From: Octopus vulgaris | Lineage: Eukaryota | Direction: 5' to 3' | Length of the DNA stretch: 64,000 bases | Assembly: GCA_951406725.2 (NCBI GenBank) | Contig: OX597814.1 | Coordinates: 124,496,001 to 124,560,000 of the forward strand | Shown: positions 1-64,000 of the stretch, in pieces | How positions within the stretch are numbered: position 1 is the first letter of the stretch | How the letters are laid out: the number at the start of each line of letters is the position of its first letter | The notes under the pieces: model-generated | What the model saw: only the letters and a program-made list of their open reading frames with translations | Databases searched by the model: none | Told to the model about the DNA's origin: nothing | Program-made: the position numbers and the translations under genes

Positions 1-651
1 GAGTTGGTTATGTTGTAAAATCTCTACTGCAAAATTTAGCAGAATAGAAACCATAAAAAAATTTGTTTTACGGTTTACTTAGGAGTAAAAGGGGATGCAC
101 CCATGACTTTAACTGGGTGGGTAATTCTCCAAAGCCGAGGCTCTGTTTTGGAAAGAGAGTAGTTAGAAAAGAAATTGCGAGGGCTGATTGAATGAGACAG
201 TATAGATGTAAAGAGGAAGAAAAGTGAATGCTTAGGAAGGTAAGGGTGGATGAGAAATGTAACGAGCTAGTTCAGAAAAGTAGGGTCACGGTAGCAGCAA
301 TAAGATGCTCAGAGCGGGGAGAAGGTGTACCTGTGGGTTAAAGATGAAGTATATTGCTGCGTCAATTTTTACCATTTCCACTGTTTTCTTTTGGGTGCAG
401 TCTACGATGTCAATATATGTAGCAGCAACAGCACAGTTTCAGATGTGAGAGAATAGGGTTCGTACTCGAGCGCTGAGGTTCTCACTATTCGAAACTCAAC
501 CTAAAGTATTTTTGTGCATATTTTTGATAAACAAATTTTTACTGCGTTATGTGTATATCAACCAAAAGGTTCATCTTTGAATGTTTTAGTGTAGCCTAGG
601 GCAAAAGAAAGTGAGACACAAGATTTTTTGTTGATATACATATATAATAAT

Positions 652-1050
652 CCTTTCTACTAAAGGCACAATGCCTGAAGTTTTTTCGGCAGGGGACTAT
701 TCGATTACATCGACGCTAGTGTGTCACTGGTACTTAATTTATCAATCCCCATAAGGATGAAAGGCAAAGTCGACCTCGGCGGAATTTGAACTCAGAACGT
801 GACGACAGACGAAATACTAATTTCTTTACTGCCCAGATGGGGCTACACACAGAGGGGGCAAACAAGGACAGACAAACGGATTAAGTCGATTATATCGACA
901 CCAGTACGTAACTGGTACTTAATTTATCGACCCCGAAAGGATGAAACGCAAAGTCGACCTCGGCGGAATTTGAACTCAGAACGTAACGGCAGACGAAATA
1001 CGGCTACGCATTTCGCCCGGCATGCTAACGTTTCTGCCAGCTCGCCGCCT
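652..1050 (-). mobile_element. SINE family A (tRNA-like head, multimeric body)
   Basis: Reverse complement of the head aggcggcgagctggcagaaacgttagc, B-box-like gagttcaaattcc, body gtcgactttgcctttcatcc twice; adjacent (TAA)n. Confidence 0.9.
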
Positions 1051-1054
1051 TTAC

Positions 1055-1058
<4 letters not shown>

Positions 1059-1124
<66 letters not shown>

Positions 1125-1127
1125 CTA

Positions 1128-1188
<61 letters not shown>

Positions 1189-1200
1189 AATAATAATAAT
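1059..1200. repeat. (TAA)n microsatellite
   Basis: Direct reading. Confidence 0.95.
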
Positions 1201-1560
1201 AATATCGGTAGTTTTATTTTGTGCAGTTGGTGACAGAATTGGTACATCCGTACTTTCGAATGCTTTCGAGGTATCTCTTTATGGTGGAAATGAAGGTTTG
1301 ACGCGATATCTTGGCTGCTTGTTGTTTGCGGCAGTGGCTGCAAGGTTATAAAAGAGAGAAGAGTGGTGTCGTATATACTGAGATGAGCTTTGTTAGGGAT
1401 GATAACAAGTAAATCACTAATGCACAGGGAAAAGACAGTCGGGGATATATAAGTAACCTTAGTGTACAGCAAAATTGAAAACTTGTGATCGTACGAATTC
1501 ACAAACAGTTTCTGATCATGAGATAAATGATGGCTGGGGCCAGTAGGCAAACAGCGTATC
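1200..1560 (-). mobile_element. Highly decayed LINE reverse-transcriptase remnant (CR1/Jockey-like)
   Basis: Minus strand near 1250-1285 reads gagatacctcgaaagcattcgaaagt, resembling the RT motif D(I)SKAFD; the rest is degraded. Confidence 0.35.
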
Positions 1561-1797
1561 CAGAAAATCCCAGTATCAGATATTGTCTAATGCTTTACTG
1601 ATGTCAATTATATATGTAGGGCTGTTACATTGTATATGGATGTATGGTGGTTAGTCTCGATTAGATAGGAGTCTGATGATGGCGTAGCGAAAGTGGCATT
1701 TGAATTGGAAGTGAGAAAAACATCAACACTGTTAAGGGAGACTGTGTGTCGATATGCGTGGGCAAAGATATTAATTGTTGCAGAATAAAGCAAATTA

Positions 1798-2212
1798 AGG
1801 CGGCGCGCTGGCAGAAACGTTAGCACGCCGGGCGAAATGCTCTGCAGGATTTCGTCTGCCGTTACGTTCTGAGTTCAAATTCTGCCGAGGTCGACTTTGC
1901 CTTTCATCCTTTCGGGGTCGATAAATTAAGTACCAGTAACGCACTGGGGTCGATATAATCGACTTAATCCGTTTGTCTGTCCTTGTTAGTCCCCTCTGTG
2001 TTTAACCCCTTGTGGGTAGTTAAGAAATAGGTATTTCGTCTGCCATTACGTTCTGAGTTCAAATTCCGCCGAGGTCGACTTTGCCTTTCATCCTTTCAGG
2101 GTCGATTAAATAAGTACCAGTTACGCACTGGGGTCGATGTAATCGACTTAATCCGTTTGTCTATCCTTGTTTGTCCCCTCTGTGTTTAGCCCTTTGTGGG
2201 CAATAAAGAAAT
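1798..2212 (+). mobile_element. SINE family A, dimer
   Basis: Head plus two ~184-bp units (gagttcaaat at 1871 and 2055); ends gggcaataaagaaat. Confidence 0.92.
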
Positions 2213-3981
2213 CAGAATAAAGCAAATTTTAATCAATAACAATTATAGATAGAAATAGGTAGTTTTAGGGTTCTGTTTAAGCAAACAGGCCCTCAATACA
2301 ATCTAAAGTAGCACATGTAAATGAAGAAATTATACAACAAACCAAATGTACTTAAATTAGAAAATAAGGGAAAAGATGTTTAGAACAATCTGAAATTTAC
2401 AGACCACGCGTTAATGTCAATAAAATTTTTAATGTCCTATTGCAACTACGAAGTAGCTACTACATAAAGAAAACACGTAAAAGTGACAAAATTTCTCATG
2501 TTAGACTAAACAAGGTATCCACAAATTTACACCTACGTCTGTGATCTGCAAGACTGTTTGAATAGTATGCCAGCGAAAAGTTACCTTGAATTATTTTAGT
2601 ATTTCGGTTCGCCTGATTATGAGTCATGTCTTATGTGGCCGCTTCTTGGAGAAGTTTGTCCATACTTGCTCTACGGAGTTACATGGCTTGTCCGACTTCA
2701 GAGCTCCTTAAAATTATTTTCTGAAGCATTGAAGCTGTTAGGATTCATTGGATAATGTAGTTCAAGGTAAGCGATGCTCGTGAACAACTGAAATGGTCAT
2801 TGTCGAATGCTCAGTCTGACCTGGCTGAAGGCTTATCAATAACAACAAACAATAAGAAAAAGCTTACAATAGTGAAATGTGGTTACGTAGATCCCTTAGC
2901 TGTAGTTTCAAAGAAAGGCATCTTAAGACAATAAGACGTTGCAGTCATTTAAATTAGATAATCAATGACCCACAGAATTATTGTCGAATAAAAGACAAAA
3001 GAAATAAAGAGACGGAAGACAATAGCAGTATTCGTTATAAGTCAAGAATATACAGCCAACATTATACTGCCTGTAAGAAGCAAGTGATTCGAGAGGTTTT
3101 GTAATAACAACTTATGTGTATGCCCTGACTCCTACTACAAATCTTGTAGAAAGATAAAAGTCTTCTAATTACTTATTATTAGTTCAGGGAGTGCTAGGAT
3201 ATTTAATGTGTAACTAATGTTTTAGTCCACAACATTATGTATATTTAGCACTCACTGAACAACTGTGTGCTTCGTGCAGATAACGTCGCTAAGTACATTC
3301 CCTCGCTTCATAAATTATGTTCTGTTGTCACACCAAATTATTGTAGCTTTATGAAATGATTTGCAACCAGTGAGTAGATCTGGAAAGTACTGGAAAGAAT
3401 GAGGAGATGTAACAAGACCGAAGAATTTATTGAATTCCACCACAAGTTCCACTCCTTGTTGCAATGTGGTAGCTTGTGTGCCTCAGTGACCCCGGGAGAG
3501 TTATGCCAGCGGAGCGCAAACTTGAAGGGCCTCCCATTCTAAACAATTCAAAGGATACAGGTCAGACAAATACAGACCAGCTCTTCCTAGATATAAAAAT
3601 GGGTCTGCGTAGGGCTAACAATCCTTTCCTAGAATAAGACAAAAGCAAAGTTAAAGAAACATCGATGATAGAGAACAGTGAAGGTAAGTCATCGATGGAT
3701 TGTACTTTATAGGGAGTGTATGGCTTCAATAAAAAGTTCAAATGCACCGAATTATCGTCGTAATTGCCAAAGCTCAGATTAAATTCAAATTAGCCCTCGA
3801 GTTTATGCGTTTGTAATGATAATTCTATTAGTTTCATTAATATTTTCAGAGTTTGTTACTCTTTTTCCTTCGCTTACGGTTCTTCCATTCATCGATGCAA
3901 GAATAAAACTTGATCGATAAAATCTTTCATGCTACACGACATTAAAATTCTTAGTTCTTACTCAAACTATTACCACGTGCG

Positions 3982-4095
3982 GATTGCACTCGCTCCGATT
4001 GCACTCGTTCCGATTGCACTCGCTCCGATTGCACTCGCTCCGATTGCACTCGCTCCGATTGCACTCGCTCAGTACTTGCACACGCTCGGTACTTG
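3982..4095 (+). repeat. 15-bp minisatellite (gattgcactcgctcc)n
   Basis: About six near-perfect units followed by degenerate units. Confidence 0.9.
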
Positions 4096-4121
4096 ATCTC
4101 AGTCATTATACCCACTATATA

Positions 4122-4490
4122 AAGGCGGCGAGCTGGCAGAAACGTTAGCAGCGCCGGGCGAAATGCTTAGCGGTATTTCGTCTGCCGTTACGTTCTGAGT
4201 TCAAATTCCGCCGAGGTCGACTTTGCCTTTCATCCTTTCGGGGTCAATTAAATAAGTACCAGTTACGCACTGGGGTCGATATAATCGACTTAATCTGTTT
4301 GTCTTTCCTTGTTTGTCCCCTCTGTGTTTAGCCCCTTGTAGGTAGTAAAGAAATAGGTATTTCGCCTGTCTTTACATTTTAAGTTCAAATTCCGCCGAGG
4401 TCGACTTTGCCGATCATCCTTTCGGGGTCGATAAATTAAGTACCAGTTGCATACTGGGATCGATCTACTCGACCTCCCTCACCCCCCAAA
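4122..4490 (+). mobile_element. SINE family A, dimer with alternative tail
   Basis: Same head and body; the second unit ends in the ccctc...ccccaaa type tail. Confidence 0.9.
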
Positions 4491-4674
4491 TTATATATGT
4501 GTGTGTAATTTTTATGTTCTACTTGTTTCAGTCATTAGACTGCGGCCATAATGTGTTACAATTAAAAAACAATAATAAATAAGTATTGTGAATTTCTTTG
4601 ACTAAGCTCTTCAAGGCAATGCCCCAACATGGCTACAGTTAAATGACTAAACTTTCTTCGTGTGTTTGTTTGTT

Positions 4675-4709
<35 letters not shown>

Positions 4710-5138
4710 CACTTACAATGAAGAAAATTGATATTAAAATAGCAAAAATTCTAAATAAAGTCGCTATTCAGACAGACATATGACTCTTTTTAACTTGATA
4801 TATTTCAAAAACAAGCTAAAAAATCATACACACACACATGCACACACATATGCACGCACATACACACACACACATACAAACACGCGCACACACAAATAAA
4901 CAAATACACACATATATACACAATCACTCTTTATGTGTTTACGCGTGCGCTTGTGTGTGAGTTATATGGTTAGATATTGGAAACAAACATTGTATCAGTA
5001 GATATTAAAATAAATTCTTAATAAACTTGCTCCAGGCATTAATTAATATTTTGTACGTTTTATACTTAGTCATCAGCGAAGAGAAAAAAGAAAATTGTAC
5101 GAACGTTGTACATTGTATTTAAAGTAGCTTGCTAAAGC

Positions 5139-5171
<33 letters not shown>

Positions 5172-5215
5172 TTATATAGTTTATATGATCTTATATATTT
5201 ATGTATATATACATG

Positions 5216-5279
<64 letters not shown>

Positions 5280-5606
5280 TGTGTGTGTGTGTATCTGAGT
5301 GTGTATGAAAACAGGAAATGTGATGTCTTAATTCTGTAGTCAGACGGAATGAAATGGGCCGCAAATATAAACGATTGGATTGTACTTATGATTTCCCCTG
5401 TGGTAAATAATTGATGATGACTACCATATCAGAGTGCTCGACTTCCGTTAATGAGTTTGGTAAACAACATTCCAGTTATATCACGTAAAGCATACAGTGC
5501 TCTAGGTTTTAGGTATGCAAAAATGGTTTTTCGAGATTGTTCAATATTGCCAAAAGTGACCTGTAAGAACGGTTGTTCCTATATATATAAGAGCAACAAA
5601 TACTAG

Positions 5607-5685
5607 CTGATGAAGCTTAACAAGGGAGAAACATATGCGTCCTACGATACAATGCTGAAGAAAGGTTTAATCCTGAGACTGTGTC
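5607..5685 (+). ncRNA. Two tandem degenerate minimal hammerhead-like motifs
   Basis: CTGATGA(5607)...GAAA(5628)...GTC(5639) and CTGAAGA(5655)-a-agg..cct-GAGAC-tgt-GTC(5683). Confidence 0.4.
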
Positions 5686-6394
5686 TACAACGAAAGGCTT
5701 TCTCACATCCCTGTACACTTGAGGATATTAAATAATATGATTGTATACGCATATATTACATTCAGCGCTGCTTCGTCGGCCTCTGGTTATTTTGTTAATT
5801 TCCTGAGTCTTTATTCTTGTTTCCTCTCACTTTATCTTTCTCGTTCTTTCGCTATTTCTACTCCATCTATTCCTTGCCTCCCTTTCCCCAGCTCTTTCCC
5901 CATCTCAACATTCCCAGCGTCCAGCTTCCGTTCTGATATTCCTTCCTTCTTTTGTCGCTGTGACTCACTTAGTGATAGCACGTATTCTTTCTTCTTTTCG
6001 CTATTCCTTTTCATTCGTCAAAAACTAACGTCTATATTTTTTTTTTAAACTATCATTTTCCCCCTCTTTTCCTTCCTCTGTTTGTTTTATTTCGAACAAT
6101 TTTATTTGTAAAAATCATGCAATTTTTATTTGTCTTAACCGCCAAGGTTTTTTGTTTTGTATATTTTTTTTGTGTTGTCTTTGCCACTGTTGAGTTTGTT
6201 TAACTATTTATGACCTCAGACGACCAAGCTGTTCTCATCTGTCTGAACAGTCAAGAATAGCTCAACCAGGGGCGAAACAATAAAAAGAAAGTCAACTTTT
6301 GATATGATAAACATATCTAAACATTTTATCAAGTGTTAATTCCTCATCAGTTACATTTTGCACGACACAGAATATGTTTGTAATACCTGTTAGG

Positions 6395-6592
6395 TTTTAC
6401 TTGTTTCAGTTATTGAATTATTGAACAATGCCTATCGATTAAAAAGGTTTAATCGAAGAAATCAATCCCAGTTCTTATTTTAATGTTTGGTACTTGTTCT
6501 ATCGGTTTCACTTGTCGAACCACTAAGTTAATAACACGTAAACAACCCAACACTGTTTGTCAAGCGGTGGTGGAGGACAAACACAAACACAA
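6395..6592 (-). mobile_element. SINE family B, 3' half (diverged)
   Basis: ttttacttgtttcagt...tgtcaagcggtggtggaggacaaacaca, similar to other family B copies. Confidence 0.7.
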
Positions 6593-6624
6593 CAACACAC
6601 ACACACACACACGCACGCGCACGC

Positions 6625-6658
<34 letters not shown>

Positions 6659-7477
6659 CACACGAACATATATCCTTTACGTTTCCTGCAATATCAAAAA
6701 TGTGCATCTCACTTCTTACACAGATGCATGAAGAATCGATATATTTTCAGCCTAGAAACTAAGAAATGGATGTAAACTTCAACTTCTTGTGGTTCTCCCT
6801 TCTGTTTCTAACCTCACCTCCAACAGACAGGTAATTTTCATTTAAGAACCTTCACATGCGCATAGGTTATTTCTTCTCTATTGAATTATTCTACATCAGC
6901 TAGTTTAATTATGATTTCTACTGTGAAAGGGGACGTAGCTCTAATTTCTTATTCCTTTTTTTTTTCGGTTTTTATTTACCCTTTGTCTTCTCATTCCACT
7001 TTTTGTTTCAACCTTATTTTCGTTTGTTCTCTTGGTTTCTCATATACCAGTACCTTATTTTTCAAATGGAACAAGCCATCTCCCCAGAGTCTGTAGATTG
7101 CTTGGAGACCCAAGGTACGTTATAAAAATCTGCATAACCACGTGGCTCAATAGCAAGAAAATATTAGTAGCTCTTATTTTAATACAGTGTACATTAAACG
7201 ATACCTTTTTGGTGTACTTATTGTTGTTGATCTTACCTCAACGGAACAGTTAATATGTGCATATAAACAGGTCGTCGTCGACTTACGACATATCCGACTC
7301 ACGACCGATTGACTTTACGACGATTGGCATGCCAGCTTCCGGCAGCAATAATAAATAGTCCAGTTCAAATTTAATGGGTTTAATTTCTAACGTTAATATA
7401 ATAGTATATGTCATACTTACATCTATACATCTATACATCTATACATCCATACATACATACATACATACATACATACA

Positions 7478-7511
<34 letters not shown>

Positions 7512-7879
7512 CATATATATGCAGGACGTCACGTCACGAAACGTGTACACCAAAGGATACGAAGCACGACTACATGGAACATGAACTATTCTTTAGAACA
7601 ACGAAAGGCATAAATGGAAAACAAAATAAATATCATAAAGAACTACCCTTTATCAGTTGCTGTCTGTTTTTCTAGTCTCGTATTTCGAACATTTAACAAC
7701 AATATACGTTTTCAATAAAACAGTTAAAATAGAATAGTGGGAGAAGATGAGGCAAAAGAATAAGAGAGAGAGAAAGAGTAAAAAGATCGTATATAGTGCG
7801 CATCAGAATTAAGATAAAACTTATTTGTAAGAGGATGCGTGGCTTTCAATTATATAATAATATAAATAATATATATATA

Positions 7880-7884
<5 letters not shown>

Positions 7885-7936
<52 letters not shown>

Positions 7937-7973
7937 ATTATACGATTGAACGTCACGCATCTCTTCCAAATAC

Positions 7974-8023
<50 letters not shown>

Positions 8024-8036
8024 ATATATATATTAC

Positions 8037-8131
<95 letters not shown>

Positions 8132-8132
8132 T

Positions 8133-8192
<60 letters not shown>
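7885..8192. repeat. (TA)n/(CA)n compound microsatellite
   Basis: Direct reading. Confidence 0.95.
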
Positions 8193-8193
<1 letters not shown>

Positions 8194-8658
8194 GAGTAAA
8201 ACATGATTTCAATTTTTGTTTTTTTTTTCAGAAAATCTCCAATTTGTAACAGCAGATATCTTGCACTTTAAGCAAGAAATAAGATTGTACAATATTTTTT
8301 TAGTAAAACGTTTTCTTGAAAACTCAGCTTCTATATGTTAAAAAGCATTTACGTTTTTTCGGTAAAACACTTTTTATGTGAAATATAACCAGTGTATCTT
8401 TAAATTTATGTATGTTTATACATAATAAATTCTTATATTCAATGTGGAAGACATAACATTCTAATTTGTAAGAAATTTAACCATAAAAATATTTAGCTTT
8501 TTTTCTCTCAGCAGCTTACTCATCGTTTTTCGTATATGTATGTATGTATGTATGTATCTATGTATATAGATACATTTGCATGAGTATATGTATAATGTAT
8601 ATACATATATATGTATGTATATATTTATATGTATGTGTGTCTGATATATATACACACA

Positions 8659-8741
<83 letters not shown>

Positions 8742-9089
8742 ATAATTGTATGAAATAGCAGTAATTATAACTGTATAGAACATAGAGACTTGTTCATTCT
8801 CAAAATTTATTTTCTTTTATTTTTACAATTTTAGACCGCATATTTTTAAGGTCATTATGTCCTACACGTGTTTCTACTACACGAATTGCGGGCGTTTGCA
8901 GATACAACATGGAGCAATTTTCGGTACAGCTTCTTCAGAATCTGTCCACATAGCAAGGCATTTAGAGCGTGAATGACAACTATTAGTAGCAATAGATGTT
9001 AAATAGTAATCGATGCGCTTTCCATAACCTGGACCATAACTGAGAGTCACTACGGTATCCGCTCAGATTATATATCCCTCCAAACTCGC

Positions 9090-9415
<326 letters not shown>

Positions 9416-9539
9416 AAACTTAGTTCAATAAGAACAAGTTGAACTTTTTGGAGGGTTCAAAAAGTTAGATTTGTAATAAAGATTTTTCATATCAAAATAG
9501 TAATTTGCAAGTATTTAAAATATGAAAATAAGACAATAA

Positions 9540-10070
9540 TGTGTTATGAGAATTATAGGATAAAATCCTATGTAAACCCAAATAACAGTTAAGAAATGGA
9601 GAAGAGACGATGTTAAAACTTTTTATAAATTTTTTATCCGTATGATCGTTTCGAACGATAATACTGACATGTAAGAAAACATGGAAAAAAATTAAATTAA
9701 TTATAATAATAATTAATAATAATTAAGTTAAATTAATTCAATTGGTATTACCAATCTCTTCAGAGGAAAAAATTAATAAAACATAAAAAAATGTATTAAC
9801 AAAAGAATATTACAATAAGACTACAGAGAGTCTGTGTCGGTTAAAGTTGATCGGATATTCATAATAAGAATGTGAAATGGGAAAAGAGAGATGTAGGAAC
9901 ATGTTAATGTAGTGTTGAGTCTATCTGTGTAATTTAATTTTTTCCACGTTTTCTTACATTTCAGCATTATCATTCGAAACGATCGTATAAAAACTTTTAA
10001 CATCTCTTCTACATTTTTTAACTGTTAGTTGGGTTTAAATAGGATTTTATCCTATAATACTCATAACACA
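9540..10070. repeat. Long inverted repeat (arms ~9540-9699 and ~9930-10070)
   Basis: tgtgttatgagaattataggataaaatcctat pairs with ataggattttatcctataatactcataacaca; tgtaagaaaacatggaaaaaa pairs with ttttttccacgttttcttaca. Confidence 0.9.
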
Positions 10071-10094
10071 TTTTTAATTTTATATATATATATA

Positions 10095-10245
10095 GGGAGA
10101 GTTTATGAAAAAACAAAAGACGAAGACAGGTGGTGTACAAAACAAACAGATGTATTAGTATAACGTTCAGGAATAGAAAAAGTCTTTTACATTTCGAGCA
10201 TACGCACTGTAGAAAGGGACACAGAAAAAAACAAGGAGAGGAAAA
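10095..10245 (-). mobile_element. Short interspersed repeat with degenerate hammerhead-like core (same family as 44708-44903)
   Basis: aaaagacgaagac...gtattagt...aaagtcttttacatttcgagc is the reverse complement of sequence at 44780-44890. Confidence 0.75.
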
Positions 10246-10247
10246 AA

Positions 10248-10299
10248 CACAAAAATTCAGTTACAAGTAGATGTGAAAATTTCTTGCCATTGCTTGCGA

Positions 10300-10338
<39 letters not shown>

Positions 10339-10444
10339 TGGCCAACCAGCTAGTTTAAAACAAATCACTGCTGAACTGTGTCACCGAGTAGATTGCAGGC
10401 AGTGTCAAAAAATTTTGGCATCTACTTGTAACTGAATTTTTGTG
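10248..10444. repeat. Short inverted repeat (arms 10248-10303 and 10389-10444)
   Basis: cacaaaaattcagttacaagtagatg pairs with catctacttgtaactgaatttttgtg. Confidence 0.9.
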
Positions 10445-10496
10445 ATTTTGAATGGTTACAATGAGTCATGCACACTGTAATTGCTCTATGTTCGAA

Positions 10497-10534
<38 letters not shown>

Positions 10535-10544
10535 CACACTTATA

Positions 10545-10745
10545 TAGCAGCCATGTAACAAGTGCCTTTCTCAGACTATTCTTTTCCTTCTTAAAGGGTT
10601 TTTTCCGCTTTCTCTTTCGGAGGAAGAGCTATGCTGGAAACGTCACAACCCTCTCTTCTTTTCTATCTTAAACTTTCTCTGAGAGTCAATCTAATGCATT
10701 CACTCTGCCCTCCTGACATTTGTTGCTTCTTTTAATTCTTCATTT
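10545..10745 (+). mobile_element. Short repeat with degenerate hammerhead-like core
   Basis: CGGAGGA(10618)-a-gagc-tat-gctg-GAAAC-GTC(10644); layout resembles the reverse complement of 55535-55740. Confidence 0.5.
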
Positions 10746-10747
10746 GC

Positions 10748-10823
<76 letters not shown>

Positions 10824-10885
10824 GTCATCTATCTACCTATCTATCTATCTATCTATCTATCTATCAATGTATCTATCTATCAATG

Positions 10886-10962
<77 letters not shown>

Positions 10963-11028
10963 GTCTGTCTGTCTGTCTCTCTGTCTATCTATCATCTATC
11001 TATCATCTATCTATCTATCTATCCATCT
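10748..11028 (+). repeat. (TATC)n/(TGTC)n array upstream of the LINE
   Basis: Direct reading. Confidence 0.95.
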
Positions 11029-11296
11029 ACGGACGTGCTGTCACTTCGGCTCCGAAGGTAATCGTTTATTTTGACTATTTATAGCCCATATTTTGTGTAC
11101 TTTTTTGTAAATAAGGTGTGTAAGGCACCCAACTTTCGTTTGAGTGCTTTTCCAAGGGAGGAATTCGCCCCTAGGGGCAGTTTCAACCCTATTTAATTTG
11201 TGTAATTTTCTTCTCGACATTTTGAAAATATCGAGAAATTGTATTGTAGAACGCTGGTCGCGTTCCTTTATCGACCAACATTTTCCTAGTCTGGAA

Positions 11297-13446
11297 ATGC
11301 TAGGAGAAGAAAAAAAGAACTCATGCACGCAAAGTGCAAACCTGAATGACATGGCAGTGAACGCTGCAACCACTTGCGATAACAGCACTGTCACCACCAC
11401 CACTAACAACAACAACGAGACTACTACTGCCACCACCACCGCCTCCACCACCACTACCACCACCGCCACCTCATCCACTACCTCAACTACCAACAACAAC
11501 AACAATAACAATGACAACAAGAATAACAACAATTGCGCCACCATTTCGACATCTGCTGCCACGGCTGTCTCTTCTGCCACTGACACCACCGCCAACACCA
11601 CCACCACCACCAACAACAACAATTGTTTACTCCAACACCAAGAACTGAAGGGAATAAACAAAAGACTGTGACCACCAAACAAATTGACAAAAGCTGCTCG
11701 AACACAGGAACAAACTATGCAAGTAATTTTCCACCCCTTCCTACTTGCACAATTAAACCAAATACACCGATTTTACTAACTGCAGCCAACAACAACATCA
11801 TCACCAGCAACAACAATAACAAAACAACAACAAATTTCGCCGAGGCGATAAAAGAAAAAAAGACAACAGTATATTTTACTGCACAGCAGATAAAAGATAC
11901 GAATATTTTAATAACGGAAGTAGATGGTATAGTAAAAATAAACATACCACAAGAAATATTAGAAAATGAAAAAAAGAACTATTATATATAAAATAATTAA
12001 TAAGAAAACAAAAAGTCCAGAGAAGGCTAACACAAGCAAAATCGAAAAATGCTTGAAACCCATCTGGAACTACAAAGAGTATGTGACCTGATGGAACAAG
12101 TTCGCACACATACAAGTGGTCTTCCACACTGAAGAGTTAGCAAGACGTTTCTCAACGCTAACTCTTCATTCAGATGAACTGCAACTAACACCAAGCTATC
12201 GTGGAACAGAAAGTGACTAAGATCACTTTAAACAATGTCCCAAAAATAGCGAACAATCTATGGCTAGTAAAGGCCTTATGTGTGAAAATGGAAGATTTCA
12301 CAATTTTAGAAACTACGGTCACGGAGCACAAAAACTGGGTGGGAAAAAAAGTAGAATTTCTACTACATATAAACCAAGATGACATAAAGAAAATACCCAC
12401 CCAGATATGTGTATCAGAAGACCACAAGTTGTATGTGGTCGTCGATGGCAGAAGACCACGTTGCTACATATGCGGCAGTGAGCATCACCTAAAAAAAGAT
12501 TGCAAATATGCCGCAAGAAAACAACAGCAACAACAACAGCAGCCGGAAAAAACAAAAAAGCCAGCTTTACTACCCACACCACAAATTGTACAAACAGGAC
12601 TAATCACAGAAAATAAATAAAAAAAACCTCACCAACCAAACAACCACACCAACTGCAGCAAGAACAGAAGCAACACCACCAACAACAACAACCAAGAATA
12701 AACCAACTCCCAAACCAAGGACATCTGCCAAAAAGACACTCATCGAAAATGAAGAAACAATTACTACTCCAAATCCCCACAAAATTGACACCCCAAACAA
12801 CACAACAATACCTACAATCACTCAAACACAAAATACCCACACCCCACCTCCAAAACCGCATACACCACAACCTAACGCTCACCAACCAACACCAACAACA
12901 AAATCAACACAGTCTACAATAGACCCCAATATTTTCCTTCTCCCAAGCTCTGATTCCTCTGATTTGTCATTAGACGAAGAAGACACAGAAGATTGGCAAA
13001 TAGCCACAGGGGGGAGAAGAAAAAGGGAAAAAAAAGAAAAGAAAAGATAACAAACAAAGCAGGAAGATTCACCACTCCTGAAACAAAAACATCCACAGAA
13101 AACAAAAACATCCACAGAAAACAAACACATCAACACAAACACACCATCATCAAACCCTCCAACGATGTTGATAGCCATAAACACAAACAACCACGACCTA
13201 ATGGAACACATTAGGTCAAACACCAACATAACTGAAAACGACATAAAAACAAATAACCACCCACGCACAACACCACCACAACACATTAAAATAATACACG
13301 TAACACAGAACACATACAGCACCCTGAAATCTCTTTACCCTGATGCAGTAGGGAGATTTCAAAAATATTCATCAAAGAAACTATATAAAAACCTCATGGA
13401 AGAAGACTGTGAGGTGAAAAACAAAGGACTTTCGAACAACAAATAA
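11297..13446 (+). pseudogene. LINE ORF1 (gag-like), frameshifted
   Basis: Successive fragments 11297-11671, 11623-11991, 12201-12620, 13165-13446; zinc knuckle CYICGSEHHLKKDC (CX2CX4HX4C); Thr/Asn/Pro/Lys low-complexity tracts. Confidence 0.8.
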
Positions 13447-13514
13447 CCTTTTCTCTCTCTCTTACCTTTTTTGCACTTTCTTTTCGTGTGTAAAACACAA
13501 TTTTTTATCGGAAC

Positions 13515-16500
13515 ATGCTCAGAATAGGCAGTATAAATGTATGTGGCTTGGGGTCGCCTTTGGAAACAAGGCTACCTGTTAAATGACATCAAGTCACTAA
13601 ATCTGAATATCATAGCCATCAGTGAGACCAGACTCCACAGCTCGCTGGCACTCCAGCACAGTTTCGGTACACATTTCAACATTTATTTTTCTCCGTGTCT
13701 ACCGAGAATGGGCGGAGGTGGCACCGCGCTGCTTCTCCGGAAGAGTCTGGATCTCAAAGTAAGAGCAATTTTCCCAGAACCGGAGGGTAGGCTGGTCGTT
13801 TTGGATGTCGATGGCAGCAATAAGTGTGCTTTTCGACTGATAGCAGTTTATGCTCCGTCCTTAACAGGCCGACCAGATTTCTTTCGACGTCTAGAGTCTT
13901 TCATGGGAACGTCTCGTCCTTTACTTTTAGTGGGGGATTGGAATGCCACCCTTGGACATGCATCTAGACTACGTGGGCAGAGATAGCAATAGAAGGGGAT
14001 GCGAATGCCTCAAAGACCTGCTCAGACGTTTCCAACTGTCTGACAGGTACCGACTGGACCACTCGAATGTGCCAATGTGGACATGGAGTAACCGCATCGG
14101 TTCGTCCAGATCATACTTAGATAGAGTATTCTGTAGGACAATAGATAAAAATAGTGTAGGTTGTCCACAAATTCATATAGTCAGTTACACAGATCACAAG
14201 TTTGTGACTTGTACACTTGACTTAGATAAGACACATAGGCAGGGTCCTGGTTACTGGAAACTGAACGCGTCTTTTACAGCACGACAGATTTACAGGGACC
14301 GGATCAGCACATTAGTTAAGAGAGCCTTGACGGGTACCATCATCAACAACAGATGGTGGTATGCCCTAAAAAAGCAATTAAAGCAGAATCAGTCAGATAC
14401 AGTAAAGCCCTAGCATTAGACCGAAATAGAATAGAGGGAGAATTAGTTAAGGTTTTAGAAGAGGCACTTAGAACTGGCATCGCGTCCAACGTGCTGGCGG
14501 CGAGATTGGCCCTCGACCAACACCTCAACGCCAATCACGAGGGATGCGTTGTCAGAGCTAGGATGCGTGCTCTGAGGAACGAAGGAGTTGGAGCCGCCCA
14601 AGAGGCCCGAGTGGTGGAGACGCAACGAGGCAACAGAGCCACCATCAAGTCTCTTATAGATGAACAGGGGCGCGAATTGCTCGAGCCTAAAAGGATGTGT
14701 GGGGCTTTTCAACAACACTTCACCCAACTGTTTGGGACAAGTGGTGGGTCAGAACGCAGAGTGGACTTTAGTGCCTACCTGCATGCCTTGCCACGACTCT
14801 CAGCAAGAGAGGTGGAGTCTTGTGAAAGGCCTATCACAGCTGCGGACGTACAGGATGCGATAGGGGTCTGCGCGAGAGACAAGTCACCAGGCTTGGATGG
14901 TCTGCCCTACGAACTTTATTGTCATATGCCAGACTTGTTTAGAGGCGTCTTGGCAGCTGTCTACTGCAACTGGCAACAAAACGGGAGTATTCCTGCTTTT
15001 GTAAAGCGAGGAGCAGTGGCACTGATTAAAAAAGACCGAAACAAGGGGGACGTCATAGATAATTTCAGGCCCATCACTCTGCTCAACGCAGATTTGAAAA
15101 TTTTGGCCAAGGTGTTAGCCGAGAGATTGGCGCTTGTCATCAAGAAACTAATCGACAAGGCGCAAATATGCGCCGTGCCGGGTAGAAGTATTCATGACAA
15201 CCTCCATCTGATGCGCTACATCATAGACAGGGTTGTTAAGAATCCTGGCATGGGTGGGGCGCTGATCAATTTGGATCAATCAAAAGCTTTCGATAGGGTA
15301 GACCATCACTACTTGGAGGCTGTCCTTAAAGCGGCTGGTTTCGGTCCAGTTTTCCGCGGTTGGATCGCTGCCTTATACAGCGGCATCCGCTCAGTAGTTC
15401 GCGTAAATGGTCATCTATCCAGACCTTTTAACATCATGCGTTCGGTTCGTCAGGGATGCCCCCTCTCATCGCTGCTGTATGTATTGACTCTTGAGCCACT
15501 ACTGCGGAAACTGGCGACGCTGAGGGACATCCCACGAGAGCTGGGATGCGGGAGGAGCGTGTCTGCATACGCGGATGACGTCACCGCCATAGTGTCGAGC
15601 TACCAGCACATCGAGCTGGTCGGCGAGACACTAAAAGAATACGAAGCGGTAACGGGAGCAAAAATTAACCGGGAAAAGTCAGTGGGCTTGCGGCTCGGCA
15701 CCTGGAGAAGCAAGCCCATGCTGTCCAACAGCGTCTCCATCGTGGGACGCTGGACGGACGGACCGGTTAAATTGCTCGGGGTCTGGTTCGGTCCGGACCT
15801 CCAAATGGAGAAGAACTGGAGCGAGATAACGACTAGGGTGGCTACTCTCACCCAGAAATGGGCTGAGAGAAAGCTATCCCTAAAAGGTCGGGCGGAGGTG
15901 GCGAACTCGTACATTGCATCCGTCATCGAGTATCGTCTGACCGTCGTGCCTTGTCCCGACCCTACCATCACCAAACTGGAACGTATACTCTTCCGCTTCT
16001 TGTGGAAGGGAAACGTTCCGATGGTTAGGCGATCCATTTGCTGTCAACACCCGCTAAATGGAGGGCTGGGCATGCCGTGGTTGATGATGCACAGACATGC
16101 GCTGAGACTGCGACATCTCCGGTGCTTCATAGACAACGGTGAACAGGTGTAGTCGCCTTTTGTGCGGCGCGCTTTCCCGCAGCTCGTCTCCTTGGACGAA
16201 CTACAGTCATGGATCAAGCAGAGACCGAGGCTAGGCGAATGGCACCGCGAGTGTCGCGTTGCTCTCAAGCAACTCTGCCGTCCGGGTTCGAACTTGTGCG
16301 ACTCCATCACAACAAAGGCATTCTATAGAGGATTAGTGGAGGGGAGGTGCGACGACGAACTCGGGTAGAGTCTGGGCGTCGACGAGGAACACCTGACCCG
16401 CCTGTTCAGGACAACTTTCGGGCCGGGACCTATGAACAATCACCAAAGATCCCTGGCCTGGCAGGTGTGGGACGAATCCGCCTATCGGCCGAGTCTGTCG

Positions 16501-16783
16501 TGAGAATTGCTCCGCCCCCTTCCCTCAACCGGGAAGGCAAGGTAGTTTTCATCGTACTGGTGGCCATGGTGAAAGAATGTGTGTGGTGGACCCGAGCGAA
16601 AGGATTAGAGACAAACACTTACCTCTCTGGCCAATCGCTCATCAACTTTTTCAAGTACCACTTGAAAAGGAAGGTGAGAATGGAGAGGGAAGTTTTGTCT
16701 CGCGAAAGATTAAAAAAAGATGGGTGAATGTTGCAAAGATGGTGCGTGCTAGTGACGAAACCATTTTGAGCATGATCCTGTAG
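13515..16783 (+). pseudogene. LINE ORF2: apurinic endonuclease + reverse transcriptase, with frameshifts and stops
   Basis: Start MLRIGSINV; APE motifs ISET, VYAP, GDWN, SYLDR, TDH; RT motifs KSPGLDG, FRPITLLNADLKI, LDQSKAFDRV, RQGCPLS, YADD; 599-aa open segment at 14353-16152. Confidence 0.93.
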
Positions 16784-17081
16784 ATCGTAAAAAAGAAAGA
16801 GAGAGAGCATTTTGCTCTCATGTGGTTATTTCCTCCCTGACTGAGGTTCCCGTGGTCTTTTCTGTAGGCTTTTCTTCCCACGGATGAACCCAATCTTGTT
16901 TTATCAATGTTTTTATCATTGTTTCTGTGATACACGATTTCTTTTCTTTTTTTTTCCTCCTCTCGATCCCTTTTATTGCAATCTTATATTTATTTTCTTT
17001 TTTTCCACCCTCGAAAAGAAAAGCTCTACATTTGTATTTGTCCCCTCTGTATTCAGCCCTGTGTGGCTAATAAAAGAAAGT

Positions 17082-17088
17082 TATCTAC

Positions 17089-17176
<88 letters not shown>

Positions 17177-17239
17177 TTGTCTGTCTATCTGTCTGTCTGT
17201 CTGTCTATCTATCATCTATCTATCATCTATCTATCTATC

Positions 17240-17315
<76 letters not shown>

Positions 17316-17336
17316 GTCTGTCTGTCTGTCTGTCTA
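17082..17336 (+). repeat. (TATC)n/(TGTC)n array downstream of the LINE
   Basis: Direct reading. Confidence 0.95.
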
Positions 17337-18589
17337 TTTACATAAAAATATATGCGAGTGGAGTAACTTATTGCTATGCATGCATGTGAATATGTGTATA
17401 TATTATGTGGGCGTGTTCTTTAGGTTTCCGTTGTAGCTGTATCTAATTATTTACTGCTACTGGCTAAATGTGTTGTTCATTCAAAATTTACAATATTCGA
17501 TAGAATATCCTATATTCTATATTTATATTTGAAGAATATATTTTTAAATGCGGTTACCGTTCCACGATAAACCTTAAACTTAGCGTTACTCCTCTCTCTT
17601 GTCTTAAATTCAGCTTCTTGCATTTCTGTGTCTTTCTACCATTTTCCTCCAAATATTTTCTCTTGTTCCTCCTTTCTTGTCCCTCACACCCTAAAATTCC
17701 GACTCTCACGTAAACTCTGCTCCTCTCTCTGCTCCTCACTCTTTCTCTTTTCGCTTACATCTTTACTCACTCACCAATATTTATACTTTAAACTCTTCTT
17801 TAGTGTAACTCATATTCTACACGACAACATTACTTTCTCACTCTCTGCGTATCAGTCTCCTTCTTTCTCTCTTTTCGTCATTCACTGACGAAACCAACGC
17901 CCGAAACTTTATATTTTAACGTTTCTCATGACAACTGAACTTAACTGAACTCTCCTCTGGAGTAATTGTAACCGGTGTAGATCATCAGAAGTTGATAGGA
18001 AGTTGATACCTGATTACATATGCATATACAAACATAAATCTATACGAGTGTATATAAGTGTGTGTATGGACATATGTATGCATAATATGCATGTATGTGT
18101 ATGTGTGTGTATTATAATGCATATATACATATATGCATTCATACATATGAATTTACATGCTTACATATGGCTTACTGTTGTACATATATTTTATTGTGAG
18201 ATATTTCTTTATGAAGATATATGATGATAACTATCCGCAACATTTATGCCTCTGGTATTAGACTCGCTCTCAAGTAAATAGTTATTCTTTTAATCGTTCG
18301 AATCAAAGAAATATTTTTTCATTGAAGGTAACTAGCAATACTTCATAGAAGCTTCGTTTCATCAGTTGAGAAGATTGCATTGCTACAAGTAACATGGCTA
18401 GACAACCTAATAATAACATACAACAACAGCAACAGCAGCGGTAGCAAGCAGCAGCCACGACGAACGAAAATATACCGAGCAGAAAATAAAAAAAGAAACC
18501 ATGTGCGTCTGGTGTTAGTGTGCGTGCCTGAAGTACATGCATACACACAAATATATGTACGTATATGTGTGTATGTGTGTGTGTGTGTA

Positions 18590-18647
<58 letters not shown>

Positions 18648-18751
18648 GAGTGAGAGAGCAGTTCATGCCATCAAAGTGACACTGGGGTAAAATATACGAA
18701 GCCCAATATACCCATCATGACTACCCGTCTGATAAAGGTACACCAGGCACA

Positions 18752-18752
<1 letters not shown>
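18648..18752. mobile_element. ~105-bp insertion within a (TAT)n array, probably a truncated retroelement end
   Basis: Complex sequence flanked on both sides by (TAT)n (18589-18647 and 18752-18783). Confidence 0.5.
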
Positions 18753-18783
<31 letters not shown>

Positions 18784-18873
18784 GGGAAGATTAATTCCAC
18801 GTCCACAGGAATGAGACGTTCAAATTAAAGGTACTAAAGTGAACTTCTCTCAATATTTTATTCACATATATAA

Positions 18874-19825
18874 AAGTAGTTTTAGAGACAGAACCCCCCT
18901 CAACTCAATCAACACTGAAAGGTATTATACCCGACTGAGCCATAAAATATTAAATATGATACTATATCTATTCAGAATTCCATACTTTCCATTTTAAAGA
19001 CAACATGTGTTTCATGACAGCATGTCGGGTTTTTTTTTTAGATATAATGTCTCTAGTTTCAATACTCAATTAGATCGACGTACTCCCAATCTTCAGGTCT
19101 GGATTCTACACATTTATTACTCTATCTACATTCTATATGACTCTATGATGAGTGAAATAATTTGACTAAAAATTGTTAACATAATTTAACTTTACAAATT
19201 AAAGAATTAAAATAAAAATTAAAATAATGAATGAACCTTAAAAATTTAAGAAATAGAAAATAAAATTACCCCCCTTACATTGGAATTATCAAGTATGGAT
19301 TGTACGTTTTTTGCAAGATGTAGCCATGTTTAATTTTCGCAGGGAGGGAGCCACAAATAGATAAGTTAACATTCGTTTTGTTCATTATTTTAAATTTTAT
19401 TTCGTATTTTTTATTCGTATTTTTTATTCTCTTTTATTCCTTAAATTTTTGTTTCTTAAATTTTTAAGGTTCATTCATTATTTTTATTTTTATTTTTATT
19501 CATTAATTTGTAAAGTTGAATTATGTTGACGATTTTTAGTCAAATAATTTCAATCATCATAGAGTTATATAAAATGTAGATAAAGTAATAAATGTGTAGA
19601 ATCCAGACCTGAAGATTGGGAGTACGTCGCTCTAATTCAGTATTGAAACTAGAGACCTTATATCTCAACAATACCGACATACTGTCATGAAACACGTGTT
19701 GTCTTTAAAATAGAAAGTATGGGATACTGAATTGATATAGTATCATATTTAATATTTTATAGCTCGGTCGGGTATAATATCTTTCAATGTTAATTTAGTT
19801 GAGGATGGTTCTGTCTCTAAAACTA

Positions 19826-19828
<3 letters not shown>
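18874..19828. repeat. Long inverted repeat (arms ~18874-19260 and ~19447-19828)
   Basis: aagtagttttagagacagaacc pairs with ggttctgtctctaaaactactt; complementarity continues over ~385 bp; each arm carries CTGAAGA...GAAACTAG. Confidence 0.95.
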
Positions 19829-19863
<35 letters not shown>

Positions 19864-19864
<1 letters not shown>

Positions 19865-20222
19865 GGTTGTGTGGTGAGAACCTTGTTTACCAACCACATG
19901 GTTCCGGGTTCAATCACAGTGCGTTGTACATTGGGAAAGTGTCTTCTACTATAGCCTCGTGCCGACCAAAGTCTTGTGAGTGGATTTGGTAGACGGTAAC
20001 TGGGAGAAGCCTGTCGTATATGTACATATATATATATGTATATATTTGTGTGTCTGTGTTTGCACCGTCTCCACCACCACCATAGCTTGGAACCGATGCT
20101 GGTGTGTTGGAATACCGATGGAATAAGTAGTAGGCTTACCAAGAATAGGTTCTGGGGTCAATTTGTTCGACAAACGGTGGTGCCCCAGCATGGCCGCAGT
20201 CAAATGACTGAAACAAATAAAG
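19864..20222 (+). mobile_element. SINE family B (tRNA-like head, CORE-like segment, internal microsatellite)
   Basis: ggttgtgtggt...ccgggttcaatc...gggaaagtgtcttctactatagcctc...aatgactgaaacaaataaa. Confidence 0.85.
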
Positions 20223-20224
20223 GA

Positions 20225-20623
20225 ATATTTACTACTCTAGGCACAAGGGCCTGAAAATTTGGGGTAGGGGTCCAGTAGGTTAGATCGACCGGAGTACGCA
20301 ACTGGTACTTAATTTATCGACCCCGAAAGGATGAAAGGCAAAGACGATCTTGGTGAGATTTGAACTCCGAACGTAAAGACAGACGAAATACCTATTTCTT
20401 TACTACCCACGAGGGGCTAAACATAAAGGGGATGAACAAGGACAGACAGAGGGATTAAGTCGAGTATATCGACCCCAATGCGTAACTGGTACTTATTTAA
20501 TCAACCCCGAAAGATGAAAGGCAAAGTCGACCTCGGCGGAATTTGAACTCAGAACGTAGCGGCGGACGAAATACTGCTAAGCATTTCGCCCGGCGTGCTA
20601 ACGTTTCTGCCAGCTCGCCGCCT
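20225..20623 (-). mobile_element. SINE family A, dimer
   Basis: Reverse-complement head ending ctcgccgcct at ~20623; two body units. Confidence 0.9.
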
Positions 20624-20904
20624 TGAAACAAATAAAAGAATAATAGAAAGGTTATGTGTGTGTATGTGTGTGTGTGTGTGTGTTGTATACACATGCACTA
20701 AAATGTATATGCATGGCGAGGACTATCAAGCGAATATGTATCAATATATTAAGTATAAATTCTTAAAATCGATGTTCAAGGGGTGTAACGAAACCAATAA
20801 CGCAATTACAGACGAGCAACTAATTGTACATTGGATTGTTTGAGAAGTTCACTTGCCATGAGACATGTTGCACCTGACATTTCGAACCTTGTTCTACGCC
20901 GTCA

Positions 20905-20919
20905 GAAATAGAGAGATAA

Positions 20920-21007
<88 letters not shown>

Positions 21008-21260
21008 GTAGAGTGAGAGAGGGTGAGAGGGCTGAGAGTGATAGAGAAGAAGGGAGAGAAATAGAGATAGATAGATAGGTAGAGAGAGCGCGCGAGAGAG
21101 GGGAGAGAGTGATAGAGAGGAAGGGAGAGAGATAGATATAGATAGAGAGATAGACAAATAGATAGAGGGAGAGAGAAAGGAGAGAGTGATAGAGAGGGAG
21201 GGAGAGAAATATAGGTAGATAGAGAGATAGACAGAGAGAAAGAGACAGACAGACAGACAG
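20905..21260. repeat. (GATA)n/(GA)n purine tract
   Basis: Direct reading. Confidence 0.9.
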
Positions 21261-21660
21261 AATGGTGTAGCTAAAGAGTGTGCTGCTTGAGTTTGCCGTG
21301 CCCCGCTAACTGAACCCTAAAGAACTTCATAAAGCAGACCAAATAGTGTCGCCCTATAAAAGTACCACCTGGGATAGACCTACCACAGTCCCCAATCTAG
21401 GCAGCTGAGGAGAGAGAGAGAGAGAAGGAGAGAGAGAGAGACAGACAGAGAGAGAGAGAGGCATATTGTTTGACAGTCAGAATACCGTCGCATGGGTTCA
21501 AGGAATTGAGATGAAGCTACGTAATGGAAAGAGAAGTTGTAAAAGTCAATCCTTGAAACATGACAAGGAGAAACGGCAACGAATTCAAATATAGAAGAAA
21601 TATGGGAAATCAAAGGAATTGGGAAACAGAAGGAATTGCAAATATAAATAACAATCTATT

Positions 21661-21840
21661 CAAATAATTGCAGCGTGGAAGGTGTTTTGAAACCATTTAA
21701 AAACATTTTGCCAGTGAAACATTTCGTCTCAAAGCGACGAAAATATTTTGGCAAATTAAATTTAAATGTTGAAGTGAATCTAACGGTTTTGGTGTGTTTC
21801 TTAAATGGCTTCTAAACACCTTCCACACTGAAATTGTTTT
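21661..21840. mobile_element. MITE-like palindromic element
   Basis: cagcgtggaaggtgttttgaaaccatttaa pairs with ttaaatggcttctaaacaccttccacactg. Confidence 0.6.
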
Positions 21841-22259
21841 TCTTTCAGCACATGATCTCAGTAAATCTGTTCAAATATTTAGGAGCTAATAAGGAATCCT
21901 CTACTCAATTCGATCGCTCAGCTTACAACGAACTGTAGCGAAGTGATCCTCAAACGCTACCTTGAAAATGGTTAAATATACAGGATAAAATAATATTACG
22001 TATAGTTTGTCAGAAAAGAAGACAGGGTAGTTACGGTTAAAAAGGCAGGTGGGACGATTTTTACGCGGCACTCAGAAATAATTTTTACATGTGCGAACGT
22101 TGTCAGGAAAGGACTTTAGCTACAAATCTACGAAATGTCGATTCTAAAACATCTTATTCAGATACATTTCACTGGCCCCTGAGTTATTTTCCTTTAATTC
22201 TTTTTTTTTTAATTATGCAAATTACCTTGGACATAAATGTTTTTGTCTTGTTTTGTATG

Positions 22260-23170
22260 TATAAGTATTAGTCCCTTGGCTACTGGAAACAAGATTGGAC
22301 AACAATCGTGCTAATGACGGCTATTGAGTCAGAAACGCGTGCTTGTGATTGTCCTTTTATCCCCAGACAATAAACCTGTTCTTTTATTTAAAAGCATGTC
22401 AACTTTAGTGACTACTTGATTCTTGAGATTATTTCTCCTTGTCTTGTGAAGCTAGTCTTAATTGCCGTTTGGTAACTATAAAACATCCTTTCGAGGCAAA
22501 GATAATTTAAATAAATCATGTATTCATGTTGGACAGGTATTTGATATACCCGTGTTTATGTTATTCAAATACAAGCCACTGGCTTCTGAGTTATTTCTTT
22601 ATTTCTCTTAGCTAATTTTGTTTAAATCATATAAAACCAAATATCTTGCTAAATCTTTAAGATACTTCCACGTTATCACCTAACATCAACATTTACGAAT
22701 AAATCGGAAAAATACATAACTATTCTTAAATAACGTAGCATTGTCATTAATAATGAAGAAAACTGGAAGTGCCATTGTCATCTCCAGTCCTAACATCACA
22801 AATGTGCACAGAATATATTTAGAAGTAAACACATCACTAACTATATTTGTTATTGTATTTGTTACGTTTGACAATGTTTTGCTTTGTTATACTCATACAC
22901 TTGTGTACGCGCTGTCAGGCTTGCTTGTTTTCCTTTAGATTCAGTTGCAAAGTGACAATTTTACCAGCGTCAATGACGCCACAGAAAAGTGAGAGACTTA
23001 TCATATGTACACATTTCCATCTAGTTTACACTAAGATACGGGTAGAATGATCTCTTCAATATTGTGAAAACCCAAATAGTTCATGATATCCGTTACGTCC
23101 TCAACAAGTCACCCCCTTGCATAGAAAACAACAAATGCATCAAACACTTTCCAAAGCCATTTGTCAATCT
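22260..23170. mobile_element. Decayed Helitron fragments
   Basis: Plus strand ~23110-23168 translates PCIENNKCIKHFPKPFVN (Rep-like SPCM..GKC.K.FPK); minus strand 22270-22370 is loosely Pif1-like (SGD.RQ, FPVAKG). Confidence 0.5.
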
Positions 23171-23439
23171 AAATATATATATAATGTTATTGCTGTTGTT
23201 TTTATACCATTTACTGTATTAAAGTGCAAATTTAAGGACTCCACGTTAGTTTCTAAATTGGTAGATTAGTAAGAAAGTCAGAGTAAATGTTTTGCTGTAC
23301 CTAGTTGTAGGCTTTTATGTCTTAAGTTTAAATCCTGACAACGTTAACATTGCCTCTAGCATCGCTAGAGGGAGCTATCAGTCAAGTAATGGCGTCTAAA
23401 TATATTTCTTTAAGGCATGCGAGATGTGAATGGAATTAC

Positions 23440-23532
23440 AATAGAAAACTGCGACATTTTGAATCCTCATTCAAGTTAGAGAAGAAGGATATTCTTACGA
23501 TATTTCCCTGTGAGTTCAAACTGTGCGGAAGA

Positions 23533-23563
<31 letters not shown>

Positions 23564-25790
23564 GAAGAAGAACAGGAGGAGAAGGAGGAAGAAGAAGGAG
23601 AAGAAAAAGAAGAAGGAAAGGAAGAAGAGCAACAACAACAACAACATCAATAGGGTTCGGTTACGGATCTCATAGTTCAGGATGGGTTCGAAAAGTTTCG
23701 AACAGGAAATAAATCTTCTTTTGATGAAGACAAATTAAGCGAAACAGTTGAGAAAGATCCCTGCATAGCAGTAGGTAAGCTGACGGAATAAATGGAGCAC
23801 AAGGAAATCAATCATTGTCAACTACTTATGTGTGCAGTTGAGAAGAAGAAAAAGAAGAAAAAAGATGAACAAATGGATTCCGCATGATGTAACTGGGAAA
23901 CATCAATATCAGCGTTAACAAATTCGCTTTACACTACTTGTATGGAATCCAAATGATCAATTTCTTCAACAGATTGTCACGTGACAAAAATTCGATTCTT
24001 TTCGAAAATCTGCAATGCTTGATCGTGATAACGTCTCAAAGTATTTATCAAAACGTAAGTTTCAGCAAAGAGAGCTGATAATGATATTGTATGGCGGAGT
24101 GGAGCAAGCCTCATCCTCTACAACTTCCTTAGTGTCAGACAATCAATCACCGAAAGGAATTAACTGTTTACGGTTTAGTCAAGTGGAAGGGATTGACACC
24201 AAGGACTTCTGAGATCGGTGAGATTAGTGCGGTTGATGTTCAGTTTAAACAACTGAAATTTGACAACTGCAGGAGAAGTAACATAGCATATCGAGAGAGG
24301 AAAGTTGAGAGGATAGGCGTTTTGAAAAGGGATAGAACTGAGCGAAGTAGTCAATACGAATCATAAGGCGAGTAAAGACAATGTGAGTGACAAGAGGAAA
24401 GACAAGTGTATGGAGATTGATAGAATTATACAACTTGGGAAGCAACTGATTAGCTCAGACGAACGTGGAGAGCGATGCATTGTAATTATTCGCTGGAAAA
24501 GCCGAGTGAGAACATAATGTTTTTGTGGCTCGAGATCGGAGTAGGTTACAAAGTAGCTCCTTGCTAATCAATCGGGTGGCAATTTTTTTGTAATCGTCTA
24601 GGTTGTTCGTTTGAGCTGCAAAAATACCGTCCCATATGTGGGAGCAGCGTTCCAGTTTGGGTCTCCTTTGAGCTTTGTCGAGAATTAGCAGTAATTGGGG
24701 GTTGAAGTATTTCCTGGCTCTTAAGAGGAAGGCTAGTCTTTAGGATCAAAGTTTTGGTACGTTATAAATGTAATATCAACAGGTGAGATTATCAGTAATT
24801 AATGAACCTAACATCAATAGAAACTTTCTGGGTTATAGTTAGATGTCTTCTATGATTAGGGAGGTAGGGTGTAATGTTGTTTCCTTGATATGCACAATGA
24901 TTGTCTTTGTTTTATTGAAGGAGAAAAAATTGACTTGTTCCGATTGGTGACGGTTTTCGAGGTCCTTGTTCATGGAGACAACAAGCTTTAGCGCGAGTGT
25001 GCAAGTTGCATGTGGATCACACATATACAGAGAAGATTATGGAGGAGTGAACGGCAGTATCAATTGTGTAGCAGTGGGCGTTATTAGAAATGACAGCAAG
25101 TAGATCATTAACCTGTGAGATGGCAGATTATACTTTGTGAAAGGTTGGTGTTGGAGGCGAGAACTAAATCAAGGGATTTGGAATGTCGTGTCGTTCAGAA
25201 ATACGCTTTACAAGGGCAACTAGTTGTTATACAGAACTAATGATAGCAAAATAAATCGTTCCCTTACACGCAGTCACACGAAAGTGTGAGAGAAGTCTGA
25301 GCCAAGAGGAAAGGTGGATACTGAGATTGTTAAGAAAGATAATTTCAGTGGCACCGAATTTAGAAATTCAACGAAATACAGGGAAATTGTGAAATACAAC
25401 GAGTTTCTGTCAGGCGACAGCGGCCTATTTTTTTCAATAACATACTCACCTACATATGTCAAGGATGGTATTTTAGAAATTAAATGAATTGAAAAATCAA
25501 GGCGTTGCTTCTACCTTTTCTCCAGGAACTTTCTCTTTAGTTTTATCTTTTGCTTTTCAAGAACACTGATAATATTTTGTTCAATAAACATTTCAAAACC
25601 AGACAACTACAAAAGAATGTTTCAAAGAATTCATTGACTCTAAACAGACTGATTTCTACAAGACAGTATTCTAAACCTCGATACATATTGATAAAATGCT
25701 ATTTCATCAAATGGAGCATACATTGATTAAAAGAGGGTTTAATCAATTATATCTGATTATAGTTTTCCAAGCCTGGCGCTTCAAAACCGA
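23440..25790 (+). mobile_element. Decayed mariner transposon interrupted by a LINE remnant
   Basis: EFKL N-terminus at ~23512; KWIPHDV (WVPHEL-like) at ~23872; DQFLQQIVT at ~23955; C-terminus EFIDSK..DFYK...SNGAYID* at 25625-25730. Confidence 0.75.
24170..25400 (-). mobile_element. CR1-like LINE 3' remnant inserted in the mariner
   Basis: Minus strand ERCSHIWDG (LEYCSHIWGG-like) at ~24625-24655; C-terminal QLFKLNINR at ~24230-24256. Confidence 0.65.
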
Positions 25791-26024
25791 TACGATTATT
25801 CCGAACAACATTTATAATATATGAATATCTCAATAAAACAACACAAAACACCTATGAAGATCAACATGTGACTCTGCCAGGTTATCGATGAGGCATTGAG
25901 AGAAACTGAAAGTGGTCGTTCAACCTGCTTGAAATAACAGCCAAACCACCCTAAAAAAGTACCTTACCTTCTAAAATAAGGAAGAAAAACTCGTATTAAA
26001 TAAGGTAGTCTTACATATCACTAA

Positions 26025-26055
<31 letters not shown>

Positions 26056-26554
26056 AAACGGGATGGTTACAGCAGGAATACCTTTGATTACAGATCTAGA
26101 TTAGGTTTATTCTGATGTTAAATAAACTGTAACAAGAGCGGTAACAGAACAACTAAGTTGATGTCTAGATTTCAATGAACAAAACTTACTTCTAAGAGGG
26201 AGATTAGCCCCTTCATTATTAGAAAAATCTTTTAAATAAAACTAGTATAATATGCATATAAACTTACGCATACACAAATGCCTGCTGATATATACTCATT
26301 TACAAATATGGTCATTATCCACACATACGAGCAAGTAGCTTTGTGTTTTGGTAAGAAGTTATCAAATGGCGAATAGATTGTGAGTGACTATTGAGAAGTA
26401 GAATGTAAGTAAATGGAAGGTGGAGATATTTCTCAGTCACATTTGACTGGAGTAGCAAACAAAGAAAGTGTGTGAGTAAAAGAAATTAAAACTAGAGTAG
26501 ACGGGAGTAAGAGGTGTAACAACGGTCGGAGTAGTGAATAGCCTTAACAGAAAT

Positions 26555-27312
26555 TCTTCTTCTTCTTCTTCTTGCCTTTACACAGCTTCTAATGCTGGAG
26601 ATGTACTACAGTGTCAGCTGATCACTACCAGTGAACTAAGGTAACACCTCTTATTTTTCGAGTACCTTCCGGAGTATTCGAGCGGTTCCAAGCAGTGCTG
26701 TTTTCTGCAAGTGCTCCACCCTTATTGCAGCCTCTATTTGTTCTCGAGATTTTTGCTCACTGTTCCCAGGGCTCCGACAATTATTGGTACTACTGCTACC
26801 TTCTTCATCGACCACTACTGCTTAACTTCCCAAGCTAACCTGTCATATCTCTCGACTTTTCTTTCTTCCTTATCGCATACCTTGTTGTTAACTAGGCATT
26901 CTATATCTATGATCCAGCATAGTTTGTTTCCTTTCTCAATTAAGTCTATGGTGTTGGAGGTGAGAAATAAATCAAGGGATTTGGAATGTCGTGTCGTTCA
27001 GAAATACGCTTTACAAGGGCAACTAGTTGTTATACAGAACTAATGACTATTAAGACTATTCTCAATCTCATGGTCGCACTGAATCATAAAATCCCATAGG
27101 ATCTTTGCATTTCTATTTTCGACGATACCTTCGGGTTTATGGTCGTACCAATTTTTTGCTCTGTCAAGTCCATACTTGTTGCAAAATGTCCAATGGACAA
27201 GCTTGGCTATATTGTCGTGGCGTCGCTTATATTCCTTCTGGGCTAGTGGTGTACACTGGTTGGTAATATGCCATACGGTTTCACCGTTTTGTCCACACAT
27301 TCTGCACTTATT
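26555..27312 (-). mobile_element. 3' fragment of an REL-endonuclease non-LTR retrotransposon (R4/Dong-like)
   Basis: CRMCGQNGETVWHITNQC knuckle, RRHDNIAK, KILWDF, VVPIIVGALG; (GAA)n at the 3' end. Confidence 0.85.
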
Positions 27313-27332
27313 CTGATTCTATTATTATAGTG

Positions 27333-27497
27333 GCATTTCGTCCGTCTTTACTTTCTGAGTTCAAATTCCACCGAGGTCGATTTTGCCTTTCATCTTTTCA
27401 GGGTCGATAAAATAAATACCAGTTGAACACTGGGGTCAAAGTAATCGACCTATCTCCTCCCTGGAAATTGCTGGTTTCATACCAAAATTTGAAATCA
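27333..27497 (+). mobile_element. SINE family A, 5'-truncated monomer
   Basis: gagttcaaattccaccgaggtcga...tail ggaaattgctgg...aaaatttgaaa. Confidence 0.8.
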
Positions 27498-29445
27498 TTA
27501 TTATCATATTGAGTAAATTACATTATTCAAAGAAGTAATATGACTTAGCTTCCTCATGGATGTATTCATTCGTTTGTTTATTATTTATTATAATTTTTCA
27601 CTAAATGAGGAAACTGCTTTCTAACAAAGAAACAAAAGCTCAATAACTAGAATTTGGCTTACAGTATAATTGTTTTAGATCGAAATTTAGGAAAACCTTT
27701 GACACCTTTGCTGTTCCACTTACAGATTGTCTGTAAAATTGCGCGTTGGCCGGCCCATTTTTTTTTTTTTTTTGTGCTTGAAAACATTAAATTTTGTAGA
27801 TTGTCGTTTAGATTTTACCAACATAAGCAAATCTTCCGATGATTTTTGTTATAACAGCAAATTCCTAATCATGTTCGGGAAGATGCATTATTCGAAGCAG
27901 ATATCCACTGATTTTCTGCTTATGGCTGGTTTATGAAGAGATTTTCACAGCTGTAGGGCAGCTTACCTCCGAGTTTGTACATGACATTTTTCTGTTCCAA
28001 ATAACTATCTCAGGTGTGTTATGTTTTCACAACGAGAAGTTTTAATGGGATGAGAATATTCCACCAATATTCCTGGTGTTGATATGTATACATATATTTA
28101 GTAGCAGATGTGTTGTTTATATTCATTCCAGGGTAGCCTTTTACTGGGGTTGTCATTGTATATTATTTTAGTAACGTCAGATCACAGTAGGAGGCAGTAC
28201 GACGATGATTTTTCTAGGCAGCTGCTGATTCCGTGTGTTGTGTATGTAGGTATGCATTCATACATACATGCATACATACATACATACATACATACATACA
28301 TACATACATACATACATACATACATACATACATACATACATGTATGTGTGTATCTTTGCATATGTGCATGTGTGTGTAAGTCTGTATTGGTGCACATGTA
28401 TATATATATATATATATATCTGTATGTACTGTCATAACTATACCTATTTATCTACACCTACACTCATTCATTATTTATGTATACACTCCTAGACACACGC
28501 CTATACACACACAAGCACGCGCGCGCGCACACACCACACACACACACCATCGTTATTTCGCTAAGGCATGGCGATATTAATAACCAGATGCTAGAGCTCA
28601 ATTGTTCAACTACTAACGTAGTTGAATAATATTCTTAAGGCCGCAATTTACTCACACGCAGTATCTTCAGAGCTTTGTCGTTAATTCAGTTCTGAACCAA
28701 ATTGAAATCTGTTAAGATTTTTGAAAAGAACTAGTCTCTAGTTATATTTTGGCATTAAAAAATTGAGATTTGGTCCGATAGAAAAAAATTACATCAAAAT
28801 TTGTAGCAATGTTATAAGAGAGTAAGTAAGGCCTCAGATCAAGTTTAGATCTAAATAACTTTTTTATTATTTTAACAACAAAATATATCTATCTTTGCTT
28901 CAATAATGAGGAATTTCACAGTTTTGGTCCCATATAATAAAAATGTGTATAAAAAAAGTTGTCTGGTAAAATATTATGAAAAAATATAAGGTAAAAAATT
29001 GGATTTAAATATAATTACCTTTTTTTATTTTAAAAACTAAATATATTTTAATTAAGCTTAAAATGATAGAATTTCCTGGTATCAATCTCATACAATTAAG
29101 TTTTAAAAGAAAAAGTTATGAACGCTTGTTTCTCAGATTTGATGGTGATAATATAGTTCTACACATTTTTTGTGAATATAGTTCTATAAGGGGACTTTTA
29201 ATACGTGTCACCGGCATCATTGAAGGAAGGAAAAATTATCAGCGGCACCGCTAATTTGCAATTAGTTTAATTACGTCATCTGTATTAGTTAACGCAATTA
29301 TATCATGTAAACGCAGTCCTGTAATATCTGAGACGAGAACGAAGTTTTAAAAGAAACAAGTTATGAGTGTTTGTTCCTCAAATTTGGGCGATAATATAGT
29401 TCTATACTTTTTTGCATAATAGCATAGCCTGGAAAAACATGGATT

Positions 29446-30299
29446 ACATGGAAAACGAGAGCAGGAGAAATAATATTCTTAACATTATAAACCTGGAAAA
29501 GTGCAGAAGAAGTAACTACATCTGGTAAAGTACAGAACAAGAAAATCTTTACTTAAAATATTGCACTTAAGGATAAAATTTGAATATTAGAAATTATTTG
29601 ATCTCAATTTACACAGTTACATTATAATTAAAAAAAAAGGTACCATCATTTTGTTAAAATATTGACACACTAGAATACTTAAACAGTGAGAGCCAGAGGT
29701 ATCAGTATAGCTAAAGTTTTATGCAAAGCAGAATAGTTTATATGGTAGACAAATTCATTATGTAAAAAATAGGCAGGCATCGGGTCAAGACTAAAAATGA
29801 GAAGACTTGGCAATAATTAGGCAAAGCAAATTTTACTGTGAATTTGTTGTTATAGGGAGATTTAACTGTAATATATAACTATTTTTTTTATTATTTTATT
29901 TATTACTATAACTAATTAGGGATTACTATTATCTTTTATAATATTTTCAAATTTCTAATTATTAATTAATAATTTTAAAAAATGAATTTTTTTGAAGTCC
30001 AATAAAATATTTTAATTAATTTATTTTAAGTTTTAATAGAATTAATAACAAACAGAAGTAATAACTTGTAATAAAATTTTTAGTTTTAATAAAAGCTAAC
30101 ATTTTCTAAATCTAAATATTTTATTTGAAATTTTTTCCTCAGCTGCAATATTTTAAGTAAAAAGTTTTCTTCTTCTGTACTTTACCAGATGTAATAACTT
30201 GTCCTGAACTTTTCCAAGTGTAATAACTTGTCCTGTAATATAATATTCCAGTTATATAATCTTAAGAATATTATTTCTTTTGCTCGCATGTTTCCATGT
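29446..30299. repeat. Diverged long inverted repeat (arms ~29446-29590 and ~30110-30299)
   Basis: tacatctggtaaagtacagaa pairs with ttctgtactttaccagatgta; ttttacttaaaatattgca pairs with tgcaatattttaagtaaaa; agaaataatattcttaa pairs with ttaagaatattatttct. Confidence 0.85.
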
Positions 30300-30309
30300 T
30301 ATACTTATA

Positions 30310-31100
30310 CGTGGCACCTTGAGCAAATATCTATACTATAGCCTCGGCCCAAGCAAAACTATATGAGTAGATTTGGTAGATAGAAACTGAGATAAGGCGG
30401 CGAGTTGGCAAAAACGTTAGCACGCTGGGCGAAATGCGTAGCCGTATTTCGTCTGCCGTTACGTTCTGAGTTCAAATTCCGCCGAGGTCAACTTTATCTT
30501 TCATCCTTTCGGGGTCGATAAATTAAGTACCAGTTACGCATTGGGATCGATATAATCGACTTAATCCGTTTGCCTGTCCTTGTTTGTCCTCTCTGTGTTT
30601 AGCCCCTTGTGGGTAGTAAAGAAATAGGTATTTCGTCTGCCGTTACGTTCTGAGTTCAAATTCCGTCGAGGTCGACTTTGCCTTTCATCCTTTCGGGGTC
30701 GATTGAATAAGTACCAGTTATGCACTGGGATCGATGTAATCGACTTACTCCCTTTGTCTGTCCTTGTTTGTCCTCTCTATGTTTAGCCCCTTGTGGGCAA
30801 TAAAGAACTAAGAAATTGAAAGAAGCTCCTCGTACATATTTATATATGTGCGCGCGCATCCACGTGTCTGTATTTGTGTGTGTGCGTGTGTATCTATTTA
30901 TATATGTGTCTGTATTTGTCACCCCACCATCGCTTGTTGACAACCAATGCTGATGTGCTTATGTCCCTGTAACTTAACGGTTCGGTGAAAATGACCGATA
31001 GAATAAGTACTAGGCGCTCGATTTCTTCGACTAAAATCCTTTAAGATGGTTCTCCAGCATGGCCGACGTCAAATGGCTGAAACACGTGAAAGGTTAAAAG
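30310..31100 (+). mobile_element. SINE family B split by a SINE A dimer (30394-30810)
   Basis: Family B sequence stops at gaaactgaga (~30390) and resumes at gaaattgaaagaagc (~30812). Confidence 0.88.
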
Positions 31101-31889
31101 AATACATTTTAACAACAGAATTTAATACGGAGCCCGGTTGAGAACCACTGCTTTCGAGTAAAGCGATAGAAGAATACAGAACATAACATCGGTGAATAAA
31201 CAGCAGACGAGCAGTAGTTACACTCGTATTTTGATCAAGTTTTACTGACAAAAAAATGTTCATAATCCTTTCTGCTCATTAAACGCCATGATCATTACAA
31301 TGCAAGGATATTCACTTTCTAATCTGTAAACTAATGAAACAAACTCAGTACTTGTTGCATTTGCTACCACAAACGTAACTGTTGTTCTGGTGCCATGGTT
31401 CATCTCATGAGACTTGTAATAATGTAACTTCACAAATTTCCCTACACTTAGTTCTCTTCATTAACGTATTCCAGTCCTCAACGGGGAAAAAAAATCACTT
31501 TTATCATATTCTGCTGCCAAGGAGTCTTTGGTGCATTTCTGTGTCCACAAGTTCACCTAGTGAGATAAAAATATGGTTTGTGCTTCACTGTTTTTTTTTT
31601 TTTCTTTTGGTATCTTCATATTTTCATGTTTTGCAAACAGGGTTGACTAGACAGATTACATAAAAAAAAAGAAGCAAAAATAACACGAACAAATAAATGA
31701 ACAAAGAAGCAAAAATAAAACAAAAAAAAAACAACAAAAAACAAAAACGAGCAACCACAATAAACAAGGAGAAGGGGAAATGAAGGATAGATTAAATATT
31801 CTGCTTGAAGGAAAGCGGGAATAACGAACTTCCTACAAACTGATCGACCAGAAAAAATAAAGAAACAGAAAAAAGAAAACAAAAAAAGA

Positions 31890-32082
31890 TGGCTGTGTGG
31901 TAAGTAGCTTACTTACGAACTACATGGTTCTGGGTTCAGTCCCACTGCGTGGCACCTTGGGCAAGTGTCTTCTACTATAGCCTCGGGCCGACCAAAGCCT
32001 TGTGAGTGGATTTGGTTGACGGAAACTGAAAGAAGCCCGTCGTATATATGTATGTATATGTGTATGTGTGTGTATATGTATG

Positions 32083-32149
<67 letters not shown>

Positions 32150-32355
32150 CTGTGTTTGTCCCCCCCCCCCAACATCGTTTGACAACAGATGCTGGTGTGT
32201 TTACGTCCCCGTGACTTAGCGGTTCGGCAAAAGAAACTGATAGAATAAGTACTAGGCTTCCAAAGAATAAGTCCTGGGGTCAATTTGCTCGACTACAGGC
32301 GGTGCTCCAGTATAGCCACAGTCAAATGACTGAAACAGGTAAAAGAGTAAAGAGA
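31890..32355 (+). mobile_element. SINE family B, well preserved
   Basis: tggctgtgtggtaag...gggttcagtccc...caccttgggcaagtg...(TA)n(TG)n...gactgaaacaggtaaaagagtaaagag. Confidence 0.92.
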
Positions 32356-32451
32356 ATATAAGATCATATATTCTGTTTAATATTCTCGATACTCAACAAC
32401 AATAACAAGATTAATATTTCATGAACAGCAATAATAATCTTTCCTTTTTTT

Positions 32452-33072
32452 TTCTACTCTAGGGTACAAGGCCCGAATTTTGGGGGAGGGGGCCAGTCGG
32501 TTAGTTCGACTACAGTACGCAGCTGGTACTTAATTCATTGTGCGTAACTGGTACTTATTTAATCGACTCCGAAAGGATAAAAGGCAAAGTCGATCGGCGG
32601 AATTTGAACTCAGAACGTAACGGCAGACGAAATACCTATTTCTTTACTACCTACAAGGGGCTAAACACAAAGGGGACAAACAAGGACAGACAAACGGATT
32701 AAGTCGATTATATCGACCCCAGTGCGTAACTGGTACTTAATTTATCGACCCCGAAAGGATGAAAGGCAAAGTCGACCTCGACGATATTTGAACTCAGAAC
32801 GTAACGGTAGACGAAATACGGCTACGCATTTGGCCCGGCGTGCTAACGTTTCTGCCAGCTCGCCGCCTTAATGCTCCTTTCTACTAAAGCCACAAGATCG
32901 GAAATTTTGTAGGAGTGGACAAGTCGATTAGATCAACCCCAGTGTTTCACTTGTACTTAATTTATCGACCTCGAAAGGATAAAAGACACGTGGAATTCAG
33001 AACGTAGCGGCAGACGAAATACTGCTAAGCATTGCGCCCGGTGTGCTAACGTTTCTGCCAGCTCACCGCCTT
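32452..33072 (-). mobile_element. Two adjacent SINE family A copies (32452-32869 and 32875-33072)
   Basis: Two reverse-complement heads (...ccagctcgccgcctt) with bodies. Confidence 0.88.
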
Positions 33073-33436
33073 ATGAACAGTAATAATAATAACCACAGCA
33101 GCAACACCAAACATATGTGACAGTAACAGCAGCAGCAGCAGCAGCAATTAAACACTATATAGTAGCAAAACATCATCATCTGCAGCAGCAGCAGCACATC
33201 GACTAACAACAGCAATAAAATTTTCATCTCTTCCCCCAATCACCGCCTGTCGATCTCTGTCCACACCGAGTGACCTAATCCGGCAACTGCTGTTGTTGCT
33301 ACTACTGTTACCATTGCTGCTGCTGCTCTTACTACTACTACTACTACTACTACAACGACGACGACGACGACTACTGTTATTGCTGCCGTACCAACTGCCA
33401 GCCTTATTACTGTGCTCCCACATAACGTACCTGTTC

Positions 33437-34054
33437 ATTCTTAAGGCGTTCTGGCAGATTCGAACGTGAATAACCGATTACGACAGCGGAGGGTACCTCC
33501 TCTTTTTAAACGATGCATGTTCATAACACGTGATTCACAAGTGTAAGGGGGCTTTTGAGGTACCGCTGTTTCGACCTCATTGTGTGTCTTTTCAGGCAAA
33601 GCTTCTCCGTCCGACCAGTGAATCGTCGGACCCCGTCTGACAAAAGCATTAGCTCTTGTTTATAGGAATTAACAAACAAATTATTTCATGTTGCGTGCTG
33701 ATGACTGCCAACGCATTGAGATTAAATTGATACATTATTGTTTGGATTCTCGTTGACTCTCTGTGCACCCCATGAATTATTATCTGTTTGGCAGACATCA
33801 ACACGCATCAGCAAATAATTTACCGATTCTTATAAACAAGAGCTCGTATTCTTGTCAGATTCATTGGTCCGGCGGGGTAGTTTTTAACGAGGAATACGCA
33901 ATGCGGTCGAAACACCGCGGTGTCTTGAAGTCTCCTTATATCGGTGAATGAGAGTGATTCGAGCACACACACTCCATAGAGAGGCATTTTTCATTGACGA
34001 AAAACACCAGCGATCGGATATTTACGCTCGAATCTGCCAGAATGTATTAAGAAT
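33437..34054. repeat. Diverged long inverted repeat (arms ~33437-33711 and ~33788-34054)
   Basis: ttctggcagattcga pairs with tcgaatctgccagaa; agctcttgtttata pairs with tataaacaagagct; tgtttcgacc pairs with ggtcgaaaca. Confidence 0.88.
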
Positions 34055-34229
34055 TAACTATTTATTTACTTTTAAAATTTTACTAGTTTCTGCTCGAGAC
34101 CTGCGGCCATACTGGGGCACCACCGTTTGGAGCATTGCCGTTTGGAACATCGCTGTTAGATACTTATTGCTTGACGTTTGCTCTGTTGCAAGCAAAAGAA
34201 GCCTTTCTTTGGTTTAGGAATCATCAAAA

Positions 34230-35060
34230 CCACTCCAAATCCCATCATCCTCCATATTTCTCTATGAATCAACAAATATAAACAAACTTCAACAAATATC
34301 CTGTCTTCGAAAATCTGACAATTTCTTTCTTATCTAGCACCCATATCCACAACCTATCTCCGCGGTCTAGGATACACTCCATACTTAAATTTCACTCCAA
34401 AATTTAGTGGTTGGCATACGTAGACTCCAATCTCATTGTCTCTGAGCTCTCTCAACTGGATATCAGTAATAACAGCTTCCAGCAAATTTAACTGAAAAGT
34501 TTCCTCTCTCATTCTCTTAACTGCGACTCTCAATGGCTCGCCGAAACCTCAAACCACTAACAACACTTTATACTTCCTGTATTGATAAAATCTACCTCAC
34601 ATCTGTCTCCAAAGTCATCGTCCCTGAGGACGTTCTCACTTATGGAATGTCATGGCTCTTATATTCATCACAAACCGATGGTTCTTCTTTTACATATATT
34701 CAAGACAAATACACGGACTTTCCAAACACACATAAGCCCGCCAAACACATACAGATTCTCCAAACACATCTCTTTCTCACCTTAAAGCCTAAACGCTACG
34801 AAATGCCAATGTCTCTAATAATAACGCGTCATACAATTATCGCCTCATTGCAACTGCACAACACACAATTACGGCACAGCGTTTCTTTTATTATAGCACT
34901 TCCAGGTTGCTGACTGGCTCCAGCCTCGCTAGCTTTATTACAATAATTATCCTTGACAGCACAATGTTTCAATTTTGAACCATTAGACACAGTTGCGCTG
35001 AAACTATCCTTTTAGGCCTGCCCCTCCACATTCCAGATACAACAATATATCACAAATCTT
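34230..35060 (+). mobile_element. Possible decayed LINE RT remnant
   Basis: C/A-rich; LTSVSKV at ~34595 resembles the RT motif LTS..SK. Confidence 0.3.
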
Positions 35061-35502
35061 CAAGTGGTCTACACGTGGTTGCGTTGTAGGTGCTCAGGCA
35101 TATAACTTCGAGCCCCACCCCCACACGACTCCGAGAAAGCTATATGTACAAACACGCAGCTTCAAATAGCAAAAAAATAATGAAAGTAATTACATGGCTC
35201 CTGTTCTCGTGTCTTTAATTAATTAGTCTAGTCTAGCAGAAGTGTAGCGTTTGCCATGTCCTTTCGATGTGACCCTCTCTAGCATTCTCTGTATATGATC
35301 TGGGAGTATCCATATCCTCCCCTGCTGTCGTTAAGTAGATTACTGAAACTTCGGCTATCATGACTAGACCTGGTAAGAATACTGGATTGCTTCCCAGTGC
35401 CTTCCCCATGGAGACAGATTATAACTCAGAATCTCTCTCTCTCTCTCTTTTTCTCCCCCCCTCACTCTCTCTTTCTCTCTCTCTCTCTCTATATATATAT
35501 AT

Positions 35503-35900
35503 ACTCTTTTACTTCTTTCAGCCATTTGACTGTGGCGATGCTGGAGTACCGCCTTTAGTCGAGCAAGTCGACCCCAGGACTTATTCTTTGTAAGCTTAGT
35601 ACTTATTCTATCGGACTCTTTTGCCGAACTGCTAAGTTACGGAGACGTAAACACACCAGCATCTGTTGTCAAACGATGCTGGGAGGACAAACATAGACAC
35701 AAAAACATATACATACACTTACATATATATATACATATATACGACGGGTTTCATTCAGTTTTCGTCTATCAAATCCACTTACAAAGCTTTGGTCGGCCCG
35801 AGGCTATAGTAGAAGACACATGCCCAAGGTGGTATGCAGTGGGATTGAACCCAGAACCATGTAGTTCGTAAGCAAGCTACTTACCACACAGTCACTTCTA
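35503..35900 (-). mobile_element. SINE family B
   Basis: Reverse complement matches the 31890-32355 copy along its length. Confidence 0.9.
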
Positions 35901-36232
35901 CGCCTATATATATATTGCCTTCGTCACGCAGGGACACTGATGAAGAGGAATATTCTTTATGCTGCATGTCGCGTTTCTCTGTTTTCTTCGTTGTTCGAAA
36001 AAAAGTTCGTTTCCATGTTTTTGTTTTTATGGTTTCGTTTCTCATTGTGTTCAACGTCTTTTTTGCTGTCCTGTACCCATATATGCATGTATATATACAT
36101 ATATATGTAGGTATGTACATATATGTATGTATATATGCATATATTTATATATTATTTATATTATTATATGATCGAATGCTAAGCATATTTTTCCAAGTGA
36201 GCTTTATCTATATATGTACACACACACACATA

Positions 36233-37199
36233 GGGTGCAGTGAATATACTGTCATCTAAATTATGCAGGAATGAAAATGACGCTGACATCACATTTTAAA
36301 AGATATATTTACCAAAATCTTGAAATACTTAATAAAATCGCCATTGGCCTTAACTACAGCATCCAGACTGCTTCGGAATCTCCTGCAACACTTCTGTTTA
36401 AGTTAGTGAATGCTGACATAATCCTTGCCTTCAGTTCATCTTTGTTGTTACAAAGAGTTTTGTTGGTCTCTCGCTCAACAGCACCCGCCACCTAATAATC
36501 AAGGGGGTCGCAGTTTGGGGAGTGAGGTGACCAGATGTTAGGGGTGATGTGGTCGCAGAAATTGTCTGACTGGGTTCTCCTGCTTGTGTGGCATGGCGCA
36601 GAATCCTGTTGCCAGACATAGGGTCTCCCAACACCTAGAGGCGTGACTATCCAGCCGGGGCCGATCCGTTTGCTTACGGTCCGAGCACCTCCTTGCTCAC
36701 GGGTCGGACCACGTCGCTGTTTTTACCCGGTGCATATCGCCACGCACTCCCGGCGACTGACGGCATCGATCGCGCCTACAGGAGGCCCAGGGTAGCACTA
36801 TCCTCCTGCAGGCACTTGATGTAGGCCTCCGTGATTAGTGTGAGATCATGTGGGAAGATGAATGGAGGCATAAAGTCGCCATCACTAGTGATCACTCCAA
36901 ACACTATGATGTTGACTGGATGTTTGACTTTTATCACTCTCGGCACATGTCTTCAGATTACGCTGTCCTCAGATTGACACCTAAACACTCTGAAATGTTC
37001 GTATTGGAACTTCCGGCGCGAATGCCAAGCAAGTCGTTACCAAATTTCTGGCAGAATGAATTGCGTCATGGTGTTGTTTTTCTTACAGGTGGAGGCCAAC
37101 TGGTCCTACTATACTGTGTAGTCGACAAAATCAAAACCAAACAATGCGCATGCACGAAATATAAAATATAAAATGGCGATAATTTACCCAGCGCACCAT
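36233..37199 (-). mobile_element. Tc1/mariner superfamily (maT/DD37D-like) transposon remnant
   Basis: Minus strand VFGVITSDGDFMPPFIF, GRPYVWQQDSAPCHTSRRTQ, WSPHSPNCDPLDY; degenerate TIRs ggtgc...gcacc in TA context. Confidence 0.85.
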
Positions 37200-37322
37200 T
37201 ATATATATATATATTTATACATATCACGTTGTCGGACAGTTTTGTTAAAATATATATAGCTCTCATAACAGCTTTTGTTATATATATATATACCTCTGGT
37301 ATTTGAGTATATATATATACCC

Positions 37323-37466
<144 letters not shown>

Positions 37467-38555
37467 TATTTATTTTTATTGAATATAATATATAATTATC
37501 ACTTCGGTTTTGTGTTTGGTTTGCAAAATTCTCGATGTGAATATAATTATCACTCACATACACGCATGCGCATGAATGCATATATGCATATATGCATATA
37601 ATAATGGATGGATGGATGGATGGATGGATGGATGGATGGAAGGAAGGATGAATGGATGGATGGATGGTTGGATGGGCTTCCGCACGCTTTTCGTTTCACA
37701 AATTGCACTTATAAGGTTATGTTTGACCAGAGGCTTTTCGTATGATGTACCTCTTCAAGATGTGCATCGTACGTATGTGGTGAAATCGAACCGGAAACTC
37801 CGTGCATGCGAAGCGAGGTTTTTAATCAACAACAGCTGACGAAATTGAATCGAGTTAAGCAAGAGAGGAAGTTCAACTGCCGAAGCATTTCATTTCATCA
37901 CATCCATACTATTATCATTAACCTATCGGCCCTTTAAGGAAAACTGCCGTAAATTAATCCCTATGCTCCCATCGAATTCATGTCACCTCAACCTTCCACT
38001 CTCTAATTTTTACACGAGACGCATTGCTTGCAGCAGACTGAGGCATTCAACACTAATTGCAACAAAACTGCATGTTTGTCAGAAAGACTATGAATTAACG
38101 GAAGTGCATAGCTGATAGCGGTGTCAGTGGTGAGGGCTTTGGTGTCGGCGGTTTCTGTGGTGGCGGTGGGGATGTTGTAGTATTAGCCTTCGTGACGCTG
38201 TTGGAGTTAGTGGAAGGTGTTTGTCATGTATGGGGAGGTGGTGGTTGTTAGTGTTATTGGTGTTGGTTTGGAATTTACTTTGGTTGTTGTAGCTGTTGTT
38301 GTCGCTGTCGCCGTTTAGCACCAGGCCAGCACTGATCCAGGAGATCTATGATCAAAGCCGTTCCAGCTGTGACCACCCCGTCATATCCCTCTGTCCGAGA
38401 AACTAAGGAATACGACATTATTCAATGTGCTCGTTTCTAAGACGGTGGAGGAATGAAGAATCGTTGTGGTTAGGGGTGGGGCGGGTGAACCATATGGGGA
38501 AGCTTTGGTTGCAATTTTTAGCACGCCGATCGCTGACGTTGGCTCTAGCTCCTTC

Positions 38556-39270
38556 GGGTGGTGGTAACGTTGGTGGTGGTGGTGATGTCACTGGTAGTGG
38601 TTATGGTGGTAATGTTGGTGGAAATGATGGAGAGGATGTTAATAGTGATAGTGTTGGCAATAATGGTGTTGTTGTTGGTGGTGGTGATATAGTAGCGTTT
38701 GTGCTGGCGGTAGTAGTATTGGCTGTGGTATGGGTGGTGGCGTGTTAGACAGTGATGATGTTGCTAGTGCTGTTGCTGGTGAGATTAATTGGCAATGGTT
38801 GTATTGGAGGTAGTGAGAGTGGTCAAGTCGATATTGGCAGTGTTTGTATTAGGGGTAGTGAGAGTGGTCAGGTCGGTGTTGGCGTCTAGTGTTAGGGGTG
38901 CAGGTGGTGGTAATGGTAGTTGTGGTGGCGGTAAAAGTTGTGGTAGTAGTGGCGATAATAGTTGTGGTTGTGGTGGTAGTGGTGGTGGTAATAGTTGTGG
39001 TAGTGATAGCGCTAGTGATGGTAGTATGGTGGTGGTTGTGGTAGTTGTAATTGTGGTAGTGGTGCTCGTGGTGGTGGTAGAGATGGTGCTACTACTATCA
39101 CTTCTGGTAGTTGAAATAGCACTAAATGATAACGTTGGTAGCGGCGGCGGCGACGGTGGTGTGTGTGTGTGTGTGCCGGGTGATGATGGTTGTGGTGGCG
39201 GTGATGGTTGTGGTGGTGGTGGTGGTGATGGTTGTGGTAGTGGTGGTGGTGGTGGTGATGGTGGTGGTTA
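38556..39270. repeat. (GGT/GAT/GTA)n low-complexity tract
   Basis: Direct reading. Confidence 0.9.
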
Positions 39271-39377
39271 TGAACGAATCAAATAATCGTAGAACAAACA
39301 ATCGATTTATTTGAAATCACATATCGGAGTTAATTTTATTTCACGTCATCCTCGGTTGGTTTCCCTCAATCTCAGTT

Positions 39378-39426
39378 ATCGTCATCATCGCCGTCGTCTT
39401 CAACATGATGGTGATCATCATCATGC

Positions 39427-39460
<34 letters not shown>

Positions 39461-39756
39461 TATTACTAGCAACATTATCATTAACAACCTTCATCGCACT
39501 CGCCCTCACCACCACCATCACCATTACCATCACCATCGCATCCACACCAACCTTCACACCTACCCCACTACCACCCCATATCATCATCATCCCCTTCATC
39601 ATCAACGTGATCACCGTCATCCTCATCATCATCATCATCATTATCATCATCACCTTCATCATTATCATTATCATTAACGACTTTCGTCACATTTCACACT
39701 CGCCGCCGTCGCCGCCACCACCTCCATCAGCACACCCTCTACAACCGCATATTATC

Positions 39757-39808
<52 letters not shown>

Positions 39809-39997
39809 CCTTTAAGCTCATTATCATTGCTATCATCATGATTATCATTATCATCATTTCTTCGATCCCTATCACGACCGCCAGACCACCATGAGTACCA
39901 TCTCCACCGACACGACTTTCATCATCGCCACCACCAGCACCAGCAACACCAGCACCAGCACTATCAGCACCACCATTATCATCATCATGCTATCATC
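39378..39997. repeat. (CAT/CAC)n low-complexity tract
   Basis: Direct reading. Confidence 0.9.
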
Positions 39998-40371
39998 TGA
40001 TATTGGCAGTAAATTTGTTATCAGCTAATAACACGTCACATACGTTTCCACAATTCTTCTCCTTCGTGGACACCCTTTAAATCCAGTTGTCTCCGTTAAA
40101 ATATATTCCCGTATGACATTGTTATAGATCCTATTTCATTTTGCTATTCTCTCTACCATACACGTAATATGTCACATGATCTGAGTGTCATTAGTATTCA
40201 TAATCGGTTCAGTTTGTGCCATTAACTATGTGACGTTTCATGTCGGGTACATTAATAATTTCTTTCGGCGTGTGATATTAGCAATATGTGATATTGGCAG
40301 TGTATCATATTATTGGTGTGTGACATTGAAAGTTGGTGATATTATCCGTGTGTGACAAGAATACTGTATTG

Positions 40372-40882
40372 TTTTCTACTTTAGGAACAACGCCTGAAAT
40401 TTTGGAGGAAGAAGGAGGGGCAGTCGATTAGATCGACCCCAGTGCGCAACTGGTACTTAATTTATCGACTCCGAAAAGATGAAAGGCAAATTCGACCTCG
40501 GCGGAATTTCAACTCAGAACACAAAGCCAGACAAAATACCTATTTCTTTACTACCCACAAGGGGCTAAACACAGAGGGGACAAACAAGGACAGATTAAGT
40601 CGATTATATCGACCCCAGTGCGTAACTGGTATGTAGTTTATTTAAACGACCCCGAGAGGAAGAAAGGCAAAGTCGACCTCGGAGGAATTTCAACTCAGAA
40701 CGTAACGGCAGACGAAACACCGCTAAACATTTCGCCCAGCGTGCTAATGTTTCTTACTTCTTTATTGCCCACAAGGACAGACAAAGGGATTAAGTCGATT
40801 ACATCGACTCCAGTGCGTAACTGGTACTTAATTTATCGACCCTGAAAGGATGAAAGGCAAAGTCAACCTCGGCGGAATTTGA
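40372..40882 (-). mobile_element. SINE family A, rearranged multimer
   Basis: Three body units gaaaggcaaa.tc.acctcgg. Confidence 0.85.
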
Positions 40883-40885
40883 AGC

Positions 40886-40991
40886 TTAGGTGTTTCGCTC
40901 ATAAACACACACATCGCCCGGTCTGAGATTCGAACCCGCGATCCCTCGACCACGAGTCCGCTGCTCTAACCACTGGGCCATGTGCCTCCAC
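40886..40991 (-). mobile_element. SINE family C head (tRNA-like)
   Basis: Reverse complement gtggaggcacatggcccagtggttagagc...gggttcgaatctc has A and B boxes but no tRNA 3' acceptor strand. Confidence 0.7.
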
Positions 40992-41597
40992 AGAACATGA
41001 TTTTAGAGATGCAATATTGCAGTGTTTGACATCTGTATCACGTGACATTAGTAGTATGTAAGTAAAAGCAGTTTGACATTAGCAGTAGTGATGTGACACT
41101 GTAGTATATAACATTAGCTGTGATACTGAAGAAAGTAAGCTGATGGTTAATCTTGTGATGGAAGTAAAGGAAAGGGATTACGTTGTCTCCATTTCTTACC
41201 AACTATTGATGGTGATATAACGAAGGACTTTCAGAAGAACTTGAATGGGATGTAATGGGGAAGTAGGTGGTAAGGAAGGGTAGGTGAATGCTGTGATGGT
41301 GGAAGAAAGTATGATGTTGAAACGATGGGGAGATTGGGATTGGAGGAAAGAATATTCTTAAACATCCTTAAATCCTTAAATATCATTTTGTCGGATGTTG
41401 TACACTTTTTGGTACGTGAAGTAAAAGATAACATTTTATGAAAGCCAATTCTTGAGAAACACTGAAGGCGGTGCAGTATAGTGTAGTGTAACAATTGTGT
41501 AGTAAGGGGTATAGTATAGAGTGGTGTGTATATGATGTAGTAGAGTTCAATCTCACACTGCAGTATCCAGGATAAATATTTGCAATTACCGATTCAG

Positions 41598-41790
41598 GAA
41601 AGGTGGCGAACTGGTAGAACCGTTGGCATGCCGGAAAAAATGCCATAGTGGTATTTGGTCCGTCTCTACGTTCAGAGTACAAATCCTTTTTGCGGTCGGT
41701 AAAATAAGTATCAGTTGATTACTGGCGTCGATGTAATCGACTCACCCCGCTGCCTCAAAATTGCTGGCCTTGTACCAAAATTAGAAACCG
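41598..41790 (+). mobile_element. SINE family A-related old monomer
   Basis: aggtggcgaactggtagaaccgttggca...aaaattgctggccttgtaccaaaatt. Confidence 0.7.
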
Positions 41791-42110
41791 ATTACAGATT
41801 CAGGTTGCCCTAACCTTGTAAATGAAATTGGGTAATGGAAACTGTACAAAAATCACAGGATCCATTGTATTTGTACGTCCCAGGGTCTCCAGCTTTAATA
41901 CATTGAATACCATAAAGAGTCTGCTTGAAGATTGCATCACACAATTCCACAAGACAGTACTTATAATTCAAAAGACCTGTGCGTGCGAGACACACTCTGT
42001 ACCACGCTGGGTATAGTTGATAATTATATTAAAGGTACACGTATTTGTGAATTTCTCAACCACACACAAAACAATACAGAGATTAAGCAGCTTCATAATA
42101 TCATACAAAA

Positions 42111-42525
42111 AGGCGGCGAGCTGGTAGAATCGTTAGCACGCCGGGCGAAATGCGTAGCCGTATTTCGTCTGCTGTTACGTTCTCAGTTCAAATTCCGCCG
42201 AGGTCGACTTTGCCTTTCATCCTTTCTGGGTCGATAAATTAAGCACTAGTTACACACTGGGGTAGATATAATCGACTTAATCCGTTTGTCTGTCCTTGTT
42301 TGTCCTCTCTGTGTTTAGCCCCTTGTGGGTAGTAAAGAAATAGGTATTTCGTCTGCTGCTACGTTCTGAGTTCAAATTCCGCCGAGGTCGACTTTGCCTT
42401 TCATCCTTTCGGGGTCGATTAAATAAGTACCAGTTACGCACTGGGGTCGATGTAATCGACTTACTCCCTTTGCCTGTCCTTGTTTGTCCCCGCTATGTTT
42501 AGCCCCTTGTGGGCAATAAAGAATT
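42111..42525 (+). mobile_element. SINE family A, dimer
   Basis: Head plus two units ending agccccttgtgggcaataaagaa. Confidence 0.92.
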
Positions 42526-43363
42526 AAATATCATAGAATGAGTTGGTTGATTATACAACTGTAACAGTGAAACGTCGATATGGACAAATAAGTCCATCTA
42601 ACTATGTCTCGTATTCTTTTTCTTGTTTCAGTCACTGGGCTGCGGTCATGATGATGGGGTACTGTTTTGAGAGGCTTAGTCGAACAATTTGATCCTAGTA
42701 GTTACATTTTTAAAGTCTGGCGCCTATTCTATCGGCCTCTATTGCCGAATTGCTAAGTAACAGGCTGAAAACAAACAAACAAACAGTGGTTGATGAGCAG
42801 TGTAGATAAAAACACTAACTCACACCATCGAATTTAAAGTCTTTCGACTTAAAACGAGCCGAAACTATGATGAGTCTGGTTTCCATGGCTGATGAGAGGA
42901 TTCCCATGTTTATTTGTCCATTGTTGGTTTACAATATTCGTTTCCAAGTTCCATTTCGATGTTTCATTACACATACACACATACATGCACACATACATAT
43001 CTCCACACACACACACACACACATACACACACACACATACACACACACGCATACACAAACACACACGCACATATAACACGCATACGCACACATATTTGAA
43101 AGTCTATGAAAATTACTTAATACAGATTTTGAAGTGTAAAGGTGATTTTTAAAAAAAAATAATTTCTTAAAAAAATGTTATGAAATCTTTTATGAAGATG
43201 ATACTAACCTCTTTTCGAAAGAAGTTTTTTTTCTAGTGTGTTATCGCTTTCGTTAACATTTTCAAACTCACGTGCTCTTAAAGTGGAAGTTATTACATAT
43301 ATATGTATCCGATATACACACATTTACATGTATACATATATATGTGTGTGCGTGTGTGAATGT

Positions 43364-43414
<51 letters not shown>

Positions 43415-43835
43415 ATTAGAATAAAAGCTCAAATCAGACAATCAACGTTTTTAAATGTACGCATACATAGTCATAAATTCAATTTTAAAATATATATATA
43501 CTAATACATATCGCGACACAAAATATGTATGGATATTTTTTTGTACATATAAAGATATATAAAAACGTACGTAAATAGAAAACGCGTTGGGTATATATGG
43601 AAAAAAAAATTAAGAAAAGAGAACTAGTAAAAAATGTTTCAATACTAAATTTAAAAGCGGTTAAGAGTATTTAAAATTTCAAGTACTAAATTCATAAAGT
43701 TGAATCCGTATACAATACAATAAGAGGAAAACTACTTTCTTCTTAATTACTTCTTAATCAGTTCTATATATTTAGTAAGAAATAATTATATTATATATAA
43801 TATAATATTGTAAACATTATTTTATATATATATAC

Positions 43836-43868
<33 letters not shown>

Positions 43869-43895
43869 AAGAGAGAGAAAGACAGATGTATATAT

Positions 43896-43964
<69 letters not shown>

Positions 43965-44110
43965 GTATGTAGATATGATATATACATATTTATATAGATA
44001 TTGCTATTATTATCGAAGTCAATACAAATAGTCCATAATAACAACAATATTAATATAGGTGATTGCTGGCCTAACTTAGCGTTACATAGCTATGAAATTT
44101 AAATTATATT

Positions 44111-44604
44111 AATCAAAGGACACGATTAAGTGTCTACCTGCTAGAAATAAGAGTTAAAGCTCTCATTCGGACCACCAAAAATTACAGTGAAAATAACAGA
44201 TACAACAGTGTACTGGCGAGCGAACCGAAAAACCACCTCTCACATACCTTTATAGCATAAAGTTATATATTTAATGGAACCGGTATATATGTGGACCGGT
44301 TTCTGGTTTAATACAAAGTTCTTACCCTCCTCAGAACATCTTAACTCTTAGAAACATCTTCCCAGTCTGCTACGTTGAAATCTGCTAGCGTTCTCAATTG
44401 GTCTCAAACCAGAAACCGGTTCACATATATTACTTGTTCCATTAAATATATAGCTTTATACTAGTATGGTATGTGAGAGATCTTTTTCGGTTCGCTCGCC
44501 CGTATACTGTTGTATCTGTTATTTTCAGTGTAATTCTTGGTGGTCGAAATGAGAATTTTAACTCTTATTTCTAGCGGGTAGACACTTCATTTTGTCCTTT
44601 GATT
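44111..44604. repeat. Long inverted repeat (arms 44111-44309 and 44406-44604)
   Basis: aatcaaaggaca pairs with tgtcctttgatt; ggcgagcgaaccgaaaaa pairs with tttttcggttcgctcgcc; accggtttctggttt pairs with aaaccagaaaccggt. Confidence 0.95.
44294..44334 (-). ncRNA. Minimal type-I hammerhead-like motif
   Basis: Reverse complement: CTGAGGA-g-ggt-loop-acc-a-GAAAC-CG-GTC, with palindromic ACCGGT at stem III. Confidence 0.65.
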
Positions 44605-44903
<299 letters not shown>

Positions 44904-45302
44904 TGTGTGCGCGTGCGTGCGCGTGCGTGCGTGCGCGTGTGTGTGTGGATATGTATACGTGTATAAGCATGGTTGCATATATATATATGTGCATCTATTG
45001 GCGTATGTGTGGGTGCGCATGTGTGTTTCATGCGAGTGTGAGTGAGCATATGCATATAGGCACATGCACGTGGGTGTGCGTGCGCGCATGTACATGTATG
45101 TATGTATGTATGTATGTACATGCAAGCATACGCGATTGCTATGAACATTTTTACTCCTTTACTTTTTACTTCCACCCCTTCGGTTTTTTCCCTTATTTAA
45201 CGGCCATTCTAATAACTCTTTCGTCTTAATAACGGTCAATTACATAGTAATTTCCCTTTGTTTAACTGTCATTTTCATAGCATATTTTGATTGCTTTAAT
45301 AA

Positions 45303-45353
45303 CTGAAGAGATGCCGGAGCAGGTTTCCTCCCCGACATCCGAAACTCGGAGTT
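45303..45353 (+). ncRNA. Minimal hammerhead-like motif
   Basis: CTGAAGA-gatgccgg..ccgacatc-c-GAAACTC-g-GAGTT. Confidence 0.6.
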
Positions 45354-45676
45354 TTATTATGGCACATATTATATTACTGATATATATATATGTGTGTGTG
45401 TGTGTATGTGTGTGTGTGTGTGTGTGTATACACACAAGCACAAATACACGCACATATAAGTCAGTAGTATGTGATATATTAAAAAACTGAATTACTACAA
45501 GACATCATCTATAAAGAGATATAATAAGTAAATTAGAGAAAACATATTTAAAGTGAGGAGTATCAAAAAAATAATAACTCGGAAATACTGATTACATGAA
45601 TAAATATATATATTAATAAAGAACTGTTTGGTTAATATTATTTTGTTTCTTTTGAGAAGAAAGGGATATAACTTTT

Positions 45677-45707
45677 GACGTGTTTCGGTATTATTTGTTC
45701 TCCCCAG
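45677..45707 (-). ncRNA. Degenerate hammerhead-like motif
   Basis: Reverse complement CTGGGGA-gaacaaataatacc-GAAAC-AC-GTC; stem II is poor. Confidence 0.3.
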
Positions 45708-46071
45708 TGAAGCAGATACTTCACAATATATGATAAAGTAGCGGAGAGAGAGCCCCTGAGTAAATGTACAGAATTGTACATTTGGAGGTGTAGTAAAATA
45801 GATATGTTTTGAGAATGAATTATTCTTAGATGTCTTCTGCATAAAAAAATAATAGTTAAGTTAATGTTAGCATACTTAATGTAGTAAGCATAAAAGAAGA
45901 AAAAACAACAACAAAAGAACAAAAAACAAAATAAAACAAGAAAAAGCTAAAGTGGTAAAGGAAAGCGATATGATTCATGGACTAATATAACTGTTTTGAA
46001 TCTTGCAGCAAATACGTAGAGGTTCTAATGGAAACTGGAAATGCTTTGTATGTGAGTGTGTGTGTGTGTGT

Positions 46072-46126
<55 letters not shown>

Positions 46127-46272
46127 CGTGTTTGTGTGCGTGATCATGTGTATGTGTGAGGAACGGCGAGGAATTGAGAGTTGGAAATTACTGGGAATTA
46201 AGTAGAATTGGGAGATAGAGGTGTGTATGTATGTAGTATGTATTTGTGTGTGTGTGTGTGTGCGCGCGCGTG

Positions 46273-46356
<84 letters not shown>

Positions 46357-46380
46357 TATGTGGATGTATATGCATACGTA

Positions 46381-46413
<33 letters not shown>

Positions 46414-46639
46414 TTGTACATACATACATACACGCACACACATATATGCAGAGGAAGAGAGAAAGAGAAAGAGGGAGAGAAAGAGGGAGAGAGAGAGAGA
46501 GAGAGAAAGGAAAAGACAGAAGAAATATTGCAGTCTATATATATATACATGTATGTTTGTGTATGTTGTGTTTGAAGTGAATGCAGGAATGTAGTTGAAA
46601 GAGAGAGAGAGAGAGAGAGAGAGAGGGGGTGTGAGGAAG

Positions 46640-46682
<43 letters not shown>

Positions 46683-46818
46683 GAGGGAGAAGGAGAGATA
46701 GATAGATAGAGAGAGAGCTTGTGTATGTTTGTGTGTTTGTGTTTACGTCAAGTTTTATACAGAAACAGTTTGAGGATCACTCAATTATTTTTAGTTGAGC
46801 ACACATTAAAAACAAAAC

Positions 46819-46942
46819 CTTTTACACAGAAAAGGTTGACAGGGACTTCGAACTTTCAGCTTGCTCACCATTCATCCGACTCTCTGATGAAGGTGAGAGA
46901 ACCGAAAATTCGAAGTCACTGTCAACCTATTCCTTGTAAAAG
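46819..46942. repeat. Near-spacerless palindrome containing a hammerhead-like motif
   Basis: aggttgacagggacttcgaa pairs with ttcgaagtcactgtcaacct; the right arm has CTGATGA(46884)-a-ggt-gagaga-acc-GAAA-attcgaa-GTC(46915). Confidence 0.85.
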
Positions 46943-47049
46943 TTAGTGTATAAAAGAGACTTTACTCTCTTCTTACCTTTCTCTCTTCTACTTTTCTCTC
47001 TCCCTCTCTTTCTCTCTTCAACCATCCACCCATCCATCAATACATCCAA

Positions 47050-47135
<86 letters not shown>

Positions 47136-47351
47136 CCTGTGCTTATTTGTCTCTTGCTCTCTCTGCTTCTCTCTGAAATGACTTGTTTTTCGTTTCATTT
47201 CCTGGACTATATTTCTCTCCATCTTTAATACACCCATCTGCCTTTCTGTCTCATGTCTCTCTTTCTCTGTCTCTCTACCCACTCTATGTCTAGCTCTTAG
47301 CTCTCGCTTTCTCTCTCTCTCTCTCTTCCCAGCAACTCCCCATTTATTATC

Positions 47352-47391
<40 letters not shown>

Positions 47392-48682
47392 TTCTGTGAC
47401 TACCATCTCCATTCAGTATCATACTGTGCTATCTCCCACAGTTTCTATCTTCCACACAATCTGTTCACAGAAGAAGCTAAGTACTACGATACACACAAGA
47501 CATGAAGGAAAAATATGCAAAAAGAAAAAAAAGTCAACAAAAACACAACAAAATCCGGAAAAAAAGTGAAGACAAGGAAATATAACCCACTTCAATCTTT
47601 TACTCCACCTCCGCAAAAAAAAAAAAAAAAGAGAAGAAACACAAACACTTCCCAATCTTGGAAGACTTGTGGGTTAAGTAGAGAAGAAGTTAGGGAGGAG
47701 CAGAAAGAAAAAAGAGGATTTTTGAAGCAAGGAATATGACAAATACGGATTCTTCTTAAAAGTCTATTGAGTCTATCAAAAACTTTACCATTTTCTCAGG
47801 CTTTTTCTCTGCAAGATTCAAGTTTTGTTAGGGACTTATAAATTCCCTAAATCTTAAAATACATTTCGAAGAAACAAAAACTAAAGAAACGTTTACAAAA
47901 AGTTTTAAAATAATCCCGTACGCACACATACACACACACACACAAAAAAAAAATCACAATTTTTTTCTTGTATTTCCTCGATGTTTATGTTCTTTTTCGT
48001 TTTGTAGTTCTCTCTACTTTCTGTTTTATTTTTACTTATTTATTTATTTATTTTTTAAATATATTAATGCTTTAGTTCTGAAAGATTTGTTGTCTCAGAT
48101 GAAATAAATTTGACCTTTACTTATTGGTTAAAATGTCACATTCTCAACCTGTCAAAACTGATTCGACTTCTTCATTAAAAACACTTCCACAATCGATTTT
48201 CTGATTTCAATATCTCACATGAAAGTAAATACTTAAAAACTCCATCTTTTTTTTCACTTTTTTTTTAACCTCCAACTCTTATTTCTTCGTGTGTCTGTTT
48301 TGTTACTCTACGTACTGATGTCAAAATATTATGCTGTGGCATAAGTGTAAGGCATTGGATTTATAGTAATGTCTTCCCACCGAGGAGGAAATTGTGGTGG
48401 AAATTGCAAGTATCTTCTTGCGTTTAGTTTTTACTGGCTTCAGTCATTGGACTGAGGCCATACTGGGGCTTCGCCTTCAACAAATCTATCTCACAGTACT
48501 CATGTTCTCTTTTTTAAAGTCTTGTATTTTATTCTATAGGTCACTTTTGTCGAATCGGTAAGTTAAGGGATGTAAACAAACTAGCTTATCAAGCTGTGTA
48601 CGTTTGTGAAGAGCAAACACAGACTCAAAGACACAAACACATACACACACGTGTACGCGCGCACACCCGTATCTATCAATCT

Positions 48683-49076
<394 letters not shown>

Positions 49077-50109
49077 GAAACACTCCTGTCACAACCTGGG
49101 ACCTTGAAGACTGCTTTAATGCAGGAAAGTATACTAGTCCTTTAATATTTGATATTCAATATTTCATCTATTCAATAAGACAATCAATACTTCATTTCAT
49201 TTTACTATATATGTATTATTTATACTATATATTCTATATTCTACATTAATATTATAAAGAATATAAATAAAACATAAAAAACAGACAGAGTTGGAATTCC
49301 TTTGATTAATATATGTATATATATATCTGTCTGTCTACCTATTTACATACACGATTTCCATCAACCAGATTCACTCTTAAGGCATCGGTCGGCCTGAGGT
49401 TGTAGTAGTAGATGTTTGCCGAATTGCTACGCAGTGGGACTGAACTCCAAACTGAGTGGCTGCAAAGCGGGTTTGTTACCTTCACAGTCATGCCTGCACC
49501 TAGGATTATATCTTTCAAATTTTGAGGACATTTTCAAGGGTGTAGTGCCAAACAGTCATCCGATCGAACCAAAGAAGCTATATATTTTTCCATCGCTTTT
49601 TTCAAACTACTGATATTGAATACTGTCTGTCAGAAGTGTCACCGTCTTTCGGTGATAGGGCACGATTTGAACGCAGAATGCACAGGCTTACACATAGCTT
49701 CGTTTTGATCCACAGACCTCATAAGGCTTGAGATCAGTCCGGTTTTCTTAAGGTATATAAGTGACTGAGAATACATTCTGCTCTGAACAAGACACCGGTT
49801 CACTAGGATGCGCAGAACCAGGACAGATATCATTAGACATATGACAATTCTGCTAATCCACTGTCCTGGTACTTTTGTAATCGACCTAAAGAGGAAGAAA
49901 AGCAAAGTTGACCTCAGCAGAATTTGAACTTATGGTGCAAAGAGTCGGAACAAATGTTACGAAGAATTTTATGTAACGTTCTAAAGACTCAACCAATTCG
50001 CCGCTTCATAATTCATATTAGCGAAATAATTACAGCTGTGAAATGAAATTGAAACCATGTCCCCTGAGTTGGCAACTCACCAATACTCTATATTATGAAA
50101 CACCTATTC

Positions 50110-50492
50110 TTTTATCTTTTACTTATTTCAGTCATTAGAATGCGGCCGTTCTGGAGCACACTCTGAAAGGATTTTGTCGAACAAATTGACTCCTGTAGAT
50201 ATATTTTTTAAAGAGTTATACTTATTCTATTGGTCACTTTGGCCGAACTGCAGAGTTACAGGGATGTAAACAGACCAACACTGGTTGTCAAGCGGTGGTG
50301 GTGACAAATACAAACGCAAACACACAGGCACATACAATGGGGTTTCAACACAGTTTCCGTCTACTAAATTCATTCACTAGGCATTAGTCGACTCGGTGAT
50401 AGAAGACACTTGTCAAAAGTACGTCATAGTGGAACTGAATCCGAAAGCACTTTGATGTAAAGCGAAATTCTCAACCACACAGCCATACCTGT
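50110..50492 (-). mobile_element. SINE family B (diverged)
   Basis: Reverse-complement similarity to 31890-32355. Confidence 0.75.
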
Positions 50493-50525
50493 GCCTATTC
50501 TCATGTTAATATTGTGTTCTCATAA

Positions 50526-51100
50526 AGGCGGCGAGCTGGCAGAATCCTTAGCACGCAGGGTAAAATGCTTAGCGCTATTTCGTCTGCCGCTACGTTCTGA
50601 GTTCAAATTCCGGCGAGGTCGACTTTGCTTTCACCCTTTCGGGGTCGATAAATTAAGTACCAGTTACGCACTGGGGTCGATATAATCGACTTAGTCCGTT
50701 GGTCTGTCCTTGTTTGTCCCCTCTGTGTTTAGCCCCTTGTGGGTAGTAAAGAAATAGGTATTTCGTCTGCCGTTACGTTCTGAGTTCAAATTCCGCCAAG
50801 GTCGACTTTGCCTTTCGTCCTTTCGGGCTCGATTAAATAAGAACCAGTTACGCACTGCGGTCGATGTAATCGATTTAATCCGTTTGTCTGTCCTTGTTTG
50901 TACTCTCTGTGTTTAGCCCCTTGTGGGTAGTAAAGAAATAGGTATTTCGTCCGTCTTTATGTTCAAATTTCGCCGAGGGCGACTTTACCTTTCATCTTTT
51001 GGGGATCAATAAAATAAGTGTCAGCTGGGGCACTGAGGTCGATGTAATCAATTTAATCCCCTCTCTGGAATTGCTGGCTTTGTGCCAAAATTTGAAACCA
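50526..51100 (+). mobile_element. SINE family A, trimer
   Basis: Head plus three units (~183-bp period); the last unit has the alternative tail ggaattgctggctttgtgccaaaatttgaaacc. Confidence 0.92.
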
Positions 51101-51244
51101 ATATTGTATTCTCATTGAGGGGCTATACTGAAAATTTATAACATAGGGAAATGAAGAGTTTGAACTATGTAGCGAATGTATATGATGAACTTGGCTCTGT
51201 ATGAAGTTACTTATTGCTCTGCCTGATCTAAAAATATTATAAAA

Positions 51245-51455
51245 TGTGGCTTAGTATTTCAGGAATTCGGATCATGATAGTGAGGTCGTGAGTTCGATTC
51301 CAGCGGCACGTTGTGACCTTGAGCAAGGCACTTTATTTCATTTTGCTCCAGTCCACTCGGCTGGTAAAAGTGGTCAGTACGTATATTTCAAACGGTCAGC
51401 CCTGTCACATTCTGTGTCGCTTGCACGTTAATTTCACGAGCAGGCTGTTCCGGCG
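51245..51455 (+). mobile_element. SINE family C (tRNA head + CORE-like segment)
   Basis: gtggcttagt...gagttcgattcc...gttgtgaccttgagcaaggcact. Confidence 0.65.
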
Positions 51456-51618
51456 ATCGGAACTCATGGTGCAGAGAGTCGGAACAAATGTTACGAAGAA
51501 TTGTACGTAACGTTCTAAACCCTCATCGTTGTAACTGGAATTGCTGGCTTTGTGCCAGGAAAGTAAAAAACAAGTGTTATGCTCCACCCTTTCGTTTTTG
51601 GCTCATTCGTCCAACGTA

Positions 51619-51670
<52 letters not shown>

Positions 51671-52016
51671 AGAGGTATTGGTATCCAGAAGACCCAAGGT
51701 GAAAAGTAAGGCTATGTAAGTGCTATGGCATGACCATAGTTAAACTCTCGGTTCGATAATAATACGAGCGAGGAGTCTAATGCGGGTCTTGTTTGAGCAT
51801 TTTTATGTTAAATAAAATGAGACAACAAAGCCAAGGGTGTGTGGAATTTTCAGGATATTCATATTACTTAAACTCACACACACACACACACACACACACA
51901 ACACTCTCACTCTCACACACACAGAGACAAGTGTTGCTGTGTGGCCAGCAGTTTGCTTCCTAACCACATGGTTCCAGGTTCAGTCCTCGGAACAGCCAAA
52001 GGTTTGGTTCACCCTG

Positions 52017-52063
<47 letters not shown>

Positions 52064-52116
52064 TTGTGCGTGTGTGTGTGTGTGTGTCTGTATGTGTGTG
52101 TGTGTATGTGTGTGTG

Positions 52117-52149
<33 letters not shown>

Positions 52150-52151
<2 letters not shown>

Positions 52152-52306
52152 GACGGGCTTCTTTTAGTTTCCGTCTACCAAATCTACTCAAAGCTTTGGT
52201 CGTCGTGAAGCTAGAGTAGAGGACACTTGCTCAAGATTCCACGCAGTGGGACTGAACCCGGAAACATGTGGTTCGGAAGCAAACTTCTTGCCACACAGCC
52301 ACGCCT
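52150..52306 (-). mobile_element. SINE family B, 5' half
   Basis: acgacgggcttctttt...gtgggactgaacccgg...ccacacagccacgcc. Confidence 0.85.
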
Positions 52307-53182
52307 GTCTCTATGTCTATGTATGTATGTTTATATATATGTATGTGTGTATGTATGTGTCGTATTTTTGTGTGTATTTGTGTCCAAGTAATGCACATCA
52401 TTTCACGTTGTTCAAGTCTGCTCAGGTAAAGAAGGAATAACAGCAGGCAACTGATGCAGCCTACCCCTCCATCCAGCTGTCACAGCCACGAGATCCCGTT
52501 GGCTAAAAGTGGGGCACGGCCCAAGAGAGTATCTGTGTTTGCTTGCGACAAGATAAGATACATAAAGCAATTAGCGGTAGCGAATTACAAGCTCACAGGT
52601 CATACCCGCTTAAAAGTTACAACTAAGCTTTTTATTGATAGTGAAAAGTAAATTGTTAAATTGAACACTTAGTCATCTTATAAATTTTTCTTATTATATT
52701 ATATTAACTTTTCAAATAATAATATATTGTTACATTAGCACTTGTATAATTAAAATGATTTCTTTTTTGTGAGCAATCTTTTCAGAAAAGCCAAACAATT
52801 GATTAACTTACACGGCTTTGCCAGCCCTTTCCTCTACTATCCACCGCTCTCTGTCACTATTTCTTCTTTACAACTCTTTACATCTCATACTTTACATATA
52901 TTGAGAAAGTAAAACAACATATGAGGGAGAGAGGGGAAGAGAGAGAGAGAAAGAGAGAAGAGAAAGAATGGGGATGAGACAAAAGAATGGGTGAAAGAAT
53001 GTGGAAAAGAAGGGAAGAGAAGGAAAAATAAAATGTGAAGGTGGGGGAGGGGTGTTATGAGAGAGAAAAGCGTTCGCAGAAGAGAAATTGAAATAGGATA
53101 AAGTGTGTGGAAAAGAAATTAGAGAGTAACAAGTAAAATAAAAAAGAAAAACGGATGTATGTGAGAGAGAGATAGAAAGTCA

Positions 53183-53568
53183 TTTCTACTATAGGCACAA
53201 GGCCTGAACTTTGGTGGGAGGGGACGAGTCGATTATATCGACCTCAGTGTTTCACTGGTATTTAATTTATAGACCCATGAAAGGATGAAAGGTAAAGTCG
53301 ACCTCGTCGGAATTTGAACTCAGAATGTAGCGACGGGCGAAATACCTATTTCTTTACTACCCACAATGGGCTACACACAGAGAGAACAAACAAGGACAGA
53401 CAAACGGATTAAGTTGATTATATCAACTCCAGTGCGTAACTGGTACTTCCCCGAAAGAGTGAAAGGAAAAGTCGACCTAGGCGGAATTTGAACTCAGAAC
53501 GTAGCGACGGGCGAAATACCGCTAAGCATTTCGCCCGGCGGGCTAACGTTTCTGCCAGCTCGCCGCCT
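53183..53568 (-). mobile_element. SINE family A, dimer
   Basis: Reverse-complement head and two units. Confidence 0.9.
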
Positions 53569-54029
53569 TAGAGAGATAGAATAGTGTGCTGGCAGACGAT
53601 ACTGCCTGTGTAACAGAGTAGAAACTAACAGAGTAGAAACTATGGTCACTGTGGTATTTATAATTCCCTTTAATTTTTAATTATCTAAATTTTATCCCTG
53701 AGGAAGGAGTTGGTTTCTAACGAAGATACAAAGTTGCAACGTTGGAATGTAGATAACGAAAACAATGTCCTATTCTAAACTTGATAAAAGTCTTGCATAT
53801 TTATACTCTTCCGTTTACAAGTTGTAGTTGTAATGTGCGAGATGGTGGATTTATTTCTTTTTCGGAAAACCTTAGCTTATCCCGACTGTCACTTAAGCAT
53901 TTATTCATGAAAGGCGGAGAGCTCGCAGAAACGTTAGCGCGCCGGGCGAAATGCTTAGCAGTATTTCGCCTGCCGTTATATAACCACTTATATATAACCA
54001 TATACAAGAAATATATAACCGTTTATTCA

Positions 54030-54300
54030 CCTAAGTGCACCAATTATTATTGGTATAAATGTAAAATTGTTATCTGGATACACAAATTGGAAGTTTCGAA
54101 GCAGTTATCCATAGTCATCCGCTTTCCCTTTGATTTCAAAGAGATATTCCCATCAACAGTTCAATTGACCTCTATGACGGTACATACAATATCTGGACTG
54201 TTATCCCAGATATGTCAGATGTTTTCGTGGCAATGTTCCACCAGTATTTCTTATGTTAATATTCGTGTATGTATTCTCGACCTATTCCAGGACAGGGTTT
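54030..54300 (-). mobile_element. REL-type non-LTR retrotransposon C-terminal remnant
   Basis: Minus strand DNSPDIV (HNRPDIV-like) and FTFIPIIIGAL. Confidence 0.6.
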
Positions 54301-54320
54301 TTATTCTGAATGGTATTGTA

Positions 54321-54881
54321 TTGGGTTGTCCGGAAAGTTCGTGCCGATTTATAGTAGCTTACATTTCGACTTATTTTAGAACATGGTTGAGTCCATAAAA
54401 TAGGATATGACTACACCTCCATATAGAGCACAGTTTAAGCTATCTTTTCGTGGAAGAAGGTTTCTGTTCCTATAACCTTTCTTAATTCTGTAACCCTTTA
54501 GCATGGAAGATAAGAAAGTTCATTTTCGGTACTTGATGCTTTGGGAACCAGACAAAAATTGCGGCAGCTCGGCTGGGATGTGTTACGCCACCCTCCATGT
54601 TCACCAGATATTGCTCCTTCAGATTTCCACTTATTATGGTCTCTGCAGAATAGTCTAATGGTAAAAATTTCAATTCCTTGGATAACGTAAAAAGATACCT
54701 TGAATTCTTTGGCATGAAATCACCTCAATTCTGGGAAGAGGGTATTTACAAGTTAAAGGAAAGATGGAGACGCATTGTGCAACAAAATGGTTCATATTTG
54801 GCAAGTACTGGCAAGTAATGGCAAGTATTTTTACCTTTTTCCTTCCTTTAAAAACCGGTACGAACTTTCCGGACAACCCAA
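54321..54881 (+). mobile_element. Internally deleted mariner (non-autonomous) with intact TIRs and TA target duplication
   Basis: TA|ttgggttgtccggaaagttcgtgccgattt ... aaaccggtacgaactttccggacaacccaa|TA; internal SPDIAPSDFHL at ~54601-54635. Confidence 0.93.
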
Positions 54882-55095
54882 TATATTGTTTAGCGACAGC
54901 GTTGTATCACATTGAGATTATATTGATGACATTATGGATAGCTGCCAATCATATGTGTGATGTATTCTACAGAAATATGACACTATCTACCTTTTCAGTT
55001 GCATCTTGGAGATCCAAGGATTTCACTGTCTCTTTTACTTATTAGGCATTTAGTAGGGTTATTTAGGTATTAATTAGCAAATGTATGTATGTATA

Positions 55096-55503
55096 CTCTT
55101 TGCTCTTTTGATCTTTTACTAGTTTCAGTCATTTGAACTGTGGCCATGCTGGAGCACCGCCTTTTAGTCGGAGAAATCGAGCCCTGGAATTATTCGTTGT
55201 AAGTTTAGTACTTATTCGATTGGTCTCTTTTTGTCGAACTGCTAGGTTACGGGGGCGTAAACACACCAAAATCGGTGAAGGGACAAGCACAGACACAAAC
55301 ACACACGCGTGCGCACACACACACACATGTATATATACACACGACAGGCTTCTTTCAGTTTCTGTCTACCAAATCCACTCACAATGTTGTGGTCGGCCCG
55401 AGGCTATAGTAAAAGACGCTTGTACAAGGTGCTACGCAGTGGGACATGACCCGAAGCCTTGTGCTTGGGTAGCAAGCTTCTTTCCACACAGTCACGCCTG
55501 CAC
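55096..55503 (-). mobile_element. SINE family B
   Basis: Reverse-complement full-length similarity. Confidence 0.88.
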
Positions 55504-55637
55504 CTATATATATATATATATATATACATATATAAAGTTAATCCAAACATGAAAACACAGAGAAAACACAACATGAGGACGTGGAACAAGTATAATGTTA
55601 TTGGACGCTCAGGAAAGGAGAGAAAGAAGAAGTATTT

Positions 55638-55664
55638 AACGTTTCGAGCGGAGCTCATCGTCAG
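55638..55664 (-). ncRNA. Minimal hammerhead-like motif in a ~200-bp TA-flanked repeat (55535-55740)
   Basis: Reverse complement CTGACGA-t-GAGC-tcc-GCTC-GAAAC-GTT, with palindromic AACGTT. Confidence 0.7.
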
Positions 55665-56215
55665 AAACATAGGAAAAGTAAATATCCAAGGAAGGGAAGA
55701 GGGAGGAAAAAAATCGCCAACGATACACACGCGGTCACATATTGGATATATACATATACTTATATACGTACATACACACACATACACATATATGCATGTA
55801 TGTATGTGAGCGTTTGAATATAGATAAGTATATATGTATTATAGATATATATAGATATATGATAATATCTTTAAGATAGCGTCTTAGCGCTAGTATTGTA
55901 TTGTATTACGTTGTTACATTAATATTATAAGAAAGAAAAATAAATATGCTCCATACATATACTCTTAAGAAATGGAGATAATTCTTTGTTCTCCATCTCT
56001 TTCCATTCTATTCCTCTCTCATATGGAAAGAGTTAAATGTACTCTATTCGATATTAAACCGTCTCGTTTTAAACTAGATTTCCACGTGATTAAATTATGC
56101 CGGCAGTTCTATTAGCGGAGTCCAATAGAACGCTGCAATCATCACTTGCTAAAGATTTCAACCGGCAACTGTCAGAAGATGAATTCAATCCCCAAACAAC
56201 ACCAAATTGCGAAGA

Positions 56216-56777
56216 ACATACATACATACATACATACATACATACATACATACATACATACATACATACATGCATGCATACATACATGCATGCATACATA
56301 CATGCATGCATACATACACATACACACATACATACATACACATACATACATACATACATACATACATAGTTATATAGATACATGCATAAACATATGCATG
56401 CATACGTGCATACATCTGTGAGCGTGCTTGTTTATGTGCGCATGCACACATACGCACACACATACACATGCATACACATATACATACACACATGCATATG
56501 TGTATGTGTGCAAAAACCTTCATGTGCCTATATACCTAGACCATTCCTCTATATATGGGTGTATATGTACGTGTGCATGAACCATATATGTATGCATGCA
56601 TGTATGTATGTATGTATGTATGTGTTTGTGTGTGTGTATATATACATATGTGTGTGTGTTTATATGTGTATGTATATGTGTGCGCACACGTTAGTGTACA
56701 TACGTACACATACATACATACTTTCATATATACATACATACATAAAAACGTACATACTAACATGCACACATACATAC

Positions 56778-56821
<44 letters not shown>

Positions 56822-56900
56822 ATGTACTTACACATGCAGATGCTACAAAAGCTGCCATACGCTCATGTATGTATATGGGTGTATGTATACGTATGCGTAC
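56216..56900. repeat. (TACA)n/(CA)n/(TATG)n low-complexity tract
   Basis: Direct reading. Confidence 0.9.
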
Positions 56901-57385
56901 GAGTTTGTGTGTGATTGTTTGACAATTACAGTTGTTTTTTTTTCTTTTTTTCCAATCCACATAAATTAGGGATTCAGAAAAGAAAACAGAAAAGAAGAAA
57001 GAAACCGATAAGATAAGTACTACTTCTTTAACAAAAGTACTGGTGTCGAATCGTGCGTCTAAAACCCTTGAAGATAGTGCCCCAGTATGGGCGCAGCTTA
57101 ATCGTTAAAAAAATTTTTTTATATAATACTAAAATAATGTATATTTGTATGAGTTCATATCTATCTTTTATCTGTATGTATGCATGTATGTATGTATGTA
57201 TGTATGTATGTATGTATGTATGTATGTATGTATGTATGTATGTTTGTATGTATATACATACACGCGCGCGGGCTGACATACACGACACGGACACACACTC
57301 ATACACACACACCATACGCATACACAAATATATATATATGATATATATGTGTATTTATATATATATATATATTTATATATATATC

Positions 57386-57443
<58 letters not shown>

Positions 57444-57907
57444 GTATGTATGTATGTATATAGTGACAGTGAAACCAGAGTTGCACCAGAGATGGCGAAA
57501 CTATTGAAATGCAGAAGATAAGTCATTTCTAAAGGTGAAGTGAGTGTAAGTGTGGCGTATTAAGCAAAAAGAATGGAACGGAGTAAATGTTGGAGATAAA
57601 ACCGTATTGAATAGTAAAGAATAGAAGAATAGACTAAGGTTATTATAGATAAATAATGGAAGGGGATGAAATATAATGAGATGGAGACGAATGTAGGAAA
57701 TAGGTTGGATTAGAAAGTGTATGAGAGAGTGTGTTGTTTTTATGTTTGTTTGTGTGAATGAGAGTGAATAGGATATTTGAAAGGCCTGTGATATCAAGAT
57801 ATTTTGACGGTTGGAAGAATAAATAAACTAAAATATGATATTATAGAGTTAAGTTCTTGAATATTTATTCTTTCAGAAAATTTCTTTGGTAATGGATATT
57901 GTTTTGA

Positions 57908-58110
57908 GGCGGCGAGCTGGCGGAATGGATAAGCACGTCAAACAAAATGTATAGCGATATTTCTTCCGGGTTTTTATATTCTACGTTCAAATCCTGCTGT
58001 GGCCAATTTTGCCTTTCCTTCTTTTGGTGTCAATAAAATAAAATATCAATCAAGTAAACTGAGGTCGATGTTAGCGACTTACTCTCATTCGCCCCTCAAA
58101 ATTGCTGGAC
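57908..58110 (+). mobile_element. SINE family A-related old monomer
   Basis: aggcggcgagctggcggaa...gttcaaatcc...ctcaaaattgctgg. Confidence 0.7.
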
Positions 58111-58664
58111 TTGAACTCCGCAACGGACCGGCCTCCCCTTCCAGAAGAACGTCGTGATTTTAGTCACTTATACGCAATGGACGGGCATGGGTAACCGGCT
58201 TCAAGAGTACTAGGATACGGAAAAAGAAAAAAAAATGATATGGTGGTGTTATATCTCGACCGTTTCACAATGTGGCTTCAGTAAGGCGTGAAATGGAGTT
58301 ATCTGCTCCTGAGTCTACAATTAAGCAGCCGATCATTCAATAGGTACGTGTACGCTTAAAAAAAAATTCTTAGGTTGAATCAGCGTGGCACATTTTGTGA
58401 GACAAAGTCGTTTCGTCTTGAATTACATGTAAATTTCACCAGACGGGCTTCTTAGAACAAGCAAGATTTCCATCCTTGCTTCGTGTGGAACTAAACGCGT
58501 GTGCAAACGATGTAAAAGGGAAATGTTCAAAAAAAAAAAAAGAAGAAAAACTAGGAGATAAATTGAATTTGCTTCAACTGTTAGGGATTTACTGGTTGTT
58601 CTCAGATTACAGTGATGCTCTGTAGCAAGATAAACCATCCTACCCGTGCAAGAATACTGTATGC

Positions 58665-59215
58665 ATTTCAGTTACTGGACTCCGGCCATGCTGGTACTCT
58701 ACCTCGCAGAGTGTAGTCAAGCAAATCAACCCTAGTACTTATTTTAAAAGTCTTTTATTTAGTCTATCGATCACTTTTGCCGAACCGCTAATTTGCAGGG
58801 ATAAAAATAAACGAAAAAACGAGAAGTAACCTTCTCGAGTAATGCCGAATCATAAGGATGGTTTTCTCGGTTTCATGGGGTCCACCGCAGGGTTACTCAT
58901 TTTTGCCATCTGAATGGATAGGAGCAACGTGAAATGAAATGTGTTGCTGAAGACCACAACGCGTCGTCCGGTCCAGGAATCGAAATTGCAATCTTACGAC
59001 CTGAGTCCAATAACCTAACCACTAAGCCACGCGCCTCCACTTAATTTGTGGGGAAGTAAATAAACCAACAACGCTGTGACAGAGAACAAACTCAAACACG
59101 ATGATACACGCACACACTCACACAGGCTTCCGCACAGTTTCTGTCTTCCGAATTCACGCAGAAGGAAGAACTAATTCAAGGTGCCGCGCAATGGAACTGG
59201 ACTCGAAGCCATATG
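58665..59215 (-). mobile_element. SINE family B interrupted by SINE family C (~58815-59040)
   Basis: Family C head aaccactaagccacgcgcctccac ends at 59040; degenerate duplication taatttg..ggg.....aataaac at ~58790 and ~59042. Confidence 0.7.
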
Positions 59216-59311
59216 ACCAGGCCTATGATCTCTAAGAATGAAATTTGTAATTTGGTGATAATCTGTTAATGATTAAAACTAAATACTTAACATACAAAGC
59301 AACTATAAATA

Positions 59312-59939
59312 TCTTTTTCTACTCTAGGCAGAAGGCCAGAAATTTTAGGGGAGGGGGTCAGTTGATTAGATCGACCTCAGTACGCAACAGGTACTTAATT
59401 TATCGACCCCGAAAGGATGAAAGGCAAAGTCAACCTCGGCGGAATTTGAGCTCAAAACGTAAAAACAGCCGAAAATACTTATTTCTTTACTACCTACAAG
59501 GGACTAAGCACAGAGGGAACAAACAAGGACAGACAAACGGATTACATCGACCCCAGTGCGTAACTGGTACTTATTTAATCGACCCCGAAAGGATGAAAGG
59601 CAAAGTCGACCTCGGCGGAATTTTAACTCAGAACGTAGCGGCAGACGAAATACCGCTAAGCATTTCGCCCGGCGTGCTAACGTTTCTGCCAGCTCGCCGC
59701 CTTAAAATATTCTTTTCTACTCTAGGCACAAGGCCAGAAATTTGGGGGAAGGGAGGCCAGTCGATTAGATCGACACCAGTACGCAACTGTTACTTAATTT
59801 ATCGACCCTCAAAAGGATGAAAGGCAAAGTCGACCACGGCGGAATTTGACCTCAGATCAATGAATTTGAACTCAGATCAGACGAAATATTGCTAAGCATT
59901 TCACCCGACGTGCTAACGTTTCTGCCAGCTCGTCGCCTT
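59312..59939 (-). mobile_element. Two tandem SINE family A copies (59312-59703 and 59712-59939)
   Basis: Two reverse-complement heads with bodies and tails. Confidence 0.9.
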
Positions 59940-60009
59940 AAAGCAACAAATATTGGAAAAAATTTTGTTTTTTAGGTTATATGCTGGGCTTTTTATTCTG
60001 GAATGTGTA

Positions 60010-60385
60010 TCTTTTATCTTTTACTTGATTTCAGCTAATATACTGCGGCCATGCTGGGGCATTACCTTGAAGAATTTTAGTCGAACAAATGGACCCCAGG
60101 GTGTTTTTTTATTTTTTTTGAAAGCCTGGTACTTATACTATTCATCTTTTGCCGAACCGCTAAGTTTGCGGGGGTCAAACACAGACACAAAGACACACAC
60201 ACATACACACTCATACACGCGCGCGGGCGAAGAACTTCTTTTAGTTTCTGTCTACCAAATTCAGTCACATATCTTTAGTCGGCCCGAGGTTATAGTAGAA
60301 ACACTTGCTCAAGTTCCACGCAGTGAAACTGAACTCGGAACCATGTTGTTGGGAAGCAAGCTTCTTATCATACAGCCACGCATGC
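60010..60385 (-). mobile_element. SINE family B
   Basis: Reverse-complement similarity. Confidence 0.82.
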
Positions 60386-61225
60386 GCTTGAGTATATCGA
60401 AAATTTATTAAATATATTGTTTATACGGACTTCTGAACTATTTTTATCCGTCCTGTTGCGTTCATAATGTATGGGTCAACTCGAGCGGAATTGAACATGT
60501 AACCTCATAGTTGCAATCTTAACCTTTCGACCGTTCCGACCCCCAAACAGACAGATATAAAAGTAAACTAAAGCGAAATTTCAGAATAACATCAGCAATT
60601 TTAGTGTGGAATCTATAGAAGAAAAAAGTAATAAAAAACATTTATCATTATATCAATGTCATTATATCAATCTGATGAATATGGATCAGTAACTTTCAAT
60701 GACACGCCTTTGGCACTGATCTCAGCCAATCAGTGATTGCCAGTTCACCACATAATTTGATGTCTCTCTTCAAAGATTCTCTTCAGAAACTTCACGTATG
60801 ATTGTCGTTATTTTGGCTCTCACACAAAAATTAAATTTTAATGGTCACATGACCTCGTTCACGCGAACCTAGCAGACACTTGTTGCTAGTGTCGCGTGAA
60901 TATATAGTTCTTGGCTACTTCCAACTTCTCTTTTTTCTTTTGATCAAATCGTTTTTACAGACACACTGCTGTTAGTCTATAGTCCATCATAAAAGGCTAC
61001 ATTTGAATTCACACATTTAAATGGAGTCCGTCACAATGTTGACACATCTCGTATCGGTCGGCCTAACGGTAAAAGACATTCTCACACAACCTCACACTCT
61101 TTCTATTTCTTTGATACTCTCTCATCTCACAAGTTTTAAGCTAGAATCAACTATTGCTAGAAATATTGTGTATTTCGTATGGATGTTTTCGTGAACAATT
61201 TTGTGAATATCAACTACACTTTAAA

Positions 61226-61860
61226 GTGGTTGAGTGGTAAGAAATTTACTTCCCAGCTACATGGTTTCGAGATCGGTCAACTACGCAGCGCCTTGAACAA
61301 ATGTCTTCTATTATAGCTTCGAGTCAACCAAAACTTTGTGAGTAGATTTGGTAGACGAAAACTGTGCAGAAGACCGTCATGTGTGTGTGTGTGTGTGTGT
61401 ATGTGTGTGTGTGTGTGTGCGTGCGTGTGTGTGTGTGTGTGCATGTGTTTATGAGTATTTATGTTTGTCCTCCAATATCGCTTACCAACCCATGTTAAAT
61501 TGTTTCTGTATTCGTAGATTTGGTGGTTCGGCCAGGCAAAAAAGAATATGTACCAGACTTTATAAATATATAAATACCAAAGTCGCCTGGCCGACTAAAC
61601 CCGTCAAGGAGTTGCTCCAGCGTAGCCGCAGTTCAATGACCAGAACAAGCAAAACATAAAAGATAAATGAGAATGAAAAATTCTTTTATCACTGTGTGGA
61701 GTGGCTGTGTGGTAAGTAGCTTGCTTACCAACCACATGGTTCCTGGTTCAGTCCCACTGCGTGGCACCTTGGGCAAGTGTCATCTACTATAGCCTCGGGC
61801 CGACCAAAGCCTTGTGAATAGATTTGGTAGACGGAAACTGAAAGAAGCTCGTCGTATATA
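61226..61860 (+). mobile_element. Two SINE family B copies (old 61226-61668; young 5' half 61698-61860)
   Basis: Heads gtggt.gagtggtaag and gtggctgtgtggtaag, with family B bodies. Confidence 0.82.
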
Positions 61861-61879
61861 TGTATATATGTTTGATGCT

Positions 61880-62335
61880 ATAATAAACATCAAACCAAAT
61901 TTCACAGTCTTCCCCTTCTACCAGTGCAAAGATACAATATCTCCACAAGAACGTTTAAAGAAAGAAACTTTTTTCATTGAAAAATACAGAACAGGTCTTA
62001 ATATGCACGCATAACCAACTTTTATCTTTTTACATATTTCAATTCACGATTACATCACTGTACATAAATCCCCTCACTAAACAAGGTTTTCAAAATTTGT
62101 TTTTGTCTGTATATATATATATTCCTCTCCCATCACTGAAAGCTGAACAGTTATCTCCCTTACCCACAACAATAACGATAACCAACTACCTCCCCTTATT
62201 TATCTACTTGTGGAGTCATTCACTCGTAAATATCGCACACAACAAGGACAAAATTTCTTCTTAAGAAAAAATACATATTCAAATAAGTAAAACATAATAT
62301 CATGAATAGCGATAGCGAAACCGGTCGATATACCA
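61880..62335 (+). mobile_element. Penelope-like element 3' end: GIY-YIG C-terminus, UTR and degenerate hammerhead
   Basis: FTVFPFYQCKDTISPQERLKKETFFIEKYRTGLN...* (R...E..FI......LN pattern) stops at 62014; CTTAAGA(62260)...GAAACCGGTC(62317-62326). Confidence 0.7.
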
Positions 62336-62406
62336 AAAATTATATTAAAACTATGTAAATGTGCGTATTTTCCTCTTTAATTTCATTTATATATATATAT
62401 TATATC

Positions 62407-62483
<77 letters not shown>

Positions 62484-63259
62484 GTATGCATATATATATA
62501 TATACTTTATTTATATATATATATAGTTGCGACGTCACTGGTGCCATATCCCTTCGATAACACTGGTGGCGTGGAGAGGAGGCTGGTACACACACACAAC
62601 ACCCGGACTTGTATCTAGGAATATATATATATATATATTATATATATATATATAAATATTGATGTTTGTTTCTATGTTCAGTTACATACATTCATGTATA
62701 AGAATTATATTTATGCGTGTGTGATATACGTATAAATATACCTGTCTTTGCACTTGTGTTTGTCCCCTTCGCCACTCGACAACCAGAGTTGGTTTGTTTC
62801 CGTCCCTGCAATCTACCGTTCGACTACATTTTTTAAGGCTGTACCTCAGTATGGTTGCAGTTCAGTAACTGCTGGAACAAACAAAACATGTGCGGGGTAA
62901 CTAAAGTCATTGACTTCAGGCGGCTTTTGTATGTATGAATGTCATTATTCAGTTTTATTTCAAGATTTCTTGCGAATAGAGAAAAAGCCGGTTTCTAACC
63001 TAGATCCAAGTCTCTTTCATTGGAATTTCAACATCATCAACAGGGTATTTTTACATGTATGTATGTATGTATGTATGTATGTATGTATGTATGTATGTAT
63101 GTATGTATGTATGTATGTATGTATGTATGGATGGATGGATGGATGGATGCACGCATGCATGTATGTATGCATGTAAGTGTGTATGTATGTGCTTGTATTT
63201 GTATATATATGTGTGTATGTGTGTGCATGCACATACGTATGCATTTGTATATAGATGTG

Positions 63260-63835
63260 AACGGTACAAACGAAAATTTACAGTTATGTTCCAAGAGCAG
63301 GAGAGTTCCATTTTATTTCACCATAAATGTTCTCCTTTTTGTGAGTCATTCACCTCCGCTGGACAGCTGATCCCTACAACTGTGCATGACTTTTGATCCC
63401 TGTTCCACTCAACTATATCAGGTCTGCTGTGTTTGCACAGAATTTCTGTTATTATTTGAGCGTTCCAGCCGTATTTCTAATTTTTAAGGTGTGATTATAT
63501 TCTGGTTCTGATATGCATTTGATGTATATATCCATCAGGGCAATCCTTCTTGCTGATAGCGTTGTAAATATTCTTTGCAACTAACTATACCATGCTTCAG
63601 GGGTAGGTCGCATCTCGTTGACATTTGGGGGCATCTGCTGATGATGTGGGTAATATGTTCCACACTGGTATAATATAGCCAACATTCTCTATCACAGCAC
63701 GCAGGCATGGTAGTATGTTTGTCTGCCTTGTTTACCAGGTATTTAATTGATGTTTCCTGTTCCAGGATAGAAAAGGTATATCTTTTCAGGTGGAATACAA
63801 TGTATCAATCACAACTTCAAGATAGGCTTCTCTTC
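63260..63835 (-). mobile_element. REL-type non-LTR retrotransposon remnant
   Basis: Minus strand VEHITHIISRCPQMS...KH (knuckle/RHD region) and WNRDQKSCTVVGISCP. Confidence 0.65.
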
Positions 63836-64000
63836 TTGTCAAAGCTGCTGTAATCCTGTTATGTACGTATGTATTCAGGTATGTATGTATGTACGTATGT
63901 ATCTATGTATATATGTATGTATATATGTACGTACGTACGTATGTGTGTAGGTATGTGTGTATGTGTGTATGTATGTATGTATGTATGTATGTATGTATGT

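Follow-up and report, generated by a model that had tools for sequence, protein, structure and literature searches.

A decayed L1/Tx1-like LINE in a compound ATCT array whose two flanks carry the same repeat variants in the same order

The 64-kb stretch of DNA analysed here (the window) contains a decayed, two-ORF LINE of 6.05 kb (11029–17079, + strand) that lies inside an (ATCT)n array and has its nearest named relative in Argonauta (68%; Table 1). The element is probably without 5' truncation, judging from the 275–429-bp leaders (spacer included) at five loci of a sister lineage described below. ORF1 is interrupted by frameshifts near 11975, 12206 and ~12620 and by a single stop near 12090. 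ORF2, with an N-terminal APE domain (Exo_endo_phos, E = 3e-9), changes frame near 13560 (as judged visually in translation), 13950, 14370 and 16710, carries stop codons at 16150 and 16365, and has a deletion of ~150 bp near 16470 that takes out most of the zf-RVT region, a domain found in the closest relatives (P0121 and P0122). Collectively, the damage amounts to three stops, about seven small indels and one deletion, and the two ORF2 nonsense codons give a decay of 1.5% (95% interval, 0.2–5.3%). The 3' terminus consists of AATAAA followed by a few purines. Except for a 43-bp match to a SINE, the LINE has no further copy, whole or fragmentary, in the 64-kb window.

Table 1. Coordinates of the LINE and its microsatellite flanks in the window
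Feature	Position	Strand	Length	Remarks
Left-only host microsatellite	10748..10823	+	76 bp	(ATCT)19
Left copy of duplicated flank	10824..11028	+	205 bp	Starts at 10824 provided GTC is the homologue of the GTT that follows the element; if not, at about 10831
5' UTR	11029..11296	+	268 bp	First base uncertain by ~2–6 nt
ORF1	11297..13446	+		Broken; N-terminus Thr/Asn-rich, low-complexity
ORF2 (APE endonuclease + RT)	13515..16783	+		Broken
RT domain	15037..15786	+		Pfam RVT_1, E = 9e-31
3' UTR	16784..17079	+		T-rich; AATAAA terminus; without poly(A)
Terminal 43-bp motif	17037..17079	+		Pyrimidine box, 4-bp stem-loop, AATAAA
Right copy of duplicated flank	17080..17243	+	164 bp	First 2–3 bases possibly element-derived
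Right-only host microsatellite	17244..17334	+	91 bp	About (ATCT)18 (GTCT)5

The domain content supports assignment to the L1/Tx1-like LINEs, in trees that include no named Tx1 or L1 reference (P0133, with its short overlap, was excluded from the first of these). As in the L1 group (L1 and Tx1), there are two ORFs and the APE of ORF2 is N-terminal to the RT, and the RT is nearer to L1 ORF2p (PDB, E = 2e-49) than to R2 (2e-18), with no RTE or CR1 entry among the 10 matches listed. An ORF1 with a CCHC knuckle, unlike the vertebrate L1-type ORF1, is a feature of the Tx1 clade; the window ORF1 has such a knuckle at 12459–12506, under the Pfam cut-off (zf-CCHC, E = 0.002), and zf-CCHC passes the cut-off in two of eight scanned among the 135 ORF1 relatives found. 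A word search with ORF1 returned no relative, and neither did a single-protein scan of bacterial and archaeal genomes.

Both flanks of the LINE are (ATCT/TATC)n on the + strand (10748–11029 and 17082–17337), in agreement with an earlier note on this DNA that had described (TATC)n in the same orientation on either side and no poly(A). Written in units (A, ATCT; G, GTCT), the left flank reads A19 GTC A2 ACCT A6 ATCA ATGT A2 ATCA ATGT A12 G6 A G4 CTCT G A ATC A2 ATC A4 ATCC A up to the element, and the right flank, after the element, reads GTT A ACCT A21 ATTT G2 A G4 A ATC A2 ATC A3 ATC A19 G5. Variants recur in identical order where the left array ends and where the right array begins. They include ACCT (10832 and 17084), a G-A-G4 block (10955 and 17183) and a 40-bp word, identical on both sides, that contains two ATC variants of 3 bp (10980–11019 and 17200–17239). 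The earlier note had located these repeated variants to within about 6 bp and had proposed an apparent duplication of 160–200 bp, which is borne out as 205 bp on the left and 164 bp on the right; the shared part stops 9 bp before the 5' end of the LINE and begins at most 5 bp past its 3' end, the polarity of a target duplication. The two copies are unequal in length, differ in their run lengths and have about five one-sided variants. The ATC word occurs five times in 64 kb, every time in the flanks of the LINE, and the 3-bp ATC variant is absent from the six other ATCT arrays of the window, where runs of (ATCT)≥5 make up 1.0% of the remaining sequence and microsatellites of all kinds 10%. From their sequence, the two flank segments very probably share one origin.

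Shuffling was used to gauge chance sharing, treating the variant types as given and with statistics picked post hoc on data already seen. An exact shared chain of at least five variant transitions, in which order and spacing both count, was seldom matched (1/4000 and 3/12000 shuffles, and 79/12000 under a conservative null that kept variant clusters intact), and this favours a duplication made at insertion. The observed score of a local unit alignment was reached by none of 1500 unit shuffles and by 36 of 1500 block shuffles, and an order-only statistic was matched in 129/4000. Sharing of variant 12-mers (887/4000) and 20-mers (662/4000) was not significant, k-mer statistics being mostly insensitive to variant order; together with the 36 block shuffles, these results count against a long target-site duplication (TSD) made at insertion. 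The k-mer results also fit a GATA array that received an ordinary insertion and in which each half separately acquired the commonest variants, as do the post hoc choice of statistics, the presence of ACCT in two and of a G block in one of the six other arrays, and the description in PMC11526555 of GACA and GAT units as textbook variants of GATA arrays. Such convergence is nevertheless improbable given that, within the 64-kb window, neither the exact 40-bp word nor that of G-A-G4 lies outside the two flanks of the LINE, that the conservative null was matched in only 79 shuffles and that the polarity fits duplication.

The age of the flank copies is compatible with that of the insertion. About five one-sided variants in ~160 bp correspond to 1.5–2% divergence per copy, set against the 1.5% decay of the LINE, and the duplication therefore need not postdate the insertion; nucleotide alignments of the copies (0 and 2 mismatches) were not used for this estimate because their gaps hide substitutions. 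The decay also bears on whether the assembly might have followed an empty haplotype through its array before switching to a filled one, in which case the two copies would be alleles. Microsatellites are typical switch points, but an insertion with this much decay and damage is likely fixed, which would leave no empty haplotype, and the presence of 0 N in 64 kb despite many long arrays suggests long reads able to span 300 bp, so that we give an artefact of this kind only a small chance. Two further origins for the flanks were set aside. Tails borne by the element, with the left array left over from a previous truncated copy, are rejected because no 3'-UTR-like sequence precedes that array and no other piece of the LINE occurs in the window beyond the 43-bp SINE match. 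A 3' transduction followed by reinsertion nearby and exact removal of the initial copy is unparsimonious, requiring exchange within 1–2 repeat units.

A sister lineage of coleoid LINEs (39 loci, L001–L037, L042 and L043; 45–47% identity in the RT region; clade support 100/99) shares the two ORFs, the 3' stem-loop and the lack of poly(A) with the window LINE and falls in one tree clade with a protein labelled Acanthosepion pharaonis. Its members include intact elements in head-to-tail arrays, with short spacers and targets that, in contrast to that of the window LINE, are not microsatellites. Of 20 junction matches, 17 have spacers of 16–18 bp and the other three of 24–26 bp (overlapping loci enter some junctions twice, and L038–L041, at 28–32% identity, were excluded as distant). 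A 5'-truncated copy is preceded by exactly 17 bp, and re-insertion in this lineage takes place behind a conserved spacer of 17 bp. An (ATCT)3 run is absent from all 43 relative loci. A rule of G at the first TSD position was not established for the lineage; the shared segment of one array begins with A. A 5' ribozyme and an RNA-gene target were also rejected, with no Rfam match in the window (gathering threshold) or in the 12 of 43 loci scanned, and no tRNA was found in the 36 of 43 relative loci scanned.

A conserved 3' stem-loop, new here, is common to these coleoid LINEs and to the abundant SINE of the window. The terminal 43 bp of the LINE match the 3' end of the window b-type SINE (77–86% identity, 7 matches, the best with 86% over 43 bp and E = 1e-6), the similarity ending at the 3' termini of both elements. 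The motif also has a homologue in the 3' region of the sister lineage, a match that rests on alignment, as BLASTN of the window SINE and the UTRs against the relative loci returned nothing at E ≤ 0.01. Across 21 sequences, 92.9% of 84 cells are paired, with two-sided changes at three of the four pairs, albeit from few independent lineages, with the window LINE pairing one base off register and with no two-sided change within the LINE and b-type SINE alone. Covariation is 0.56, against 0.16 in shuffled alignments (0/500) and at most 0.20 when the stem is slid, and folding of single sequences gives z of only −1.3 to −2.6. An origin of the terminal 43 bp as a truncated SINE is disfavoured, since the sister LINE lineage has a homologous motif near its own 3' end and the 43 bp include the terminal AATAAA. 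The stem-loop ties a very abundant SINE to L1/Tx1-like LINEs as its likely mobilisers, and a tail identity of only ~77–86% indicates that the driver was probably a relative of the window LINE and not its own family. All four window SINE copies with the LINE's 3' tail have TSDs (9–16 bp), mostly at non-repeat sites, with one of the four inside a GATA array on the opposite strand; overall, 12 of the 16 SINE starts in 64 kb have TSDs, of 9–21 bp.

The LINE could have inserted with an ordinary short TSD and the variant stretch could later have been copied leftward, whether by break repair or gene conversion templated by the right flank, which forms a direct repeat at a distance of 6 kb, by exchange between misaligned alleles, one filled and one empty, or by a crossover within two allelic copies inserted at different registers of the array, yielding X-P-element-P-Y via 6 kb of homology. 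Such recombination is a credible possibility that stops short of being probable. The short-range evidence is all of ordinary TSDs (17 bp in the sister lineage, 9–21 bp in the SINEs), and the head-to-tail arrays of the sister lineage indicate that single loci of the clade undergo repeated insertion, unequal exchange or both. Additionally, a 6-nt word at ~11025–11030 is identical to one at ~17083–17088 and could be the original short TSD (weak, with a chance of ~1 in 3), and the account in PMC11526555 suggests a non-slippage origin for long interrupted STR alleles. Recombination nevertheless requires a second rare event that ends at both LINE junctions, and the flank copies have diverged about as much as the LINE has decayed, albeit with a wide error.

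We assign a probability of about 0.45 to a sporadic, one-off long duplication made at insertion, as opposed to a fixed family length. In this scenario a full-length LINE, L1/Tx1-like and belonging to a lineage of coleoids (probably octopods), was probably attracted to (ATCT)n arrays and would have entered a compound array of about 350 bp by target-primed reverse transcription, with a bottom-strand nick at or beside the GTC/ACCT variants (10824–10831) priming cDNA synthesis from the 3' end of the RNA and, by analogy with other LINEs, the 3' stem-loop as the likely recognition signal for that RNA. The 5' end would have been joined about 40–50 repeat units downstream, versus the usual ~4, and either a distant second nick or slipped pairing of the cDNA with the top strand and strand-displacement synthesis may have copied the intervening ~170–200 bp. 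Either route would draw on the tandem array itself, in which each unit presents an identical nick site and identical microhomology. As a precedent, PMC2718515 describes flank sequences carried on the RNA that anneal at R1 junctions. The LINE would then have died, with its flank copies drifting via slippage and point mutation. This duplication at insertion is favoured by a shared segment that adjoins both ends of the LINE with TSD polarity, but recombination predicts junction anchoring too, the window has one copy of the LINE, the sister-lineage spacers and the TSDs of the tail-sharing SINEs are short, and TSDs of APE LINEs are generally described as 10–20 bp.

The interpretation offered in the earlier note, of a TATC-targeting lineage with an unusually long TSD, holds in part, for an L1/Tx1-like LINE and for flank segments very probably of one origin, while long TSDs and targeting as traits of the lineage are not established by one copy. 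A Tx1-like family in octopods with an APE that nicks (TATC)n and a 5' end that is routinely joined tens of units away, duplicating 100–200 bp at every insertion, is unlikely, and the proxy evidence (sister spacers and SINE TSDs, 9–26 bp) leans against clade-wide long TSDs or TATC targeting. If such a family did exist, it would be an APE-type counterpart of R9, derived from a clade in which sister families produce TSDs of 17 bp, and would drive the lengthening and homogenising of GATA arrays by retrotransposition.

The TSDs of microsatellite-targeting LINEs are normally unreadable, the target being a pure repeat, and here the repeat variants serve as markers of a duplication roughly tenfold longer than is usual. 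If the duplication dates from the insertion, it is relevant to how the second nick or 5' join is chosen, in the latter half of target-primed reverse transcription, which is poorly understood; if made by recombination or an assembly join, the locus is a curiosity.

Among known systems, Kibi, Koshi and crocodilian Tx1 are likewise LINEs of the L1/Tx1 kind with APE and RT that occupy TC-containing microsatellites, with targets in fish and crocodilians of (TC)n, (TTC)n, (TTCC)n and (TTTC)n (PMC4494074, PMC3812793), whereas the window LINE lies in (TATC)n, which as a true target would extend this series. The accounts of Kibi/Koshi-type families drawn on here from these two papers include no (TATC)n target or long TSD, and the supplementary list of PMC4494074 might include a GATA type. 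That paper sets target preference at >20% of flanks, and the window provides one copy, in (TATC)n (1/1). A flanking duplication of >100 bp is shared with the non-LTR element R9 of Adineta vaga, described with a 126-bp TSD (PMC6895275, PMC2861651). The window LINE is a single copy in a microsatellite with an APE domain, in a window with no Rfam family at the gathering threshold, whereas R9 is specific to rDNA, encodes an RLE-type endonuclease and has a single fixed TSD length. Mammalian L1, likewise an APE LINE, sporadically makes TSDs far above 10–20 bp, with occasional examples of >40 bp and one of 92 bp (PMC4398972); those arose in somatic or cultured cells and in unique DNA, whereas the window case is germline, old and in a repeat. 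Finally, Tx1-Mar and SINEU form a LINE-SINE pair with a common 3' tail (PMC4494074), and the window resembles this pair in having a SINE that bears the LINE's 3'-terminal motif, with co-terminal similarity over 43 bp (at only about 77–86% identity) and a conserved stem-loop.

The window LINE is embedded in an (ATCT/TATC)n tract whose flanks can be written in short units (A, ATCT; G, GTCT). The left array reads A19 GTC A2 ACCT A6 ATCA ATGT A2 ATCA ATGT A12 G6 A G4 CTCT G A ATC A2 ATC A4 ATCC A and the right array GTT A ACCT A21 ATTT G2 A G4 A ATC A2 ATC A3 ATC A19 G5. Common to both, in the same order, are ACCT, 22–24 units, a G block with one A inside followed by G4, and a 40-bp word that is identical in the two flanks and contains two 3-bp units. 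The shared segment (P) forms the terminal part of the left array and the initial part of the right array, with 76 bp (X, left) and 91 bp (Y, right) of unique array outside it. The layout is X-P-element-P-Y, the geometry of a target duplication, with P of 205 and 164 bp. The earlier note was right about a long duplication on both sides of this L1/Tx1-like LINE, properly oriented and written in variants of the repeat. Because the left GTC-A2 less one 4-bp unit yields the right GTT-A, P may start at the 3' junction, with the first base after the LINE, although the GT at this position may equally be the element's own end. A further array of 54 (TATC) units, oriented the same way, is found 1.4 kb upstream of the left flank, and none of its variant 12-mers recurs in either LINE flank.

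Features of the window discussed in the text
Feature	Position	Strand	Remarks
(TATC)n array	9091-9305		
Inverted-repeat element	9535-10075		outer arms 73 bp
Inverted-repeat element	10243-10449		outer arms 61 bp
LINE	~11029-17079	+	one non-LTR retrotransposon in interval
LINE leader (5' UTR)			268 bp long, upstream of ORF1
LINE ORF1	11297-13446	+	CCHC knuckle
Triplet repeats	11380-11630		(ACC/AAC)n
LINE ORF2	13515-16783	+	APE endonuclease, RT
Inverted-repeat element	18859-19843		~985 bp
SINE	654-1050	-	
SINE	1798-2212	+	
SINE	20229-20623	-	
SINE	30395-30809	+	
SINE	42111-42525	+	
SINE	48684-48913	-	
SINE	50526-51098	+	

In GATA arrays, GACA and GAT units are usual variants (PMC11526555), so the variant types are weak evidence, and the signal for duplication is carried instead by variant order, spacing and position. 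The ATC word occurs five times in the window, always in the two LINE flanks, and in none of the six other ATCT arrays, two of which contain ACCT and one a G block. Among statistics picked post hoc, with the data already seen, the alignment score was matched by 0/1500 unit shuffles and 36/1500 block shuffles, the exact chain of five transitions in 1/4000, variant order alone in 129/4000, shared 12-mers in 887/4000, shared 20-mers in 662/4000, and the chain statistic in 3/12000, or 79/12000 with clustered variants held together. A common origin of the two segments is highly probable, and convergence of variants in both flanks improbable.

The LINE is decayed, with ORF1 broken by about three frameshifts and one stop (counterparts in the sequence match are intact proteins of 500–620 aa) and ORF2 by small changes of frame at four points, nonsense codons at two and the loss of ~150 bp from the zf-RVT region. 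This LINE is probably a full-length copy, since its leader is like those of intact relatives (268 bp vs 275–429 bp), and its T-rich 3' UTR stops at AATAAA without the poly(A) that the earlier note had also found missing. The closest solved structure is L1 ORF2p (E=2e-49; R2, E=2e-18), and the top named sequence matches are from Argonauta hians (68%) and Acanthosepion pharaonis (47%), which points to a probable octopod host; the SINE of the window looks octopus-like too. PMC13282606 counts 80 L1-Tx1 families in Octopus vulgaris, 13 of them recently active; the label 'Tx1' is likely for this element, on trees that contain no named Tx1 reference. Triplet repeats form the ORF1 N-terminus and encode Thr/Asn runs, while ORF1s of the sister lineage carry (CAA/CAG)n runs placed further downstream. 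Outside the LINE, the window yielded no other LINE fragments (tblastn, seven relatives) and no Rfam families, and long ORFs there appear to be mostly low-complexity or repeat read-through. Other repeats include a MITE/foldback-like element that ends at a TA run and whose terminal inverted repeats are long, with arms of 177 and 231 bp (~90%), and two smaller inverted-repeat elements that are probably MITEs.

Two nonsense codons in 3256 bp, taking 4.2% of changes as nonsense, give a decay of 1.5% (0.2–5.3%) and, on the scale of 0.09 = 25 My given in PMC13282606, an insertion that would be roughly 4 My old. One-sided variants between the flank copies number ~5 in ~160 bp, and because the per-copy figure resembles the element's decay, the duplication may be as old as the insertion, within a wide error. 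An assembly join of haplotypes has a low probability, as the insertion is old and probably fixed and the window has no gaps.

A profile run against bacterial and archaeal genomes found 43 loci, of which 39 (L001-L037, L042 and L043) are on animal-like contigs of one metagenome-assembled record. This GTDB record, titled 'uncultured Arenicella sp.', contains 17 contigs (CAXXMW010000002-18) of intact animal LINE arrays, probable host contamination of a bacterial species representative; L038-L041, on four Fusobacteriaceae/Metamycoplasmataceae MAG contigs, hold distant (28–32%) L1-group ORF2s and are probably eukaryotic contamination as well. The 39 loci carry intact elements with 45–47% identity to the window LINE (one partial match, 51%), and form its sister clade (support 100/99), grouping with a cuttlefish-labelled protein. 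These elements repeat head to tail every ~6.4–6.9 kb (e.g., L029 3870-10303, L023 10305-11200, L020 126-1025), and among 47 distinct 3' ends the spacer before the following element is short and array-specific. In the largest family 17 of 20 matches have a spacer of 16–18 bp and the remaining three one of 24–26 bp, counts in which loci overlap and some junctions are entered twice. The spacer is read as target DNA because exactly 17 bp also precede a 5'-truncated copy 99.5% identical to the unit. Copies truncated at the 5' end also occur in the arrays, preceded by the same 17-bp spacer, an arrangement that suggests self-targeting of the LINEs' own target-site duplication (TSD), with several distinct target sequences. 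Given these short spacers and the lack of (ATCT)3 runs in all 43 loci, the wider clade makes ordinary TSDs and is not confined to microsatellites. Since Tx1 targets vary family by family (PMC4494074), a special habit of the window's family may be compatible with the sister data at 46% identity.

Over its final 43 bp the LINE matches the 3' terminus of the b form of the window's abundant SINE, while forms a and c have the version of the sister LINE lineage. The 3' stem-loop has a 4-bp stem and a conserved 5-nt loop, 92.9% paired across 21 sequences that represent few lineages only, with two-sided changes at three of the four pairs and a score reached in 0/500 shuffles (slid controls ≤0.20). The window LINE's stem pairs with a one-base shift in register, and single sequences fold weakly. 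The shared structure speaks for these 43 bp being the genuine end of the LINE and for L1/Tx1-like LINEs of this kind as likely mobilisers of the SINE, a pairing for which no report was found in literature that included few subscription papers or Repbase Reports. The SINE has 16 starts in the window, with one head, a 184-bp internal unit (1–3 copies) and three alternative 3' tails, and TSDs of 9–21 bp at 12 starts. For the four b-tail copies, a proxy for the LINE's family, TSDs measure 16, 9, 12 and 13 bp; the LINE that drives them may be related to this family rather than belong to it. One of the four is at a GATA array; this copy (48680-49076), with the 13-bp TSD, inserted at one margin of a GATA/GACA array 163 bp long, in the orientation opposite to that of the LINE in its array.

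A single locus does not support the earlier suggestion of a lineage with long TSDs, and both proxies, the sister spacers and the b-tail SINEs, indicate short ones; a family whose insertions regularly make long TSDs in (TATC)n is unlikely. A family preference for (TATC)n is somewhat probable, weighing coverage (ATCT runs occupy 1.0% of the rest of the window, all microsatellites 10%), what is known of Tx1 targets and the selection bias of a locus that had been flagged beforehand. Neither a (TATC/GATA)n-targeting Tx1 nor a Tx1 element with a long TSD was found in the same literature; the supplement of PMC4494074 may list more targets.

The best reading, at a probability of roughly 0.45, is that the long duplication was made at insertion of the window LINE. 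Target-primed reverse transcription would begin at a nick beside the first array variants, the 5' end would be joined 40–50 units away, through either a second, remote nick or slippage in pairing, and strand-displacement synthesis would follow. The main rival, an ordinary insertion altered later by conversion, by misaligned exchange or by crossing-over of two allelic copies inserted at different registers, predicts the same X-P-element-P-Y geometry and is conceivable, if doubtful. For R1, PMC2718515 describes junctions guided by flank sequence on the RNA. TSDs of APE LINEs are usually 10–20 bp, with 126 bp for R9, the rDNA LINE of Adineta vaga (PMC6895275), and those of L1 sporadically exceed 40 bp, to a maximum of 92 bp (PMC4398972).

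What the first reader, a model, noticed from the sequence alone, without database searches (positions are those of the whole stretch)
17030..17081. Tail of the dominant SINE matches the 3' end of the Tx1-like LINE: candidate LINE-SINE partner pair
Seen: the LINE ends tttgtcccctctgtattcagccctgtgtggctaataaaagaaa (17037-17079). SINE A units end tttgtcccctctgtgtttagccccttgtggg(c/t)a(a/g)taaagaaa (e.g. 2170-2211, 4313-4353, 50713-50755). Both keep a terminal hairpin with different pairing: LINE AGCC-ctgtgt-GGCT, SINE GCCC-cttgt-GGGC. Known: shared 3' ends mark stringent SINE mobilisation by CR1, L2 and RTE LINEs, whereas mammalian L1 needs only poly(A). Inference: this very abundant SINE is mobilised by a Tx1-lineage RT that recognises a 3' stem-loop, with partner and parasite in the same window. 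I cannot confirm whether this pairing is already described.
Basis: partly seen in the sequence, partly recalled or inferred. Interest (0 to 1): 0.82.

Follow-up and report, generated by a model that had tools for sequence, protein, structure and literature searches.

The report
SINE shares Tx1-like LINE tail hairpin
A very abundant short repeat in this octopus-like genome ends in the same sequence, predicted to fold into a small hairpin, as a whole group of L1-type retrotransposons, so it likely borrows their copying enzyme, probably from a sister family rather than from the microsatellite-dwelling copy in this window.

Summary
Observation confirmed. The LINE (11029-17080) and the SINE units share 43 nt at 81-86% identity, and 30 of 30 fetched LINE copies carry the tail. 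The tail belongs to a whole octopod clade of L1-group, Tx1-like LINE families, plus an ORF1-only derivative. None has a poly(A) tail. All end in a predicted stem-loop whose inner hairpin changes compensatorily. The CR1-like and RTE-like tails sampled do not match. The exact pairing is doubtful. The window family sits in (TATC)n, has a different loop, and its sampled copies are younger (0.5% divergence) than the SINE (3.9%). SINE copies are dispersed with 10-22 bp duplications, like sister family F3, which shares the SINE's loop and terminus. Family F6 matches the upstream 28 nt. No LINE carries the whole SINE tail. For the window family: it has 9,609 exact tails against 32-57 for the sisters. 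My searches found no animal SINE with an L1- or Tx1-derived tail in print, but Repbase, Dfam and SINEBase were not searchable. Mobilisation is inferred, not shown.

The parts
11029..17080 (+). Full-length but broken L1-group, Tx1-like LINE (family 'F1' here), inserted in a (TATC)n array
   Evidence: Siblings start at the same 5' end and align at 94-97%; domains
10748..11028 (+). 5' (TATC)n array
   Evidence: Seen directly; 7 of 7 full-length siblings with a visible 5' flank have it
12189..12620 (+). ORF1 fragment with CCHC zinc knuckle (ORF1 is in several pieces)
   Evidence: PF00098 E=0.0032, below the curated cut-off
13537..14413 (+). ORF2 apurinic-type endonuclease region, in two frames
   Evidence: PF03372 E=2.7e-9 for 13537-13986
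14320..16152 (+). ORF2 reverse transcriptase region (610 aa open frame)
   Evidence: PF00078 E=9e-31; best solved-structure matches are L1 ORF2p, E about 1e-49, versus R2 at 1e-18
16458..16464 (+). Site of a deletion of about 165 nt relative to siblings, near the C-terminal zinc-binding region
   Evidence: Split alignments
17037..17080 (+). LINE 3' tail shared with the SINE; predicted stem-loop 17046-17077 with inner hairpin 17055-17068; no poly(A)
17081..17340 (+). 3' (TATC)n array
   Evidence: Seen directly
1798..2212 (+). SINE dimer (two tail-A units) with a 16-bp target-site duplication at 1781-1796 and 2213-2228
4123..4473 (+). SINE: tRNA-like head, central domain, tail-A unit (4312-4353), then a second unit with a different tail
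30395..30810 (+). SINE dimer, two tail-A units
42111..42526 (+). SINE dimer, two tail-A units, 12-bp duplication
48683..48914 (-). SINE monomer with tail A, 13-bp duplication, lying beside a (GATA)n array, the opposite orientation to the LINE's target
50526..51059 (+). SINE multimer, two tail-A units (50713, 50897) plus a partial third unit

Best explanation
The SINE's last 45-70 nt match the 3' tail of an octopod clade of L1-group, Tx1-like LINEs, were likely captured from it, and likely serve as the handle by which a reverse transcriptase of that clade, probably from a dispersed-inserting sister family rather than the window's (TATC)n family, copies the SINE. Shown: the tail is fixed in the LINE families; none ends in poly(A); SINE and F3 copies stop at the same place and have duplications of similar length in mixed sequence. 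Predicted: the tail folds into an outer stem (UCU/AGA, UGU/AUA) with a family-specific inner hairpin. Inferred: ORF2p binds this stem-loop, nicks DNA, and primes about 4 nt downstream of it, helped by 3-5 bases of pairing between the target end and the RNA that follows the tail. The SINE shares the CUUGU loop and terminus with F3/F4 and the upstream 28 nt with F6, so the donor and driver of the main burst was likely an older member of that branch that I did not find intact.
For: Tail in 30 of 30 F1 copies. Related tails in families F2-F9; F1-F8 form one clade with an Argonauta protein, SH-aLRT 99 in a quick tree, and F9 was not in the tree. Mean score of 20 SINE tails: F3b 50-52, F4 47-54, F6 51, window F1 41, shuffled LINE tails 11-18, CR1-like 10, RTE-like 13; over the last 28 nt F3b 41-45 versus window F1 21.5. 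Named structure on 22 tails: 86% of cells paired, 9 two-sided changes, 0 of 500 shuffles as high, slid controls 44-50%. SINE duplications in 23 of 33 ends, 10-22 bp, 13 of 23 starting 3-4 nt after the tail; control 0-1 of 33. F3: 14 plausible duplications in 25 loci, 11-24 bp, 12 of 14 at offset 3-4. Tail subtype predicts the bases that follow, 7/12 versus 0/12 both ways, p=0.005; in 4 of the 8 copies continuing AGG these bases lie inside the duplication. An ORF1-only derivative keeps the tail. Loop-specific recognition in L2 LINEs: abstract of PMC4176376.
Against: No LINE with the whole SINE tail was found (0 hits; none in 1.75 Mb of fetched loci). F3, F4 and F6 are rare (32, 50, about 57) while F1-type tails number 9,609. 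Sampled F3 (0.5%) and F4 (1.5%) copies are also younger than the SINE (3.9%). RNAalifold on the same alignment gave no consensus pairs. Single-tail folding z-scores are modest, -2.6 to +0.8. The structure was drawn from these same, related sequences, so the shuffle count is not a probability. No assay; RNA reads lie on both strands and show no dedicated SINE transcript.
Confidence: 0.58

Rival explanations
1. The window's own family group (F1, the TATC family) is the mobiliser. Its microsatellite preference would come mostly from its RNA running on into UAUC repeats that pair with the target, so a SINE with a different run-on would insert elsewhere.
For: F1-type tails are by far the most numerous, 9,609 exact matches. 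A variant (L086) scores 47.5, near the best. 5 of 30 F1 3' ends are outside TATC arrays. SINE junctions show template-linked microhomology. An older F1-related copy (77-81% aa identity) lies in the systematic sample.
Against: 25 of 30 3' ends and 14 of 17 visible 5' junctions of F1 are TATC against 0 of 33 SINE ends. The loop is CUGUGU, not CUUGU. Last-28-nt score is 21.5-26 versus 41-45 for F3. Sampled F1 copies are much younger than the SINE.
Confidence: 0.2
2. The tail is conserved for another reason, such as the AAUAAA polyadenylation signal or RNA stability. The enzymes would be relaxed, and the SINE would be moved by any member of the clade without needing the hairpin.
For: Most tails contain AATAAA. 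Folding energies are weak and RNAalifold found no consensus. Mammalian L1, the nearest solved relative, is relaxed (PMC3747384 passages).
Against: Copies end at a fixed place a few nt after the stem with no poly(A). One abundant SINE subtype and some F4 copies have AGTAAA or AGTAATAAA, which keeps the pairing. Inner hairpins change on both sides. An ORF1-only derivative keeps the tail.
Confidence: 0.13
3. The SINE carries a fossil tail from this clade but is moved by another abundant LINE clade (CR1, RTE or R4/Dong).
For: Those clades are abundant and recently active in Octopus vulgaris (PMC13282606 Table 1). R4/Dong and L2 tails were not sampled here.
Against: The CR1-like and RTE-like tails seen end in different hairpins and (ATT)n or (ATAG)n repeats and score at shuffle level. 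SINE ends and duplications match F3. In 400 kb of systematic sample, both non-SINE tail hits were from this clade.
Confidence: 0.07
4. The match is chance, or a SINE fragment inserted at the end of one LINE copy.
For: The match is only 43 nt and pyrimidine-rich.
Against: E=7e-8 within the window; 30 of 30 copies have it; homologous tails occur in families at 61-74% ORF2 identity.
Confidence: 0.02

Closest known systems
Stringent SINE-LINE pairs of the L2, CR1 and RTE clades (UnaSINE1/UnaL2, ZfL2, bivalve pairs)
   Same: Shared 35-70 nt 3' tail with a predicted stem-loop and compensatory changes; the same SINE body is found with exchanged tails (PMC3747384 Table 1; PMC4824008; PMC11481361 section 13).
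   Different: The partner here is L1-group. There is no terminal tandem repeat or poly(A) on tail A. No assay.
Plant and algal L1-tail SINEs (ZmSINE2, ZmSINE3 with LINE1-1_ZM; SINEX-3_CR with L1-1_CR)
   Same: L1-clade partner, tail of about 45-80 nt, hairpin with compensatory changes (PMC3747384, PMC3472496 passages).
   Different: These were the only 3 L1-tail SINEs among 58 pairs, none in an animal. Here the host is an animal and the lineage is Tx1-like.
Crocodilian SINEU with Tx1-Mar (Kojima 2015, PMC4494074)
   Same: A SINE inferred to be mobilised by Tx1 elements.
   Different: Inferred there from shared target preference; the paper reports no LINE sharing the SINEU-1 3' end. Heads are U1/U2-derived. 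Here the link is a shared tail and the head is tRNA-like.
Microsatellite-targeting Tx1 families Kibi (TC)n and Koshi (TTC)n, and crocodilian (TTCC)n/(TTTC)n families
   Same: F1 sits in (TATC)n and F2 in (ATT)n.
   Different: Different repeat units; relationship to Kibi and Koshi was not tested.
HAL1 (ORF1-only derivatives of L1-clade LINEs; named in PMC5786205 passages)
   Same: The roughly 1.75-kb ORF1-only element found here (L417 and kin) has this design.
   Different: It derives from the Tx1-like clade and keeps the stem-loop tail.
Octopus SINEs: OR1, 'tRNA-Deu' and 'tRNA-Core' classes; 'Twhin' (name recalled)
   Same: The SINE itself is very probably already catalogued under one of these labels.
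   Different: No sequence comparison was possible, and none of the text I saw names a LINE partner.

Membership tests
Tx1 clade LINE | ORF2 with apurinic-type endonuclease and RT of the L1 group | tested here: met
   Pfam EN + RT (+ zf-RVT in intact sisters); L1 ORF2p is the best solved match
Tx1 clade LINE | RT groups with named Tx1 references rather than with L1 proper | not testable with these tools
   No named Tx1 protein among 120 listed homologues, 10 clusters or the atlas rows; the tree holds neither named Tx1 nor L1
Tx1 clade LINE | ORF1 with CCHC zinc knuckle (feature recalled, not from a call) | tested here: met
   PF00098 above cut-off in L061 and L366, below cut-off in the window and L224
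Tx1 clade LINE | Target-sequence preference in many members (PMC4494074) | tested here: met
   F1: 25/30 3' and 14/17 5' TATC. F2: 20/20 3' and 4/7 5' ATT. F3 is dispersed
tRNA-derived SINE (SINE2) | Short non-coding dispersed repeat with target-site duplications | tested here: met
   About 230-nt monomer; duplications in 23 of 33 ends; 17,100 exact tail matches
tRNA-derived SINE (SINE2) | tRNA-derived head with A and B boxes | tested here: inconclusive
   Box-like motifs seen by eye against a recalled consensus; paired ends and a long hairpin, z=-3.2; ARAGORN 0 hits; Rfam 0 hits
tRNA-derived SINE (SINE2) | Pol III transcription | not testable with these tools
   RNA reads cover it equally in both directions, with no pile-up of ends
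Deu/Nin-DC or Meta SINE superfamily | Central domain homologous to the superfamily consensus | tested here: inconclusive
   Resemblance is recalled only; motif searches in two papers' supplements gave no informative match and file 1 of each was not searchable
Stringent SINE-LINE pair, SINE with this LINE clade | Shared 3' tail | tested here: met
Stringent SINE-LINE pair, SINE with this LINE clade | Conserved stem-loop with compensatory changes | tested here: inconclusive
   Supported (structure chosen after seeing related sequences); no RNAalifold consensus
Stringent SINE-LINE pair, SINE with the window family F1 | Shared insertion signature | tested here: not met
   0/33 versus 25/30 TATC
Stringent SINE-LINE pair, SINE with sister family F3 | Shared insertion signature | tested here: met
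   Dispersed, 10-24 bp duplications, offset 3-4 in both
Stringent SINE-LINE pair, SINE with F1, F3 or F4 as sampled | Concurrent activity | tested here: not met
   Non-CpG divergence 3.9% (SINE) versus 0.5%, 0.5% and 1.5%; LINE samples were picked by exact patterns and lean young
Stringent SINE-LINE pair | Tail-dependent trans-mobilisation shown in an assay | not testable with these tools
   Needs an experiment

The most novel reading that the evidence does not exclude
An animal L1-group lineage uses strict, poly(A)-independent recognition of a 3' stem-loop, drives one of the largest invertebrate SINE expansions (about 10^5 units, two tail types) and an ORF1-only parasite, and partly picks its targets by pairing the nicked DNA with the few RNA bases after the hairpin. 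It would be the first animal L1/Tx1-tail SINE pair on record, with a natural panel of loop and target variants that still have open ORF2s.
Probability: 0.4. Interest if true: 0.8.

Novelty: new variant of a known kind. Interest (0 to 1): 0.62.

Why it matters
L1-group LINEs are the known exception to tail sharing: only 3 of 58 catalogued SINE-LINE pairs have L1 tails, all in plants or algae (PMC3747384). Whether strict 3' recognition was ancestral in the L1 group and later lost in mammals is posed there as open. An animal L1-group clade with a conserved tail, no poly(A), many intact ORF2s, different loops and different targets would make that question testable by swapping loops and enzymes. 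It would also name the engine behind a SINE that covers about 3% of the sampled genome, in a group where SINE expansion is discussed but no partner was named in the papers I saw.

Tried and rejected
SINE fragment at the end of one LINE copy: rejected. CR1-like or RTE-like partner: tails unlike; only 30 of 150 listed RT matches were examined, mostly one CR1-like family, and R4/Dong and L2 were not sampled. A LINE carrying the whole SINE tail: not found. A short tail variant in L038 occurs once in the genome. RNAalifold: no consensus. ARAGORN and Rfam: nothing on the SINE head. Naming the clade through homologue names, cluster members or the atlas: no Tx1 label. The careful tree did not finish; the quick tree is used. 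RNA reads say nothing on Pol III transcription. Two F3 copies run straight into a SINE head; insertion versus template switch was not resolved. 'Twhin' search returned unrelated papers, and the 2015 octopus genome paper is not held. No paper was found for read-through pairing. Earlier scan findings: none.

Full report
Observation. The sequence is as described. The LINE ends at 17037-17080 and runs into (TATC)n. It aligns to the three named SINE units at 37/43, 35/43 and 36/43. The first 14 nt occur 16 times in the window with up to 2 mismatches, against 0.30 by chance; 15 are SINE units. The genome is 2.80 Gb in 227 contigs. The nearest named protein relative is from Argonauta. I infer an octopod, probably Octopus.

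The LINE. It spans 11029-17080. ORF1 has a CCHC knuckle and ORF2 has endonuclease and RT domains, all in pieces, with a deletion of about 165 nt relative to siblings. This copy is dead. Its RT matches L1 ORF2p (E about 1e-49) far better than R2. No named Tx1 sequence was available, so I call it Tx1-like on architecture and targeting only.

The tail is the LINE's own. A search with the 477 nt upstream of the tail scored 40 of 3,457 candidates; 30 were fetched, including the window's copy, and 30 of 30 continue into the tail. This family (F1) is tied to a microsatellite. 7 of 7 full-length copies with a visible 5' flank (9 fetched) have (TATC)n there. Among the first 30 of 9,609 exact F1-type tails, all on contig C1, 25 have TATC repeats 3', and 14 of 17 visible 5' junctions have them too.

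The tail belongs to a clade. A zf-RVT search listed 150 of 25,802 candidates. From 30 loci and 20 longer stretches I recovered sister families F2-F9; those with long ORF2s are 61-74% identical to the window RT region, and many have open ORF2s of 1,125-1,148 aa. In a quick tree of 54 RT rows, F1-F8 form one clade with the Argonauta protein (SH-aLRT 99); F1 and F2 (support 91) stand apart from F3-F8 (96). F9 was not in the tree, and the careful search did not finish. All end in a related tail without poly(A). F2 sits in (ATT)n: 20 of 20 3' ends and 4 of 7 5' junctions. An ORF1-only element of about 1.75 kb also ends in this tail; it has a 393-aa ORF, 33% identical to F3 ORF1, and no ORF2 of the clade adjoining it in 12 stretches. 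The CR1-like and RTE-like ends seen in 30 of 150 RT matches are different.

Structure. Single folds repeatedly give an outer stem UCU/AGA, a mismatch, UGU/AUA, and an inner hairpin. The inner arms differ by family but stay paired: AGCC/GGCT, GCCC/GGGT, TCCT/AGGA, AAGATT/AATCTT, AATC/GATT, GATC/GATC, AACC/GGTT, AGGC/GCCT. Individual p-values are 0.013-0.31 for 14 LINE-type tails. On 22 aligned tails the named structure has 86% of cells paired and 9 two-sided changes; 0 of 500 shuffles reach this and slid controls give 44-50%. Against: RNAalifold found no consensus on that alignment, z-scores are modest, and the structure was chosen after seeing related sequences.

The SINE. The monomer is about 230 nt: a tRNA-like head (not detected by ARAGORN or Rfam), a central domain, and the tail. 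It is often a dimer or trimer, sometimes ending in a second tail (B). One 42-nt tail string has 17,100 exact matches. In 40 evenly spaced 10-kb stretches, 26 of 28 tail hits were SINE and 2 were LINEs of this clade; monomer homology covered 11,532 of 400,000 bases. That extrapolates to roughly 1.8 x 10^5 tail units. Tail B's hairpin is the same as that of the ORF1-only element, so both SINE tails point to this clade.

Which family? Twenty of the 26 SINE tails were scored. Over 70 nt: F4 47-54, F3b 50-52, F6 51, an F1 variant 47.5, window F1 41, shuffles 11-18, CR1-like and RTE-like 10-13. Over the last 28 nt F3 leads (41-45 versus 21.5). Over the upstream part F6 leads (48-50 versus 23). No LINE with both parts was found. 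Of 57 SINE elements with a head and a tail A in all fetched sequence, 24 continued into another unit and were set aside. Of the 33 ending in tail A, 23 have duplications of 10-22 bp (control 0-1 of 33), 13 of 23 start 3-4 nt after the tail, and 0 of 33 run into (TATC)2. F3 behaves alike: 16 of 25 loci gave a duplication, 2 of which I reject as repeat artefacts; the other 14 are 11-24 bp, 12 at offset 3-4. Non-CpG divergence is 3.9% for 26 SINE monomers, 0.5% for F1 (21 of 30 copies long enough), 0.5% for F3 (17 of 30) and 1.5% for F4 (25 of 30). F6 is older and heterogeneous. So none of the sampled young families fits the main SINE burst, though pattern-picked LINE samples lean young. Copy number favours F1: 9,609 versus 32, 50 and about 57, from patterns of differing strictness.

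Priming. The two SINE tail subtypes are followed by different bases (7/12 versus 0/12 in both directions, p=0.005), and these match the two multimer junctions. In 4 of the 8 copies continuing AGG the bases lie inside the duplication, so the target already had them. I infer that reverse transcription starts a fixed distance after the stem and uses 3-5 bases of primer-template pairing. This also keeps the F1 rival alive, since F1's TATC preference could be partly RNA-guided.

Verdict on mechanism. Capture of the tail from this clade and mobilisation by it: about 0.8. With the driver on the dispersed F3/F4/F6 side rather than F1: about 0.58 jointly. F1 as driver: 0.2. Shown: tail sharing, fixed ends, junction signatures, ages. 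Predicted: the fold. Inferred: recognition, priming and mobilisation.

Prior work. PMC3747384 (passages and all of Table 1) and PMC3472496 (passages): 58 pairs, 3 with L1 tails, none animal and none Tx1. PMC4494074 (passages and section 16): SINEU tied to Tx1-Mar by target, with no shared 3' end found. PMC4176376 (abstract): stem and loop recognition in L2. PMC11481361 (passages and section 13), PMC4824008 and PMC4758252 (passages; supplements searched except file 1 of each): mollusc partners named are CR1, CR1-Zenon, L2 and Nimb. PMC8967140 and PMC9115989 (passages) and PMC13282606 (first third, passages and supplement search) list octopus SINE classes and L1-Tx1 but no pairing in what I saw. 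PMC5786205 (passages) names HAL1. Ten searches found no description of this pair. Repbase, Dfam, SINEBase, the 1994 octopus SINE paper and the 2015 genome paper were not readable and could already record it. 'Twhin' and the Deu/Nin resemblance are recalled.

Score. Tail sharing is a known mechanism; the L1-group animal partner, the missing poly(A) and the family panel are what is new. New variant of a known kind, interest 0.62.

Noticed in passing
L417:632-1810 (-) and kin L392-L423: ORF1-only (HAL1-like) element of about 1.75 kb derived from the Tx1-like clade; 65 search candidates; keeps the stem-loop tail; has target-site duplications; several copies are followed by similar flanking sequences, which suggests a preferred target.
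   Followed up: partly
window 11029-17080; L003, L010, L011, L013, L018, L022, L027, L029: F1 elements insert in (TATC)n and often lie in tandem with related subfamilies in the same array; this target unit was not among the Tx1 targets in the passages I read.
   Followed up: yes
L079; L370-L389: Sister family F2 (1,505 candidates, one open 1,135-aa ORF2) sits in (ATT)n; L079 lies directly behind the (ATT)n tail of a CR1-like copy (L203).
   Followed up: partly
L064-L067, L069, L070, L073, L075: Families F7 and F5 show the same 16-20 bp junction sequence at different loci, suggesting fixed non-microsatellite targets; some zf-RVT hits on C2 lie about 5.4 kb apart, suggesting tandem arrays.
   Followed up: no
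window 4440-4500 (+), 20274-20308 (-), 32500-32554 (-), 40400-40456 (-), 690-733 (-): Second SINE tail (B) with hairpin AGGC/GCCT, often followed by (ATT)n (11 of 24 in all loci); it occurs as the last unit of A+B dimers and in monomers.
   Followed up: partly
L290 and L311 (L350, L351): Two of 30 F3 copies run directly into a SINE head at the same point as one SINE dimer junction; insertion versus template switch is unresolved. L391 shows another LINE of the clade inserted in a tail-B-like SINE.
   Followed up: partly
window 4123-4212: The SINE head folds as paired ends around one long hairpin (z=-3.2) rather than a standard cloverleaf.
   Followed up: partly
window 31920-32292, 19795-20157, 35530-35871, 51872-52314, 55112-55552, 61277-61785: A second abundant repeat family, unrelated to tail A, is seen in translations and weak BLAST hits; probably another SINE.
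   Followed up: no
P0113, P0114 clusters (Coilia grayii): Fish relatives of the RT carry consecutive gene numbers, suggesting a tandem array of target-specific elements.
   Followed up: no
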